Of a stretch of 64,000 bases of DNA, positions 1-64,000 are shown piece after piece (the first letter of the stretch is position 1; every line of letters starts with the position of its first letter). The stretch comes from Sedimentisphaerales bacterium (GTDB lineage Bacteria; Planctomycetota; Phycisphaerae; Sedimentisphaerales; SM23-30): positions 480,001-544,000 of the forward strand of contig CAXXFK010000028.1 in the NCBI GenBank assembly GCA_963663965.2. The letters are read 5' to 3'. The position numbers and the translations under genes are program-made. The notes under the pieces are model-generated. The model was not told the origin of the DNA. It searched no databases and saw only the letters and a list, made by a program, of their open reading frames with translations.

Positions 1-1
1 C

Positions 2-727
2 GAGACCATTTTGACGGTCTTGAGGAATGAAAATTCCCGGGAAAATGCCAGATTATTGACCTTGGCGGTCCGCCGAGGGACCATTGAGGCGCAAACAGTT
101 CGTGATTGCCGCATTTTATCCGGAAAGACGGGGTATTTTCGGGTTACTTCCTTTGATTTTGATACGGCTTGGCAGATGCGCTCAGCTATCGAACAGTTAA
201 AAAGGGATCATGTCGAGTCTTTAATGATCGATTTACGCAATAATGGCGGCGGTGTATTGGATGCGGCTGTCGATGCCGCCCGATTATTCCTTGGCAGTGG
301 AATGATTGTCACAGTCAAATCAAATCATGAAAGTGTTAAATACCGCGCAGGGGGCGATAACTTTGCCTGTTTTGATATGCCGGTTATATTGTTGACAAAT
401 AAAAATACTGCCAGTGCCGCCGAATTGTTCGCCGCTGCTTTACGCGATCATCAACGCGCAATATTGGTCGGAGATAAGACCTTTGGGAAGGGAGTTGTGC
501 AAACGATCTATCCCATTACCGGTTTTGATTGTGGTTTGTGTATTACCACGGCCAATTATATTCCTCCCGATGGCAATGCATTTGATGGCATTGGATTGGA
601 ACCCGACCGCAAGGTAAAAAGCAACGATAATAACCCTGAAATAACGTTTTCTGCCCTGGATATGATTTCATTAAATGATCCGTTTATTCAATCCGCATTA
701 GCGCGCGTGAGCGCAGGATCATCTTAA
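2..727 (+). CDS. S41 family C-terminal processing peptidase (5'-truncated by window)
   Basis: Motifs IDLRNNGGG, TASAAE, GDKTFGKG(VV)Q and GIGLEPD of CtpA/Prc proteases; frame is open back to the window start. Confidence 0.92.
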   Translation, partial: ETILTVLRNENSRENARLLTLAVRRGTIEAQTVRDCRILSGKTGYFRVTSFDFDTAWQMRSAIEQLKRDHVESLMIDLRNNGGGVLDAAVDAARLFLGSGMIVTVKSNHESVKYRAGGDNFACFDMPVILLTNKNTASAAELFAAALRDHQRAILVGDKTFGKGVVQTIYPITGFDCGLCITTANYIPPDGNAFDGIGLEPDRKVKSNDNNPEITFSALDMISLNDPFIQSALARVSAGSS

Positions 728-1111
728 TTGTCATACTGAAGTATTAGTAATCGGCACATTTTTCAACAAGCAAACTGTTGTAAGTTCTTCGAGACTGCAA
801 CAGTTTTTTTATGGTAAGCGAATACCGATTGAAGAAGATGAATACGAATTTTTTGAAAAAAAATTAAAGAATAAGGTTGCAATTCAAGTGAAAAAGTTAA
901 AAACTATGAAGTAAATAGATAATTATTGACGATAGTTTGAACAAATCGAATAGTTTTTATTTTGAAAAGTGAATAGAGTACGCTATAAAGAGAAATAGTA
1001 AAGCGTTTAAAATTTCAAGTGAACGCTATTTGACAACTGAATCTTAAATTGTAATCGTGTGTTGTGTTTTAAGTTTTATTATTCCACCTAGCCGAAGGGA
1101 GGTGACACTCT

Positions 1112-1321
1112 ATGGCTAAAAAAGTAGCGAAGAAAGCTGTCAAGAAAACCGCAAAGAAACCTGCTGCTAAAAAACCCGCAGCTAAGAAACCCGCAGCCAA
1201 GAAACCGGCCGCTAAAAAGACAGCGAAAAAAGTTGTAAAGAAAGCAACCAAAAAGGTCGCAAAAAAGGCAACTAAAAAAGTAGTCAAGAAAGCAACCAAA
1301 AAAGCAGCTAAGAAAAAATAA
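1112..1321 (+). CDS. Small Lys/Ala-rich histone H1-like DNA-binding protein
   Basis: 69 aa of KKPAA/KKATKK repeats; strong RBS GGAGGTGA upstream; hairpins and terminator downstream. Confidence 0.85.
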   Translation: MAKKVAKKAVKKTAKKPAAKKPAAKKPAAKKPAAKKTAKKVVKKATKKVAKKATKKVVKKATKKAAKKK

Positions 1322-1377
1322 GTATTAGCTGTATGGTTTGCGATTTCTACTGTGGATTTCCGCAGTACAAATCGATG

Positions 1378-1419
1378 ATGGAAGATCACACCGAAAGGCT
1401 GGATCTTCCATTTTTTTTT
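1378..1419 (+). terminator. Intrinsic terminator after the H1-like gene
   Basis: ATGGAAGATC...GATCTTCCAT stem followed by a long T run; a second hairpin lies at about 1341-1374. Confidence 0.85.
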
Positions 1420-1712
1420 GGTATTTTAATGTTATTTGCCGGCATAGAAGCTGGTGTTTGTGTTGTTATCATTCTGTAAATAATAAAGTTACGGAAATTT
1501 GATTATATAGTGCCATCCTTTTTTGATTTGCCAGTTTGCCTGTGGCGGATTATACTGATCACTCAATCGTGTTGCTCGAATTTGACCCAGGTTGTTGCCT
1601 GATTCTATGCGATTGAGATTCCGTGACAGACTGAACTATAGCTCAAAGTTCCGGATGTTTTGTCTCTGGACTGTCACAGAGGTGATTCTACCGGTTACGA
1701 CAGGTGATATTC

Positions 1713-2729
1713 ATGAGAATTATTGCGTTTACCAACCAGAAAGGTGGCGTCGGCAAGACAACAACGACGGTTAACCTCGCCGGAATTTTGGCGAGTCGAG
1801 GGGAAAAAACTTTACTGATCGATCTGGATCCCCAGGCTCACCTGACTACTTTTATTGGAATTGATCCGCGTGAGGTTGAATTAACTGCTCATGATGTACT
1901 CACCCGCTCGGTAAATCTGGATCAGGCCCTGGTTGAAGTACGTGAGAATATCTCATTATTAAGTAGCGGATTGGATTTGGCGGCCAGCGAACAGGAATTG
2001 GTCTCAGTGGTGGGTCGCGAAACGATTTTACGCGATGCTCTCAGGGATTATCATCAACCCTGTGACTATGTGCTGATCGATTGCCCGCCTTCGTTGGGAT
2101 TACTGACCTTGAATGCCCTGGGGGCCGCTCGTGAACTGATTATCCCGTTACAACCCCATTTTTTGTCGTTACAGGGGCTCAGCCAGCTACTGGAGTCCAT
2201 TTTACTGGTTCATAAACGGATCAATCCAGAATTACTGGTGGCCGGCCTGGTTTTTTGTATGTTCGACTCCCGGTTATCGCTGACCAATGAAATTGTGGCT
2301 GATATTGAAACATTTTTCGACCATCAGCGCGAGCAGGACACCCCCTGGCGGAACGCCCGCATTTTCCAGACCCGTATTCGCCGCAATGTGAAATTGGCGG
2401 AATCCCCCAGTTATGGTCAGACGATCACGGAGTATGATCTCAGCAGCAATGGTGCGGCGGATTATATGGCGCTGGCGGATGAAATTCAGGCCATGAACGG
2501 CGAAATGATGCTTCCCTGGGATAATGATAAGGACACGAAAATAGTCCCTCAACAGGCGGTCAGTCAGCATGATGCTACTCCCCCTCCTGATGGCATAACC
2601 GGTCCGGAAAACACCCCTGCCAATGCGAATCCCCCGCAATCAGCCTCATTAACCCATGATGCAACTTCCCCAAACTCGTATCATCAATCGGTAAACGTTG
2701 AAGATAAATTACCAGATACGGCATGTTAA
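1713..2729 (+). CDS. ParA/Soj family ATPase with low-complexity C-terminal tail
   Basis: Deviant Walker A NQKGGVGKTTT, LLIDLDPQ, LIDCPPSLG, LAESPS; ATG at 1713 preferred over GTG 1704. Confidence 0.92.
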   Translation: MRIIAFTNQKGGVGKTTTTVNLAGILASRGEKTLLIDLDPQAHLTTFIGIDPREVELTAHDVLTRSVNLDQALVEVRENISLLSSGLDLAASEQELVSVVGRETILRDALRDYHQPCDYVLIDCPPSLGLLTLNALGAARELIIPLQPHFLSLQGLSQLLESILLVHKRINPELLVAGLVFCMFDSRLSLTNEIVADIETFFDHQREQDTPWRNARIFQTRIRRNVKLAESPSYGQTITEYDLSSNGAADYMALADEIQAMNGEMMLPWDNDKDTKIVPQQAVSQHDATPPPDGITGPENTPANANPPQSASLTHDATSPNSYHQSVNVEDKLPDTAC

Positions 2730-2738
2730 TCGCACTGG

Positions 2739-3542
2739 ATGTGTAAGGTACTCAATATGGTCGGTAGAAAAAAAATTATAACGCGTTTTTTGCCCTGGCT
2801 GGTATTGGTATGTTATTGGGTTTTGCTGTTTATTTGTACTCATATCCCCCGGATTCCCAGTGGCATGACAATCCATGTCAGTGATAAATTTATTCATTTT
2901 ATGGCTTTTTTATGCCTGACTCTGCTGTTCTGGCTGGCCGAATACGGTTCACATCGGCCATCAATTCGCAGTCGCATGACCTGGTTAACAGTGATTATGC
3001 TGGCCGCTTATGGCGTGGTCGATGAACTGACGCAGCATTTTGTCCACCGAACGGTCAGTTTTGCCGACTGGTTAAGCGATCTCTCCGGTGTACTGGCCGC
3101 TTTGTTCATGTTATTTCTCATGCGACGCTGGTCTTACTGGCTGGCAGTCTATTGGTTGGGTCTGTTTATTATCACCCACTGGCCGCAACCGGAACCTTTA
3201 TTGAAATTGCCCGATTTCTTACAAAAATATCACTTGGTATATTATTTGGTTGGTTATACGGCTTTGACCATATTATGGTGGCGCAGTTGGTGCCGCCAGC
3301 CACGGTTCATGTTTTCCACAGGATTGATGTGGAGTACGACTCTGGTAGTGGGGGGGTATGCCCTGATTGATCAAGGATTAAAATATCGGATGCACCGTGG
3401 TTTTAATGAAAAGGAACTTGCCGTCGCGTTATTAGGACTCGCTTTAGGGATTGGATTTTCCGTTTTAATGGCTCGTCACCATGAAATTGGCCAGCCTGAT
3501 GAAATGTCTCAGAATCACAATCCTGAGGAAATATCGGATTGA
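2739..3542 (+). CDS. VanZ-like membrane protein (two VanZ-like halves)
   Basis: DKFIHF..F and YGVVDELTQ..V.RT.S..DW..D motifs; a degenerate second copy (THWP...DK-like...YALIDQ). Confidence 0.75.
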   Translation: MCKVLNMVGRKKIITRFLPWLVLVCYWVLLFICTHIPRIPSGMTIHVSDKFIHFMAFLCLTLLFWLAEYGSHRPSIRSRMTWLTVIMLAAYGVVDELTQHFVHRTVSFADWLSDLSGVLAALFMLFLMRRWSYWLAVYWLGLFIITHWPQPEPLLKLPDFLQKYHLVYYLVGYTALTILWWRSWCRQPRFMFSTGLMWSTTLVVGGYALIDQGLKYRMHRGFNEKELAVALLGLALGIGFSVLMARHHEIGQPDEMSQNHNPEEISD

Positions 3543-4075
3543 CTTGTAGTTTTTGCGGTTTGATCGATGGTATTATTTATAATTTGGTTGATTTCAAGCG
3601 GTTGTTGGATAGTGATCCAGTATAGTTCGATATTCCCGGTTCCGGCAGTAGCTATACCAATGGATCCAAGTCCTAAAATCCGTTCTGCCAGCGGAAAATA
3701 CAGTTGAGTGTGCTGAATACGGTTAAGGTCACATTGCAAAATATCAATGTTAAAGACTCCGCGAGTGCGAATAATTCGTCTTTCTGTCAGTACATAGCTC
3801 AAACCGGTCCACTGTAACACCGCTAATCCAAAACGAAATCCCGCCAATAGCCATATTCCAATAATGAAGATCTCAGATCGAATTTTTAGGTTGGGGCCCC
3901 ATACCGCCAGTATCAGTGAAGCGATGCCAACCCAGAAAAACCAGCGCCAGGTAAGAAAATATATCAGCCAGCCGGATGGTTTAAGGGATAAAATCACTTT
4001 TTCCCCATCATTCAGCAGGCCATCAGGTAATATTGATTTGCTCCGGTCGTTTTTATTCAGTATGGATTCTTCCAT
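3515..4075 (-). CDS. PH-domain (bPH_2/DUF304-like) membrane protein
   Basis: GE.VI...KPS, two TM helices, YVLTERRII...GVF, RIQ...ERILGLGSI.I.TAG. Confidence 0.75.
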   Translation of the reverse strand: MEESILNKNDRSKSILPDGLLNDGEKVILSLKPSGWLIYFLTWRWFFWVGIASLILAVWGPNLKIRSEIFIIGIWLLAGFRFGLAVLQWTGLSYVLTERRIIRTRGVFNIDILQCDLNRIQHTQLYFPLAERILGLGSIGIATAGTGNIELYWITIQQPLEINQIINNTIDQTAKTTSQSDISSGL

Positions 4076-4114
4076 AGTTCTATTATAACAAATATTTCGT
4101 CAGGATTAAATAGC

Positions 4115-5668
4115 ATGATATCTAAAAGTATAATGGCAGTCGTATTATTAACCTGTACGCTATCTTCTTTTGGTACAACTTATTATGTCGATAGCACACG
4201 CGGCCATGATTCCAGTAACGGCTTAACTCCGGATACTGCCTGGAAAACTCTCGAAAAAGTCAATCAAACTTCCCTGTCGGGTGGGGATCAACTCCTTTTC
4301 GTAGCTGGCACCGTCTATTACGGCCAGTTATGCCCTCAGGGCGGCGGTTCATTACAGGACGATAACCCCTTATTAGCTCGGATTGGCGTCTATGGCGAGG
4401 GACCGCGTCCCCGCATTGACGCTCAGGGCCGTTTCAAGTCTGCATTATACCTTCATAACACGCAATATTGGTCCATTAGCGGTCTGGAACTGACTAATAC
4501 CGGTCCAGAACGCCAATCGGGGCGGTGTGGTGTTCATATCCATATCCGGGAGTATGGCACAGCCCGCTCTATTCATCTGAAGGACTTATACATTCATGAT
4601 GTCAACGGCAGTCTGGTCAAAAAAGACGGGGGCGGATTTGGCATTCTCTGGCAAAATGAAGGCCGCCGGATTCCCAGTCGGTTTGATGGCCTCACTATCG
4701 AAAAATGTCATCTGGTCCGTTGTGAGCGGGATGGAATCAAAGGCCGGGGCTATACCAACCGGGATGCCGGCTGGTTTCCCAGCTTGAATGTGATTATACG
4801 TGACAATCTGCTCGAAGAAATCCCCGGTGATGGCATTGTTCCGCTGGCCTGTGATGGCGCCCTGGTCGAATACAATCGCATGCGCAATTGCACCCGTTTA
4901 CTACCCCAGGGCGATGCCGCCGCCGGGATCTGGCCCTGGGCCTGCGATAACACCATCATCCAGTTTAACGAGGTCTCGGATCACAAGGCCCCCTGGGACG
5001 CGCAAGGCTTCGATTCTGACTGGAACTGCCGGGGTACCATCATCCAGTACAACTACAGCCACGATAACGAAGGCGGGTTCCTCCTGGTCTGCTGCAATGG
5101 CCAGGCTGCCCCCGCGACGCGGCTCTGTGCCGATACGATCGTACGTTATAATATCAGTGTCAATGACGGCCTGAGAACCACCGGCAAAAGCGCCGGTTTC
5201 TCGCCAACCTTCCATATCAGCGGCCCTGTAACCAATACCAAAATATACAATAATGTCATTTATGTCCCGACCAAACCCAAAGGTGCCGATCAGACATTAA
5301 TCAAAATGGACAACTGGGGCGGCCCCTGGCCGGTCGATACCTGGTTTGCCAATAATATTTTCTATGTTATCGGTGAAACCCGTTATGATTGGGGTAAAAG
5401 CATCAACCATCGCTTTGAAAACAACCTGTTTTACGGTACCCATAAAAACGAACCCCAAGACAAGACTCGATTAACCGCCGATCCCCAATTCGCCGGTCCA
5501 TTCGGATCGGATAACCTGCCCCAAACCATCAAAAGCCTGATACTCCGCCCCGATTCCCCCTGTATCGACGCAGGCAAAACCATCCCCAATAACGGAAAAC
5601 GTGACTATTGGGGCAATCCAGTCACAGGCCAGGTCGATATCGGCGCTTACGAAGCGCCCAATCCCTAG
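4115..5668 (+). CDS. Secreted right-handed parallel beta-helix protein (pectin-lyase fold, putative carbohydrate-active enzyme)
   Basis: Signal peptide, TTYYVDS..G.DS..G..P..AWKTL, GFDSDWNC..TIIQYNYSHDNEGG, SPCIDAG...DIGAYE. Confidence 0.8.
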   Translation: MISKSIMAVVLLTCTLSSFGTTYYVDSTRGHDSSNGLTPDTAWKTLEKVNQTSLSGGDQLLFVAGTVYYGQLCPQGGGSLQDDNPLLARIGVYGEGPRPRIDAQGRFKSALYLHNTQYWSISGLELTNTGPERQSGRCGVHIHIREYGTARSIHLKDLYIHDVNGSLVKKDGGGFGILWQNEGRRIPSRFDGLTIEKCHLVRCERDGIKGRGYTNRDAGWFPSLNVIIRDNLLEEIPGDGIVPLACDGALVEYNRMRNCTRLLPQGDAAAGIWPWACDNTIIQFNEVSDHKAPWDAQGFDSDWNCRGTIIQYNYSHDNEGGFLLVCCNGQAAPATRLCADTIVRYNISVNDGLRTTGKSAGFSPTFHISGPVTNTKIYNNVIYVPTKPKGADQTLIKMDNWGGPWPVDTWFANNIFYVIGETRYDWGKSINHRFENNLFYGTHKNEPQDKTRLTADPQFAGPFGSDNLPQTIKSLILRPDSPCIDAGKTIPNNGKRDYWGNPVTGQVDIGAYEAPNP

Positions 5669-6057
5669 TTTGATTTGGGCGTCAATTTGGCCGTATATTC
5701 CGTCGATTCATCGGCTTTCATGGCAATCGTGGCGCGATGCGGCTCATAGCCTTCCTTCTGGATCAGGATGACCAGATTATTCCCATGATTCATGAGTTCC
5801 TGTCCATCATGAAATGGCATGTTTTTCATGGTGATTGTGGTTAGCACCATCACAGGCCGGTTTTCCAGTGGTGTGACTCCCAGGTCCATGGAAGCCTGGT
5901 TCAACGGCCGTAACTGGATGACCTGGGCCCCTTCCGGCTCCGTATGAATCGTCACCAGGCGCTGAGACAGTTTAAAATTGCACCTTGGTTTGGAAGAACA
6001 GCCGTAAACCAGGGCCAGAACAACAAGAACAGATAATAACGTAGTAATTTTTCTCAT
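5665..6057 (-). CDS. Lipoprotein with PEGA-like domain
   Basis: Lipobox LVYGC, I.TEPEGA.V and I.KEGYEP motifs; ATG at 6057 with GAGGT RBS; directly downstream of the BlaR1-like gene. Confidence 0.65.
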   Translation of the reverse strand: MRKITTLLSVLVVLALVYGCSSKPRCNFKLSQRLVTIHTEPEGAQVIQLRPLNQASMDLGVTPLENRPVMVLTTITMKNMPFHDGQELMNHGNNLVILIQKEGYEPHRATIAMKADESTEYTAKLTPKSN

Positions 6058-6101
6058 AGATGTTACCTCATGAAGCATTGTATCGGCCCTTAACATTCAT
6101 T

Positions 6102-9100
6102 TCAATCGTTATTCCAGCCGTCGATCACTTCATAAACCTGACCACCCATATTTTGCAAGGCGTTCCCCAGTTGAGTGGCGCTTTTTTTGTCGCGCTTTTC
6201 AATGGCCGCTTGCCACAGATTGAACTGGTTGACCACCGCCTGCCATAACGGCGCCGCATCGGTCTTCTGGGCAATCGGATGGTTGGACTCAATCGTCGCC
6301 TGAACCTGCTGACACAGCGCGTCAGCCGTCTCCCATTGCTCAGCCTCCACGGCATGTTGTAAACTCTCACATAGCGCGCCACAGGCCATAAAGACATGAT
6401 AAAGCTGTGACTGGGCCTGTTTGGATATCGCGGATGAACCAGATGTTGGCCCGGGTGTTTTTTTCAGGCGATCGATATCCATGCCCAGTCGTGTGCCCAG
6501 TTCCATCATCATCTCGCCCATCTGAATGGCACGCGCTTTATTGCGGGTCTTGATAATATCCTGCCAGATATTAAATTGCTTTGCGGCCTCTGACCAGGTG
6601 GCTCCGAATTCGGTAGTCTTGATGCCAGGCAGAATTTTATCGATTTCCAGCTGAATTTCTTCACAAAGTTGATCGGCCCGTTCCCAGTCATCCGCTTTTA
6701 CCGCATTTAAGGCGCTTTCGCTCCGGGTGCCGCAGGCGATAAAAGCCGCAAATAGCTTCTGGTAAAGTTGCTGCGGATCCGGAATCTTGGAAGTGGATGT
6801 CGGTTCAGCGGTCTTGAAGTCAGTATAAGCCCTGAGACCGGCTTTATGTAACTCACTGGAGATGGCGTTGATCAATTTATAAGGTTCCGGCCCTTCACAG
6901 GTCAGCAAAATCGTGGTCGGCTGACCTGGAATATGGATAAATTCACATTGGTATAAATGCCCTTCTTTATCTTTGTTCTGGATATAGGACCGGCTGCTTT
7001 CAACCGTGCCTTCCTGATTCTTCCAGCTGCGCACCCCTTCCGACATATAGGGGTAAGAGGTTGTCCGCGGTTCTTTGGATTCACTGTAACCGATCGTCTG
7101 GATAACTTTGCGACAGGCATTGCTCACCTCCTTATCTAGTTTGGAATCGTAGAGGATTATTTCAGTCCCTTTCACAAGATAGCCGCCGCTCAGAGCATTG
7201 GTTGCGGATGAGGTGGCGTTGCCAGGCTGACTGGTTCCCGTTGAAGAGGGGCCATTCGAAAGTTCCTTGAGCCGGGCCTGAAATTGAGGGGCTATTTCCT
7301 CCACCAGATCAAATAAGGATTCACTGATCGTTAACGCTTTGGCCATATCTCGTTTCTCAATAACACCCAGCCAGAGCCGCAGTTGGGTAGCTAACGTGTC
7401 GAATAGCGGCATATAACGGCTGTTCTCTGCGAGCGGCTTGTTGTCTTCCAGCAGGGTGATGAGTTGTTGACAGAGTTCGCCCGCCAGTTCCATCTCTCCC
7501 GCTTCCAGCGCCGCATGAATCGTTTTGCCTTTGAGCCGGCCGGCCATGAAAAGTTCGCAGATCTGGCGCTCTCCGGCGATTTCCGAAGCGGTGATACCCG
7601 AAGAGGGGGGAACATTTTGATTGCCGGTACGCTGTTCGATTACCTGCCGCAATTGAGTGCCGGCACTCTGCATGGCTTTGATCAGGGCCAGGGCCTGTTC
7701 TTTTTTCCCGGCGTTGATCAGGCCTGACACATCATCCATTTGTTCGGCCAGATTTTGGGCCATAGTCTCGATCGGTGTGCCTTTCACGGCGGCCAGCGCG
7801 GCGGGTACCCGTTTCTGGATCTGGCCCACCAGCATTAGCGCCGTTTCCATATCGCCCCGCTCCAGCCATTCATAAGCAGCTTGCGACAGCTCACCCACGA
7901 TTTCAAGGATACCGACTAATTCCGCAACATTAGAATAAGTGCTGCCGGCCGGATTCTGTGGTTTGCTGGTCATAGGATCATAATAAAACTCCCTGTCGGG
8001 ATATTGGCTCATAAACGCGCTGATATATTTACCCTGGTTAGCTACGCTAAACATGCTGGTATTCTCGACCAGCCAGCGATCATTGCCGGGTTTTAATGTC
8101 CAGCACATCGCGAACGGACTCTCGGCGCCGGGCTCCGTTACCTCAAACGGTTTGGATAAGACAAACGCTGCTTCATCATTCCAGTAGAGCTTGTCAAATC
8201 CGGGTAAACCCGTTAAGACAAACAACTTGGCGGCCATGTTCATCTCTTTGATATTGCTTTCGATATCATCGTATCCCGGCACACACCAACGGGCCAATTC
8301 CTCGGTGTTCGACTGCATACAGTTGTGGTACCAGGCTTTGATCGTGTTTTTCAACGCCGCCAGCACAGCCTCTCGTTGCGGCAGTTGAACAGGTCCGGAT
8401 TCCATTGGCCGCGTAGCATCAGCCGCAGCAGCTTTTTTTGCCGCGTCCTTTATCATCATTTCGAAGCCCGGACCAGTTTGGTCGAACATTTTGATGATCC
8501 GATGGGCCTTGTCATAATCGCCCTGCTTGAGGGCGGTGTCCATTTGGCGCACCATGCCGATGGCCGCTTCGATGGGCTGTTCGATCAGCGAGCCTTTGAT
8601 CTTCTGTGATAACTGCTCGACCGTGGGCATAAACGACTGCATGGTCATCTTCGCCATCTCGTAATCTTTGGCTTCCATCTGTTCATAGACCGCGCCAAAC
8701 AGAACCTTGAGCGGCTCGATCAGGTCAGCGGCATTCTTCAAATCGGGGCGGGTAACACTGACCGGTATGGTGGGGGGCTCAGGATTATCCAGTTCATTGA
8801 TCCAGGTCAGGCCATTCGGTTGTTGCCGGTTAAAACGATGGATCTCATCCAGGATGCCCTGGGGAGTTTCCAGATCGATGTCAACAATTTTCCAGCCGTT
8901 CAGCCGTTTCTCCAGTGTCCATACCATCATAACCGGCCCACCGTCTTTGGGATCGCCTTTGGGTATTTCCACAGAGAATGCCTGGGCATGAGCAGGAGTA
9001 TGCAAAATAGTATGAATTCCAAATCCCCAGTGTTTATTTTCCGGTTGGCCGAATAATTTCCGGAAATCATTCAAATCTCTGGATACCTGTGAATAATCGT

Positions 9101-12100
9101 TCGGATAAAACGCATTCAACCCCGATTCCTCATTCTTCTGACAAAGATCATACCATTGTTTCAATAGACTGTTAATAGCCTCAATATCCTGATCATCTGC
9201 CTGATTCATGCCAACCGGATAGTTGCCGGGAATTTCCCCAACGAAAGGATGGTCCTTTTCGAAACGCTCTATCCAACTTTCAATTTTATCTGGTGGCAGC
9301 CAGTCAATATCCCGTAGCAGCCATTGCTGACCGTCATATCGAAAACTCAAGCCCAGTTGCCATTCCCGGCCATCCTTTTCACGCAAGCCTTGCGTGACCG
9401 TGATGGCATTCTCATCATCCGCAATGACTTTACCGAGGGTGATATTATCTACAAAAGCAACGTCAAAAAGCTTGCCTAACGACATATCTCCAATCTGGTC
9501 GGGCCTGATGTATTGGCTGATGGCATTCAGATCTTTGGACTTGATGGCGTCAATCAGTGCCTTGGCTGTTTTTTGGGCCGCAACCGCTTTCTCACTGACA
9601 CGCTGCCCGGCGGAAATTTCACCCCGCATGATCGACTCCACCGTGCGGTCCGAAAGCGGTACGCTTACCTGGCTTTGCAGACTGTCGGCAATACCTTGAG
9701 CTTCCGCCGCAGTAAAATTGCCGCTGATTGAGATCGCATCTTCGATCCGTGTCATAATCATCGGAGCCGTTACCACTTTGCCATCGATAACCGCCGCCAG
9801 ATTCCGCCGGATATGACCGGCTGTCAGTTCAGAAAAGAGTTGTTTGCCCACGGCATCCAGCCCGCATCGAATACAGGGCGGCTGGGTGCGGGCATCAACT
9901 CTGGCATAGGTCAGGTGCCAGCCCTGCTCTTTTCGCATAACACCTTTGCCCGAGGTAAATAGTAGCACATAACGTTTTTCCTCATTGTCGATGGTGACTG
10001 CCTCTGATCCAATGGTCACTTTATCAGACACTTCAAACCAGCCCATCGGCGGCTGATGGTAATCCCGGTAAGCATCAAAATCGGCTTTAAATCGTTCGAT
10101 GGCTTCGGATGCGATATGGTCTTTCGCCGGATCCACTACCAGCAAAAAGGCCAGGCCCGACAGATCGCCCGAGCGGGCGATATCTGGTTTTTCTTCAAAG
10201 ACCATTCCTTTGATCAGCGACAGGGCCATTTTCTCGATATCATCCCGTGAGAATCGGCCGGTGATCATCGCCCGCTGACCGATACGAGCCTGTACGATCG
10301 GGGTGGAAACCACTTTATCGTCAATGAGTATCGCCATGGCGCGCCCGATATTCGATCCGCTCAAATCCCCCAGCAATTGAGCGCCTTTTTCATTCATCTC
10401 GATCAGTATCGCCGGCATGCTGCGCTGATCCTGGGTAACATTCACATTTGTCAGCGACCAGCCTTGTTCAGGAATCATACTTTTATTGGGGGTCGCCCAG
10501 AGTAATGCGTAGAGTTTGCCGTTACTTTCATGGATAATGAGGTTGGGGGCATTGAGTGTTTTTTCCGCGACCTCAAACCAACCCATCCTGCCATCCCCTG
10601 AGTAGGGTTTAAACTGATCATTCAGATGATTGATTTCCTCATCTGTCAGTTCATTCGAGTGAACGGCCGCTCGAAAGGCCAGTTGACCTGTTTTGAGAGC
10701 TAATGCATTGTCATGTTCTGATGGTTTTAGTTGGGTAATTAATACCTGGGCCATCTCCGCTACCTGATCCAGTGAATCCACACGTTCCTGGCCGGCATTG
10801 AGCCACCGTCCGTCTATCATCTCCAGCCGGCGTACATCGATCGGCCGTTCAATCGGTTGAGAGGAATTCTCAGGTAGTAGTCGGGCGGCCACCAGCGCCT
10901 GATGACTATCGATAATATAGACTCGCAGGATGCGGGCGTTCTGCAGGGTTTGGGCCCAACTCGGATCGATGGTTTGGTCGATCTGGGGCATAGAATCGGC
11001 CAGTTTCGGGATGCTGACACGTTTTAGTGACTCAGCCTTACCCGATGCGCAGACGGCATTAATTACCGCGTAGGCAGCTTGGGGAGTTTTTAAGTTTTCC
11101 TGTTTAAATTGAGACACATTTCGATTGACGTCGTATATCGTCAATTGCTCGGTTTCCAGAATCACCTGTTTCTTTGCCTGCGCCATCGGCAGAACGCATG
11201 CGAACATCACCAGCGCCGCGATCAGGGCCGAAGCCACCTGTAAAGGACGCCATTTCCAGGTCTTCTTCTCCAGCCATTGCAAGCGTACCAGCAACCGGTT
11301 GGAATCTTCAAACAATCCCAGCAAGCCCATTCCCGGCTCCACTGGCTGGGCCAGCAGTCTTCGGGCCGTTTCCAGCAGGGTTTCGCGATATTGTGGGGTT
11401 TTATCCTTAAGGACCCGCGCTACCGTGGCGTCACAGCAGACTTCTCGCAGATGTTGCAGTTGACGGCCTACCATCCAAACCAGCGGATTAAACCAGTAAC
11501 ACAACTGCACCAGCATATAGCCGGCATGAATCAGCAAATCGCCCCGTTTGATATGGGCCAGCTCATGCAAAAGATGATGACGCAGATCGCTGTCGGACAG
11601 ATCCTTTAAACTGCTCGCCGGCATCACCAGCACCGGCCGGAAAATCCCGAATACTGCCGGACAGACCACACTATCCGACAAAATAATCTTAACCGGTCTC
11701 CGTAATCCCAGTTGGGCGGCACAGGCGGCCACTGTCTGCCGGAAATTGTCGGGTAACACATCCGGTTCCTGGCGGGCCATCCCTGTTTGTAAGCGATGAA
11801 CGCGTATCAATAACCAAAAACCCAATCCGATAATGCCGGCCAGCCAACCGGCCATTGTCCAGGATTGCCAGTTCAACTGGGTCGTAATAACTGGTTTTAC
11901 GGAATTAGTTTTAACTTGTGGTTGAATAGGTTCCTGAACAGGCCCGGAATTTATCGGGGCGGGCGCTGTTGCCGGAATAATCGGCTCATTAGAGGGAATG
12001 ACTGAGGTTGGCGATTCTGAAATGGATTGGGTATCTGGTTGGGATTCCGGCTGAATAAACTGCATGACCAGCGGTTCCAGCTTTGCTGTCATGCTGGTAT

Positions 12101-12305
12101 TCAATGAAAATGCCGGGGTTAAAACCAGTTTTAATAATATCGCCAGCCAGATGACGTATCGGATCTGGGGCCAGGCCCATTTACGTAGCAATGCGTCCAG
12201 CGCCGATACAATGATCACCAGTGCGATCAGTTGCCACAACATCGCCGTTTGCCAGATCCACCAGTTTTCCGCGATGTGATTGATACGATCTATTATATTT
12301 CCCAT
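6102..12305 (-). CDS. BlaR1/MecR1-type M56 metallopeptidase sensor with very large multi-domain periplasmic region
   Basis: N-terminal TM helices, PAVFGIFRP, HELAHIKRGD, WFNPLVW, REVCCDA; two SecD-P1-head-like domains, NTF2-like segments and five helical repeats; ATG 12305 with GGAG RBS. Confidence 0.9.
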   Translation of the reverse strand: MGNIIDRINHIAENWWIWQTAMLWQLIALVIIVSALDALLRKWAWPQIRYVIWLAILLKLVLTPAFSLNTSMTAKLEPLVMQFIQPESQPDTQSISESPTSVIPSNEPIIPATAPAPINSGPVQEPIQPQVKTNSVKPVITTQLNWQSWTMAGWLAGIIGLGFWLLIRVHRLQTGMARQEPDVLPDNFRQTVAACAAQLGLRRPVKIILSDSVVCPAVFGIFRPVLVMPASSLKDLSDSDLRHHLLHELAHIKRGDLLIHAGYMLVQLCYWFNPLVWMVGRQLQHLREVCCDATVARVLKDKTPQYRETLLETARRLLAQPVEPGMGLLGLFEDSNRLLVRLQWLEKKTWKWRPLQVASALIAALVMFACVLPMAQAKKQVILETEQLTIYDVNRNVSQFKQENLKTPQAAYAVINAVCASGKAESLKRVSIPKLADSMPQIDQTIDPSWAQTLQNARILRVYIIDSHQALVAARLLPENSSQPIERPIDVRRLEMIDGRWLNAGQERVDSLDQVAEMAQVLITQLKPSEHDNALALKTGQLAFRAAVHSNELTDEEINHLNDQFKPYSGDGRMGWFEVAEKTLNAPNLIIHESNGKLYALLWATPNKSMIPEQGWSLTNVNVTQDQRSMPAILIEMNEKGAQLLGDLSGSNIGRAMAILIDDKVVSTPIVQARIGQRAMITGRFSRDDIEKMALSLIKGMVFEEKPDIARSGDLSGLAFLLVVDPAKDHIASEAIERFKADFDAYRDYHQPPMGWFEVSDKVTIGSEAVTIDNEEKRYVLLFTSGKGVMRKEQGWHLTYARVDARTQPPCIRCGLDAVGKQLFSELTAGHIRRNLAAVIDGKVVTAPMIMTRIEDAISISGNFTAAEAQGIADSLQSQVSVPLSDRTVESIMRGEISAGQRVSEKAVAAQKTAKALIDAIKSKDLNAISQYIRPDQIGDMSLGKLFDVAFVDNITLGKVIADDENAITVTQGLREKDGREWQLGLSFRYDGQQWLLRDIDWLPPDKIESWIERFEKDHPFVGEIPGNYPVGMNQADDQDIEAINSLLKQWYDLCQKNEESGLNAFYPNDYSQVSRDLNDFRKLFGQPENKHWGFGIHTILHTPAHAQAFSVEIPKGDPKDGGPVMMVWTLEKRLNGWKIVDIDLETPQGILDEIHRFNRQQPNGLTWINELDNPEPPTIPVSVTRPDLKNAADLIEPLKVLFGAVYEQMEAKDYEMAKMTMQSFMPTVEQLSQKIKGSLIEQPIEAAIGMVRQMDTALKQGDYDKAHRIIKMFDQTGPGFEMMIKDAAKKAAAADATRPMESGPVQLPQREAVLAALKNTIKAWYHNCMQSNTEELARWCVPGYDDIESNIKEMNMAAKLFVLTGLPGFDKLYWNDEAAFVLSKPFEVTEPGAESPFAMCWTLKPGNDRWLVENTSMFSVANQGKYISAFMSQYPDREFYYDPMTSKPQNPAGSTYSNVAELVGILEIVGELSQAAYEWLERGDMETALMLVGQIQKRVPAALAAVKGTPIETMAQNLAEQMDDVSGLINAGKKEQALALIKAMQSAGTQLRQVIEQRTGNQNVPPSSGITASEIAGERQICELFMAGRLKGKTIHAALEAGEMELAGELCQQLITLLEDNKPLAENSRYMPLFDTLATQLRLWLGVIEKRDMAKALTISESLFDLVEEIAPQFQARLKELSNGPSSTGTSQPGNATSSATNALSGGYLVKGTEIILYDSKLDKEVSNACRKVIQTIGYSESKEPRTTSYPYMSEGVRSWKNQEGTVESSRSYIQNKDKEGHLYQCEFIHIPGQPTTILLTCEGPEPYKLINAISSELHKAGLRAYTDFKTAEPTSTSKIPDPQQLYQKLFAAFIACGTRSESALNAVKADDWERADQLCEEIQLEIDKILPGIKTTEFGATWSEAAKQFNIWQDIIKTRNKARAIQMGEMMMELGTRLGMDIDRLKKTPGPTSGSSAISKQAQSQLYHVFMACGALCESLQHAVEAEQWETADALCQQVQATIESNHPIAQKTDAAPLWQAVVNQFNLWQAAIEKRDKKSATQLGNALQNMGGQVYEVIDGWNND

Positions 12306-12509
12306 GATGAGCTCCAATTTTTATTAAGTTGTTATTTTCCTGTTTTATTATTGCTTGATAATATCTTGTTTATTATTAGCGTTTATTCGTCCCGATCAAT
12401 CGGGAGTCGTGGTTCGCTTCCGTGCTCCGGTGCTGCCGGTTTGTCTATTTTTCTTTGTGGCTTGGTGGCTTTGTGTGAAATTCTTTTCTTTGGTTCCGGT
12501 ACTGCCGGC

Positions 12510-12896
12510 TCAGGTTTCCGTTTCCTTTTTGTCCTCATTCCGGGCCAGAATTTCGCTTAATACTTTTCGGTCTGCCTTTGACAGAGACCGGTCTTCCACC
12601 ATGAAGTTTAACATCGGTTCCAGTGCGCCCTGAAACACCTGGTCGATCAGCGTCTTTAAGGCGCTGCGGCGTGCCTGATGTTGTTCCAGCACCGGGGCAT
12701 AGACACTGGTATTGCCCCGCTTGCGCTCTGTCAACGCTCCCTTATCTACCAGCCGTGTCAACATCGTTTTAATCGTGGTATAGGCCCATTCATTTTCTTC
12801 CGGTAGATTCTCCTGGATCTCCCGGGCCGTGGCCGGATGTTTATCCCACAAGGCGTTCATGATTTGCCATTCCGAATCCGATAGTTTCATATTCAT
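12510..12896 (-). CDS. BlaI/MecI/CopY family transcriptional repressor
   Basis: KLSDSEWQIMNALW, WAYTTIKTMLTRLVDKG; ATG at 12896 with AGGAG RBS; upstream of the M56 gene. Confidence 0.93.
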   Translation of the reverse strand: MNMKLSDSEWQIMNALWDKHPATAREIQENLPEENEWAYTTIKTMLTRLVDKGALTERKRGNTSVYAPVLEQHQARRSALKTLIDQVFQGALEPMLNFMVEDRSLSKADRKVLSEILARNEDKKETET

Positions 12897-12927
12897 GATC
12901 TTGCTCCTGGTTTCAGGGTCACCATCT

Positions 12928-12971
12928 ACTACATCTGTAATAAATAATACTACAAATGTAGAATTTGTCAA
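12928..12971 (-). promoter_or_regulatory. blaI promoter with two BlaI-type TACA-NN-TGTA operators
   Basis: TACATCTGTA (12930-12939) and TACAAATGTA (12951-12960); minus-strand TTGACA (12971-12966) and TATTAT (12949-12944), 16-bp spacer. Confidence 0.85.
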
Positions 12972-13412
12972 GCTGAAATCGTTATTTTTTTGTTATTGCG
13001 TATATCATGAATGATAAAATGCCCGGCCTGACCTGCCGGTTCAAAAGTATGCCAACATATCCCGACACAATGGACTTAACGATTCGGCTTCCTGGCTTTT
13101 TCCGCCGGTCGTAGGTGAAAACTCATTGTGTTAGGGACTTCAATTAGTATGTCTAAATGCCTGTTAAGTGTTTACAAAATAAACGCATTAGAACATCATA
13201 ATAATTTACACAATAATGACATAGGGTGGATTCTGGATGAATCAAATTTGACTTGGATCTATGGATTGTCTAAAAAAAGTAGAAATAATCTATTCTTTTA
13301 GCCGTACTTGCCGTTATAATTTATTAGAAGCAAATAGCATTTTGATTTAATATCGTTAACAACTCAATTATCTTTTGCCCGTGTCGAACGCCAGTATCTG
13401 GAGGCTATTATC

Positions 13413-14225
13413 ATGAAAAAGCGTTTTGGTTTTACCTTGATAGAATTGTTGGTGGTTATTTCCATTATAGCATTGTTGGTTGCCGTTCTCATGCCGGCGT
13501 TAGCTAATGCCCGGCGACAGGCCACTGGTGCGGTTTGTATGACGAATGTAAAAGCTTTGTCATTGGCATGGGCAATGTACGCCGATGACAATGAAGGCAG
13601 AATTGTTGGCGGAAATACTTATCTGGTTACGACGACAGGGGCGTCTACCGTGGATTGGAATAATGGTAAACCTTCAGAGGCTTGGGTATTGCCTCCGGTA
13701 AATAATGATGCGACGTTAGATCCCCTGCATAGAGAACAGGAAGGGCTTCGCCGGGGTAGGCTTTATAAATATGTGAATAGTTTTGATGTCTATCATTGTC
13801 CGGGAGATAAACGGGAATTATCCGGTTCCATCACGACCAGAAACCCCAATGGATATGTCAGTTTCCGCAGTTATGGCATTGTTGGAACAATGAATGGAGA
13901 AAATACCAGTCAGTCTGTGAAACGGATTAATGAAATTCGCCCGCCATCTGAAAAACTGGTTTTTCTGGAAGAAATGGATGACCGTGGCTGGAATATGGGA
14001 TCCTGGATTATGTATACGACCCCTAATTCCTATCAGTGGATTGATCCTTTGACTATCTGGCATAATAAGCAGGGAACTTTGGGTTTTGCTGATGGACATT
14101 CCGAAATGCATCGCTGGGAAGATCAACGTACCTTGGATGCGGCAGAACAGCGCCTCTTTAATCAGACACATCCCGGTAGTGTTGATTGGATGTACATGTG
14201 GCGGGCCTATCCCGTAAAGAAATAG
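13413..14225 (+). CDS. Prepilin-type N-terminal cleavage protein with H-X-DGH motif (DUF1559/SBP_bac_10-like)
   Basis: GFTLIELLVVISIIALL..LMPAL..AR, C..N, YHCPGD, WH....LGFADGHSE. Confidence 0.9.
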   Translation: MKKRFGFTLIELLVVISIIALLVAVLMPALANARRQATGAVCMTNVKALSLAWAMYADDNEGRIVGGNTYLVTTTGASTVDWNNGKPSEAWVLPPVNNDATLDPLHREQEGLRRGRLYKYVNSFDVYHCPGDKRELSGSITTRNPNGYVSFRSYGIVGTMNGENTSQSVKRINEIRPPSEKLVFLEEMDDRGWNMGSWIMYTTPNSYQWIDPLTIWHNKQGTLGFADGHSEMHRWEDQRTLDAAEQRLFNQTHPGSVDWMYMWRAYPVKK

Positions 14226-14281
14226 AATTAAAAATAGAGCTTTAATCTCGAAAGTATATTTAAGATAAAATTGAACTAAGA

Positions 14282-14312
14282 GCCCCGGGTTACCATCAAG
14301 GGAACTCGGGGC
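14282..14312 (+). terminator. Hairpin between convergent genes
   Basis: GCCCCGGGTT...AACTCGGGGC inverted repeat. Confidence 0.55.
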
Positions 14313-14403
14313 AATTGTTTAAATTTACAGAATGTTTCTTTATTTAAATACTATTTGCTCGGTCGAATGGATTATCAAGACATAGTCCCAAATGAATATT
14401 AAA

Positions 14404-14585
14404 GGGTACCTCTAAAAATTGCTTTAGAGGCGAAAGTGAGGATGGTTTTTCTCTGGCAAGGAACAAAGAACCGGGCATATTTGACGATATTCACGGTTTT
14501 TTGTGACGCAGGCCAGAGGAGAACGCTTGTTTCGCTGCACGCGGAGTGCCCGCTTGCAGCCCTGAATGAATTATTAGAGGTTCCC
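14404..14585. mobile_element. MITE-like element, about 182 bp
   Basis: Terminal inverted repeats GGGTACCTCTAAAAATT / AATTATTAGAGGTTCCC (15/17 match); non-coding interior. Confidence 0.65.
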
Positions 14586-14590
14586 TGAAG

Positions 14591-15169
14591 TTATTCGCAC
14601 TGCAAATTTTTTAGATTCGTTACCTGAGAGGTGTTATCTGGCAATTCACCGACCATCAGACATAATGCCTGAGAGAGATACTTGTCAAAAACGGGTGCAT
14701 CTGCTGATAAAAAACATTCCCATGCGGAAGGTGATGTGGCTGTTTCAACATGAGACGGCGTGGCGATGAGGTGAATAGTACGTATTGTTTTGTCTTCTTC
14801 ATAGGGAAGATATTCCGTAGAGGTTGATGTACCAAAATAATGCCTGCCGTTTAGTTGACCGGAATAATGATCGGTTGTCGTGTAAGGTCGATAATCCTGG
14901 ATGCGGGAAGTCTGGCTGCTCAATTCATAGTTAATGATAAAATCGGCCTGCGATTCCTCGACCAGAGTCAATCCCTGGCGTGTGAATTCTTCTGAAAGAA
15001 TCTGGTGGAGTTGGCGATGTTCGATGGATTGATCGGACTCATACCGAATGGCAAAACGGCTCTGCCGATCGATCTCAATCTTTGGATCACGATACGCTTC
15101 CAACCGGGCATTCGTATTCATACATCCCACTGTCAGCGTTAACAATAACAACAAGCATCCACGTATCAT
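14591..15169 (-). CDS. Lipoprotein (DUF4136-like)
   Basis: Lipobox LTVGC after ATG 15169; L...F..QGL.......ADF.I.Y pattern. Confidence 0.65.
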   Translation of the reverse strand: MIRGCLLLLLTLTVGCMNTNARLEAYRDPKIEIDRQSRFAIRYESDQSIEHRQLHQILSEEFTRQGLTLVEESQADFIINYELSSQTSRIQDYRPYTTTDHYSGQLNGRHYFGTSTSTEYLPYEEDKTIRTIHLIATPSHVETATSPSAWECFLSADAPVFDKYLSQALCLMVGELPDNTSQVTNLKNLQCE

Positions 15170-15311
15170 TATCAATCCCTTTATAAATGAATATGGGGTG
15201 ATCTGGTAAAGAATAAGCGGTACTGATAATATTATACACGAAATGGCACAGAAAGTAAAAAAAAGAAATGGAAGGCCCAAAGTGTTTTGTTAATAAAATC
15301 ATGTAATTAAT

Positions 15312-15340
15312 TTGAAAGTTATATGCTTGTCTGATATAAT
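15312..15340 (+). promoter_or_regulatory. Sigma70-type promoter facing an ORF-free region
   Basis: TTGAAA-17 bp-TATAAT with extended -10 (TGn). Confidence 0.6.
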
Positions 15341-15498
15341 ATGATAATCAGCTTGATTCGGCCGTATTTTTAAGCGTACCTCAAAATATTCAAAATTGAG
15401 TTCTGATAAAAACTCTATCGTTCTTTGAAAATTAAAGAAGCGAAACCTGATTCGGGATCCATATCTGAAGGGAAGAATTGGGAAAAATAAAAATTACA

Positions 15499-15863
15499 AA
15501 ACAAACCCACTTTATGGTATGCCGCGAATGACTCCTGCTGATAAGCCGGCTTACCCCCAGATCGAAACGAACCCAATTTTTAAAAAAACGTCGTTAAGAT
15601 ATTTGTAAGCAATCAGTTATATCACGTTATTAATATCAATACTAATGATACAGTTTCCAACTGAAAATGCCCGCTTGGCCGTAATATAAGTTCTACACGG
15701 TAAACATTGATCTTGCGAGCGATCAGGAATTTTCAAACCCACAGGGTTTAGTGTATAGATACTTCAATAGGTGCTCCTCATTGTATAACGGTTGCTGACT
15801 CATGGTCTAAACGAACCCAATCTAAAAAAAAGTCCACTTAACTTATTTGTTTAATTATGGTTA
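15499..15863 (+). repeat. Three copies of a 55-bp fixed-spacing element (15499-15553, 15565-15619, 15809-15863)
   Basis: AAAC(G/A)AACCCA(A/C)-N18-T(A/G)A-N19-TTA, spacers counted in each copy. Confidence 0.8.
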
Positions 15864-15992
15864 TGATCGAAATCCGATTCTATATTATTCATGATATCTA
15901 TTACATTGATCATACCCGTCCTGTATCTTAAGGACTGTCCAGATGGGGCCATAATGACAATTTGAATCTGATTACCCGCCAGAAAATATCTT

Positions 15993-17399
15993 CTATTCGT
16001 ACCTTTCACCAAACAAAGTCAGCGATGATGCTTTGCGTATCTTTACTTCAACCAGTTTCCCCGTCAGCCATTCCGGGCCATCGAAGACAACGATCTGGTC
16101 CCCCTGGGTGCGGCCTGTAAGCTGTGGGTATGCCGTCTCGGTATCACTGGTTGAGCGGTCACTGTCCAAGTGTGGATTCTTGCTAAATCCCTCAACCAGG
16201 ATTTCAACCGATTGGCCAATAAGTCCTTGATTGTCTTCATAGCCAATTTCATGCTGTAAGGCCAGCAGTTCTTCCAACCGTCCCTGTTTCACATCATCCG
16301 GCACATCGTCAGCCATCTTCTGCCAGGCTTTGGTGTTAGGGCGGGGCGAATATTTAAATACAAAACAGTTCTTGTAACGGATACGCCGCATTAACTCAAG
16401 AGTGGCCTGATGGTCACTTTCCTGCTCTCCCGGAAAACCGCAAATAAAGTCACCGGCGACAGTTAGCTCAGGAACGATCGCTTTGCCTCGCTCAATCAAT
16501 TCGATATAGTCACTGACCGTATAGCGACGGTTCATGGCCTTTAATATCCGATCAGAACCGGATTGGGCGGGTAAATGCAGATAGGAACAGACTTTGGGAA
16601 GTGATGCCATGAGATGAAAGATACGTTCTTCAAAATGACGTGGATAGCTGGTGACAAATCGGATCCGGTCCAGACCTTCGATGGCATGAACAGATTCCAG
16701 AATATCCGCCAGACCATAGATCGTATCATGATCTTCATATCGGTAAGAGTTAATTGTTTGACCCAGCAGGGTGATTTCTTTAACGCCTTTATCTGTCAAT
16801 TGCTTGCATTCATCAATAATATGCTTAATCGGTCGTGATCGTTCCCGCCCCCGTACATACGGAACGATGCAATAACTGCAAAAATAATTACATCCGCGCA
16901 TAACTCGAACAAAAGCCATAAAGGGCAATCGTTCATCCCGATGCTGATGCCGGCTATCGAGTTCTTCCAGCAGATCATCCTGTTCCGGATCATTTAAAGA
17001 TAAGTATCGGGCCTGACGTGGTTTGGTGCCCTGATCCCGTTCGGTTCTGACTTTTTCGATCAGATCCACCAATTCATGAATCTGATTCGGACCGCAAACA
17101 ATAGCTGCCTGGTCCCAGCCATCCAGTAAATCCTGTCCCAATCGCTGGGCCATACAACCGATAACTGCCAGAACAAAGTCTTTTTTCTGCATGTAGCGCT
17201 TACGAAGTTGTCCGATTTTACTCAGTACCTTCTCTTCAGCGTGCTGACGGACGGAACAGGTATTAAAAATGATAATCCCGGCATTATTAATATGATCGCA
17301 GGGCTGATATCCTGCCCGCTCCAATTCGTTGGTTACCAGCTCTGAATCCAGTTTATTCATCTGGCAACCCATCGTTTCAATATAATAAGTGGCATTCAT
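15993..17399 (-). CDS. miaB: tRNA-2-methylthio-N6-dimethylallyladenosine synthase MiaB
   Basis: ETMGCQMN..DSE, NTCSVR, GCMAQ, radical-SAM C.YFCSYCIVPYVRG.ERSR, HLPAQSGS, C-terminal TRAM domain; start at ATG 17399. Confidence 0.95.
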   Translation of the reverse strand: MNATYYIETMGCQMNKLDSELVTNELERAGYQPCDHINNAGIIIFNTCSVRQHAEEKVLSKIGQLRKRYMQKKDFVLAVIGCMAQRLGQDLLDGWDQAAIVCGPNQIHELVDLIEKVRTERDQGTKPRQARYLSLNDPEQDDLLEELDSRHQHRDERLPFMAFVRVMRGCNYFCSYCIVPYVRGRERSRPIKHIIDECKQLTDKGVKEITLLGQTINSYRYEDHDTIYGLADILESVHAIEGLDRIRFVTSYPRHFEERIFHLMASLPKVCSYLHLPAQSGSDRILKAMNRRYTVSDYIELIERGKAIVPELTVAGDFICGFPGEQESDHQATLELMRRIRYKNCFVFKYSPRPNTKAWQKMADDVPDDVKQGRLEELLALQHEIGYEDNQGLIGQSVEILVEGFSKNPHLDSDRSTSDTETAYPQLTGRTQGDQIVVFDGPEWLTGKLVEVKIRKASSLTLFGERYE

Positions 17400-17642
17400 G
17401 TTTTGATTCTTATTTTTGTGGGGCTCTTGAATATAAAATGACATATTATAAGGATTGAAGTCGTCAATGTGAAACAAAACTATGGTTATTATCTTGTAAC
17501 TGTCTGTTATATAATATGATATGAAAATATTTCGTTGATTGTTCTGTAGATATTGTCTTGTCAAAAAAATGATTTTGGGCTAAGGTATTAAGGTCTCCTT
17601 CAGGCTGATTACGACAAGAATATAAAAGGAAATCAAGAACCG

Positions 17643-19217
17643 ATGTTTTCAACCTTCCTGGCATATAAACGCGTCATTGGACCGGACCAGTTCTTTTATC
17701 TGGCAGGTTCATCTTTGCGGCGTATGGGATTAAAATATACCACGGCTTCTGCTGGATTGGCTGGTTTATTAATATTAGCCGGCCTGATTGGTAACCATCT
17801 GGCCAGTTGGAACCTGACACCACCCAAAATGGGGATAAAAGCGCTCTGGTTGCCGGCTATTACTGCGATTGCGACTTTTGGAGTTGGAAATCTGTTTATT
17901 GCGATATCGCATCTGTTTTCTTCTTCTCGATTGATGACTGCGGATGCCAATAGTTTAAATCTGATGGAAGACCGCAAAAAATCCGATATGGTGCATCACC
18001 TTGAAATTCTTTGGGATCGTGTGTTCCAGTATGAAGCGCAGTTAGTCAATAATCCGGCGGTAGCTCAGTTTGAAAAAAATCGCCTGGATGGCTGTCGTGC
18101 CCATCTGGAAAAATGTATCGAAACCTGGCCTCAGGAAATCAAGGACCATCTTGATATTAGAGAAGATACCCTCGATGAATTTTGCCGCCATATCGAACAT
18201 TTTCGCCCTTTATCGAATCGCCTGGAAGCCACCGGTGAAGGATTTATGATTACCGCCAGCTATGGTTTGGAAAAATCCCTGCCCCAGAAATTACAACGCC
18301 AGAAAATTGGATTCGATCTCTCCTTATTGGAAGACTGGTATGACGGAGCTTTTTTTTCTGCGAATGATTGTAAACTGAAAGAACAATATGCCGCCCATTC
18401 AGCTATCAGGGCAATCAGACGTTTGGTCGGCATTTCGTTTTTAGAACGGTTTCATGAAATGATGACTGGTGTTTCGGATCCCATCTGGTTCACGTTGACA
18501 ATGAAGAAAATCGGAACCTCGACAGGAATATTGATTGATCGCTTTAACCGTAAATATACCCGGGATAATCAACCGGATTTCTTTGATGCTCAGGATTTTC
18601 TCTGGAAACATCCGGAAAACGAAAACGTGATTTGTGACTTTTTTGGCGGCCATGGCGATGGAGTTTTACGGGATTTGCAGCAGTCGCGCCGTAAAATGTT
18701 CCAGGATATATTTTCCTCTCGAAAAAGCCATGCTCACCGACAGGTGTTTCGTATGTTTGGACGGGATTTCAGCAATGCGTTGCAGTTGCGTTTAAAATAT
18801 GATGTTGAGTTCGCGGCTGGTTTGCTGGATTATGGGCCTCTTGACGATTGTGATGAAATGAGCGATCTCACTTGCGGTTCGGTTTATCCTGCAAACCGTA
18901 TTGAAAAAGCTGTGGTGGATGCGCAAAAAAGTATAAGGCAATGTGATATTTTTTTGGAAAAAGAAAAGCCAGAGTTATTGGATCAGCCTGAAAGCCTGCG
19001 TACAGTTCGTATTGGATGGCATGTGGATGAATACCAAGTTCAAACTCTGGCTGCAGTCAATCCCAATGAAGCGCTGGCCGTGATTCAAGGCCATACGATC
19101 GCATCGGTCCGAAAGACCACGAATCGCTTATGCACGTTGCGAGTTCATTATGAACTGACGCGAATTCAATTATTTTCATATTGTCTGATGATTGACTTAT
19201 TAGGGCAGTACGATTAA
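17643..19217 (+). CDS. Hypothetical protein with two N-terminal TM helices
   Basis: 524-aa ORF with AAGGA RBS; no family recognised. Confidence 0.75.
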   Translation: MFSTFLAYKRVIGPDQFFYLAGSSLRRMGLKYTTASAGLAGLLILAGLIGNHLASWNLTPPKMGIKALWLPAITAIATFGVGNLFIAISHLFSSSRLMTADANSLNLMEDRKKSDMVHHLEILWDRVFQYEAQLVNNPAVAQFEKNRLDGCRAHLEKCIETWPQEIKDHLDIREDTLDEFCRHIEHFRPLSNRLEATGEGFMITASYGLEKSLPQKLQRQKIGFDLSLLEDWYDGAFFSANDCKLKEQYAAHSAIRAIRRLVGISFLERFHEMMTGVSDPIWFTLTMKKIGTSTGILIDRFNRKYTRDNQPDFFDAQDFLWKHPENENVICDFFGGHGDGVLRDLQQSRRKMFQDIFSSRKSHAHRQVFRMFGRDFSNALQLRLKYDVEFAAGLLDYGPLDDCDEMSDLTCGSVYPANRIEKAVVDAQKSIRQCDIFLEKEKPELLDQPESLRTVRIGWHVDEYQVQTLAAVNPNEALAVIQGHTIASVRKTTNRLCTLRVHYELTRIQLFSYCLMIDLLGQYD

Positions 19218-19417
19218 TAGGATTGAGTCCGATAAATTCTTGATTATGAGCGCTACTGATATTTGGTAATCAGTTTTAACCTTGATATTGCCAATTTAAT
19301 GTTTTAGAAGAAAAAACTGCTGATTCGGCGTTTAATTTGCTATGGGTTATGGTCGATAAACTAACTGAGTTTTCTGATATGGCATGCCATTAGCATTGTA
19401 TAAGAAAGGATGAGACC

Positions 19418-20338
19418 ATGCAGGAAGTTTTAAATCAGCAGGGAGAAATCGAACAACAGCGTGATCCACGTGAGATCATTCAAATTTTTGAAAAAGCTGA
19501 AGATTTGCCGACATTGCCCGAAGTGGCCATCAGCTTACAGCGGACCGTGGATGATCCCTACAGTAGCGCCAAGGATGTTGCCAGAATAATCAGTGATGAT
19601 CCGGCCATTTCAACTCGGGTATTGCGGATGGTTAATTCGGTCTTCTATGCTCCCGCTCATGGCGAAGAGATCACAGAACTGCAACCGGCGATTGCCCGGT
19701 TGGGGTTTATAACGGTGACCAATATCGCACTTAGTACCAGTGTGTTCCATGCATTTGCCAAATCGCAATTGCCGATTTTTGATCGTCGTGAATTCTGGCG
19801 CCATTCAATTAGCGTTGGTATTATCACCTCAGTGTTATATGATTTTTGCACCAATAGTATTAACCAGCATATTACACGTGACATGGCGCATCTTGCTGGC
19901 ATTGTTCACGATATGGGAAAAATTCTGTTTGAGCGGTATGCGAACAAGGAATTTCACAAGGCGATCGAAAATTCCGCCCGGCTCGATATTCCGGTGGTAA
20001 AAGAAGAAAAACGCCTGATTGGTATGAGTCATGATGAGGCGGGCGCCTGGTTGGCCGAAAAATGGAATCTGGGCAAAGAAATTCAGGCAGTCGTCAGTTA
20101 TCATCATGATCCCTTGTCCTGTCCCGAATCGGAACTTCAGGGTTTGGTTAAATTGGTTCATATGGCCGATTATATCTGTCATAATCAGAAACTTGGCGAT
20201 AGTGGCAATCCCTGCGCAATCTATGATAAGCGTATTCGGGAAGAATTAAACCTGACCCCTGATAAAATCGGTGAGATTATGGATGTGGTTGAAGTTGAGG
20301 CGGCCAATTCCGAAGTATTACTGTCTTTGACCGATTAA
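19418..20338 (+). CDS. Stand-alone HDOD domain protein
   Basis: LPTLPEV, DPAISTRVL.MVNS, AIARLG, FWRHS, AGIVHDMGK, H..AGAWLAEKWNL, HH.P. Confidence 0.92.
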   Translation: MQEVLNQQGEIEQQRDPREIIQIFEKAEDLPTLPEVAISLQRTVDDPYSSAKDVARIISDDPAISTRVLRMVNSVFYAPAHGEEITELQPAIARLGFITVTNIALSTSVFHAFAKSQLPIFDRREFWRHSISVGIITSVLYDFCTNSINQHITRDMAHLAGIVHDMGKILFERYANKEFHKAIENSARLDIPVVKEEKRLIGMSHDEAGAWLAEKWNLGKEIQAVVSYHHDPLSCPESELQGLVKLVHMADYICHNQKLGDSGNPCAIYDKRIREELNLTPDKIGEIMDVVEVEAANSEVLLSLTD

Positions 20339-20375
20339 AAACAAGATTTTGTTTTTCGCTGAGGAGAAAACGAAT

Positions 20376-20407
20376 GCAAGAGTCGGAAATATTTTTCCGG
20401 CTCTTGT
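20376..20407 (+). terminator. Hairpin after the HDOD gene
   Basis: GCAAGAGTCGGAA...TTCCGGCTCTTGT. Confidence 0.55.
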
Positions 20408-20728
20408 AAATTATACGGTTGGGCGGCAAAATTATGAAATTCAAGGGGAACTGAAACGTTTATACAGATAACTTGTTTTGAAACAGGCCCTTGTGATGTG
20501 ATTTTTCGATCTTTCTCAATTATACGGGTTTTAACGATCAGATAAAATTTATTCGGTTTCGGCTTGAAGAAGACTCAATTTTTGTTTGTCGATTCGTAAC
20601 TTTCAGGTCTTATGTATTGTATAATATAACGTCAATAAATGGTAATGCCGGGTGTAATACATCCCAGCAACCTGCGACTAATGATTAGTTTGCTGTTGAA
20701 TGGACTGTAAATATATTTTCAGGGACAT

Positions 20729-21163
20729 ATGGAAAGAAAGGTTTGTAAGATGTCTGTTTACAGTGTATTAGAATTAACTCCCCAACAAGAGGCCGCATCC
20801 AGAGACGCCGCTATGCCGGCGTTACGCGGGTTGGCGTTTTTGTTTATTATTGCGGTTTGTTGTGATACTTTGAGTACCATCCATTTCATGACAATTCTTG
20901 GCCCGATGGGGCCCAGTTTTGAAATCAATCCGCTGTTTCGGCTGGCTGCGGTGGGTTATGGCAGCGTGGTGGGCCCTTTGCTATGTTGTTTATTTAAAAT
21001 TATCGCAGGTTTTTATGTGGCCTGGCGCCTGGGACGCTGGGCGCCTTATATGTTTATCACCGGAATCATTATTTCATTCTGGGCTGCGTGGTATAATATG
21101 TGGGGATGTTATATTGAGGAATATATTCCTGGTATATTGACGTGGAATTTCTGGGGTGTGTAA
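20729..21163 (+). CDS. Small membrane protein (DUF5658-like)
   Basis: D..ST...  E.NP motif and four hydrophobic segments. Confidence 0.65.
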   Translation: MERKVCKMSVYSVLELTPQQEAASRDAAMPALRGLAFLFIIAVCCDTLSTIHFMTILGPMGPSFEINPLFRLAAVGYGSVVGPLLCCLFKIIAGFYVAWRLGRWAPYMFITGIIISFWAAWYNMWGCYIEEYIPGILTWNFWGV

Positions 21164-21194
21164 CGAATTTCTTATGGTCTTGAGAATGAATGCG

Positions 21195-21230
21195 GAAACC
21201 TGAAAAAGCCTTTTTTTTCAGGTTTTCTTT
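21195..21230 (+). terminator. Intrinsic terminator
   Basis: AAACCTGAAAAA...TTTTTCAGGTTT followed by a T-rich tail. Confidence 0.65.
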
Positions 21231-21344
21231 TTGGGGTTTCTTTTCGGTCGGCGATATAATTCTTTTGAATAAAAAACCTGCCTGGATTTATTCCTTTAGG
21301 GTGGGTATCGAAAGAAATTTTATCCGCCATGAAAGGAGCCTGTT

Positions 21345-22502
21345 ATGTTGAATTTTGAATATCAAAATCCAGTACATATTATCTTTGGTCGAGATACAAT
21401 TGCCCGCCTGAACGATTTGATCGATGCCGAAAAAAAAGTAATGGTGGTTTATGGGGGAGGATCGATTAAACGCAATGGGGTCTATGATCAGGTGGTAAAG
21501 GCATTGGCCGGCCGATCCGTCGTTGAATTTGGTGGGATTGAGCCTAATCCTCAGTTTGCGACTTGCATGAAGGCAGTGAAGCAGGCTCAGGAAAGCGGAG
21601 TGGATTTTTTACTGGCAGTAGGGGGTGGGAGTGTGTTGGACGCGACGAAATTTATCGCGGCCGCGATGGTATATGAAGGGGCTGATCCGTGGGATATTTT
21701 AAGAACACATGGGCAGGAAGTCACCAGCGCGATCCCGATGGGCACGGTATTGACGTTACCAGCAACGGGTTCTGAGATGAACGCAAATTCGGTTATTTCA
21801 CGGGCCGAAACGGAAGAGAAATTGCATTTTACCAGTTCGGCAGTGTATCCGGAATTTTCGATTATGGATCCGCAAACGATTGCGAGTTTGCCGGAAAATC
21901 AGATACGGAATGGGATTGTTGACGCGTTTGTTCATGTGGTCGAGCAGTCGATTACGTATGAGGTAAATACACCTCTGCAGGATCGGCAGGCGATGGCAGT
22001 CCTTGCGACATTGGTACAGGTGGCGCCAGATTTGATGGCGGGCAGCAAGGATTACGATCTGCTGGCCAATTTTATGTGGGCGGCAACTCACGCGTTAAAC
22101 GGTGTGATTTCGTGTGGCGTGGTGGAAGACTGGTCAATCCATATGATCGGGCATGAGTTGACAGCATTTTATGGGGTGGCGCATGCCGAATCGTTGGCGA
22201 TTGTATTGCCGGGGGTGTGGGAACGTTGTTTTGAGAAGAAGAAAGAGAAACTTGCCAATCTGGCTGAGGCGTTATGGGGGGTTACGTCCGGCAGTGTGGA
22301 TGATAAAGCACAGGCGGCGATAGAAAAGACGGAAGCGTTTTTCCATGCTATCAAGATGCCGACCCGGTTGGGAGATTATGGGGTGAAGGCGGCCGATCTG
22401 GATAAATTGAAGGCCCGGTTTAATGAGCGTGGATTAACTTATGGAGAACAAGGCGATCTGGGACCGGAAGCCTGTGGGGAGATTGTGGCCGGCAGGCTGT
22501 AA
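21345..22502 (+). CDS. Iron-containing NAD(P)H-dependent alcohol/butanol dehydrogenase (YqhD/BdhA family)
   Basis: YGGGSIKRNG, GIEPNP, AVGGGSVLD, TLPATGSE, DW..HMIGHELTA.YG..HA. Confidence 0.93.
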   Translation: MLNFEYQNPVHIIFGRDTIARLNDLIDAEKKVMVVYGGGSIKRNGVYDQVVKALAGRSVVEFGGIEPNPQFATCMKAVKQAQESGVDFLLAVGGGSVLDATKFIAAAMVYEGADPWDILRTHGQEVTSAIPMGTVLTLPATGSEMNANSVISRAETEEKLHFTSSAVYPEFSIMDPQTIASLPENQIRNGIVDAFVHVVEQSITYEVNTPLQDRQAMAVLATLVQVAPDLMAGSKDYDLLANFMWAATHALNGVISCGVVEDWSIHMIGHELTAFYGVAHAESLAIVLPGVWERCFEKKKEKLANLAEALWGVTSGSVDDKAQAAIEKTEAFFHAIKMPTRLGDYGVKAADLDKLKARFNERGLTYGEQGDLGPEACGEIVAGRL

Positions 22503-22530
22503 CACTTTAATTGTCAACATGTTAGAATAA

Positions 22531-22561
22531 AAGGCTCCTGGAGATCATCTCCGGGAGCCTT
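22531..22561. terminator. Bidirectional terminator hairpin between convergent genes
   Basis: AAGGCTCCTGGAGA-tca-TCTCCGGGAGCCTT. Confidence 0.75.
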
Positions 22562-22589
22562 CTTATTGGGGGAGCGTTCTAGATCTCGT

Positions 22590-23909
22590 TCAGCCGCGGA
22601 TGCGGTTTTTGATACGGTTTTGAATATTCGATTTCAGCTCATCGAGTTTGGTTTTCTGTTCTTCAGTAAGCAGATCGAGGATGGCAGTTCGTGCCCGCTG
22701 GAGGAGTTGCCTTTTGGCTTCGGGGGTGTCGGCATTGGCCAGGGCTGCTTTGACGCGTTGCTGGAGATTCTGGATTTGCTGCTGTTGTGTTTCAGTGAGA
22801 TCAAGGCGTTTGAGTAACTGGAGAATATCCAGTCCGGCGGAGTTATCCTGGATACCCTGACGGATCCGGTCTTTGATCTGGTTTTCGATGCGGGCTTTCA
22901 TTGTTTCCAATTTTTGTTTTTGTTCTTCGGTTAGAATTGCCAGGATTTTTTCGTAGACCATTTCTTTGATAGCTTGTTTTTCTTCGGGGGTTTGAGCATC
23001 AGCGGCGGCGGTTCTGGCTTCCTGATGGATTTTGCCGATTTGAGTTTTCTGGTCATCGCTTAAAGCGAGTTTGTCTAACAATTGCCGAAGAGCTTCGCGA
23101 CGATCCGGCGGCGTCTGGGTATCTGGTTTATCCTGATCGGCTTTGAGTTCTTCGAGTCTGGCTTTTTGCTCTTCGGTTAAGAGCGCAAGGATGGCGTTAA
23201 AGGCTTTGGTCATCAGATCTTGCTTCGCTTCGGGAGTTTCGGCATTTGCGAGGGCGTTGCGCACACGTTGATGGATATTATGGATTTTTTCTTTCTGCTC
23301 ATCTGTCAGATCGAGTTGGCTGAGCAGGCGATGTAATCTGGCGATATCAGGGCGGTCCTGATGGGCGAGGCCGCGCAGTTCTTTGAGTTTTTGGATTTGT
23401 TCTGGGGTGAGGACGCCGATGGCTTCGGTTTTCATTCTTTCGAAAAGGTTCTGGATTTCTTCGCGAGTTTCGGCGGCGGCCATTTTATCGCGGTAATATA
23501 GTTTGATTTCTTCTAGTTTTTCGATCTGGTCGGTGGTGAGGTTGAGTTGTTCCAGTTGCTGCCAGTGGGCCTGGGCCAGCCGTTTGATTATCTGGAGGCG
23601 GTCCAGATTGGGGCGATCTGTGGTGTCGGGTTGGCCGTCGGGATTGATGATGGCGGCGATTTTCTGTTTCATTTCCTGAGAGAGGGCTCGTTTGGCCTGG
23701 GGTGTTTCGGCGGTCTGGATCTGGGGAAGGTATTCCGCTTTAATGGCTTCGATTTTCGCTTTTTGTTCGTCGGTCAGTTCGGGTAAGACGCGGGCACGAA
23801 TTGGATCCGTGTTGGTCTGGGCGGTTCTACGCGGGCGGACCTGGGCGGTAGCCAGGCTGGTGATGGCGAGGGATAAGATGAGGGTTAGAATGATGCGATT
23901 CGTTTTCAT
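22590..23909 (-). CDS. Periplasmic Spy/CpxP-like (LTxxQ repeat) protein
   Basis: Signal peptide, about five L.LT.EQ...A.TPE.K...ILT.EQK modules; GGAG RBS. Confidence 0.8.
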   Translation of the reverse strand: MKTNRIILTLILSLAITSLATAQVRPRRTAQTNTDPIRARVLPELTDEQKAKIEAIKAEYLPQIQTAETPQAKRALSQEMKQKIAAIINPDGQPDTTDRPNLDRLQIIKRLAQAHWQQLEQLNLTTDQIEKLEEIKLYYRDKMAAAETREEIQNLFERMKTEAIGVLTPEQIQKLKELRGLAHQDRPDIARLHRLLSQLDLTDEQKEKIHNIHQRVRNALANAETPEAKQDLMTKAFNAILALLTEEQKARLEELKADQDKPDTQTPPDRREALRQLLDKLALSDDQKTQIGKIHQEARTAAADAQTPEEKQAIKEMVYEKILAILTEEQKQKLETMKARIENQIKDRIRQGIQDNSAGLDILQLLKRLDLTETQQQQIQNLQQRVKAALANADTPEAKRQLLQRARTAILDLLTEEQKTKLDELKSNIQNRIKNRIRG

Positions 23910-24040
23910 TTTTTTCTCCTGTGATGGAGGGTGATTTTTGTTGTCCGGTTACCAAGATTACTGATTATTACAATTATAACGATGGCGGGTGGTGGCTCCT
24001 TCGGAAAATATCCAGGATTGGTTTGGGTGTTAAGTTTTAT

Positions 24041-24064
24041 CAGCGTGGGCGATGCCCACCCTAC
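24041..24064 (-). repeat. GTAG-type REP element
   Basis: Minus strand reads GTAG-GGTGGGC-atc-GCCCAC-gctg: a GTAG tetranucleotide followed by a palindrome. Confidence 0.65.
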
Positions 24065-24073
24065 CGTGATAAG

Positions 24074-24859
24074 TTAGTAGTGGCGGCATTGGAGGGTGGT
24101 GTCGGTTGGGGTGATTTGGGATGGTTTCGTTTGGGTTAATGGTGATAAGTCGTTGCTATAATTGGTTTTATAGTCGAAATTGTTGGTGTTGGGTTCGTTT
24201 GGCGTTGAGGGGTAGTTTCGATCATATTGGTTGGGAGTTGGGTTCCATGGATCGGGTTGGGATTCGCAGGGCTGGGAGTTGGGATTGCGGTGGTTATCAG
24301 TAGAAAACCTGGTTGAGTTGTTTATTGGTAAGTTGTTGTTATTGTTTGTGTTATGGTCGAATTTGCCGACTTTGGGTTCGTTTGGCATTGGTGGGGTTTC
24401 GGGTTGTTGGTCTGGTTCGGGGGTGGCGTTGGGGTCGCACTGAATGGCGGGGGTGATCTGGTAGCCGGCGTCGAAGAGGATGTTTTTGCAATTGTCGATA
24501 ATCTGCTGGTATTCTTTGTCATTGGGCGGGCCTTCGGGGATGAGGTCTTTGATGGGATCGGTGATTTTTATGAATTGCTGGATGAGTTGGGTGGTAGCGC
24601 GGCGGGCGGTGATGGTGTTGTCGGAGCGGGACTGGACGACGAGGCGTTGGAGGGCCTGGTGGCCGGCGCGGGTGGCGCGGAGTTTGAAGTCGCGGCGGTC
24701 GTAGGCCATGAGGCCGGCCAGTTCGCAATGGTAGGGGTAGGTGTCGATGATGTATTGGTGTTGGCGGCGGGTGGTGTTGATGGTGGCGAGGAAAATGTCA
24801 TCGATTTCGGGGCGGTGGTAGTATTGGGCACGGGCGAGAATTTGCATGGAACGATTCAT
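24074..24859 (-). CDS. Hypothetical protein with Asn/Pro-rich C-terminus encoded by 55-bp repeat elements
   Basis: 261-aa ORF with GAGGTGA RBS; C-terminal PNEP motifs coincide with the element copies. Confidence 0.6.
   Translation of the reverse strand: MNRSMQILARAQYYHRPEIDDIFLATINTTRRQHQYIIDTYPYHCELAGLMAYDRRDFKLRATRAGHQALQRLVVQSRSDNTITARRATTQLIQQFIKITDPIKDLIPEGPPNDKEYQQIIDNCKNILFDAGYQITPAIQCDPNATPEPDQQPETPPMPNEPKVGKFDHNTNNNNNLPINNSTRFSTDNHRNPNSQPCESQPDPWNPTPNQYDRNYPSTPNEPNTNNFDYKTNYSNDLSPLTQTKPSQITPTDTTLQCRHY
24146..24383 (-). repeat. Two further copies of the 55-bp element (24146-24200, 24329-24383)
   Basis: Minus strand AAACGAACCCAA-N18-TAA-N19-TTA in both; an extra half-box AAACGAAACCA at 24122-24132. 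Confidence 0.8.
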
Positions 24860-25047
24860 GGTTTCACCTCTTTTTCTGGAGACCTAATTAATAAAAAAAC
24901 CATTCTGAGTTTGACCGTTGGTGGCCGACTGTTGGGATTATAGGTTTTTGTTTGTTAAAAGTCAAAATAAAAATAATATTAAATACAAAAAATACATAAT
25001 ATAAGAAATTTTCACCATGAAGATACCATGAAGGGAAGAGGAAGAAT

Positions 25048-25620
25048 TAACGGCCGGTTTATCCGCAGATGGACGCAGATAAAAATAAGTTAAGATATTG
25101 AAATATAAGAAGATATAACCACGGAAAAACGCGGAAAGACACGGAAGAAAAGCAGGTGGCTGCGCCACGATTTAAATGGGTTATTACCACAGAGGTCAGG
25201 AGGGCACAGAGGATGAGGAGCAGGGAAGAATCAAAGCTTTTTAGACAGGATCACAGGATCAACAGGATTTAAGAAAAAGGGAATTCAAATAAAATATAAC
25301 GGGTGGTTTAACCGTGGATAAACGCAGATAAAAATTGAGTTAAATCATTAAAATAAAATAAGATAGAACCACGGAATACACGGAACACACGGAAGAAATC
25401 AGGGATAAGTTCAAGAAATATATCAAAAAGGTGAAAAAGAGTGGCTGGGACACGGGGTAATTTTTTTAAAGGCGGGGGTTTACCACAGAGGTTAGGAGGA
25501 CACAGAGGATCATGGCAGGGGGCTATTAAGGATAAGAGAAGAAAAATGCTTTTTAGACAGGATCACAGGATTGACAGGATTAAGAGAGAGGATTTGGGAT
25601 TTAATATAACGGCCGGATTA
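25048..25620 (+). repeat. Compound tandem repeat (about 2.1 units of 250-310 bp) built from iterated short motifs
   Basis: Same order in both units: (CGCAGAT)n, AACC(ACGGAA)x3, CCACAGAG..CACAGAG, TTTTAG(ACAGGAT)x3; units start at about 25048, 25297 and 25607. Confidence 0.85.
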
Positions 25621-26060
25621 GCTATTGATGTTAAATACATGTAACAATCTTGATATGCTTAAAATCAAACGAGTGTGGGTTGCCAGGTCCAATGAAAAAC
25701 AAAGAGCACTAGATTACAATTTTCCAGCACAATCACACCTATTTCCATTGCCAATTCCATGATAATCAGTTAGAATTACTTATATGGTCCCATAGAGGCG
25801 TGGACTAAAGTTACGTCTTAAAAAACAGTAACCATTTGTGTGGTCTGTAGATAGCGGCAATTTCGGTTATTTTGACAAGGTTGATTAAATAAAGATGAAT
25901 CGGTACCCGGTTACCAGTAAAGGGATTGTCGTTCCGGTGAGCTAAAAACGTTAGCTTCTGCTGAGATTTTTGGATAAAATCGCGTGAATACGGTCTATCC
26001 AGGCCGTTTAAGTTTTAAAGGTTCTGAGTATCAATTCAATCCAGAATTGCGAGGAAAACG

Positions 26061-27647
26061 ATGAAAAAGCTATTGGTTTTCGCTTTCGGTGTGTCGTTAC
26101 TTGTTACCAACATTCTTCAAGCTGAATTGCAGGGTTTGTGGGAGTTTGTTCCCGCGAGCGATCCGAATCTTATGCTCACGGCAACTATTGGTAATGATCT
26201 GGAACTGAGTACTGGAGGTACTCATACTTCTGTTGCCGGATTCGATCAGACCGATGGTGCGGTCCAGATTGGAGTGGGCAGCTACTTCATTTGTGACCAT
26301 GACATTGCGCCCAACGGCGGCAGCACTGGTTATGTCAACGAGTATTCATTACTGCTCGATATCATGTATCCGTTATCCAGTGCGGGTAAATGGATCTGTC
26401 TCTTTCAAACCAATTCGAACAATACCAACGATGGCGATTGTTTTATACGGTCAAGCGGCGGTGGCGTAACCGGCTCGGTGGGAGTGGCCGCGACTGGATA
26501 TTCCACTCAGGCAACCCAGGCCGGAAGATGGTATCGAGTGATCGTTTCGGTCGATAACGGCAGTTTCTACCGGATTTATGTTAATGGCGAGCTTTGGTTG
26601 GAAGGAGTGATCCAGAATATTAACGGACGCTTTGCGCTTGATCCGACGATATTGTTTTTCGCGGATGAAGATGGCGAGGACAACGACATCTGTGTCTCAA
26701 CACTGGCGATCTGGGACGAACCGCTCGATGAAACTATGGTTAGCACCCTGGGTGAGGCGGGTACGCCAGTGGGTGAAGTAGTGGGTTCGACGAGCGCGGC
26801 TTCGGTCACGCTGTTCGAAAAAAGCACAACACCGCAAACATTCAATCTGCAATTGACCGGTGACGCAGCGCCCACCGCTCCTGTGATCGTCACGGTCGAT
26901 CCCAATACCATACTGGGCAACGAAGGGGATTTTCAGTTGATCGCTCCGGGCCAGACCCAACCCGCACAACCCGGCGAACCGATTACCGTAACCTTTACTC
27001 CTGAAAACTGGCAGACACCGCAAATAATCGGGGTAGTGCCGGTTGACGATACCGAACTGGAAGGTATCGAGGAGGCAGGGGTCCGGTTTGTCGCAAGCAG
27101 CGCCGACAGTCACTTTGACGGAGGAATCGTACCCTTTGTCAAGGTTGTCATATATGATGACGAAAGCTCGGGATTTTTTGTGGCTCCTGTGGCAATCGAT
27201 GCAATCGAAAACGGTCCAGCCGCGACCTATTCGGTCGTGCTGACCGGAGTTCCATCGAGTTCAGTAACCATTTCAATCCAGGAATCGTCCACGCCGAATC
27301 GCGTCACGGTCGATCCGGCCACGCTGATCTTTAGCCCGGCCAATGCGGCGATCCCCCAGATTGTCAGTGTAACGGTCCCTGACGATACTGTCTATCAGGG
27401 CAAGACCTACACCACCGCCCTGGTGCACCAGGCCGCGTCGACCGATGAAAATTACGCCTTGCTGCCGGAGATCAACCTGCCGGTGACAATTTTCGACAAC
27501 GATTGCGGCGCCTGGGGATTCCTGCCTGCTGACCTGAATCACGATTGCCGGATCGATCTGGATGACATCGCCCTGTTGGCCGGCTCCTGGTTACATTGTA
27601 CCCAGCCGTTTGTCGCCGGATGCGACGAAGTATCCCTCACCGAATAA
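26061..27647 (+). CDS. Secreted LamG-like + Calx-beta/Ig-like + dockerin-like protein
   Basis: Signal peptide; LamG-like domain; FTPENWQTPQ..V..VDD...EG Calx-beta-like repeats; C-terminal ADLNHDC.IDLDD..LL...WL. Confidence 0.85.
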   Translation: MKKLLVFAFGVSLLVTNILQAELQGLWEFVPASDPNLMLTATIGNDLELSTGGTHTSVAGFDQTDGAVQIGVGSYFICDHDIAPNGGSTGYVNEYSLLLDIMYPLSSAGKWICLFQTNSNNTNDGDCFIRSSGGGVTGSVGVAATGYSTQATQAGRWYRVIVSVDNGSFYRIYVNGELWLEGVIQNINGRFALDPTILFFADEDGEDNDICVSTLAIWDEPLDETMVSTLGEAGTPVGEVVGSTSAASVTLFEKSTTPQTFNLQLTGDAAPTAPVIVTVDPNTILGNEGDFQLIAPGQTQPAQPGEPITVTFTPENWQTPQIIGVVPVDDTELEGIEEAGVRFVASSADSHFDGGIVPFVKVVIYDDESSGFFVAPVAIDAIENGPAATYSVVLTGVPSSSVTISIQESSTPNRVTVDPATLIFSPANAAIPQIVSVTVPDDTVYQGKTYTTALVHQAASTDENYALLPEINLPVTIFDNDCGAWGFLPADLNHDCRIDLDDIALLAGSWLHCTQPFVAGCDEVSLTE

Positions 27648-27661
27648 AACTTGTCAAAACG

Positions 27662-27697
27662 GGGTAACCTTTCCACTATGTTGTGGAAAGGTTGCCC
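27662..27697 (+). promoter_or_regulatory. Strong intergenic stem-loop inside the operon
   Basis: GGGTAACCTTTCCAC-tatgtt-GTGGAAAGGTTGCCC with no U tract. Confidence 0.6.
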
Positions 27698-27723
27698 TCA
27701 GTCCAATTACAGGAGAAACGAAA

Positions 27724-28479
27724 ATGCAACGCAAAACCGTATTTATGCTTGTATTGCTGACTTTGCCTCTCACTATTTCAGCAACCACCCTGCCAGTCGC
27801 TCTCTGGCAATTCGACAATGCCGATCAGTTGGGCCAGGCTACCCTGGGCGAGGATCTAGTTCTCACCGGAACGGCCGATGCCGTGGCAGGAATAGCTGAT
27901 GGCGATGGCGCCGCGCGAATTGGTGTGGGTAGTTATTTCACCGCCGCTAATACCGTTGGCCCCAATGGTGGCGACGGTTCAGCGGAATACACCAACCAAT
28001 GGACCCTGCTCTATGATATCAAATTTCCCCTGTCCGAAAGTTATAGCAGCTTGTTTCAGACCCAGCCGGCTAACTCCAACGATGGCGACCTGTTCACGCG
28101 ATCCAGTGGCGCTCTGGGTGTTGGCGCCACCGGTTATGCCGCGGCAGGCACACTCCAGGCCGACACCTGGTATCGGCTGATTGTGCGGGCTGATAACGGC
28201 AACCTCTTCCAACTCTGGCTGGATGGTCAGAAAGTACTGGAAGGAACTTCACAGGGAGTCGATGGCCGGTTTGGTCTGGAAGACACCTTTCTGCTGTTTG
28301 CTGACAATGATGGCGAAGAGGAGCCGGTCGATGTGTCCCTGATCGCTTTTTGGGGTGAAACCCTCACCGAAAACCAGATAAGCGAACTGGGTACTGCCGG
28401 TGTTCCGGTCCCCGAACCGGCCTCACTCAGTTTGTTGATCCTGGGCGCCGCCAGTTGTCTGCGCCGGGGCAAACGTTAA
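27724..28479 (+). CDS. LamG-like domain protein with PEP-CTERM sorting signal
   Basis: ATG 27724 with AGGAG RBS, signal peptide, C-terminal VPEPASLSLLILGAASCLRRGKR. Confidence 0.9.
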   Translation: MQRKTVFMLVLLTLPLTISATTLPVALWQFDNADQLGQATLGEDLVLTGTADAVAGIADGDGAARIGVGSYFTAANTVGPNGGDGSAEYTNQWTLLYDIKFPLSESYSSLFQTQPANSNDGDLFTRSSGALGVGATGYAAAGTLQADTWYRLIVRADNGNLFQLWLDGQKVLEGTSQGVDGRFGLEDTFLLFADNDGEEEPVDVSLIAFWGETLTENQISELGTAGVPVPEPASLSLLILGAASCLRRGKR

Positions 28480-28557
28480 TCTGTAAGAGCATACATTGAT
28501 TGGACATTTAACGCTAATTGATTAATATCTCAGATCTGAGTTGATGACATTTTTTAA

Positions 28558-28585
28558 GCCGGCTGCCAATAACGTGGCAGCCGGC
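28558..28585 (+). terminator. Hairpin after the PEP-CTERM gene
   Basis: GCCGGCTGCCA-ataacg-TGGCAGCCGGC. Confidence 0.6.
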
Positions 28586-28592
28586 CTGAATT

Positions 28593-28695
28593 TATACCCA
28601 ATGGGTATGAAAATTCCTGATCGCTCGCAAGATAAGTTTTTACTCGTGTAGAACTTATATCACGACCCAGCGGGCATTTTCAATGGTAAGCAGTA
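28593..28695. repeat. About 103-bp dispersed repeat (MITE-like), copy 1
   Basis: Near-identical to 44892-44994 (TATACCCAATGGGTATGAAAATTCCTGATCGCTCGCAAGATAAGTT...GTAAGCAGTA). Confidence 0.85.
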
Positions 28696-28716
28696 CCTAT
28701 ATGGAGAAGAAATAGA

Positions 28717-30646
28717 ATGCGCCGATTTTATCTTTCCGGATGCCTCTCACTCACCTTGTCGTATTTAATTGTCTTGCTCGCGTCTTTCTGTCCGGGGGGC
28801 CGATATCGAAACTGGCCTGGCCGGGCTTTGGCGTTTTGATGATCCGGCCAATCTGACCAAGGCCGATCAGGGCCAGCCTCTGGTTTTGACCGGCAGCCAC
28901 CAGGCCGTGTCGGGCATCGATGATGAGGATGGAGCCGCACGCATCGGTATCGGCAGCTACTACCGTTGCGCACACGGCATCTCCCCCAATGGTTCGGGTC
29001 AATATGTCAATGAGTGGTCATTGGTAATCGATTTCCGTTATCCCGCTACCAGCGCCGGCCAGTGGATGTGCTTTTATCAGACCAGTCCATCCAATGGTAA
29101 CGATGGCGATTGTTTTATCCGGTCCGGCAGCGGCACCCTGGGGGTTTCGGCTACCGGTTATAGCGCGTTGAGCACGCAATCCGATACCTGGTATCGCATG
29201 GTCGTTTCGGTCGATAACGGCTCGTTTTACCGGATTTATATCAACGGAATCCAATGGCTGGAGGGATCCGCCCAGGCGGTCGATGGCCGGTTTTCACTGG
29301 ATCCGGAGTTGTTGCTGTTTGCCGATGAAAATGGCGAAGATTATCCCATCGATGTCTCGCTGGTGGCCCTTTACGACCGCTCGTTGACTGCCGACGATGC
29401 GGCGGCTTTGCGGGGGCCGGGCGGCAACGAGGTCGTGCCACCCGACACCATGCTTCTTACCAAACCCTATCTGCAGAATGTGCAACCGGACGGGATAACT
29501 GTTATGTGGGAACTTACCGCTGAGGAGGTCTGCCGGTTTGACTATGGCCTGGATGGAAATTATGGCATGGAGGGGCAAATCGTTTCGCTTCTCTCTGGAG
29601 CCGGTACACTGATTTATAAAACAGCGCTGACGGATTTGAACCCGGCGACGGTTTATCAATATCGCTTGACTGTGGCGGATCAGTCGTATGATGGTTCCTT
29701 TGTTACGGCCCCGCTCGGCCGCGCCGCTTTTACTTTTGGCGTCTGGAGTGACAGTCAGGGCACCAATCACGACCAGTATCCCGTTGACCCTTATGAGCCA
29801 ACCAGGAAAATGATGGCCCATATGGCCGACCGGGTCGATTTTGGCGTAACAGTGGGCGATCTGGCTGAAAATGGCGCCTCGTATGGTGATACCCGCGTCT
29901 ACTATCTGGATCGTGTCGCCGCTTACCTGGGTCAAAAAATCCCCTGGTTTGTCGCCTGGGGCAATCACGACCAGGGTTCCACGGCCGTTATCCGTCAGTT
30001 TCACGACTTGCCCAGCCAACTGCGCGGCGGCGAATTCACTGCCGGTTATGGCAGCTATTCCTTTGAATACGCCGGCTGCCACTTTCTTTGTATCGACGAT
30101 GCCGACAGATCTGATATGGCCTGGGTTGAAAGCGACTTGCGGCGTGCCTGGACCGGCGGAGCGCGTTTTATTTTTGTTTTTGTCCATCGTCCGCCCTTCC
30201 TGGAACGCTGGTACGAGGGTGAGGAGTTCTTCCGGGAAAACCTGGTGCCATTGCTGGAAAAATATGGCGTCGATGTCTGCTTCAGCGGCCACATGCACGG
30301 TTATGAACGGGGGCACCTTAACGGGGTTTATTATTGCGTGACCGGCGGGGGCAGTTGGCTCGATTTGCCTGAACCGCTGGTGCGGGACTGGCCCCACATG
30401 ACTGTTGGCGGCTATAACGATCTCGCCCCCGGTATTGATGGCGGATTGGTTAACGAATATGTTACGGTTACGGTCGACGCACTCGGTTTCGTGGCAACCA
30501 TGATCCCGTTTTATCCCGATGGCTCGGTCATGCCGGGTGTAACCGACACCTTTGGCAAAACCGACCTGCAAGCCGATATCAACCGGGATGGCAAAGTCGA
30601 TCTGGACGATTTGATTATCCTGACCAACAGTTGGTTACGCGAATAA
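28717..30646 (+). CDS. Secreted LamG-like + FN3 + purple-acid-phosphatase-type metallophosphoesterase + dockerin-like protein (apparent +1 frameshift at G6 28794-28799)
   Basis: KPYLQ, SDSQ, GDL, GNHD, H.PP, FSGHMHGYER motifs. The signal peptide starts at ATG 28717 and joins the main frame if one G is removed. Confidence 0.85.
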
Positions 30647-30813
30647 CGAAGCTTTTCTTGTTGCCGCCATTGGCCAGCGAAATCAAAACCAATGTCCTGT
30701 GGTTACCATTGAAAAGGCCCTTATGGTCTTGATATAACCGGCAGGTATCTGGAGTACTTTTTCGAGCGCTCAGTTTTTTTATGTACGAAGAGTATCAACA
30801 GTGCCGCAAAACA

Positions 30814-33303
30814 TTATACCTGGGTCAGGATGGTCCATTTTTTGATGGCGTTGAGGAGGGTTTCGACTTCGAAGGGTTTGCTGACGAAGTCGTCCATGCC
30901 GACGCTGAGGCAGTGTTCGAGGTCGCCTTTGATGGCGTTGGCGGTGAGTGCGATGATGGGGATGCGCGCGGGCGGCAGGCCGGGCCGGGCGTTTTGTTTT
31001 TCCATTTTTCGGATGGCCTGGGTGGCCTGGTAGCCGTCCATGACGGGCATGGCGCAGTCCATTAAGATCAGGTCGTAGGTCTGATTTAAGACGGCGTCGA
31101 GGGCGGCCTGGCCATGGTCGACGATGTGGCATTCGATGCCGTGCTGGCGGAGGATCTCGGCGGCGATTTCCTGGTTGATTTCGTTGTCTTCGGCGATCAA
31201 TACCGTAAGGTGGTACTGGGACAGATCTTCAATATTATCGATTTCGCTGGACGCGCCGGTGGTGATTGACGGGTTGGCCGGCCGGCCGTTCTGATGGTCG
31301 AAGATGGATAGAATCATGTCATAGAGCGAGGATTGCATGATGGGTTTGATGAGGACGTATTCAAAGCCGGCCTGTTTGAGGGTGTCGAACATTTCGTGGC
31401 GGTGATAGGAGATCAAGGTAATCACGGCCATCTGTTGGTATTCAGGCAGTTCTTTGATCTGCCGGATGAGTTTGAGATGGAGGCTGTCGATCGATTCGAT
31501 GTCGATAATGGCCAGGTTGTAGGGGGGGGCGTCCTGCTGCCGGGCGATTTTGAGGCATTCAGTGGCCTGGAGGGCGTTGGCGGCGATATCGGCGGTGCAG
31601 CCCCAATGGTCGATGAGTTGAGCGAAGACGGTGCGATAGGTTTCGCTGGGATCGAGAATCAGGACGCGCAATTGTTTGAACGATTCGGTGATCTGGTATT
31701 TTTCGGCGAGGGCGGGGGATTGGGTTTGTTTTTTGAGACGGGCGGTGAACCAGAAGGTGGAGCCTTTGCCGGTTTCGCTGTCGACGTCGATCTGGCCGCC
31801 CATGAGTTCAACCAGTTGACGGCTGATGGCCAGACCGAGGCCGGTACCGCCGAATCGGCGGGTCATGGAGGAATCGACCTGGCTGAAGAGACGGAAGAGT
31901 TTGTCGCGCCGGTCGGGTGAGATGCCGATGCCGGAATCCTGGACTTCGACGCGAATGATGACGTCGTCGGTCAGGTCCTGGTCCAGGACGATGCGAAGAA
32001 TGATTTCGCCGGATTCGGTAAATTTGATGGCATTGCCCACCAGATTGATCATAATCTGGCGTAACCGGACCGGGTCGCCGATCAACTGGACGGGCATACC
32101 GGGTTCGATAAAGGTGATCAGGTCGAGGTTCTTTTCTTTGACCCTGGGAATGAACATGCCCTGGACATCCCTGATGAGCGAATTCAGCGAGAACTCTTTG
32201 AGTTCCAATTCCATTTTACCGGCTTCGATTTTCGAGAAATCGAGGATGTCATTGATCAGGCCCAGGAGGGTGTTGCCGGAGGAACGGGCTTTATCGAGAT
32301 AATGTCTTTCTTTGTCATCGAGGCCGCAGCGTGAGAGCAGCTCGATCATGCCGAGGACGCCGTTCATGGGGGTGCGGATTTCATGGCTCATGGTGGCGAG
32401 GAATTCGCTCTTGGCGCGGCTGGCTTCTTCAGCGGCGTCTTTAGCGAGGAGCAGTTCGTGAGTGCGTTCTTCCACCTGGGTCTGGAGTGTGGCGTTGAAG
32501 GCATGTAAATCGCGGTCACGCTGAGCGATGGCTTTGCGCATAGTTTCGAATGAACGATACAGATGGCCGATTTCATCCTGGTGACGGTCTTCGATTCCGG
32601 TTGAGTAATCGCCCAGCGAGAGTTTGTTGCTGGCCAGGACCAGGCGCATCAGGCGTGAAATCCAGGGCCGGATGCCGATCGTGATAATGACCATCGAGCA
32701 GAGCAGGGCGATGGACAGCGTGATTGTGGTGATGATGGTCTGGCTGAGCTGCGACTGGCGCAGAGAGTCGATGGAGATCCCGACGATGACCTTGCCGATG
32801 GATTCTCGTTCGGCGGCGGGTGTGGCCGGGTTGTTCGCGGGCGGATCGGCGGGATCGGACTCGGAAAAAAGTGACAAGCCGGTCAGATCGTCTGATTGGG
32901 TTTGTTCCTGGAGCCAGACCTGACTCTGGCCGGTGACGAAGTCGCAACGGGGGCAATTGGGGTGCAAGGATGCTTCCCAGGATCGCCCTTCCTGCTCGGC
33001 GTGTGCCATTAAGCGGTCATGCTGATCGAAAATCGCAACGAAGTAAATGGATGGTTCGTTTAACAGTCCCTGGGCGAGGCGATCCAACTCGATCTGATTC
33101 TGGACGGCCAGCGCCAGTTCGCAGGCATGGGCCAGGTTGGCGGCGAGAATGTTGGCGTTACGGACCTGTTCTTGCTTCATTAAATGCCGGGTATAGAAAA
33201 TGGATATGGCGCTCATGGTGACCAACGACCCGGTGACGACGGTCATGACAATCATGAGAACTTTGGTGCGAAGATTTAAATTGACAATCCAGTTTTTGAT
33301 CAT
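30814..33303 (-). CDS. Hybrid sensor histidine kinase (HAMP-HisKA-HATPase-REC-REC)
   Basis: [57 protein letters not shown]. Confidence 0.95.
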
Positions 33304-33305
33304 TC

Positions 33306-34241
33306 TTATCTCTTGAGGTCTTCAGGCTGATAGACAATATCCGCTTTTTTGATCATTTCTTTGGGCAGCGTAATGGACAGGCGTTCAGCGACGATCTGGT
33401 TTAAAACGATGTCATATTTGGAGATGGCAACAGGTGTTTTCGGCGCGTCATTTTTGATGATCTGTGTTGCCAGTTGGGCCGTTTGTATTCCGTGTTTGTT
33501 GAGATTGATACTGGTGCCCATCAGGGCGCCGGCTTTGACGAATCCGGAGGAGAAGCCGTAGACGGGGATTTTTTTTCGGATGGAGATCAGGAGCAACTGC
33601 TGGACAGTGGCGTTATTGAAAATAGCGGCTTCGGGGTAGGTCCAGACCAGGTCGATCGGACGTTCGTAGAGGTCCTGGATCGCGTCGGCGATGCCTTGGT
33701 ATTTTTTGTCATCCACGTTGACGGCTTCAATTTTCCAGTTTTTGGGGAGCTGTTTTTTGATATCATTGAGCAATTGCCGGCCGGCGGGAGTGGAATCCTG
33801 ATAAAGCAGGCCGATGGTTTGTGGGCCGGGCAGCGTATCGCCGATCAATTGGAGTTGATCTTCGATCGGAATTTCCATACTGACGCCCCAGACGTTGGGT
33901 GACTGGTCGAGTTTGAGTTCGGCCGGATCGGAGACCATACAAAAGACCAGCGGGCAGGCGTCTGAAGCGGTTTCTTTGAGGGCCAGGGCGGCTTTGGAGC
34001 CGACGGCGATGATGAGATTCTGGTTGGCAGTGAGGTTTTTCTGGTCTTTTTTGAGAGGATCGAGCAACTCGGTCTGGACCCGGTGGCCTGACTTTTTAAG
34101 CTGTTCTTCCAGGAGTTTGGCGGTTTGCTGATAGGGCGCTTCGGGTCCGCTGAGGGCCAGCAGAATATCGGCGGCCTGACAGGGGATCGCGATCAGCAAT
34201 AGCCCAAGAAGTATTCCTATTATTTTAATGGATAGTCGCAT
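33306..34241 (-). CDS. Periplasmic ABC-type substrate-binding protein (ABC_sub_bind-like)
   Basis: Signal peptide from ATG 34241, [30 protein letters not shown]. Confidence 0.78.
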
Positions 34242-34266
34242 TATTCTGTTACAGGTTTTATTCCCG

Positions 34267-36384
34267 TTAAAAGCGCATCTGGACGCGGCCGAAGAACGCG
34301 CGTCCCATGGTTTCGTGTCCGGTGAGCTGGCCATTTTCCAGAACAGGGTCATTGTCGCTATTGAGCAGATTGGAGATGCCGAACATCAATTCGGCACGTT
34401 CCTCCATAAAGGAGCGGGCCACGGTCAGATCGAGCCGATGGCTTTCGCTGGCGTTCTGGGAGAAGATACTATCGCTGGGCGTAAAGGTGGAAAAACGATA
34501 GCTGGAGTTCAGGGTCCAGTTTTGGGGCAGGAATAAGCGGCCGGTGAGCCCGCACTTATGTTTCGCCGGCAGAAAGGCCCGGACAACTTGATCTTCGCCC
34601 CGGTCACGGACCAGATCGTTATAAGCGTACCAAGCGGACAATTTACCCGCTTTTCTGGTCCAGGCCAGTTCGGTTTCCAGACCGTAGGTATCGGCGCCAT
34701 CGATATTATCCAGGATCAGAATTTGGCGTTGGACGGGTAAGCCCATTGTATCGGGCAGGAACCGTATGCCGATCAGGTCGGTCATTCTCTGGTAATACCC
34801 ATCGAGTTTGAAGAGCCAATCGCGGGTCAACTGTGCGGAGTATCCGGCTTCGATAGACCAGGTTTCTTCATTATTCATATCCTGGGCTTTAACCACGTTG
34901 AAGCCGTAGAGTCCTGCGGGGAAAGGAGCGGGCAGCGGCACGCGGCCGACAGTGGCCTCACGAAAAGCGACGGTGGGGGCGCGAAACGCTTTGGCTGTAC
35001 TTAAACGCAGGATGTGATTTTTTTCTTCATCGAGAGAATATAAACCCGTCATCCGGCCGGACCAATCCGCTTCGGTACCGGAATACCAGTCGCCACGCAA
35101 CTGGCCTTCCAAGACGAAGTGGTCGGTGATGGACCAACGGTCAATGACATAGGAACCAATCGATTGTTCGTGAATCCTGGTGTCGTCGAAACCTACTTCG
35201 ATCTCTTCCTGCCTATTGAAGGCTATTTGAGCCAGGCGGATATTACTACCCAGTGTGATCGCATGGTTTTCATGCTGAATGTTCAACTGGCCTTCGAGAT
35301 TATTATCGTAAACACAATAATGGTCGATCCAGTTGGGGATATGACTGCTCATGTCATAACTGGACCAACCGATCTGGCCGGTCACAGAGTCAGAAAAGGT
35401 ATGGGTGAGCCCGAGGGAAAGTGATCCGGTATGATGGCGATGTTCTTCCTGGGGGAAATAGGCCATCAGTTCGTAGTCACCGGTGTTATTGAAGGCGTAG
35501 CCCAGGCCGAAATCGAGTGTCGTGTCTTCGGTGGGGCGGTAGCTGATGCGGCCATCGTACATCCATTGGCGATTAAAATCCTGTGATATAAAATTATCGT
35601 TTTCGACAGTCGCATCGCTCGATTTTTGATCGGTATAGCCAATTGACTGGCGCCAGCTCCATTTGTCTTTCTGGTCGGACCAGCGGATGTGAGAATAGCT
35701 GTTGGTCCAGTGGTCGATGGATTCGGAGAATAGCCAACCCTGCCGGTCGCCGGGTTTGATGGTGATAATATTGATAACGCCGGTATAGGCGTTGGCGCCC
35801 CAGGCCGCGCCGCCGGGCCCACGTACAATTTCGATCCGTTCGATATCATCGATCAGGACCGGCAGGCGATGCCATTCGACGCCGCTTAAAGCGATATTAT
35901 AGACCGGTTTGCCATCCAACAGAACCAGGGTACGGTCCGAGAGGGTGCCGTGCATGCCCCGGACACCCACGCCGTACCGCAGGTTGTCCATCTTAAGGAC
36001 ATCGACCGCAGTATAGAATTGCAGGATTTCTGGAATGGAATTCAGGCCGCTGTAATGGATATCTTCGCGGGTGATGACGGTTACGGGAATGGATGACTGA
36101 CTGATGGGTTGGGCCTGCCGGGAGGCGGAGATCACCACCGGCATTTCCTGGAACAGGAGCAAGTCATTGGAAATCAGGGGATCGATATCCAAAGGCAAAG
36201 GCTGATCTGGAGTATTTTTGCCGTTCTCTGTCTGTCTGGTATTATCGGACAGCATCGGCGGAGTCTTGTTGTCATCCGGCCAGGCCAGTTGGGTTATCAG
36301 TAACAGGATTATGGTCGTGAACAAGCGGATTCTTTTGAAACCAGGACTGAAAAACGCCTTGCCAAGATTTGTCTGATTGCTCAT
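34267..36384 (-). CDS. TonB-dependent outer-membrane receptor
   Basis: Plug VISASR...VTVITREDI, LVLLDG, IERIEIVRGPGGAAWGANA..GVINIIT; C-terminal ...GRVQMRF. Confidence 0.93.
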   Translation of the reverse strand: MSNQTNLGKAFFSPGFKRIRLFTTIILLLITQLAWPDDNKTPPMLSDNTRQTENGKNTPDQPLPLDIDPLISNDLLLFQEMPVVISASRQAQPISQSSIPVTVITREDIHYSGLNSIPEILQFYTAVDVLKMDNLRYGVGVRGMHGTLSDRTLVLLDGKPVYNIALSGVEWHRLPVLIDDIERIEIVRGPGGAAWGANAYTGVINIITIKPGDRQGWLFSESIDHWTNSYSHIRWSDQKDKWSWRQSIGYTDQKSSDATVENDNFISQDFNRQWMYDGRISYRPTEDTTLDFGLGYAFNNTGDYELMAYFPQEEHRHHTGSLSLGLTHTFSDSVTGQIGWSSYDMSSHIPNWIDHYCVYDNNLEGQLNIQHENHAITLGSNIRLAQIAFNRQEEIEVGFDDTRIHEQSIGSYVIDRWSITDHFVLEGQLRGDWYSGTEADWSGRMTGLYSLDEEKNHILRLSTAKAFRAPTVAFREATVGRVPLPAPFPAGLYGFNVVKAQDMNNEETWSIEAGYSAQLTRDWLFKLDGYYQRMTDLIGIRFLPDTMGLPVQRQILILDNIDGADTYGLETELAWTRKAGKLSAWYAYNDLVRDRGEDQVVRAFLPAKHKCGLTGRLFLPQNWTLNSSYRFSTFTPSDSIFSQNASESHRLDLTVARSFMEERAELMFGISNLLNSDNDPVLENGQLTGHETMGRAFFGRVQMRF

Positions 36385-36759
36385 AGGTCGCTCTCTGATA
36401 AATAAATAAGTGGATGCCTTCGTTTCGTGACAGTTTTTTATAACTTAAATGATAACGGTGAATTACATATTTTTATGGGGGTGATAAGACACACCCGGCT
36501 ACTTTCTGTCAGGTAGACCTGAGAGTAAAAGCTTCTTATCGGACTTAGCCGATTACACGATAAAACATGTTGGCAATATCATGATATCTATTAGCTTATC
36601 GACTGGCAGGTGATTGAGATTGATGATAAAAAGCGCGATAATAGTTGTTTATATCCATCGGGCATGGCAAGGTGCGGTCGCCCGCATGAATAGAGACGCA
36701 AAGCATCGCGCCTCAACAAGCGGCCCAGCGAACATCTTTAATCGTCAAGGGCATAAATC

Positions 36760-36990
36760 AGTGCCTCTGACAAAAAGGTTCTCGACTTGTAGCCGACCGC
36801 AAAGACATTACCGACGATATCGAGATTCCTGGAACCCAACATCGGCTACACCCTATTGCCATGGTTGCCAGCGGGGTGTTTGACTCTGGCGGCTTTTCCT
36901 TGAAGGCGGAGTCCCAACTTTGCCGACGACTTTTTCGCCCGGTCTCGTTACAAAAATCATTTTGTCAGGTACTCTTAGTCAGGCACTCTA
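36760..36990. mobile_element. Degenerate MITE-like element
   Basis: AGTGCCT(CT)GACAAAA at the left end versus TTTTGTCAGGTACTCT and a duplicated GTCAGGCACTCT at the right end. Confidence 0.45.
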
Positions 36991-37022
36991 AACAGCCATT
37001 GACATGAGGGGTCAGGATATGG

Positions 37023-38318
37023 TTATAAATTCACTTCAAGGATAGTCAATTCAAATGAGCCCTGATCCAGTTCGTAGCCACCAATGCGGATGTAAATGGT
37101 TTGTCCGGCGTTCATGTACCAGGTGATATTTTCGACCCATTGTTCATCGCAGGCCAGTTCATTGCCATTACAGGCGTCATAAAGGGCCAGCGACGCATCC
37201 AGGCCGTTCTCTTCTGAAGGCGTCACGGTAAAATTAATGTTGGCAGATACCGGACTGGTGAACTTGTACCAGACGGCGTTGGAATCATCGAATTCCATCG
37301 TGACCGCGCAGGAGGAGATGGGACTGGTCCCGGCATTGTCATTGTCACCGGCGACGGTTCCGAAGTTTGAGACCGAAATGGCATTTTGACAGGTTGACCC
37401 ATCAGCCGGCAGAGCAGGCTCCAGCCAGAAAGACAGCATGATGGCAAAATCTTCGAGATTGACCCAGCCATCGCCATTAATATCGGCATCCGCGGCGGAA
37501 TAGGTCGTGGGTCCCCGATAGGTCGGGACCAAGCTGAATTCGTGCCAGGCTTCCGCCTGACCCATCCCGTTTTCACCGCTGATATTGACCTCGGTATGCA
37601 CTCCGACAAAAATCCCGATCACATCACCGATACGCGCCTGGAATTGAATGTCGGCGGCCCCTTCCTGAGTTCCGGGGATAAACTGATTAAGCGGGACGTG
37701 TTCCCAGACGCGAGAAATTTGAGGGGGCACAATTTTATCCGCAGGATTTAAAGCGACAACGATCCCCGAACCCGGATCATCGTAAGCCAGGAATCCGCCG
37801 TCACTGCGGGCTGTGACGGCGTTGCCAATCACAGAGGCATAGCCCTGCCAGGACAATTGGATATTGACCCGATCGCCCATCTGCTCGCCAGAATCGGGAA
37901 CAATCTTAAAAAACAACCCCGTGCTTTCGCCCGGCGAAACCCCAGCGGCTCCGGCATTCGTCATCGTACTCGCATCGCCAGCGCCGGTTTCGGCATAGGC
38001 ATAGCCATACACCGAGACTGACAGGCTGCCCGGTTCTTCCCCCGATTCATCAAAAAACATTTCGGAAAAAGCTTCGCAATAGGCCGTATCTTCCATGCCA
38101 TTGCTGACATCGGCGGACGTGCTGATAAAAACATCCGAGTCATTACTGCCGGCCATCCAATCCACCTGGATTTCGGAATCGTTTGCCGATTGAGAATCCG
38201 CCGCGACGCTTTGTGACTGGGCCCACATGGAACTCGAATCATAAACGATATGAACAGCAGAAACCCAGGCACACTCAACCAGAGTCAGTAACGCGATCAG
38301 TAAAAGTTGAATTTTCAT
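37023..38318 (-). CDS. Secreted acidic protein with internal dockerin-like motif and C-terminal PPC-like domain
   Basis: Signal peptide from ATG 38318 (AAGGAG RBS), ADINGDGWVNLEDF..M..FWL, C..AI...VWYKFT...LACD. Confidence 0.75.
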   Translation of the reverse strand: MKIQLLLIALLTLVECAWVSAVHIVYDSSSMWAQSQSVAADSQSANDSEIQVDWMAGSNDSDVFISTSADVSNGMEDTAYCEAFSEMFFDESGEEPGSLSVSVYGYAYAETGAGDASTMTNAGAAGVSPGESTGLFFKIVPDSGEQMGDRVNIQLSWQGYASVIGNAVTARSDGGFLAYDDPGSGIVVALNPADKIVPPQISRVWEHVPLNQFIPGTQEGAADIQFQARIGDVIGIFVGVHTEVNISGENGMGQAEAWHEFSLVPTYRGPTTYSAADADINGDGWVNLEDFAIMLSFWLEPALPADGSTCQNAISVSNFGTVAGDNDNAGTSPISSCAVTMEFDDSNAVWYKFTSPVSANINFTVTPSEENGLDASLALYDACNGNELACDEQWVENITWYMNAGQTIYIRIGGYELDQGSFELTILEVNL

Positions 38319-38383
38319 ATTATACATCTCCTTTGGTAAGAAACCATAGTTTGGACATTGATGTCCAGCGCCGAAAATATGAT

Positions 38384-39391
38384 TCAATAGACCTCACATA
38401 GCCATTGCATCGCCAATAACAGCATATCCTGAGAATCGACCCGGCTATCCAGATTGAGATCGGCCGGACCGCCGCTCTGCCCCCACTGGGGTGAAAACAG
38501 GTTGAAATCGAGCAGATTCACGCAACCATTATGATTCATATCCGGCGAACCGGTCGTCGAAGAGGCGGGAAACCCCGTTGCCAGATCGCCCCGTCCCGCA
38601 TTGAATTCCGGAAAAATGCCCAGATAGGATGTCGTTCGACTGAAAGCGTCAGCCAGGTCATACCGAAAGATATCATCGTTATCAATCCCGCTGTTATCAT
38701 TGCATTCAAACACATAGAGCCAGTCTGGTGTTTCGGAGGCAAACGCCGCACCTACAAAATATTGGGTATAGGGCGCGCTAACGGTGTCCTGATATTCCTT
38801 AGTCATCTGACCGGAACACAAATTGACATGATAAATATCATTGCTCAAAACCAGATATACCCCATGCCGATCATTAAAGGCGATATCGCCGCCGGCACTG
38901 ACGTCGGTAAAAGGCATATCGTCTAATGCTAATTTCAAGCAGGATACTTCCGTTTTCGTTTCCATGTCAATGGTCACCAGGAACCCTTCGAACAGATCCA
39001 GCGCCCAAAGCCGGTCAAAACGGTCAAAAGCCGCGCCAAAAAAACGGCGTTGAGGGAAAATAACCCCGTCACCGATTGTCTGAGCCGTCGCCGGATTCAG
39101 TCGATACAACACCGATTGGCCGGCGCTGCTGACATCAAAGCACCACAATCCCAGACTGTCCGAACAAGCCAGAGCATCCACCTGCATCTGAGTTTGAGTG
39201 TCGCTTTTCAAGACGGTTCCGATCAAAATCAGTTCAGCGCCGGAATCATTAAATTTATACAGGTAAACCGGGGTATTGAATTGCGTACCTCCGCCGCTAC
39301 GGGATTTAAGGCCGTATATTTCTTTTGCGGACAGAATAGACGCCATAAGACAGAGCGAAATATAAACCAATACTATCTTTTTCATGCTCAT
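38384..39391 (-). CDS. Secreted beta-propeller-like protein with two-repeat dockerin-like C-terminus
   Basis: Signal peptide, GAAFD/GDIAF/GAAFA blade motifs, PDMNHNGCVNLLDF...W and ADLNLDSRVDSQD...WL. Confidence 0.75.
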   Translation of the reverse strand: MSMKKIVLVYISLCLMASILSAKEIYGLKSRSGGGTQFNTPVYLYKFNDSGAELILIGTVLKSDTQTQMQVDALACSDSLGLWCFDVSSAGQSVLYRLNPATAQTIGDGVIFPQRRFFGAAFDRFDRLWALDLFEGFLVTIDMETKTEVSCLKLALDDMPFTDVSAGGDIAFNDRHGVYLVLSNDIYHVNLCSGQMTKEYQDTVSAPYTQYFVGAAFASETPDWLYVFECNDNSGIDNDDIFRYDLADAFSRTTSYLGIFPEFNAGRGDLATGFPASSTTGSPDMNHNGCVNLLDFNLFSPQWGQSGGPADLNLDSRVDSQDMLLLAMQWLCEVY

Positions 39392-39695
39392 ACTCTGTAA
39401 GCCGTTTGGTTAATTACCCATTAACGCTATCTGGAAACAGCCAACTCATAGTAAAACGCTCGTGAACGGTTATTAAATTATATCACCTGACATGAATTAT
39501 TGCAAGTGTGGAAACGATGAGAACAGGGGCCTTTGGGATTGTAAAATAGGGAAGATAGGGACATTGGGACAATTGAGTTTGAGTCAGACAAGATATAGAT
39601 CATACCCCGAACCTGGGTTTGTTCAGAGTGATATTGTATTGAAAGCAAGTTCATTTATTGAGAATTCTGATACTTTTTAATGGCGCGAAACATTA

Positions 39696-39875
39696 AGGGA
39701 CCGTAAATAAATAACATCTTCATTTCTCATCCCAGCTTGCCGCCATCTTCAGCCGCTTCTCCATCGCGAAATCCTCGACATAGCATAACTATACCTGCGG
39801 TTTCGCTCAACCGGCGCGACTGAATCTGGCGACAAGCTGTGCGATAAATGCAGCATTTATTTATGGACGGCTTCT
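39696..39875. mobile_element. MITE-like element, about 180 bp
   Basis: Imperfect TIRs AGGGACCGTAAATAAATAA / TTATTTATGGACGGCTTCT (about 14/19); GC-rich, self-complementary interior in AT-rich DNA. Confidence 0.55.
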
Positions 39876-40229
39876 AATGAAGTTCATCAGCGAAAGTGTA
39901 TCGAAGCGATCAGACTCGACAGGGCCAGTTCAGACAGTCCGACCTTTAGAAGACAGGAAGGGTCCGTCAAAAATGGATGTCAATAGATGCATGAAAAACC
40001 GTATATTTATAGAATTTTTGTGGAAACCGGGCAAGGAATGTATTTTTCTTGATCCTGCAACAGTGAATCCGGTAACATTATCGATGTCGTTATGAGAAAG
40101 TGAGATAAACCGTTTAAAAGGGGAAATGTCAGATTTTATAAGAATAATAAGAGTTGTGCAGTGTGTCAGGCGGGATTAAAGAAATTTGCTGCAAATCAAC
40201 GAAAGATATTTTTTTAAGGAAGTTAACTC

Positions 40230-41885
40230 ATGAAGTGGAGACAAACGGGTATTTCATTTTTTACCTTTCGTATGCTGCTGATAACGATGGCGGGTACATT
40301 GTCGATTTCCAGTTTAACCACTCTTGCAAACGTCAGCCCAGTTTTACCGAAGGTTTTCATTGATACTACATATTCAGCGCCTGCAGGCAATACCATCCCA
40401 GTAAATTCAGGCGGGAATTTTCAGGCTGCTTTAAACAAGGCACAGCCGGGCGATACGATTGTGCTGGAAGCGGGCGCTACCTATACGGGAAACTTTACAC
40501 TACCCAACAAAACTTCGGGCATTGGATGGATTTACATCATTTCATCTGAACTGGATAAACTTCCGGGGCCCGGCAGGCGTATCAATCCGAAAGACGCATC
40601 CAATATGCCAAAAATAATGTCCGGCAATGTCAATGCCGCCATTAAAGCAGATCCGGGCGCCCATCATTTTAGATTTGCAGGCATTGAGTTTACCACGACC
40701 CATGCGAGCCCAGAGGTAGTTACCTATTCGTTGATTGATCTGGGTTATGCAGGGCAGGCCGACATTTCAGAGTGCGCAAATCACATTACCCTGGATCGCT
40801 GCTACCTCCATGGAACACAATATGGATCCATGCAAAGGGCCCTCATCGCCAATTCCGCTACGACAGCTGTCATCGATTCATATTTTTCTGAAATCAAGGC
40901 CTTGTGCCTTGAGGCTCAGTGTATTTTGGCGTATAACGGACCGGGGCCATTTAAGATTCATAATAACTATCTGGAAGGCGCAGGGGAAAATGTTATGTTT
41001 GGCGGAGCGGCTTCCAATGCTGCGTCCATGCTGCCTTGTGATATCGAAGTGACGAATAATTATTTTTACAAACAGAAATGGTGGATGAATGAGGTTCCCC
41101 GGCTTGAGCATCTTGAGCCCTGGCAGAGGCGCTACTGCATCAAAAACTTATTGGAGCTGAAAGCGGCAAAACGGGTTATGATCTCGGGAAACATATTCCA
41201 AAACAACTGGGCGCAGTCACAGAATGGCTACGCAATCCTTTTTACGCCGCGTGGGCAAAACCCCGCCTGTGCCCAATGGATTGTCGTTGAGGATGTTACA
41301 CTGGAGAACAATATCATTAAAGAGGTGGATCATGGCATCAATCTTCTCGGAACGGATGACCGCTTTCCGATGGTTCACGCAAAAAGAATCGCCATGAGAA
41401 ATAATCTGTTCCTGAATTTGGGCAATCAACTCCAGGTTTTGAGTGGCGCAGAGGATATCACTTTCGATCACAACACGGCTTTCCAGTCGCAGAGGATGCT
41501 GGTTTCGGGTGGCGCGCCTTCCCGCGATTTTGTTTACACAAACAACATTTCAAACATAGGAAACTATGGCGTTATCGGGACCGGTAAAGGGCAGGGTACC
41601 GCAACGCTAAGTTATTATTTTCCCGGGTGTGATTTCAGCAAAAACGTACTTATCGGAGGCGTTTCATCAACGTATCCGGCCAATAATTATTTTCCAGCCA
41701 ACATAAGCCGCGCAGGTTTTGCAGACTATGCAAATGGAGATTATCGATTGGCGGCACAGAGCGCTTATTGCAAGGCCGGTACTGACGGAGCCGATATCGG
41801 AGTTGATATGGATGTTATCGACGCCGCTACCAACGGCGTTGACGGCGATAGGGGATTTTTGAAGATGAATGGATTGGAACCCTGA
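40230..41885 (+). CDS. Secreted right-handed beta-helix (pectin-lyase-fold) protein
   Basis: N-terminal hydrophobic signal, Q.AL..AQPGDTI.L..GA.Y.G, NNYLEGAGENVMFGG, KNLLELK.A, DG.DIG.D. Confidence 0.8.
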   Translation: MKWRQTGISFFTFRMLLITMAGTLSISSLTTLANVSPVLPKVFIDTTYSAPAGNTIPVNSGGNFQAALNKAQPGDTIVLEAGATYTGNFTLPNKTSGIGWIYIISSELDKLPGPGRRINPKDASNMPKIMSGNVNAAIKADPGAHHFRFAGIEFTTTHASPEVVTYSLIDLGYAGQADISECANHITLDRCYLHGTQYGSMQRALIANSATTAVIDSYFSEIKALCLEAQCILAYNGPGPFKIHNNYLEGAGENVMFGGAASNAASMLPCDIEVTNNYFYKQKWWMNEVPRLEHLEPWQRRYCIKNLLELKAAKRVMISGNIFQNNWAQSQNGYAILFTPRGQNPACAQWIVVEDVTLENNIIKEVDHGINLLGTDDRFPMVHAKRIAMRNNLFLNLGNQLQVLSGAEDITFDHNTAFQSQRMLVSGGAPSRDFVYTNNISNIGNYGVIGTGKGQGTATLSYYFPGCDFSKNVLIGGVSSTYPANNYFPANISRAGFADYANGDYRLAAQSAYCKAGTDGADIGVDMDVIDAATNGVDGDRGFLKMNGLEP

Positions 41886-42204
41886 CAGACATGCATTCAG
41901 TTTGTGCCGTATTATCACCGGTTGTCGACAAATAGCATTGGGTGATTATAAGGGGGCATAAGGTTACCATTGGTTTGCGGTAAAATAATGAAAATTATTT
42001 TGAGAACCCGGTTAACAGGAGAGAGGGTGGTAATTGCTTGAATAGGTTGAAGTTAGGGATGGTTCGAGTCGATAGAGATTACCAGTTGAATTTTAGGTGT
42101 ACCCAGGTATCTGCAGGGGTATAATGAGGGGGTGTGTAATATGAGACTGCCGTGGCTGAAGGTTCCCTGCGGCCGGGGCGGTTTAGTTGGTTATGGGAAC
42201 GACT

Positions 42205-44874
42205 ATGAGGAGTAAAGCCATGTGGGTCAGTGAGTTAAGATGGATGATGGCCATGGTGTTGATGGGTTTGATGGCAGGTGTCAGCCAGGGGGAAGGCCGG
42301 ATGGATGTTACTATCAATGAGGATTGGGTGTTTTACCGGGCGGATGTGGCCGGTGGAGAATTGGCCGGTCTGAACCAATCGGATTGGGAGGTGATCGATC
42401 TGCCGCATACGTGGAACGCGGTGGATGGTTCGGATGGCGGGAATAATTATTACCGGGGGATCGGGTGGTATCGAAAGTTTGTTACCTTGCCGCAGGAGTG
42501 GACCGGGCGGCGGATTTATATTTATCTGGAAGGGGCGGGCAAGGCGGCGGATGTGTATGTAAATGAGGTGTTGGTGGGACATCATGACGGGGCGTATGCT
42601 TCGTTTTGCTTTGATATCACGGAACAGGCGCATGCGGGAGCGGGGAATCTGATCGCGGTGAAGGTGAGTAACGCCAGTTCGCTGGATATCGCGCCGCTAT
42701 CAGGCGATTTTACGCAATGGGGCGGGTTGTGCCGGTCAGTGCGGCTGGTTGCTACCGATACCGTGCATGTGACGTTACTGGATTACGCATCGCCGGGGGT
42801 ATACCTGACACAGAGTAAGGTGAGTGAGGCTTCGGCTGATGTTGAAATCAAGAGTAAAATCCGGAACGCCGGTGGCAGTGAGCGGACAGTGTTGATACGG
42901 TCGCGGGTATTGGATCGTGAGCAGCAGGTGATCCAAACGGAAAAAGCCAGTCAGGTGGTTGCGGGCGGGGCGACGGTTAACTTTGTGCAGGATGTGACAC
43001 TGGCAAATCCGCGGTTGTGGAACGCGTGGATGGATCCGTATTTTTATACGGTGGTCGTAGAGGTGCTGCTGGATAATCAGGTGGTGGATCGTGTTGAGCA
43101 GCCGCTGGGTTTGCGTTATTACCATGTCGATCCTGACGGGGGGTTGTATCTGAACGGGTCGTATTTGGATTTGCATGGCGTGGCGATTCATGAGGACCGG
43201 GAAGGCAAGGGGCGAGCGATCAGCGATGCGGACCGCCAGCAGGATCTGGAGATCATGCGGGAGATGGGATGTACGTGGTTGCGGCTGGCGCATTATCAAC
43301 ACGCGGAAAAGATTTATGATCTAGCAGACGCGATGGGATTTGTGGTGTGGACGGAGATTCCGTTTGTAAACAGTATGAGTAGTACGACGTTTTTTCGTGA
43401 GAACTTGAAAGACCAGTTACGTGAGTTGATCCGGCAGAATTATAACCATCCTTCGGTGATGTTCTGGGGATTATTTAATGAGATCGCGACCGGGACGCAA
43501 TACGATACACTGGTGGGGGAATTGAACGCGCTGGCACATAGTGAGGACAGTACGCGTCCAACGACAGCGGCAACGAACCGGGGGACTTCGACAGTATTTA
43601 ACTGGATACCAGATCTGATTTCGTGGAATATGTACTGGGGCTGGTACAGCAATGAGGCGACGGAGATCGGGGGCTGGGCCGATTCGATCCACGCGGGCCG
43701 GCCGGGCGATGAGATCGGGATGAGCGAATATGGCGCGGGCGCGAGCATTCTGCATCATCAGGATGATCCACCGAAGCCGGCGAATACCGCGACGGGTTGG
43801 CATCCGGAAGAGTATCAGAATTATTTTCATGAGACTTACTGGCAGGCGTTACGGGTGAGGCCTTTTATCTGGAATAAGACGATCTGGAACGGATACGATT
43901 TTGGCGTGGACAGCCGCAATGAAGGGGACCGGCCGGGTATTAACGATAAGGGAATGGTGATCCGGGACCGTACGGTGCGGAAGGATGCGTTCTACTGGTA
44001 TCAGGCGAACTGGACGACGGTGCCGATGGTGTATATCAGCAGCCGGAGGTTTACGCCACGGCCGGCCAGTCCAGTGGCAGTGAAGGTATACTCGAATTGC
44101 GATGAGGTGGAACTGGTGGTAAATGGCAAGTCGAAGGGATTGCGTACAAGTTCGAACGGGCGGTTTGACTGGAGCGGGGTGGCGCTGCTGCCGGGGGCGA
44201 ATGAGATTATCGCGGTGGGGCGCAAGGGGGATATGATGGTGCAGGACAGCTGCGAATGGGAGCTGGATTATGATCCGATCGCTAAGGTGGAGGCGGTGAT
44301 GGCCAGCGATTATGAGAATATTCCGCCGGATCGGGTGAATCCGCCATCGTACGCGGTGGATAATAACCTGAGTACGCGGTGGGCGGTGGAAGACGCGGAT
44401 AATCAGCAGGATGAATGGATTACGCTGGACCTGGGGCGCAGCCGGGTGGTTGACCGGTTAAAAATGGCGTTTTACCGGGGCGCGGCGCGGGTGTACACTT
44501 TTAATGTGCTGGCATCGGATGATAACGCGACCTGGACGACCGTGCTGGCGGGGGTACAAAGCAGCGGGACGACTGAAGGTTATGAATATTTCGATATCCC
44601 CCGGACCTCGGCGCGGTATTTCCGGATTCATTCACTGGGTAACACTGTGAACAACTGGACGAGCTATTATGAAGTGGCGCTGTTATCGAAGCTGACCTGC
44701 GCGGAAGTCGTGCAGTATGGCTGGACGCTGGCAGGCGATGTGAGCGGGCCGGAGGGAGCGCCGGATTGTTATGTCGATCTTTACGATTTAAAGGTGATGG
44801 TGGATTACTGGCTGGACTGCAATGATCCGCAGGATGACAATTGTGCCATGAACTGGCCGGCCAATCGGAATTGA
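42205..44874 (+). CDS. GH2 beta-galactosidase/glucuronidase with F5/8 (CBM32-like) module and dockerin-like tail
   Basis: LPHTWN, YRGIGWYRK, RLAHYQH, YNHPSVMFWGLFNE, SEYGAG, INDKG; F5/8 A.D....TRW...LDLG; start uncertain (42187-42205). Confidence 0.92.
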   Translation: MRSKAMWVSELRWMMAMVLMGLMAGVSQGEGRMDVTINEDWVFYRADVAGGELAGLNQSDWEVIDLPHTWNAVDGSDGGNNYYRGIGWYRKFVTLPQEWTGRRIYIYLEGAGKAADVYVNEVLVGHHDGAYASFCFDITEQAHAGAGNLIAVKVSNASSLDIAPLSGDFTQWGGLCRSVRLVATDTVHVTLLDYASPGVYLTQSKVSEASADVEIKSKIRNAGGSERTVLIRSRVLDREQQVIQTEKASQVVAGGATVNFVQDVTLANPRLWNAWMDPYFYTVVVEVLLDNQVVDRVEQPLGLRYYHVDPDGGLYLNGSYLDLHGVAIHEDREGKGRAISDADRQQDLEIMREMGCTWLRLAHYQHAEKIYDLADAMGFVVWTEIPFVNSMSSTTFFRENLKDQLRELIRQNYNHPSVMFWGLFNEIATGTQYDTLVGELNALAHSEDSTRPTTAATNRGTSTVFNWIPDLISWNMYWGWYSNEATEIGGWADSIHAGRPGDEIGMSEYGAGASILHHQDDPPKPANTATGWHPEEYQNYFHETYWQALRVRPFIWNKTIWNGYDFGVDSRNEGDRPGINDKGMVIRDRTVRKDAFYWYQANWTTVPMVYISSRRFTPRPASPVAVKVYSNCDEVELVVNGKSKGLRTSSNGRFDWSGVALLPGANEIIAVGRKGDMMVQDSCEWELDYDPIAKVEAVMASDYENIPPDRVNPPSYAVDNNLSTRWAVEDADNQQDEWITLDLGRSRVVDRLKMAFYRGAARVYTFNVLASDDNATWTTVLAGVQSSGTTEGYEYFDIPRTSARYFRIHSLGNTVNNWTSYYEVALLSKLTCAEVVQYGWTLAGDVSGPEGAPDCYVDLYDLKVMVDYWLDCNDPQDDNCAMNWPANRN

Positions 44875-44891
44875 TGGCCAGCCAGTTCAGG

Positions 44892-44994
44892 TATACCCAA
44901 TGGGTATGAAAATTCCTGATCGCTCGCAAGATAAGTTCTTACTCGTGTAAAACTTATATTACGGCCCAGGGCCTTTTCAAATGTAAGCAGTATA
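44892..44994. repeat. About 103-bp dispersed repeat (MITE-like), copy 2
   Basis: Near-identical to 28593-28695. Confidence 0.85.
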
Positions 44995-45023
44995 AATTGT
45001 TATGCTATCGTTGCAGCGAATCG

Positions 45024-46796
45024 TTATGGCTGGTTGGGATAACGGGCCAGCAGGGCGTTCAGTTCGGTGCGATTAATGGGGAGCATGCTGCAATGTTTGG
45101 CGCCGTTGGGGGTGGAGACTTCGATTGGTTTGAAAGTTTTGAAATCGGTGGTTTCCCAGGCTTGCAGCGGGCTGTGGAAAGGATCGCCATAAATAATCCA
45201 TTTGTCAACCCCGACGATTTTGATAACTTCGGGTCCTTCGGTGGGCTTCTTTTCGTCTGAGAAGATAACTTTGCCATGGCCGTCGTTGGCGAATGAGTCT
45301 TTGGCGGGGTCGAGGCTTTTAACGACGGAAAGACGGTTGCCCATTTTGTCGTTGACATCGCCGGGTTTGTGGAAGCCGTAGTACATCCCGTTATGTTCAA
45401 CGATGGTGAGGTCGATATTGTGGATACCGATATCGTAGAAGACTTTCGAATGGGCCGGATCGATATTTTTCCAGTCTTTGGTAGTGAGGTAATAGAGGGT
45501 GTTGTGGCCGTTCTGGACAGAGGCCCAGTAAACGTAGAATAGGTCTTCGGCAGGCAGATAGAAGAATTCGGGCGCCCAGGCGCGGACTTTGTCGGGTGGG
45601 ACGACATCGATCGGACCGCCCTGCCAGTTGATCAGGTCGGTGGATTCCCAGTGGAAGATGGTGGGGAAGTCCCAGCCTTTGGTGTGGACGAGGTGGAACT
45701 TATCTTTGACGCGATTGACAAACGGATCACGGAGGCGGGCTTTGGGATCCATGACGGGTTGACCGTTATTGAGAGCGGTCCAGTGTCGGGCGTCTTCGCT
45801 GGTGGCGTAGAAGAGTTTTTCTTCGGGTCCGAAATAGGCCATCAGGTAGGCGAAGGCCGGTTCGAAGACATCGACGGGCAGGATATTGCCTTGGTCATCG
45901 AAGCGCATGGGCGAGATACAGGTTTCGCGGTTGTAACCGTTGCCATCGGGGATCTGGAATCGGTGGTAGGCGATGAACCATTCATCGCGGCCGGGGACCT
46001 GGACGACGGAATGGTGGCCGGCGGCTTTGACGATGCCTTTCTGTTTCAGGATGGGGTTGTTTTCGGCGGGAGTGAACGGACCGGCGGGTGTGGGGCCGGT
46101 GGCGTAATTGACGCAGTAGCGGGGATCGCGGGTGTCGAAGGAGGACCACATGAGGTAGTAGCGGCCGTTGCGTTTAAGAACAAAGGTACCTTCGTTATAG
46201 CCTTTGGGGGTGATGCGTTTGACTTGATCGGGCGGGTAGGAGATCATATCGTCGTTGAGTTTGACGACGTTGCAGTTGCCCTGGCCGAAGTAGAGCCAGG
46301 CGCTGCCATCATCATCGACAAAAACCATGGGATCGATGGTCTGGCAGCCGTAGGAGCCACGGGCGACCAGCGGCTTGCCGAGCGGATCTTTGAAAGGGCC
46401 GGTGGGTGTGTCGGCGACGGCGACACCAACTTGCTGTCTGGCAGAGAAATAGAAATAGTATTTGCCGTTTTTGGTGGCGATACAGGGCGCCCAGGCGTTG
46501 GCGTCGGCCCAGGTGAGGTCTTTTTTGAAATCAAGGATGACACCTTCGTTTTTCCAGTGGATCAGGTCGGTGGAGGACCAGCAGGAAAAACTGGAAGAAC
46601 CCCAGCCTTCGAAGCCATCGGTCGTGGGGTAAATGTAGTAAATGCCGTTGAATACGGCAATATGCGGATCGGCATGGGCGCCGGGCAAGGAGGGTGTGAT
46701 GTAAGATTCCTGGCCGAATCCGGGCAAGGTGAGCAGGCCGGTCAGGAGGAGGGCCAGGGATAGACAATGGGTGGTGTTTCGAGGTGTTCTTTTCAT
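45024..46796 (-). CDS. Tandem GH43-GH43 glycoside hydrolase (arabinofuranosidase/galactosidase-like)
   Basis: ADP...YIYPTTDG, WAP, IDP, EG, GHHS; second five-bladed propeller with LRDP, WAPE, IDL, EGP. Confidence 0.9.
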   Translation of the reverse strand: MKRTPRNTTHCLSLALLLTGLLTLPGFGQESYITPSLPGAHADPHIAVFNGIYYIYPTTDGFEGWGSSSFSCWSSTDLIHWKNEGVILDFKKDLTWADANAWAPCIATKNGKYYFYFSARQQVGVAVADTPTGPFKDPLGKPLVARGSYGCQTIDPMVFVDDDGSAWLYFGQGNCNVVKLNDDMISYPPDQVKRITPKGYNEGTFVLKRNGRYYLMWSSFDTRDPRYCVNYATGPTPAGPFTPAENNPILKQKGIVKAAGHHSVVQVPGRDEWFIAYHRFQIPDGNGYNRETCISPMRFDDQGNILPVDVFEPAFAYLMAYFGPEEKLFYATSEDARHWTALNNGQPVMDPKARLRDPFVNRVKDKFHLVHTKGWDFPTIFHWESTDLINWQGGPIDVVPPDKVRAWAPEFFYLPAEDLFYVYWASVQNGHNTLYYLTTKDWKNIDPAHSKVFYDIGIHNIDLTIVEHNGMYYGFHKPGDVNDKMGNRLSVVKSLDPAKDSFANDGHGKVIFSDEKKPTEGPEVIKIVGVDKWIIYGDPFHSPLQAWETTDFKTFKPIEVSTPNGAKHCSMLPINRTELNALLARYPNQP

Positions 46797-47098
46797 AAAT
46801 GCCTTCTTTCATGAAAAATGGTTAGATAATCCAAATGAGTAAAAGTATATCGTAAAGGAGGTTTACGATAAAGTCTGGATAATGGATTGATTTTAAGCGG
46901 CTGGATAAATATAAATAAAACGAGGTGAGTAGCGGGTGTAACTGATTGCTATAAAAATGGTTATATCGGTTATGGTAATCTGGGGCCGGGGTGAGAGAAA
47001 AATTATTTCGAGGATTGAGATTTTTTTCTTACAAAAAGCGCTGTTTTTTTCAATAAGAACTGGAATGACATTATTCAACCCGAACAGTCTGGAGTCTT

Positions 47099-47626
47099 AT
47101 GACGCTCAGCGGCAAACAAAACGCGGATTTTTTGCGATTGTATCATAGTGTGCAGGGGCGGATTTATTCGTTTATCCTGGCCGTGGTGCATAATCGCAAC
47201 GATGCCGATGAGATATTTCAGGAGACGGCGGTCATTTTGTGGGAGCAATTTGATCAGTTTCGTGAGGGGGGCAGTTTTGGCGCGTGGGCGATCGGGATTG
47301 CCAAAAATAAGGTGATGGAATATCTGCGGGCGAATAAAAAGCTGAAGATGGTATTCGATGATCAGTTTTATCACCGAATCAGCGAAATTGCCCAGGACCG
47401 ACCAGTCAGCGGAGACGGTAAGATCGATACCCTGAATCATTGTATCGGGAAGTTGAAAGAGAACGATCGAAAGCTGCTGACGATGCGATTTCGTAAAAAT
47501 ATCGCGATCAAACAGATTGCGGTGGCAACCGGGCGTTCGGCCAACAGTTTATATAAGACGATGACCCGAATTCTGGTTTTATTGAGAAAGTGCATGCGAC
47601 AAACCACCATTATGGATAGCAGGTGA
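47099..47626 (+). CDS. ECF sigma-70 factor (Planctomycete/Verrucomicrobia type)
   Basis: DADEIFQET...LW..F..F..G.SF.AW...IA; region 4 L..C...L...DR.LL..R. Confidence 0.92.
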   Translation: MTLSGKQNADFLRLYHSVQGRIYSFILAVVHNRNDADEIFQETAVILWEQFDQFREGGSFGAWAIGIAKNKVMEYLRANKKLKMVFDDQFYHRISEIAQDRPVSGDGKIDTLNHCIGKLKENDRKLLTMRFRKNIAIKQIAVATGRSANSLYKTMTRILVLLRKCMRQTTIMDSR

Positions 47627-47627
47627 T

Positions 47628-49404
47628 ATGGATACCCGGTCAGAATTTGAAATTTGCGATCTGTTACTGCGATTGTTCGAGAACGACATCAATGACGTCG
47701 AATTAGCGCGGTTGAAGACCTGGTTTGAGACCGATCCGGGGGCGGCGGAGTTTTATTTGAGTTTCGTGGAGGATTACAGCACGATCGTTCGTGAAGGCGG
47801 GCGGCATCTGGAGCGTTTGACTGAGTCGTTAACAAAAAGTGACAGTGGTATCCATGGGGAGATTGTCAATGCGCTGGCGGAGATCAATCAGTGCCTGGAA
47901 CGGGGGAGTTCATCAGGAGAAACTTCTTCGGAAGAACTGAACGGAATTGACAACGATACAATTTTGCGAGACGTCGTGGAGCAGGATCTGGCGGATTCGG
48001 CCATTCGGGAAGCGATGGGGGATGACCCGGTTCAAGCTGGGAGTTCGGTATCGATCCGCAAACGGAAACCCATTACGAATCGGGATCGAATCCGGGTGTT
48101 GGGACGGATCGCCGCAATGATCCTGGCCTGTCTGGCGGTGATCTGGCTGGATCGCTGGATCATGCGGGAGAGCGCCAGCCATCCGCGACCGGTGCTGGCA
48201 TATCTGGATGACCAGATGGAAGCGAAATGGGACAAGTCACTGTGGCTGCCCCGGGCTAATGGGGAAATGACCCAGGACCGGTATGGCTTGTCGGAAGGGA
48301 TCGCCCAACTGCGTTTTGAAAATGGTTCGGAGGTGACCATCGAAGCGCCGGCGGAATGGTCACTGGACGCGAAAGACAGTCTGTATGTTTATCGCGGCCG
48401 GGTGTTCGCGACGGTACCGCGGGCCGGGATCGGGTTTTCGATTAATACGGACAGCGGCAAGGTGGTGGACCTGGGGACGGAATTTGGCGTTTCAGTGGAC
48501 GAGCGTCGTGAGATGGAGTTGCATGTGTTGAAGGGCAAGACGATGCTGGTTTCGGGCGTGGGGGATCGGGACCGTCAGAAGGCTTATCTGGAACAGGGCC
48601 AGGCCGTGGTTGTTACCACTGTGGGATCTGTGCGCCCGATCGATTTGAGGCGGGACGATTTTATCCGTTCGATCGATTCGAAGACCCATATGGTCTGGCG
48701 GGGCCAAACGAGGGTCAATCTGGCCGATTTGATAACTGAGGAAGGAGATGGTTTTGGCAGGGCGAATCTGACCGCGACGATCACTTATGATGGGGGCGAA
48801 CCGGTGGGGGAATCGGATCCGATCAAGAGAAATTCGCCATTCCGGCTTTTAACCCGATTTGTCATGCGTTGATGGTGTGTTTGTACCTAACCGCGGAAAC
48901 GGACCGGTGGTCATCAGTTCGTCGGGCCTTGAGTTTGAGGATTGTCCGAAAACCACCGGCGATTACAATGATTGTATTCGGAATGGGCAGTTTGGCACGG
49001 GCGATGGCATGATCGCCGGCCGGGCCTACGGGACGGCAGAAACACCGGCGATATTAATACACAGCAACGGTGGGATTACCTTCGATCTGGAGGCGATCCG
49101 GACGCAATATCCCTGGATGAAAATCGAGCGGTTTACCACCGAGGTGGGCGTCCAGACCAAACCGGAAACGGATGAAGGCTGGCAGGCCGATTTTTTTGTG
49201 CTGGTGGATGGCCAGGTGCGGTTCGAGAAGCGCTCGGTGCGTTCGGATGAATTGCATTCGGTCGTTGTGGCCTTGGATGGCGATTCTCGATTTTTGAGTC
49301 TGGTTATTACAGAAGGCAAGCCAAACGGAGCCGAGAGAGCGCGGCCAATTCATGGTGACTGGGGAGTGTTCGCTTTTCCGAGCTTACATTTTCAAAGACC
49401 TTAG
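47628..49404 (+). CDS. FecR-like anti-sigma factor with C-terminal NPCBM domain (apparent +1 frameshift near 48853)
   Basis: TM helix, L.EG...L.F.NG..V.IE.PA, VVDLGTEFGV, ELHV..G; second ORF VDGVFVP...HSN.GITFDL...F.VLVDG...DW.VF. Deleting one C of CCC 48853-48855 fuses them. Confidence 0.85.
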
Positions 49405-49438
49405 TGAGATTATGATTGATTTGTCAAAAGGTACCGTT

Positions 49439-50224
49439 ATGAAGTTCAATGCTATTCAAAAACATGGTTTTACCTTGATTGAGTTGCTGGTGGTGATTTC
49501 GATTATTGCCTTGCTGGTCAGTATCCTGATGCCGGGTCTGGGACGGGCGCGTGAGAATGCCAAACGTACGCTGTGCGCCAGTAATCTGCGCAGTGTGGGG
49601 ATGTTGTTGAATATGTACGGCCATGATGAAAATGATACCTTGCCGGTTGCGTATTATAATGAAAGCCGCACCGGGGGGGCGGGGACCTATATGATATTCA
49701 AGGTGGATCCGGCGCTGCCCAGAAATGAACGGGTACAGGCCGCTTATAATCTGGCGCCATTGTGGCAGAAAGGGCTGGCGGAGAAATACGAGATTTTTTA
49801 TTGTCCCAGTCACCGGAACTCTCCGTTTGGTGTCGATGCTTATGAGGGGCCGGAGGGCTGGCCCACGGTTAATCCGGGCGTGCCGGGTGCGGTGAATCCA
49901 TCGAATCCGGGCATGATCCGGATCAGCTATTCGTATTTGCCGCAATCGAAGCGGACAAAGATGACAGTGGGATCGCAGGTCTTCGCGGGGATCGCCAAGA
50001 AGTTGTCGGAGACGCGAGCCGATCTGTCGATGAGTCTGGATGTGTTGCAGGCGCGGAAGTGGATGTCGCATTTGCAGGGGAAATACGCCGGTGCGAATCT
50101 GTTGTTTGGCGATATCAGTGTGCAATTCCGGCAAAACGACAAGGTTTTAAATGAAGATGATTATGGGAGTGATCCCATGAATGATCCGCTCTTATGGCGT
50201 ACGATTATTAAAGGTTTGGAATAG
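49439..50224 (+). CDS. Prepilin-type N-terminal cleavage protein (DUF1559-like)
   Basis: GFTLIELLVVISIIALLVSILMPGL.RARE, C.SNLR, FYCPS, H......ANLLFGD.SV. Confidence 0.9.
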   Translation: MKFNAIQKHGFTLIELLVVISIIALLVSILMPGLGRARENAKRTLCASNLRSVGMLLNMYGHDENDTLPVAYYNESRTGGAGTYMIFKVDPALPRNERVQAAYNLAPLWQKGLAEKYEIFYCPSHRNSPFGVDAYEGPEGWPTVNPGVPGAVNPSNPGMIRISYSYLPQSKRTKMTVGSQVFAGIAKKLSETRADLSMSLDVLQARKWMSHLQGKYAGANLLFGDISVQFRQNDKVLNEDDYGSDPMNDPLLWRTIIKGLE

Positions 50225-50335
50225 CGTAAATCTCATGAGGGTCATCGCCCCCTTTAATCCCAATGATAGTATATTGTCGTTTTTCACAAAATGTTTACGT
50301 GGTATTAATGTATTACAAAGAAATGGAGTAGAATT

Positions 50336-52315
50336 ATGACGCATGACAAGATGAAATGGTTAACGAGAAGCCGTGGTATTCTGGTGGTATCCATGCTGTT
50401 GCCGGCGTTGGCTATCACGCCGAAACTTATGGCGGGGACGGTGACTGTGGATACCGGCGCTACCGGATCGCAATGGGAATGGACAGTGGATGATCCTGAT
50501 TTTGGGTCGTATACCGTTACCGTTTCGGGCGCGGCCGGACATGCCCAGAAGGATGGAACCTACTACTACCGGAACGCTTCGGAGAGCGGGGAAAACGATG
50601 ATGTCTATACCTGGACGATTTCGGGCTTGAATTCCAACGCGGTTATCACCCGTTTTGTGCTGGAATCGACCCGGATCGCGCCATCGGTGGGCAGCGGCAG
50701 CAACTGGAATTATAATCTGACCCTGACGGGCCCGGGTATGGCCGGGACGGTTTCTGACTATCGGCAATTAACCGGCGGGCTGGTATACGCAACCCCGGTG
50801 ATGTCGGTATTGGATATCTCATTTGGCAACGCGCCCTCGTTCGATCTGATCGTGGATGAATATTCGCCGTTTTCCACCCGTACGGTGGGAACGGAAACTT
50901 TTACGATTACGGCCGACTGGTCGCCGGATGTGGTGCCAGCCAATCCGGTTCCTGCGGATGGGTTGACCGACGTAAAAATTGCCGGTGGCGTGACGCTTCA
51001 ATGGGATGGCGCGGTGACACCCCCGGCCGGACTCAGCAAATATCTGTTGTATATTACCGATAATGGTACTGCCGGCGATCCAAACTTTTCAGGTGTCACT
51101 CCGATTGAAGTGGCTTTGGGCGCAGATCCGATTACTTACGGTCCGAAACCGATCGTTAAAGATAAAACCTACTACTGGCGAGTGGATCAGGTTGCCGATC
51201 CCAATTCCATTGCAGGCCGGGTGTGGTCGTTTGAAACGGAAAAATCCGTTCCAGTTATTATGAGTCAGCCTGAAAATGCCGTTGTGCCGATGTCGGAATC
51301 GGTTGCCTTTATAGTGGAGTTTGAAAGTTTTTACGCGCCGACGGTTACGTGGTACAGGAACAATGGTTTTGAAGATGCCTTAATTGCCGGGGGCGGTCAT
51401 TATACCGTTACGACTACTAATACAAATGGAATCGCTTATCAGACTGTACTGACGATCGACGCGGCTGAAGTGGGCGATACGGCTTATTATTTTTGCGTGA
51501 TCGAGAACGCTGCCGGTACTGACACCAGTGGTCGGGGACGTCTGATTGTACCGGCGATGGTGGCCTATTATCCGTTTGAAGGCACCCTGGAAGACAGTGC
51601 GGGAGAACATGATGGCAGTATGGTAGGCGGTGATCCGAATTTTGCCGCGGGTTTGCCGAATTTTGGCCAGGCGCTCGATCTGGAAAATACCGCGGAAAAA
51701 TATGTCGATCTGGGAGCAGACGCTCAGCCATCGGGCCTGACGCTGGAGACCGGGTCCGCTTCGTTCTGGTTTTTGATCGATGATCCTTCTGAAACCCGAA
51801 TTGGACTGATGGCGGTCCTGAATGATGGGGGTTATCAGCGGTTACAGATTGCTCTGGATAATAACCGTGGTTTTATAACCAACAAAGACGCAACTGGCGC
51901 TCAGATATATATTGTAGATGACAATGCGCTGGCCGCTAATGAATGGCATAACCTGATCGCAACCTGGACATTGCAAGAAGGGTTTACCTATAACCTGTAT
52001 GTCGATGGCAAGCTGATTCGCCAGGTGAGTATCAATTCCTGGGAGGTTGAGCCGTGGCACTATGGTATCGCGATTGGCGCGACGAATAACGCCGGAGCGG
52101 TTTCTAATTACTGGGATGGTCTGATCGATGAGGTGAAAGTTTATAACTATGCTTTAAGTCTGGAAGAAATCGCCGAGGAATGGTATGCCGGCAGTGGGCA
52201 GGTGACCTGTCTGGCCCCGCCGGCCTACGACTTGAGTGGCGATTGCATGGTAGATTTGAACGATTTTACCTTGTTAACCACTGAATGGCTGGTCAATGGC
52301 AACTGGCCGCAATAA
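50336..52315 (+). CDS. Secreted Ig + LamG + dockerin-like protein
   Basis: Signal peptide, P.P.DG, YYWRVD, VWSF.T, Ig domain Y.C, LamG (G.IDEV.VY..AL), C-terminal DLSGDCMVDLNDF..L..EWL. Confidence 0.88.
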   Translation: MTHDKMKWLTRSRGILVVSMLLPALAITPKLMAGTVTVDTGATGSQWEWTVDDPDFGSYTVTVSGAAGHAQKDGTYYYRNASESGENDDVYTWTISGLNSNAVITRFVLESTRIAPSVGSGSNWNYNLTLTGPGMAGTVSDYRQLTGGLVYATPVMSVLDISFGNAPSFDLIVDEYSPFSTRTVGTETFTITADWSPDVVPANPVPADGLTDVKIAGGVTLQWDGAVTPPAGLSKYLLYITDNGTAGDPNFSGVTPIEVALGADPITYGPKPIVKDKTYYWRVDQVADPNSIAGRVWSFETEKSVPVIMSQPENAVVPMSESVAFIVEFESFYAPTVTWYRNNGFEDALIAGGGHYTVTTTNTNGIAYQTVLTIDAAEVGDTAYYFCVIENAAGTDTSGRGRLIVPAMVAYYPFEGTLEDSAGEHDGSMVGGDPNFAAGLPNFGQALDLENTAEKYVDLGADAQPSGLTLETGSASFWFLIDDPSETRIGLMAVLNDGGYQRLQIALDNNRGFITNKDATGAQIYIVDDNALAANEWHNLIATWTLQEGFTYNLYVDGKLIRQVSINSWEVEPWHYGIAIGATNNAGAVSNYWDGLIDEVKVYNYALSLEEIAEEWYAGSGQVTCLAPPAYDLSGDCMVDLNDFTLLTTEWLVNGNWPQ

Positions 52316-52341
52316 GCATGCATCCATTTCGTTCAATTCAG

Positions 52342-52384
52342 TAACCGATACGGGATGGGGCGAGGCTTCATCCCGTATTGGTTA
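52342..52384 (+). promoter_or_regulatory. Long intergenic stem-loop (terminator or mRNA-stabiliser)
   Basis: AACCGATACGGGATGGGG-cgag-GCTTCATCCCGTATTGGTT. Confidence 0.6.
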
Positions 52385-52500
52385 TCGTGAACCGAAAAAA
52401 GCATAAGTCATAACGGAGTCAAGCAGTTATGGGCACTATCAATGACAACATCCGGACGGGGACGGTATTTCAATACCCTTTGCGAAACAGGCAACCCAAG

Positions 52501-54015
52501 ATGTTCTGCCGGGAATTTGTGTTCATATATGGAATTCTGGCGGGGATTCTGCTTGCGATTCCAGTTCTGGCCGGTGCAGAAAAAACGAAAGAAAGCCAAT
52601 CCACAAAAAGTGAGCTGGTTCGTTCATTGGAAGCTGTTTTTTATGCAGACAACTTTGCAAAAATTCCCAACCGGACATTCCAGGTTACTGATTACGGCGC
52701 TAAGGGGGATGGGGTTACGCTGGATACTGAGGCGATCCAGCGGGCGATCGATGCTGCCGCGGGATCGGGTGGAGGCGTGGTTCGCTTGAAACCGGGAGTC
52801 TATCTTTCCGGTGCGATCTTCGTTAAGAGTAATGTGGAATTACGGGTTGATGAAGGGGTGACGCTACGGGCGGTCCAGGATGACAGTCAGTATCCCCGGC
52901 TGCCCAGTCGGATTGCGGGTTTTGAGATGGTGTGGCTGTCGGCGCTGATCAATATTTATGAGCAGAGTAATGTGCGTATAACCGGGAAGGGGATTATCGA
53001 TGGCAATGGCAGTTACTGGTGGGAGAAATACTGGGGTACGGACCGCAAGGGCGGGATTCGAAAAGACTATGATCAGCGCGGTTTGCGGTGGGCGGCGGAT
53101 TATGATTGTGAGCGGGTGCGGGCGGTTGTGGTCTGGAAGTCCAGTGATGTGCTGTTGAAGGATTTTACCGTGCAGCGGTCCGGGTTCTGGACGGTTTCGT
53201 TGACTTATAGTGATCGTGTTTATGTGGATCATCTGACGATCCAGAATAATATCGGCGGATTCGGGCCCAGTTCTGACGGGGTAGATACCGATTCTTCCAG
53301 TCATATTCTGGTGGAAAATTGCGATATCGATTGCAATGATGATAATCTATGCATCAAATCCGGCCGGGATGCCGATGGCCTGCGGGTGAACCGACCGGCG
53401 GAATATATTGTCTATCGCAATTGCCTGACCCGGTCGGGGCATGGTTTGTTTACCCTGGGCAGCGAGACTTCCGGTGGTATGCGGCATATCGAAGTGTATG
53501 GTTTGCGCGCGATCGGGACCTCGACGGGGATTCGATTCAAGTCGGCCAAAGTGCGTGGCGGATTGATCGAAGAGATCAGTTTTCACGACATTGAAATGGA
53601 CACTGTGGAGAATCCATTTGTATTCGATTTAAACTGGAATCCATCGTACAGTTATCCGGAGATTCCCAGGGATATCCCGGAAGAGGAGATATCCGACCGC
53701 TGGCGGCTGATGACCCAGCGGGTGACGCCGCCCGAGCGGGGGATACCGGAATTTCGCAATATTACCATTTCTGAGGTATCGGTACGAGAGGGCGGCAGGG
53801 CGTTTTATGTGACGGCTTATCCTGAGAAGCCGATGCGAGCGGTGAACTGGAAGAATGTAACCATTGAGGCGAAATCCGCCGGGGAGATCCGAAATGCGGT
53901 TGACTGGCGCATGGAAAATGTTAAACTGCGTACCGCTGATGGGGCCAATGTCAAGCTGATCGAGTGTCGACAGGTTGAGCTGCCAGAAATGGCGGCGGAG
54001 AGAGATAAACGTTAA
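52501..54015 (+). CDS. GH28 polygalacturonase/rhamnogalacturonase family
   Basis: DYGAKGDG..LDT.AIQ.AID, DGVD.DSS, DCNDDN.CIKSG, GHG..TLGSE.SGG, RFKS; start 52429 or 52501. Confidence 0.92.
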   Translation: MFCREFVFIYGILAGILLAIPVLAGAEKTKESQSTKSELVRSLEAVFYADNFAKIPNRTFQVTDYGAKGDGVTLDTEAIQRAIDAAAGSGGGVVRLKPGVYLSGAIFVKSNVELRVDEGVTLRAVQDDSQYPRLPSRIAGFEMVWLSALINIYEQSNVRITGKGIIDGNGSYWWEKYWGTDRKGGIRKDYDQRGLRWAADYDCERVRAVVVWKSSDVLLKDFTVQRSGFWTVSLTYSDRVYVDHLTIQNNIGGFGPSSDGVDTDSSSHILVENCDIDCNDDNLCIKSGRDADGLRVNRPAEYIVYRNCLTRSGHGLFTLGSETSGGMRHIEVYGLRAIGTSTGIRFKSAKVRGGLIEEISFHDIEMDTVENPFVFDLNWNPSYSYPEIPRDIPEEEISDRWRLMTQRVTPPERGIPEFRNITISEVSVREGGRAFYVTAYPEKPMRAVNWKNVTIEAKSAGEIRNAVDWRMENVKLRTADGANVKLIECRQVELPEMAAERDKR

Positions 54016-54032
54016 AAAAAGTCATAACCCCA

Positions 54033-56645
54033 ATGGCAAAAGTACCTATGAAGAAAGGGCAGGCAATGCATAAGAAGAATAATGTGGTGATATTCAGTCT
54101 TTGGATTATTGTACAATTACTGATTGTGGGTACAAACTGTCAGGGTGCGCCTGACTGGCCTTTGGAAGTGTCGATCCAATGCCGGCCGGGAACGTACTGG
54201 TGGGCGCCGGGCAGCGCCTTCGATCATGCCAGTATTGACTGGAATCTGGAGCAGCTGAAAGCGGGTGGGATCGGGACGGTGCATATTATTCCGATCTATG
54301 GCGCCAAGGGGTATGAAGACCAGTATATCCAGTATCTATCGCCGGAGTGGATGGCCATGCTGGATTATGTCGTAAAGAAGGCGGAGCAGATGGACATGCT
54401 GGTGGATATGACGACGGGTACGGGGTGGTGTTTTGGCGGGCCCGATCTGCCGCCGGCGTATCGTGACACGGTGGTTCGCTGGCAGGGAGTTGAAAAGGGT
54501 ATTGCTTACGCGGCCGGGATGAATGTGAAGCGGCCCGCTCCCGGGGGGGAAGGTCCGATGCTCAATCCTTATTCACCGGACGCCATGCAATATTATTTGC
54601 AGCGATTCACCAGCGCGTTCGAGCAATCCGGCAGCCGGAAGCCGCGCGCCCAATATCACGATTCCTTTGAATACAAGGGCGACTGGACCATGGATATGCT
54701 TGAACAGTTCAAGCGGCGGCGCGGTTACGATCTGGAACGGCATCTGGTGACTTTTTTCGGGAGCACCACTGACACCAACCGGGACATGAAGGCCCGGATG
54801 AAATACGATTATCGACGGACCATCAGTGATTTGCACCTGGAATCGATCGAATTGTGGACACAATGGGCACACGAGCAGGGTATGATCACCCGTAATGAGG
54901 CACATGGCTCGCCCTCGCAGTTATTGGATGTGTACGCGGCGGCGGATATTCCTGAGACGGAGATGTTCGGCGCGCCGGAATTCGAGGTGGCCGGTTTCCG
55001 GCGGGACCCACAGTTCTGCCGCGCGGGCGACAGTAATCCGCTGGTGATGAAAATGGCCTCGTCGGCGGCGCATGTCGCTCATCGGCCGGGGGCGCAGCTG
55101 GTTGGCTCTGAGAGTTTTACCTGGCTGCGTGAACACTGGCATGGGACGCTGGGCCAGATCAAGTTATCGTCGGACCTGTTTTTCCTGGCCGGGATCAATC
55201 ATTTGCTCTATCACGGCAGCTGTTATTCGGCCAAAGACGCCGCGTGGCCGGGCTGGTTTTTTTATGCTTCGACCAAGGCGGACTGGCGAAATTCGATCTG
55301 GCATGACATCCAATATCTCAATGATTATATTACCCGGTGCCAGTCGATGCTACAGGCCGGCGAGCCGGGCAACGATCTGCTGGTTTACTGGCCGATCCAT
55401 GATTACTGGATGAACGCCGAGGGCATGGCGCAGAAGATGACCGTTCATGGGGATGGCTGGATTACGGGGCAATCGCTGGGACGGTTTGGGATTATGTTGC
55501 AGGAAGAGGGATATTCCTTTGATTTTGTTTCGGATCGTATGCTGGAGACGCTGACATTTTCGGATGGTCGAATCCAGGCGGTGGGAGGGTGGTATCGGGC
55601 TATTGTCATTCCGGCATGCCAGTATATGCCGGCTGAAACCATGGAGCAGCTGGCTAAACTGGCAAACGATGGGGCTACGGTGATTTTTGAAGAGGCCTTG
55701 CCGGGCGATGTGCCGGGTTTGGATGGTCTTGCTCAACAACGGGCACAGTTTGCCGCCGGGAAGTCTGCGATTCAATCAAAAGCGATCATATCCAAGACGG
55801 TTTGTGAGACCCTGGCTGAATCTGGAATCATGGCTGAACCAATGATCAAGGCCGGGCTACACTGTATTCGACGACGGATCGATGGCGACACCTGGTATTT
55901 TATTGCCAACCATTCGGCCGACACTTTCGATCAATGGATAGGATTGGCGAATCCGGTAAAATCTGTCATTTGTTACGATCCCATGACGGGGCAATCCGGG
56001 GCACTGGCAGTACGACAAAGAAACAGGCAATCCCAGGTTTACCTGCAACTGGAATCAGGAGAATCCACCCTTATCCGTGGCAGTAACAGCAAAGTAACGG
56101 TGGCCGGCTGGAAATATCGGCAAACGGCCGGGCAGCCGGTGACGTTAGCGGGGAACTGGAAAATTGAGTTTGTCGAGGGCGGGCCCACCCTGCCGCAAAC
56201 CTATCATAGCGAATCGCTGGTCAGCTGGACCGAAGCGGACGATCCGGCAACAGACGCCTTTGCCGGGACCGCACGTTATACGCTGAGTTTTGAAATGCCG
56301 GCGACCCGGGCGGATGACTGGATGCTCGATCTGGGCGATGTGCGGGAGAGCGCCCGGATTCGAGTGAATAGTCAGGATGCGGGAGCTTTGGTGGCGTTGC
56401 CATTCCGGATGCCGATCGGCAAGCTGCTGCATCCGGGGACCAATACCTTGGAAGTCGAAGTGACCAATCTGACCGCCAACCGGATTCGCGCGCTGGAAAA
56501 AAGCGGGGCTGACTGGAAAATTATGCGCGACGCCAATATTGTCAACGTGAATTATCAGAAATTTGATCCGGCGAGCTGGCCGTTGGAGCTCTCGGGATTA
56601 TTGGGTCCGGTTCAACTCGTGCCGGCCCAATATCACCAGCCATGA
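54033..56645 (+). CDS. GH106 alpha-L-rhamnosidase
   Basis: RPGT.WW..GSA, GIG.V.I.PIYG, LSPEW, GTGW.FGGP, DSFE, DIPETE, SAAH, GIN...YHG, LDLGDV, SGLLGPV. Confidence 0.9.
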   Translation: MAKVPMKKGQAMHKKNNVVIFSLWIIVQLLIVGTNCQGAPDWPLEVSIQCRPGTYWWAPGSAFDHASIDWNLEQLKAGGIGTVHIIPIYGAKGYEDQYIQYLSPEWMAMLDYVVKKAEQMDMLVDMTTGTGWCFGGPDLPPAYRDTVVRWQGVEKGIAYAAGMNVKRPAPGGEGPMLNPYSPDAMQYYLQRFTSAFEQSGSRKPRAQYHDSFEYKGDWTMDMLEQFKRRRGYDLERHLVTFFGSTTDTNRDMKARMKYDYRRTISDLHLESIELWTQWAHEQGMITRNEAHGSPSQLLDVYAAADIPETEMFGAPEFEVAGFRRDPQFCRAGDSNPLVMKMASSAAHVAHRPGAQLVGSESFTWLREHWHGTLGQIKLSSDLFFLAGINHLLYHGSCYSAKDAAWPGWFFYASTKADWRNSIWHDIQYLNDYITRCQSMLQAGEPGNDLLVYWPIHDYWMNAEGMAQKMTVHGDGWITGQSLGRFGIMLQEEGYSFDFVSDRMLETLTFSDGRIQAVGGWYRAIVIPACQYMPAETMEQLAKLANDGATVIFEEALPGDVPGLDGLAQQRAQFAAGKSAIQSKAIISKTVCETLAESGIMAEPMIKAGLHCIRRRIDGDTWYFIANHSADTFDQWIGLANPVKSVICYDPMTGQSGALAVRQRNRQSQVYLQLESGESTLIRGSNSKVTVAGWKYRQTAGQPVTLAGNWKIEFVEGGPTLPQTYHSESLVSWTEADDPATDAFAGTARYTLSFEMPATRADDWMLDLGDVRESARIRVNSQDAGALVALPFRMPIGKLLHPGTNTLEVEVTNLTANRIRALEKSGADWKIMRDANIVNVNYQKFDPASWPLELSGLLGPVQLVPAQYHQP

Positions 56646-58565
56646 ACGGGTAGCGAAGTAAAGAGTTCGCAGTCGATTGATACCCGTAATGGGCCCAATT
56701 CAACCTGGACGGTTGCCGATCCGGTGTTTGGCGATTATGAGGTGATCGTAGCCGTTGGCGCCGGAGATTACGCCCCGGCGTCCAACTGCACGAGTTGGGG
56801 CTCCTTTTATCGTAATAGGTGTACCGATCAGGAAGATGACGCGGTTATCAGCTGGTCGGTTAGTGGATTAAATCCATCCGCAGTGGTTAAAGAGTTTGAG
56901 CTGAACCTGACCCGGGTTGCTCCGTGTGTGGGCAGCGATAATGGAAGTTATTATTTGAGCTTGAGCGGGCCGGGCGCGACAGGCATTGTATCGCAGGAAC
57001 GAAGCAGCATGGATATTCTGGCTGATTTTGTTCCGGTAAATCCGCCTCTGTTGGTGGCTGACGAGTCGTTTGGTTATGAGCCGGTTTTCGAATTGGTAAT
57101 CGATGAACGGGAGCCGTTGACGACCAGAACGATCGGGGTATCGGGTTTTACGATAACGGCGGGTTGGAATACCGGGGTTGTGCCGGGTAATCCTGTACCG
57201 GAAGATGGGCAGAGCGAGGTACCGCTGGAGGTGACTTTCAGCTGGAGTGACGCGCCAGAACCTCCTGATGGGTTGACGGGATATTATTTTTATCTTGCTG
57301 AGGATATCCCGGATTTTAGCGGCTCAACGCCGCTTTTATTTATAAACAATACGAATCCCGTTAAATCAGGGCCGCTGAACCTTGAGAGCGATAAGACTTA
57401 CTACTGGCGGGTTGATCAGAGTATTCATCATTCGGATGCGGCCAGTCCGGATACTCGAGTGGGTCCAGTCTGGTATTTTACCACAAAAGAGTCGGTTCCC
57501 AAAATCAAGACATCTCCAGCCGGAGCGATCGTCAATCCCGGCGAGTCGGTCACCCTGGTCATTGATTTTGTCAGTATGTACTCGCCTCAGGTCAACTGGT
57601 ATCGAACGGATGGGATGGATCCCGTGGCTTTGGAAGATAATTCGCATACGGAGTTGAGGGTTGTGGACCTGGGTCAGGACAGGTATCGTACTACTTTGAC
57701 AATTCAGCCGGTGGCAGGGAGCGATAGCGGGTATTATTATGGCAGGGTTACCAGTATGTCGGGCGCCGCTGAGAGTGACCGGGCATTGATCCAGGCGCCG
57801 GATCTGGTGGCTTATTATCCGCTGGATGGGAGTCTGGCCGATTTGGCCGGGGGAAACAACGCGGTGATTTCAGCCGGCGTTCCGGTTTATGTCGACAGTC
57901 AAGGGGATTTGGGCCAGGCGCTCAAACTGGATGATACTGAGCCGCAATATCTTTCCCTGGGGCGTAATGGTCAGCCCTCTGGATTAACCTTGCTGAATGG
58001 CTCGGCTTCGTTCTGGTTTATGATCGATAATCCGCAGGACAGCCGGCCCACGTTAATGGGGATACTCAATGAAGGCGGCTATCAGCGGTTGCAGTTTTCG
58101 ATCAATTCCGGGCGGCCTTTTGTTTCGAATAAGGATGCTGAGGGCAGCGCATTCAGTATCTATCCCGATAGCGTGACAGTATCGTCCGGACAGTGGCATC
58201 ATTTTCTGGCAACCTGGGAATTTAAGGGGCTCTATCGCTTCAAGTTGTATTTCGATGCCCGGTTCGTGGGAGAAATCACCCAGGCGGATTGGCAGATAGA
58301 GCCCTGGCAATACGATCTGGTGGTTGGAGCGACCAATAATGCCGGGGAAATACTCAATAATTGGGATGGATTGCTGGATGAAATCAAGATCTACAATTAT
58401 CCGCTGACTGTTGAGGAAATCGCTTTGGAATGGCAGCAAGGGACGGGGGAGGTTCTCTGTCTGCATCCGCCACTTTATGATCTCGATAATGATTGCAAAA
58501 TTGATATGACAGATTTAATATTGCTGGCCGGAGAGTGGATATGCAATGGCAACTGGCCGCAATAA
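56646..58565 (+). CDS. Ig + LamG + dockerin-like protein, paralog of 50336-52315; no signal peptide; start unresolved
   Basis: Collinear with the 50336 protein (WTV.DP.FG.Y, QPSGLTL..GSASFWF.ID, GGYQRLQ, GATNNAG, NGNWPQ). Open and in frame from the GH106 stop codon. Confidence 0.8.
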   Translation, partial: TGSEVKSSQSIDTRNGPNSTWTVADPVFGDYEVIVAVGAGDYAPASNCTSWGSFYRNRCTDQEDDAVISWSVSGLNPSAVVKEFELNLTRVAPCVGSDNGSYYLSLSGPGATGIVSQERSSMDILADFVPVNPPLLVADESFGYEPVFELVIDEREPLTTRTIGVSGFTITAGWNTGVVPGNPVPEDGQSEVPLEVTFSWSDAPEPPDGLTGYYFYLAEDIPDFSGSTPLLFINNTNPVKSGPLNLESDKTYYWRVDQSIHHSDAASPDTRVGPVWYFTTKESVPKIKTSPAGAIVNPGESVTLVIDFVSMYSPQVNWYRTDGMDPVALEDNSHTELRVVDLGQDRYRTTLTIQPVAGSDSGYYYGRVTSMSGAAESDRALIQAPDLVAYYPLDGSLADLAGGNNAVISAGVPVYVDSQGDLGQALKLDDTEPQYLSLGRNGQPSGLTLLNGSASFWFMIDNPQDSRPTLMGILNEGGYQRLQFSINSGRPFVSNKDAEGSAFSIYPDSVTVSSGQWHHFLATWEFKGLYRFKLYFDARFVGEITQADWQIEPWQYDLVVGATNNAGEILNNWDGLLDEIKIYNYPLTVEEIALEWQQGTGEVLCLHPPLYDLDNDCKIDMTDLILLAGEWICNGNWPQ

Positions 58566-58704
58566 ATAGATGATTATCCCGTTGTAGCAATCATGTGGAT
58601 GATATGCCGCTCCAAGGTTTTTTTGTTTTGCCGGCGCCAAGAGCGGCCGGGAAAACCATTTATTCCAACAGAAGTAATAACACATTTAGATCAGGATCGT
58701 TGCG

Positions 58705-60450
58705 ATGTTAAATAAGATTGCCATATCTTTATTCGTTAATCTATTAACCGGTTGGCTGGTGTTATCGGTTCAAGGTCAGTGGACGACTGAGACGATCGAT
58801 CGCGGGCTGATTGCCCTGGTGCAGGAAAACGGTGATGTCTACCTGGGGTGGCGGCTGTTGCAGAGTGACGCGGAGGGAATCGGGTTTGATTTGTATCGTC
58901 AGACGGAGGGTGGGCCGGAAGTCAAATTGAATAACAAACCGCTGGTGGAAACCTGTGATTTTGTCGATACGGCGGTGAATCTGAACCGGGCGAACCGCTG
59001 GCGGTTGTCGATCCATTCGGAAGGAACACATTCCGGGGACGCGACTGTTTCTTTAGCGGCTCATTCGCCGGCGCGACCGTATGTTGCCATTCCATTTCAG
59101 GGGGATTATGTCTGTAACCGGGTGGGGATTGCCGATTTGAATGGCGATGGCCGATATGATTATGTTATCAAGCAGCCCCGACAGATTACCGATCCGGGTG
59201 TCTGGAATAAAAGTGAGGCGACCTGGAAAATTGAGGCTTATCTGCATGATGGGACATTTTTATGGCGCAAGGACCTGGGCTGGAACATTGAGCAGGGGGT
59301 CTGGTATTCGCCCATGATCGTTCATGATTTCGATGGCGATGGCCGGGCGGAAGTGGCGGTGAAGACCTCGGTTACCGATGTGGATTATCGTAATCCGGAT
59401 GGGCATCCTCTGGCGGGGAAGGTGACCACCGGGCCGGAATACTGTTCGCTGCTGGATGGCATGACCGGGCGGGAACTGGACCGGGTTGACTGGATCGCGC
59501 GCGGCGAATTGGAGGATTGGGGGGATAGCAAGAATAATCGAGCAGCCCGACATCTGATGGGGGTGGCGTATCTGGATGGGAAACATCCCGCTCTACTGGT
59601 TTTGCGGGGCACTTATACCTTGATGCGGGTGGATGCCTATGTCATGAAAAACGGCAAACTGGCCTCGCTGTGGAAATGGAGCGGCGATAATGAAGATCCC
59701 CCGGTGCGCGGCCAGGGAATGCATGGGATGCTGGCGGCGGATGTGACCGGAGATGGCTGCGATGAAATTATCCTGGGTTCTGCCGTTCTGAAAGGGGATT
59801 CTTCATTGCTTTGGAATGTGGGATTGGGCCATCCGGATGCCTGTTATGTTGCCGACATTCTGCCGGAACGACCGGGATTGGAGATTTTATATGGTATCGA
59901 GCCCAAACGAAACAGCAATGCTATTTGCCTGGTGGAAGCACGGACGGGGAAAATGATCTGGGGATGTGATTTTGCCACGCAGCATGCCCATTCAGCGGGG
60001 ATGTTCGCGGATTTTATCGCGGATAATCCGGGTATGGAGTTTTATATTGGTGAAAAAGACAAAACTGCTTTCTGGATTCACAGCGCCGATGGGCGATTAC
60101 TGACGGAGGAAAACCTGGGGAATTTGAATCCCAAGGCATTGTACTGGGAATCCGGCGGAGTGAAACCCTACGCGATCAGCGGCCGGATCCAGCAATACCA
60201 TGGCAAAACCGTCGGGGGCTATCAGGGCGATATTCTGGCGGTAGCGGATATCCTGGGAGACTGGCGCGAAGAACTGATTACCACGGTACCGGGTGAATTA
60301 CGTATTTACAGCACCACGATTCCCGCGCAGGACCGGCGGGTGACCCTGATGCAGGATCCGGTCTATCGTTCCTATGTGGCGATGGTATCGATGGGCTATC
60401 TGTATCCGCCGCAGCTGAGTTATTACCTTGAGATTGCCAAGTCGAAGTGA
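58705..60450 (+). CDS. PL11 rhamnogalacturonan lyase (YesW/YesX family)
   Basis: DRGLIA...YLGWRLL..D, DLNGDG.YD, LWR.DLGWNI, DFDGDG.AEV..KT, AYLDG, GHPD, AD.LGDWREE, TLMQDP.YR. Confidence 0.92.
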   Translation: MLNKIAISLFVNLLTGWLVLSVQGQWTTETIDRGLIALVQENGDVYLGWRLLQSDAEGIGFDLYRQTEGGPEVKLNNKPLVETCDFVDTAVNLNRANRWRLSIHSEGTHSGDATVSLAAHSPARPYVAIPFQGDYVCNRVGIADLNGDGRYDYVIKQPRQITDPGVWNKSEATWKIEAYLHDGTFLWRKDLGWNIEQGVWYSPMIVHDFDGDGRAEVAVKTSVTDVDYRNPDGHPLAGKVTTGPEYCSLLDGMTGRELDRVDWIARGELEDWGDSKNNRAARHLMGVAYLDGKHPALLVLRGTYTLMRVDAYVMKNGKLASLWKWSGDNEDPPVRGQGMHGMLAADVTGDGCDEIILGSAVLKGDSSLLWNVGLGHPDACYVADILPERPGLEILYGIEPKRNSNAICLVEARTGKMIWGCDFATQHAHSAGMFADFIADNPGMEFYIGEKDKTAFWIHSADGRLLTEENLGNLNPKALYWESGGVKPYAISGRIQQYHGKTVGGYQGDILAVADILGDWREELITTVPGELRIYSTTIPAQDRRVTLMQDPVYRSYVAMVSMGYLYPPQLSYYLEIAKSK

Positions 60451-60451
60451 T

Positions 60452-62691
60452 TCAAGCAGGCGCCGCCTTATTGTCCGATGCGGATTCTTCGTCGGGATTT
60501 TCGTTTTCAACGGGCATCTGGAAAGGGGCCAGACCGAGGTTCGTTTCAATTTTTTCGGTTAGAGAAGCCAGGCGACCCAGTATCCGGTAATAGAGCGTCA
60601 TCAGTTTATCGATCACTTCTTCGGTATTGGGAAACACGGCCATAAAATGGTGGTCATCACTTAAGGTACTGGTCGCATAGCCTAAAATGGTAGTGGGACC
60701 ACCGGCGTGTTCAAATGGATATTCAACTTTTTCGAATTTATCGAGAACGGCCTGAAGGGTTAGCCGGGTATTGGCTGAGCTGGATTCGAGAATCTGGTAG
60801 ATATTGCCCGCCTGGGGATTTTGCTGCAGAATATTATAAAAACTGATGGCCTGGAACTGGGTGAATTGCAGATCGATCAGGCGGGGGAATTCCCGTGTCA
60901 AGGGGGGCAGGGATTTCAACATGCGGGTGATCACTGAGTGCCAGTCAGGGTTGAGTTGGAGTTCTTTGCGTACATCGGGATGCAGCAGGAGTTCCAGTCC
61001 GAGAATCAGTCGCTGCGACATGAGGTGTGCGATGTGATCCATTGGCTTGCTTGTGAGTTCGATTTGTTCCTGAGTCACACAGATGGCTTCAAACGCGGCG
61101 GCGGAGGTGGCGGATGTCAAGTGGAATTTGTCGGCATTGATTCGTATGTTATTATCGAGCATTGATTTGGCGAATTTAAAGCGGGCCAGTTCGCCGCGCA
61201 GGACGTTAATCTTTTTTCCGGCGGCGGTGGCATCTTCGATTTGGGCCTGGATTTCATTGCGCAGATTGAGAAGCTTTAAAGAGGTCCGTTCGATATCCTG
61301 AGTGGTGTGGGATTCGACTGGATTCCAGGGTGACGGGATTGTGAATCCGGATCAGATTTTGAAAGAAACGGCGATAGGCATTAAAGTCTTCTTTTTGCGA
61401 ATTCTGGTCGGAGAGATAGGCATCGGTTGGAATGAGGTTTTCACCGGTAACATTCAGTCCAACCTGATCGCGGTAAAAATCTTTGGTCACTTCCCGAGAG
61501 AGGCGGTCCAGGTTGCGAAATAATTGGCTGGCGGGTTCCTGAAAGTGAAAAAGGCCGTCTGAATGGTAAGACAGGATTTGTTCGATCCGCTGGCGGTCGG
61601 AAGGATGGGTGTCGAACAGATGTGTTTTCTGGTGTGATTGACTGGTTGTCAGCTTTTTCACAACATCATCGGGCAGGTTATGGTAATTATAAGCGATGAG
61701 GGCCATCATGTTATCGCAGAGCCTTTGATCTTTCCAACTTTCCTGGAGATCCTGAATGGTCATGTGGGATGCCACCGCCAGGAGTGGCAGCTTTCGTAAA
61801 GCATCGGCATAAACCTCGGCGCCTACCGTATCGACGGCGCAACGGTCCGCGTCCAGTTCCATCTGGCGTAACATGAAACTGCTGACCATATGGCCAAGCA
61901 TCATCAAGCCCCACAAGATACGCCGGTTGAGCCAGACAAAGGCACGGGCGCCATTGGCGATTAATCTGATCCAGTGTGAATTGACCCCGGCCAATTGTTC
62001 GAGTTTGTCATCCCATTCATCCCGTTCGTAGACCAGGCGGTAAAACCAGTTATTGATCGATCGGACGATGAAAGTGAGTCGCATACTGGCGCCTTGAGAG
62101 AAATGGCCGAATTCATGAGCCAGGACCCCGGTAAACTGGCGCAGGTTAAAGGCGGTTGCCAACGGCAGGCCAATGGTGAGGACCATGTCATTGCCGAAAA
62201 AGCTGAGCAGGCCCCGGCGGAAACCGGCCGAGGCGTTTACCTCACAGGTTACTTCGATACGGGCAGGCATCGGCGCTCCGATTGAATCGCACAGCCATTC
62301 AATAAATTCAAACATCAGCGGTTCCGATTCGCGGGAAATCCGATAGGGATGGTAATGGTCCTTATGACGCGCGAACAGAGGTTTGATCATAAAGACAATC
62401 GCAATGATACCGACCAGAATCGGGGCGATATACAGCAAGCCATGACCTCCGACACTGCCGGAATCCTCAACTGCCGGCCCGTGGTTCATATAATACCAGG
62501 TTCTCCAGGCAATCAACAGGCACAGGGCCAGGTATATGAACGGCAGAATAATTGTGGTCAGGGTGATAAAGAAGATACCAATCCGGTAGAGGAAAGAGAG
62601 CGGCCGTTTTTTTCAGATCATATTCTTTAAATGGTTGAAGAAATGGATGATCTTCAATCGAAGGCTGGGTTCCTTGGGACTGGTTTGTCAT
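60452..62691 (-). CDS. M48 family zinc metalloprotease, membrane-bound (two apparent +1 frameshifts)
   Basis: VNA.A, L.IGLPL, VLAHEFGHF.Q, E.DAD, DTHPSD. ORFs 62467-62691, 61254-62516 and 60452-61162 join after removing one T of T7 62607-62613 and one base near 61323. Confidence 0.8.
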
Positions 62692-62871
62692 AAAACCTCA
62701 CTCCCGGTTTTAATCTACAAAAGCACCGGACAGTTTTTTGAATGTTGCATGTTTGAGGAAAATTATTCAAGATACTTATATCTCTTCACTTAACTTGATA
62801 TTAATTTTGATTGATTTATAATTTTTGTCAAGTTGAAGTCTGAAAACATGCAGGCGTAGGTTGAAAATTAA

Positions 62872-62933
62872 TTGACAGATTCTAATTAACGGCTTAATAT
62901 ATTCATATAAGGAATGCGAGTTTCATATATGAA
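62872..62933 (+). promoter_or_regulatory. IclR gene promoter and putative operator
   Basis: TTGACA (62872)-17 bp-TAATAT (62895); palindrome TTCATATATGAA at 62922-62933 and a related site at 62901-62915. Confidence 0.6.
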
Positions 62934-63691
62934 TAAATATATTGTTCCAAATTTAAGTAAGGCCATGCAGATTTTGAAGCTGCTATCAGCGGCAGATGGC
63001 GGATTGAGCGCCCTTGAGCTGGAAGAACAGCTGGGAATGCCCCGGACGACGGTTTTTCGGATATTGAAAACCCTGATGTATGAGGGGATGGTGGAAAAGC
63101 GCAAGACCCAGTTTTATGCCGGGGCGGGTTTGTTCGAGATAGGATTGCATGCTTTGAGGGGGGCCCAATTGCGGGAAGCGGCGGTTCCGGTCTTGCAGGA
63201 ATTGACGGGGGCTACCAGTCAGAACCTCGCATCTGGCAATACCCAGTGGCTGGCATTCGTTGATATTGGAAGTATGTGACAGCCCGGCTCCTTTGCGTGT
63301 TGCATCACGTCCGGGAACGATGGCGGATTTGCACTGCTCGGCGACGGGCAAAATCTTCCTGACCTATTTATATCCCCAGCGCCTGGTGGAATTTATCGAG
63401 GTATTTAAACCGGAAATCAGGACGCCAAGGACACTGACCACATTGGAACAACTGCAACAGATGATTGAAGAGGTCCAGGAAAAGGGATTCGCGTGGGATG
63501 ATGAAGAATATCATCCGGGCATACGCTGTATGGCGGCTCCGGTATTCAATATGGAGCGGGAACTGGTGGCCGCAATCGGGATTACCGGTCCGGCGGAAAT
63601 AATGGGACGCCCGGAAGGTTTTACAAAAGCGAGAGAGGCAGTATGTAAAGCGGCCGCGCGGTTATCGTCGGCCCTGGGATATAAACAATGA
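62929..63691 (+). CDS. IclR/KdgR family transcriptional regulator (apparent +1 frameshift at 63223-63224)
   Basis: HTH L..A..IL...PRTTVFRIL.TL; LHCSATGK..L, G.A.DDEEY..G.RC.AAPV. Removing one A gives QTSHLAIP, typical of IclR. Confidence 0.9.
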
Positions 63692-63771
63692 GAACGGGAG
63701 AATAGGAAGTTTGTATTTGTCTAAATCCAAAGCAGGATTTAATAAGTATTCTATAATAAAGGGAGTTTGTA

Positions 63772-64000
63772 ATGAAAAACATGATATTGATTGTACTGAT
63801 GCTGGTTTTAGTAACGACGGGTTGCATGGGGGCGCGGCCCATGCCGGAAGCGATGCAACCGGATCAGATCAAGACAGTGATGGGCAAGGTGGCTGACTGG
63901 CAGATTGCGAATCCCAGCAAACATCATCCGGCAGACTGGACCCATGGCGCGCTTTACGCGGGGATGACGGCCTGGGCGCAGATGGCCGATACCGATGACT
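63772..64000 (+). CDS. GH105/GH88 unsaturated rhamnogalacturonyl hydrolase, lipoprotein (3'-truncated by window)
   Basis: Own translation: MKNMILIVLMLVLVTTGC...VMGKVADWQI...DWTHGALYAG; GGGAG RBS. Confidence 0.8.
   Translation, partial: MKNMILIVLMLVLVTTGCMGARPMPEAMQPDQIKTVMGKVADWQIANPSKHHPADWTHGALYAGMTAWAQMADTDD

Follow-up and report, generated by a model that had tools for sequence, protein, structure and literature searches.

A 55-bp DNA unit (box-N18-TAA-N19-TTA) recurs in clusters in the genome of a Sedimentisphaerales bacterium. On balance we lean towards the reading that it combines two adjacent sites, a box for a cassette-encoded protein and a palindromic IHF-type site, which would together act as the signal of selfish cassettes. 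The unit itself is real. Judged from the sequences, its IHF-type half appears well supported and the link between box and protein moderately so. Clustering of the ORFs beside the units yields two multicopy families, A and B.

The window is the whole stretch of 64,000 nucleotides that was analysed. Five copies of the unit with constant geometry had been reported by a sequence-only reading of this DNA, and the pattern indeed matches the window five times at these positions vs 0 matches in 100 dinucleotide shuffles (Table 1). As had also been stated, three of the five copies end in CAA-N4-TTA (those at 15565, 24146 and 24329). The claim that the copies are no recent duplicates holds for the three plus-strand units, which have no close paralogue (best-partner identity 0.39-0.52 in a 160-base comparison), but not for the two minus-strand units. 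These are not independent; both lie inside one multicopy ORF, and their best paralogues are 0.69 and 0.80 identical over 160 bases. The two clusters have opposite orientations relative to each other. The plus-strand cluster (15499-15863) is ORF-less; its neighbours on the two sides are a DUF4136 gene and a UPF0004/radical-SAM/TRAM gene, each encoded by the minus strand. The region around the promoter match upstream of it contains four promoter-like matches, equal to the number in shuffles. The window taken by itself shows no enrichment of TAA-N19-TTA (20 vs 16 and 14).

Table 1. Units, promoter-like matches, repeat and cassette ORF in the window.
Feature	Position	Strand	Remark
Unit 1, degenerate (box end CCAC; TGA replaces TAA)	15499..15553	+	IHF-type half 15529-15553
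Unit 2	15565..15619	+	Box 15565-15576, symmetric IHF-type site 15595-15619
Unit 3	15809..15863	+	Box 15809-15820, symmetric IHF-type site 15839-15863
Unit 4, within ORF B	24146..24200	-	IHF-type site 24146-24170
Unit 5, within ORF B	24329..24383	-	IHF-type site 24329-24353
Sigma-70-like promoter match (11/12), directed into the ORF-less cluster as in cassettes	15312..15340	+	Pattern match
Separate ~105-bp multicopy repeat between units 2 and 3, outside the unit	15645..15751	+	59 genome BLAST hits
Family-B cassette ORF, 261 aa, orphan	24074..24859	-	Units 4 and 5 in 3' half
Promoter-like TTGACT-N17-TATAAT of the family-B cassette	24937..24965	-	Bases past the -10 hexamer common to family-A cassettes

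Several further elements were observed in the window. The repeat between units 2 and 3 is MITE-like, with copies about 80-88% identical and ends near ATAC...GTAT; of 54 copies scored against GC skew, 41 point the same way. Arrays of ~10-bp-phased short repeats are found at 25050-25600 (-), ahead of the family-B promoter. Comparable blocks are located before most copies of family B and were also seen in unrelated contigs from metagenomes. Directly after the family-B stop codon a GTAG-headed hairpin is located (24041-24064, -), which we take to be REP-like; hairpins resembling it occur inside family-A leaders. At 6102-12971 (-) a BlaI-type repressor gene is followed by the gene for a 2071-aa protein with BlaR1 M56 peptidase and SecDF P1 head domains.

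Genome-wide (7.24 Mb, 42 contigs, 94.6% complete, 5.4% contamination) 119 exact units were found in same-strand clusters. Among 364 box matches TAA is present at offset 30 in 148 and TTA at offset 52 in 137, and the enrichment proposed for these offsets is thereby borne out. At neighbouring offsets (six positions each side) neither triplet exceeds 22, except for a TAA peak of 81 at offset 53 that is owing to overlap with the TTA itself. The spacer lengths are equally constant, since the pair (18,19) occurs 119 times vs 7 for the next commonest pair (288 stricter boxes). The word AAACGAACCCAA occurs 136 times vs 1.3 expected from a 5th-order Markov model. In total 296 boxes form 140 clusters, and neighbouring boxes are on the same strand in 154 of 156 cases. 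By context, 48 exact units belong to A clusters, 31 to B clusters, 11 to A-like clusters without ORF and 29 to ORF-less clusters (n=119).

The unit consists of two modules with separate distributions, the box and TAA-N19-TTA. A palindromic stem was not found in it; the complementary parts are TAA and TTA only, and the spacers vary freely. A known IS end or REP family is not indicated for the unit: the window has no Rfam match, the unit is no hairpin repeat and the 13 delimited family-A copies lack terminal inverted repeats. In a search of the open-access literature neither the box nor the cassette nor the symmetric site was found described. The same literature gave nothing on an HGGxSTG motif.

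TAA-N19-TTA is a site used genome-wide by the host and about twofold enriched also far from boxes. Non-coding sequence at a distance above 150 bases from the boxes contains 1570 such sites vs 709-874 for 13 other spacings (13 to 26), and the reverse-order control shows no spacing peak there. In unique sequence, with repeats removed, the count is 873 vs 396-446, an excess of about 450 sites. Counted from the dyad, the excess unique sites have T at -4 and A at +4 with a frequency of 0.74 each and are A/T-rich in the centre; units of ORF-less clusters (n=58) have the same bases at these positions in 76% and 83%, respectively. The refined pattern TAAN4WTN7AWN4TTA is enriched over its reversed control in five of five genomes (465/104, 215/145, 275/84, 55/13, 75/10), in G007 weakly (215/145). 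Two of the enriched genomes, G004 and G029, hold 0-1 boxes. A pattern one base longer is enriched in none of the same five (92/107, 142/148, 97/102, 12/11, 17/22).

For comparison with IHF we take one kink of its site to lie at the AA of WATCAA. A mirrored IHF site would then read YAA-N4-TT-N7-AA-N4-TTR, which corresponds to TAA-N19-TTA with TT/AA at -5/-4 and +4/+5. TTR is found ten to twelve bases from the dyad, and the kink steps, placed as assumed, are nine bases apart. This resembles the E. coli site, where TTR stands four bases 3' of WATCAA and kinks occur at two steps separated by nine bases (PMC1874591). The one-sided WATCAA core is barely enriched (184 vs 131 and 155 for shifted controls).

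A single HU/IHF gene (PF00216) was detected in each of six genomes, and in all six proteins (that of the host has 120 aa) R-x-E-x-R aligns with R42/E44/R46 of IHF-beta. This triad of IHF-beta reads the TTR element. It is described as IHF-beta-specific and required for site discrimination (10.1101/057489). One such gene per genome, carrying the triad, makes a homodimer likely at TAA-N19-TTA, and the site would be symmetric because a homodimer puts the triad on both sides. TAA-N19-TTA is hence very probably an IHF-type site, and the single host IHF-beta-like protein likely binds it as a homodimer. The TTA-to-dyad spacing, T/A at both kink positions and the triad are in common with E. coli IHF. 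In contrast, the host has only one gene, the site is a symmetric TAA...TTA, and the highest NCBIfam score that the host protein reaches, 62.7 bits for IHF-beta, stays below the cut-off of about 120.

The cassettes themselves are best defined for family A. It comprises a 279-aa ORF with 26 intact copies and one truncated copy and a DNA identity of 89-96%. The copies are not recent because synonymous divergence amounts to 0.24. Both ORF families are under purifying selection, with pN/pS of 0.095 at pS 0.24 for family A (26 copies) and 0.15 for family B (first 76 codons, 12 copies). A lone box is located at nucleotide 533 in 26 of 26 intact family-A ORFs, and every one of these ORFs neighbours a cluster of units. 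Where delimited (13 copies), the cassette is 1.7-2.5 kb long. It starts with a 5' motif (conserved in 16 of 26). Next come a promoter with the signature TTGAC/TATAAT and a leader in which hairpins and box-IHF units form a mosaic; a ribosome-binding site and the ORF follow. The 3' end is reached about 85 bases past the ORF, finishing near TGCGC in 21 of 26. Many family-A cassettes show an operator-like inverted repeat after the 5' motif, about 180-150 bases upstream of the -10 hexamer. The sense strand of family A and B cassettes is strongly A/C-rich genome-wide, with 60% C and 8% T at third codon positions of family A.

Family B has 15 genome loci, whole or broken, and homologues were found in this genome only. 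Similarity to family A was not detectable (hhalign E 0.66). The family-B ORF usually contains two units in its 3' half, and the family as a whole carries the 31 exact units mentioned above. The promoter signature and the downstream modules are common to both cassette types.

ORF-less clusters keep TAA in 44 and TTA in 39 of 118 strict boxes at a spacer identity of just 0.36-0.37. The idea that the spacing is selected and the copies are not recently duplicated stands for these clusters, but it does not stand for most exact units, as duplicated cassettes hold 90 of the 119. Of 41 ORF-less clusters, 16 are preceded on their own strand by a near-consensus promoter (≥11/12) vs 4, 2 and 0 in three control placements. 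There is no fixed orientation to the flanking genes (14, 14, 10 and 3 of 41).

Such retention is also what a domesticated organising or regulatory system might produce. Family-A protein and IHF-type homodimer would loop or silence about 90 dispersed loci, with the copies being kept for the host and not spreading. Box, TAA, TTA and spacing are conserved in the ORF-less clusters while the spacers have drifted, and 26 of 27 family-A ORFs are intact in spite of the synonymous divergence; both agree with this reading. So do homologues from one family of genomes (f41). These six single-copy homologues of family A (L162-L167) have no box in 9 kb and lack the N-terminal motif; mostly they are found in a conserved neighbourhood beside what we take to be acp/fabZ/fabF-like genes. 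They are possibly a domesticated form. However, the missing orientation to flanking genes and the cassette-type promoter kept at many ORF-less clusters argue against a domesticated system. Moreover the occurrence is patchy, with the exact unit in 0 of 24 same-family genomes and a box count of at most 8 among these relatives, none of which is congeneric. We regard this explanation as unlikely and keep to selfish cassettes as the preferred one.

Homologues of family A are numerous: 969 were obtained by a word-based search and 52,899 cluster representatives (50% identity, E up to 0.001) by a full profile search. No meaningful Pfam, NCBIfam or PHROG family was assigned to family A, family B or 120 family members, and an Atlas look-up for family A returned hypothetical-protein clusters only. 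The homologous loci inspected number 83 and comprise the best 80 of 538 hits in genomes together with three viral loci. They stem from Acidobacteriota, Planctomycetota, Alphaproteobacteria and others, and loci bearing the unit include Planctomycetota and Phycisphaerae records. With a loose pattern, a same-strand box is found near the gene in 52 of these 83 loci (best 80 of 538 hits and 3 viral) vs 16 on the other strand. Its position peaks shortly after the conserved core and shortly before the start codon. A stricter pattern gave a forward box after the core in 37 of the 83 and an inverted one in 14. Of 119 homologues, 29 contain box-derived peptides in their C-terminal half vs 1 in the N-terminal half. 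The loci L094, L100, L106, L152 (G035), L026 and L032 show the order box, IHF-type site, inverted box and are more cosB-like than the host genome. At L059:2501-3200, titled Candidatus Pelagibacter ubique HIMB058, a family-A homologue with downstream box was seen, which is unexpected in a streamlined genome.

The association of gene and box is also seen in a phylum survey of 301 genomes. A family-A gene was detected in 24 of them, and the three box-rich genomes (at least 30 boxes, namely 156, 42 and 32) are all among these (Fisher p 4e-4, the genomes being related and not independent). None of the 277 genomes without the gene reaches five boxes. On the other hand, fewer than five boxes were counted in 18 of the 24 genomes with the gene, which speaks against a tight link. 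G208 was left out of the box-rich genomes since those three of its six boxes that were examined sit in a coding repeat. A further genome, G030, combines 60 boxes with a family-A gene. Based on this linkage, the box is probably bound by family A.

The length N19 is conserved across lineages, and the spacer between box and TAA is lineage-specific. The latter measures 18 in the present genome, 21 in most units of G321, 23 in most of G035 and 23-24 in G030, whereby the loci of G321 and G035 were preselected for N19 and those of G030 are unbiased (24 of 26 units with N19). Metagenome units have a box-to-TAA spacer of 21-24 in at least 74 of 128 among the matches listed. The suggestion that helical spacing is under selection is in line with a constant spacing inside a lineage but not with the half-turn shift between lineages. 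Given the spacers 18, 21, 23 and 24, we rejected a helical phase of box and IHF site common to all lineages. A second box follows within 65 bases past TTA in 66 of 80 metagenome units, and a family-A gene is located within 0.3-1 kb flanks at 2 of 73 metagenome loci with peak spacers, both counted among the matches listed. The latter count likewise speaks against a tight link of box and gene.

Alternatively, the box might be read by a conserved host factor of replication, repair or transcription, and the ORFs would be passengers profiting from the site. The box hardly differs between phyla, at an identity of 30-45% for the family-A protein, the unrelated family B uses the same box-IHF unit, and most units have no adjoining family-A gene. 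All of this would be expected for a host factor, as would the location of 62 of 80 clusters on the C-rich strand. This orientation is, however, barely above the controls of 66% (permuted words) and 76% (41/54, unrelated repeat), and a replichore effect is not supported; a lagging-strand bias of the clusters was dropped for this reason. Furthermore, most genomes of the phylum contain 0-2 boxes, which is hard to reconcile with a conserved reader. We consider a host factor quite unlikely, and the cassette protein remains our candidate for binding the box.

The AlphaFold2 model of family A is all-helical (mean pLDDT 73.6). Two short N-terminal helices lie around the conserved basic motif, and a long hairpin of helices spans about 73-176; the tail is proline-rich and modelled with low confidence. 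H37, R91 and Y154 are near-invariant. Foldseek against the PDB gave no hit with E under 0.001 and a viral fold search gave none, the N-terminal 48 residues being barely covered. The wide fold search in VIA, with the same coverage of these residues, returned generic helical hairpins (best Z 8.2 over 79 residues). A PDB sequence search with family A yielded nothing relevant. Three terminase-small-subunit PHROGs match one of 120 family members each, weakly (E 0.002-0.006), and we treat them as no more than a lead.

The latter matches and the basic N-terminus with helical hairpin are compatible with a packaging parasite, i.e. a small-terminase mimic that would divert the terminase of a helper phage or GTA to cassette DNA by means of a cosB-like box-IHF-box arrangement. 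The second box close to TTA in the listed metagenome units points in the same direction. In lambda cosB the IHF site I1 is surrounded by the TerS sites R3, R2 and R1, with R3 and R2 flanking it (PMC4856287). The unit has in common with cosB the repeated boxes beside or around an IHF-type site and a small DNA-binding-like protein. Unlike cosB it is chromosomal and multicopy and not located on phages, and no winged-helix fold, TerL partner or nicking site was detected. A location in phage genomes beside terminase was not found in annotated phages, IMG/VR or viral pattern matches: family A has no match in 50,697 annotated phages and only three loci in IMG/VR, and the viral pattern matches show a flat, chance-like spacer distribution with 0 of 105 units beside a family-A gene. 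In plasmids there is one match. Packaging would also leave the dozens of dispersed sites in one chromosome unexplained. We thus rate a packaging parasite as very unlikely.

Two other known systems were compared with the preferred reading of selfish cassettes. In P1 parS, clusters of BoxA and BoxB are split by an IHF site and located directly after parB (PMC10999674). The boxes and IHF site at the 3' end of the likely binder's gene are similar. In contrast to parS, the cassettes have neither similarity to ParA/ParB nor such a neighbour, and there are about 90 loci per chromosome. A ParB-family match was not obtained for A or B, and adjacent parAB are not seen, as no large family besides A and B recurs among the neighbours. 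The second comparison concerns IS elements, MITEs and REP-type repeats that bear IHF sites, e.g. Correia elements (PMC10969869). Here the dispersed, multicopy and intergenic location, ORF-less derivatives, promoters and the IHF site are shared. However, terminal inverted repeats and target duplication are absent from the delimited cassettes, no transposase was recognised, their ORF encodes a non-enzymatic-looking helical protein, and the unit is no hairpin repeat. By analogy, the cassette system can be described as cosB/parS-like in layout and MITE-like in distribution, but the defining features of none were found. The architecture of box plus IHF site itself is of a known kind.

Signs of transposition were sought in the 13 of 26 family-A copies for which both ends could be placed approximately. 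Direct repeats at the ends measure 4.2 bases vs 4.2 in mismatched pairs, giving no target duplication, and inverted repeats 5.0 vs 5.9 bases. A transposase fold for family A was found neither in profile searches nor in fold searches, which gave generic hairpins only. The low-depth contigs of three contig-only runs contain no piece across a cassette.

Possible traces of recombination are seen among the copies. The share of incompatible site pairs along the family-A ORF is 0.59 under 30 bases and 0.76-0.79 beyond. This is consistent with recombination among copies, to which homoplasy or assembly mixing could contribute. Between -36 and +78 the points at which the best partner switches are evenly spread and do not pile up in the unit (~25 clear two-parent elements of 160, hence low power). 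A role of the unit in recombination or partition, as had been put forward from the window, is not supported: no crossover hotspot was found, and among the ORFs within 900 bases of units (clustered, not individually annotated) the only families to recur are A and B, apart from a few small groups. The unit could still be a site-specific recombination site and family A an unusual recombinase using the conserved His, Arg and Tyr (H37, R91, Y154). Direct-repeat clusters with 154 of 156 neighbours on the same strand and the mosaic modules of the cassettes would suit this. Yet switch points are even across the unit, and over the full length of the ORF incompatible pairs stay at 0.76-0.79, as would suit general recombination, homoplasy or mixing in the assembly. 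A recombinase is highly improbable in our view.

Returning to selfish cassettes, we propose the following scenario. The small helical protein of the multicopy cassettes likely binds the 12-13-bp box, and the single IHF-beta-like protein of the host, as a homodimer, likely wraps TAA-N19-TTA into a U-turn. The family-A protein, with its basic N-terminal motif and helical hairpin, would assemble on boxes next to the IHF bend. Similar to cosB or parS, the assembled complex may mark the cassette as its own substrate. It would recruit a host or helper enzyme that copies the cassette; we assume recruitment because no catalytic fold was found. Recombination between copies would shuffle the cassette modules. 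The cluster 15499-15863 could be an old ORF-less derivative that is still bound in trans. In several homologous loci a box directly precedes the start codon, which would permit autoregulation, too. That the box-IHF complex has a role in cassette spread is conceivable, although we hold it for somewhat less probable than its absence. The origin of new cassette copies is the weakest step of the model. The original notion of a sequence-specific site coupled to a bending protein persists in modified form: an IHF-type site is present genome-wide and a candidate box-binding family is linked to the box, with binding itself being inferred.

Tentatively, and with doubts prevailing, these elements may represent widespread, undescribed and transposase-free selfish cassettes. 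They would be built from a small-protein family (~53,000 clusters, no Pfam), a box conserved across bacterial phyla that this family recognises and an IHF-bent complex and be copied by a host or helper machine, with ORF-less cassettes and cassettes of unrelated ORFs mobilised in trans. They would offer a candidate route for multiplying genes without a recognisable transposase. If true, this reading would moreover reveal which symmetric sequence a homodimeric IHF recognises, TAA-N19-TTA being the binding site predicted from genomes alone for the single IHF-beta-like protein of this order. Taken together, a very large unannotated protein family appears tied to a specific DNA word and to a testable partner.
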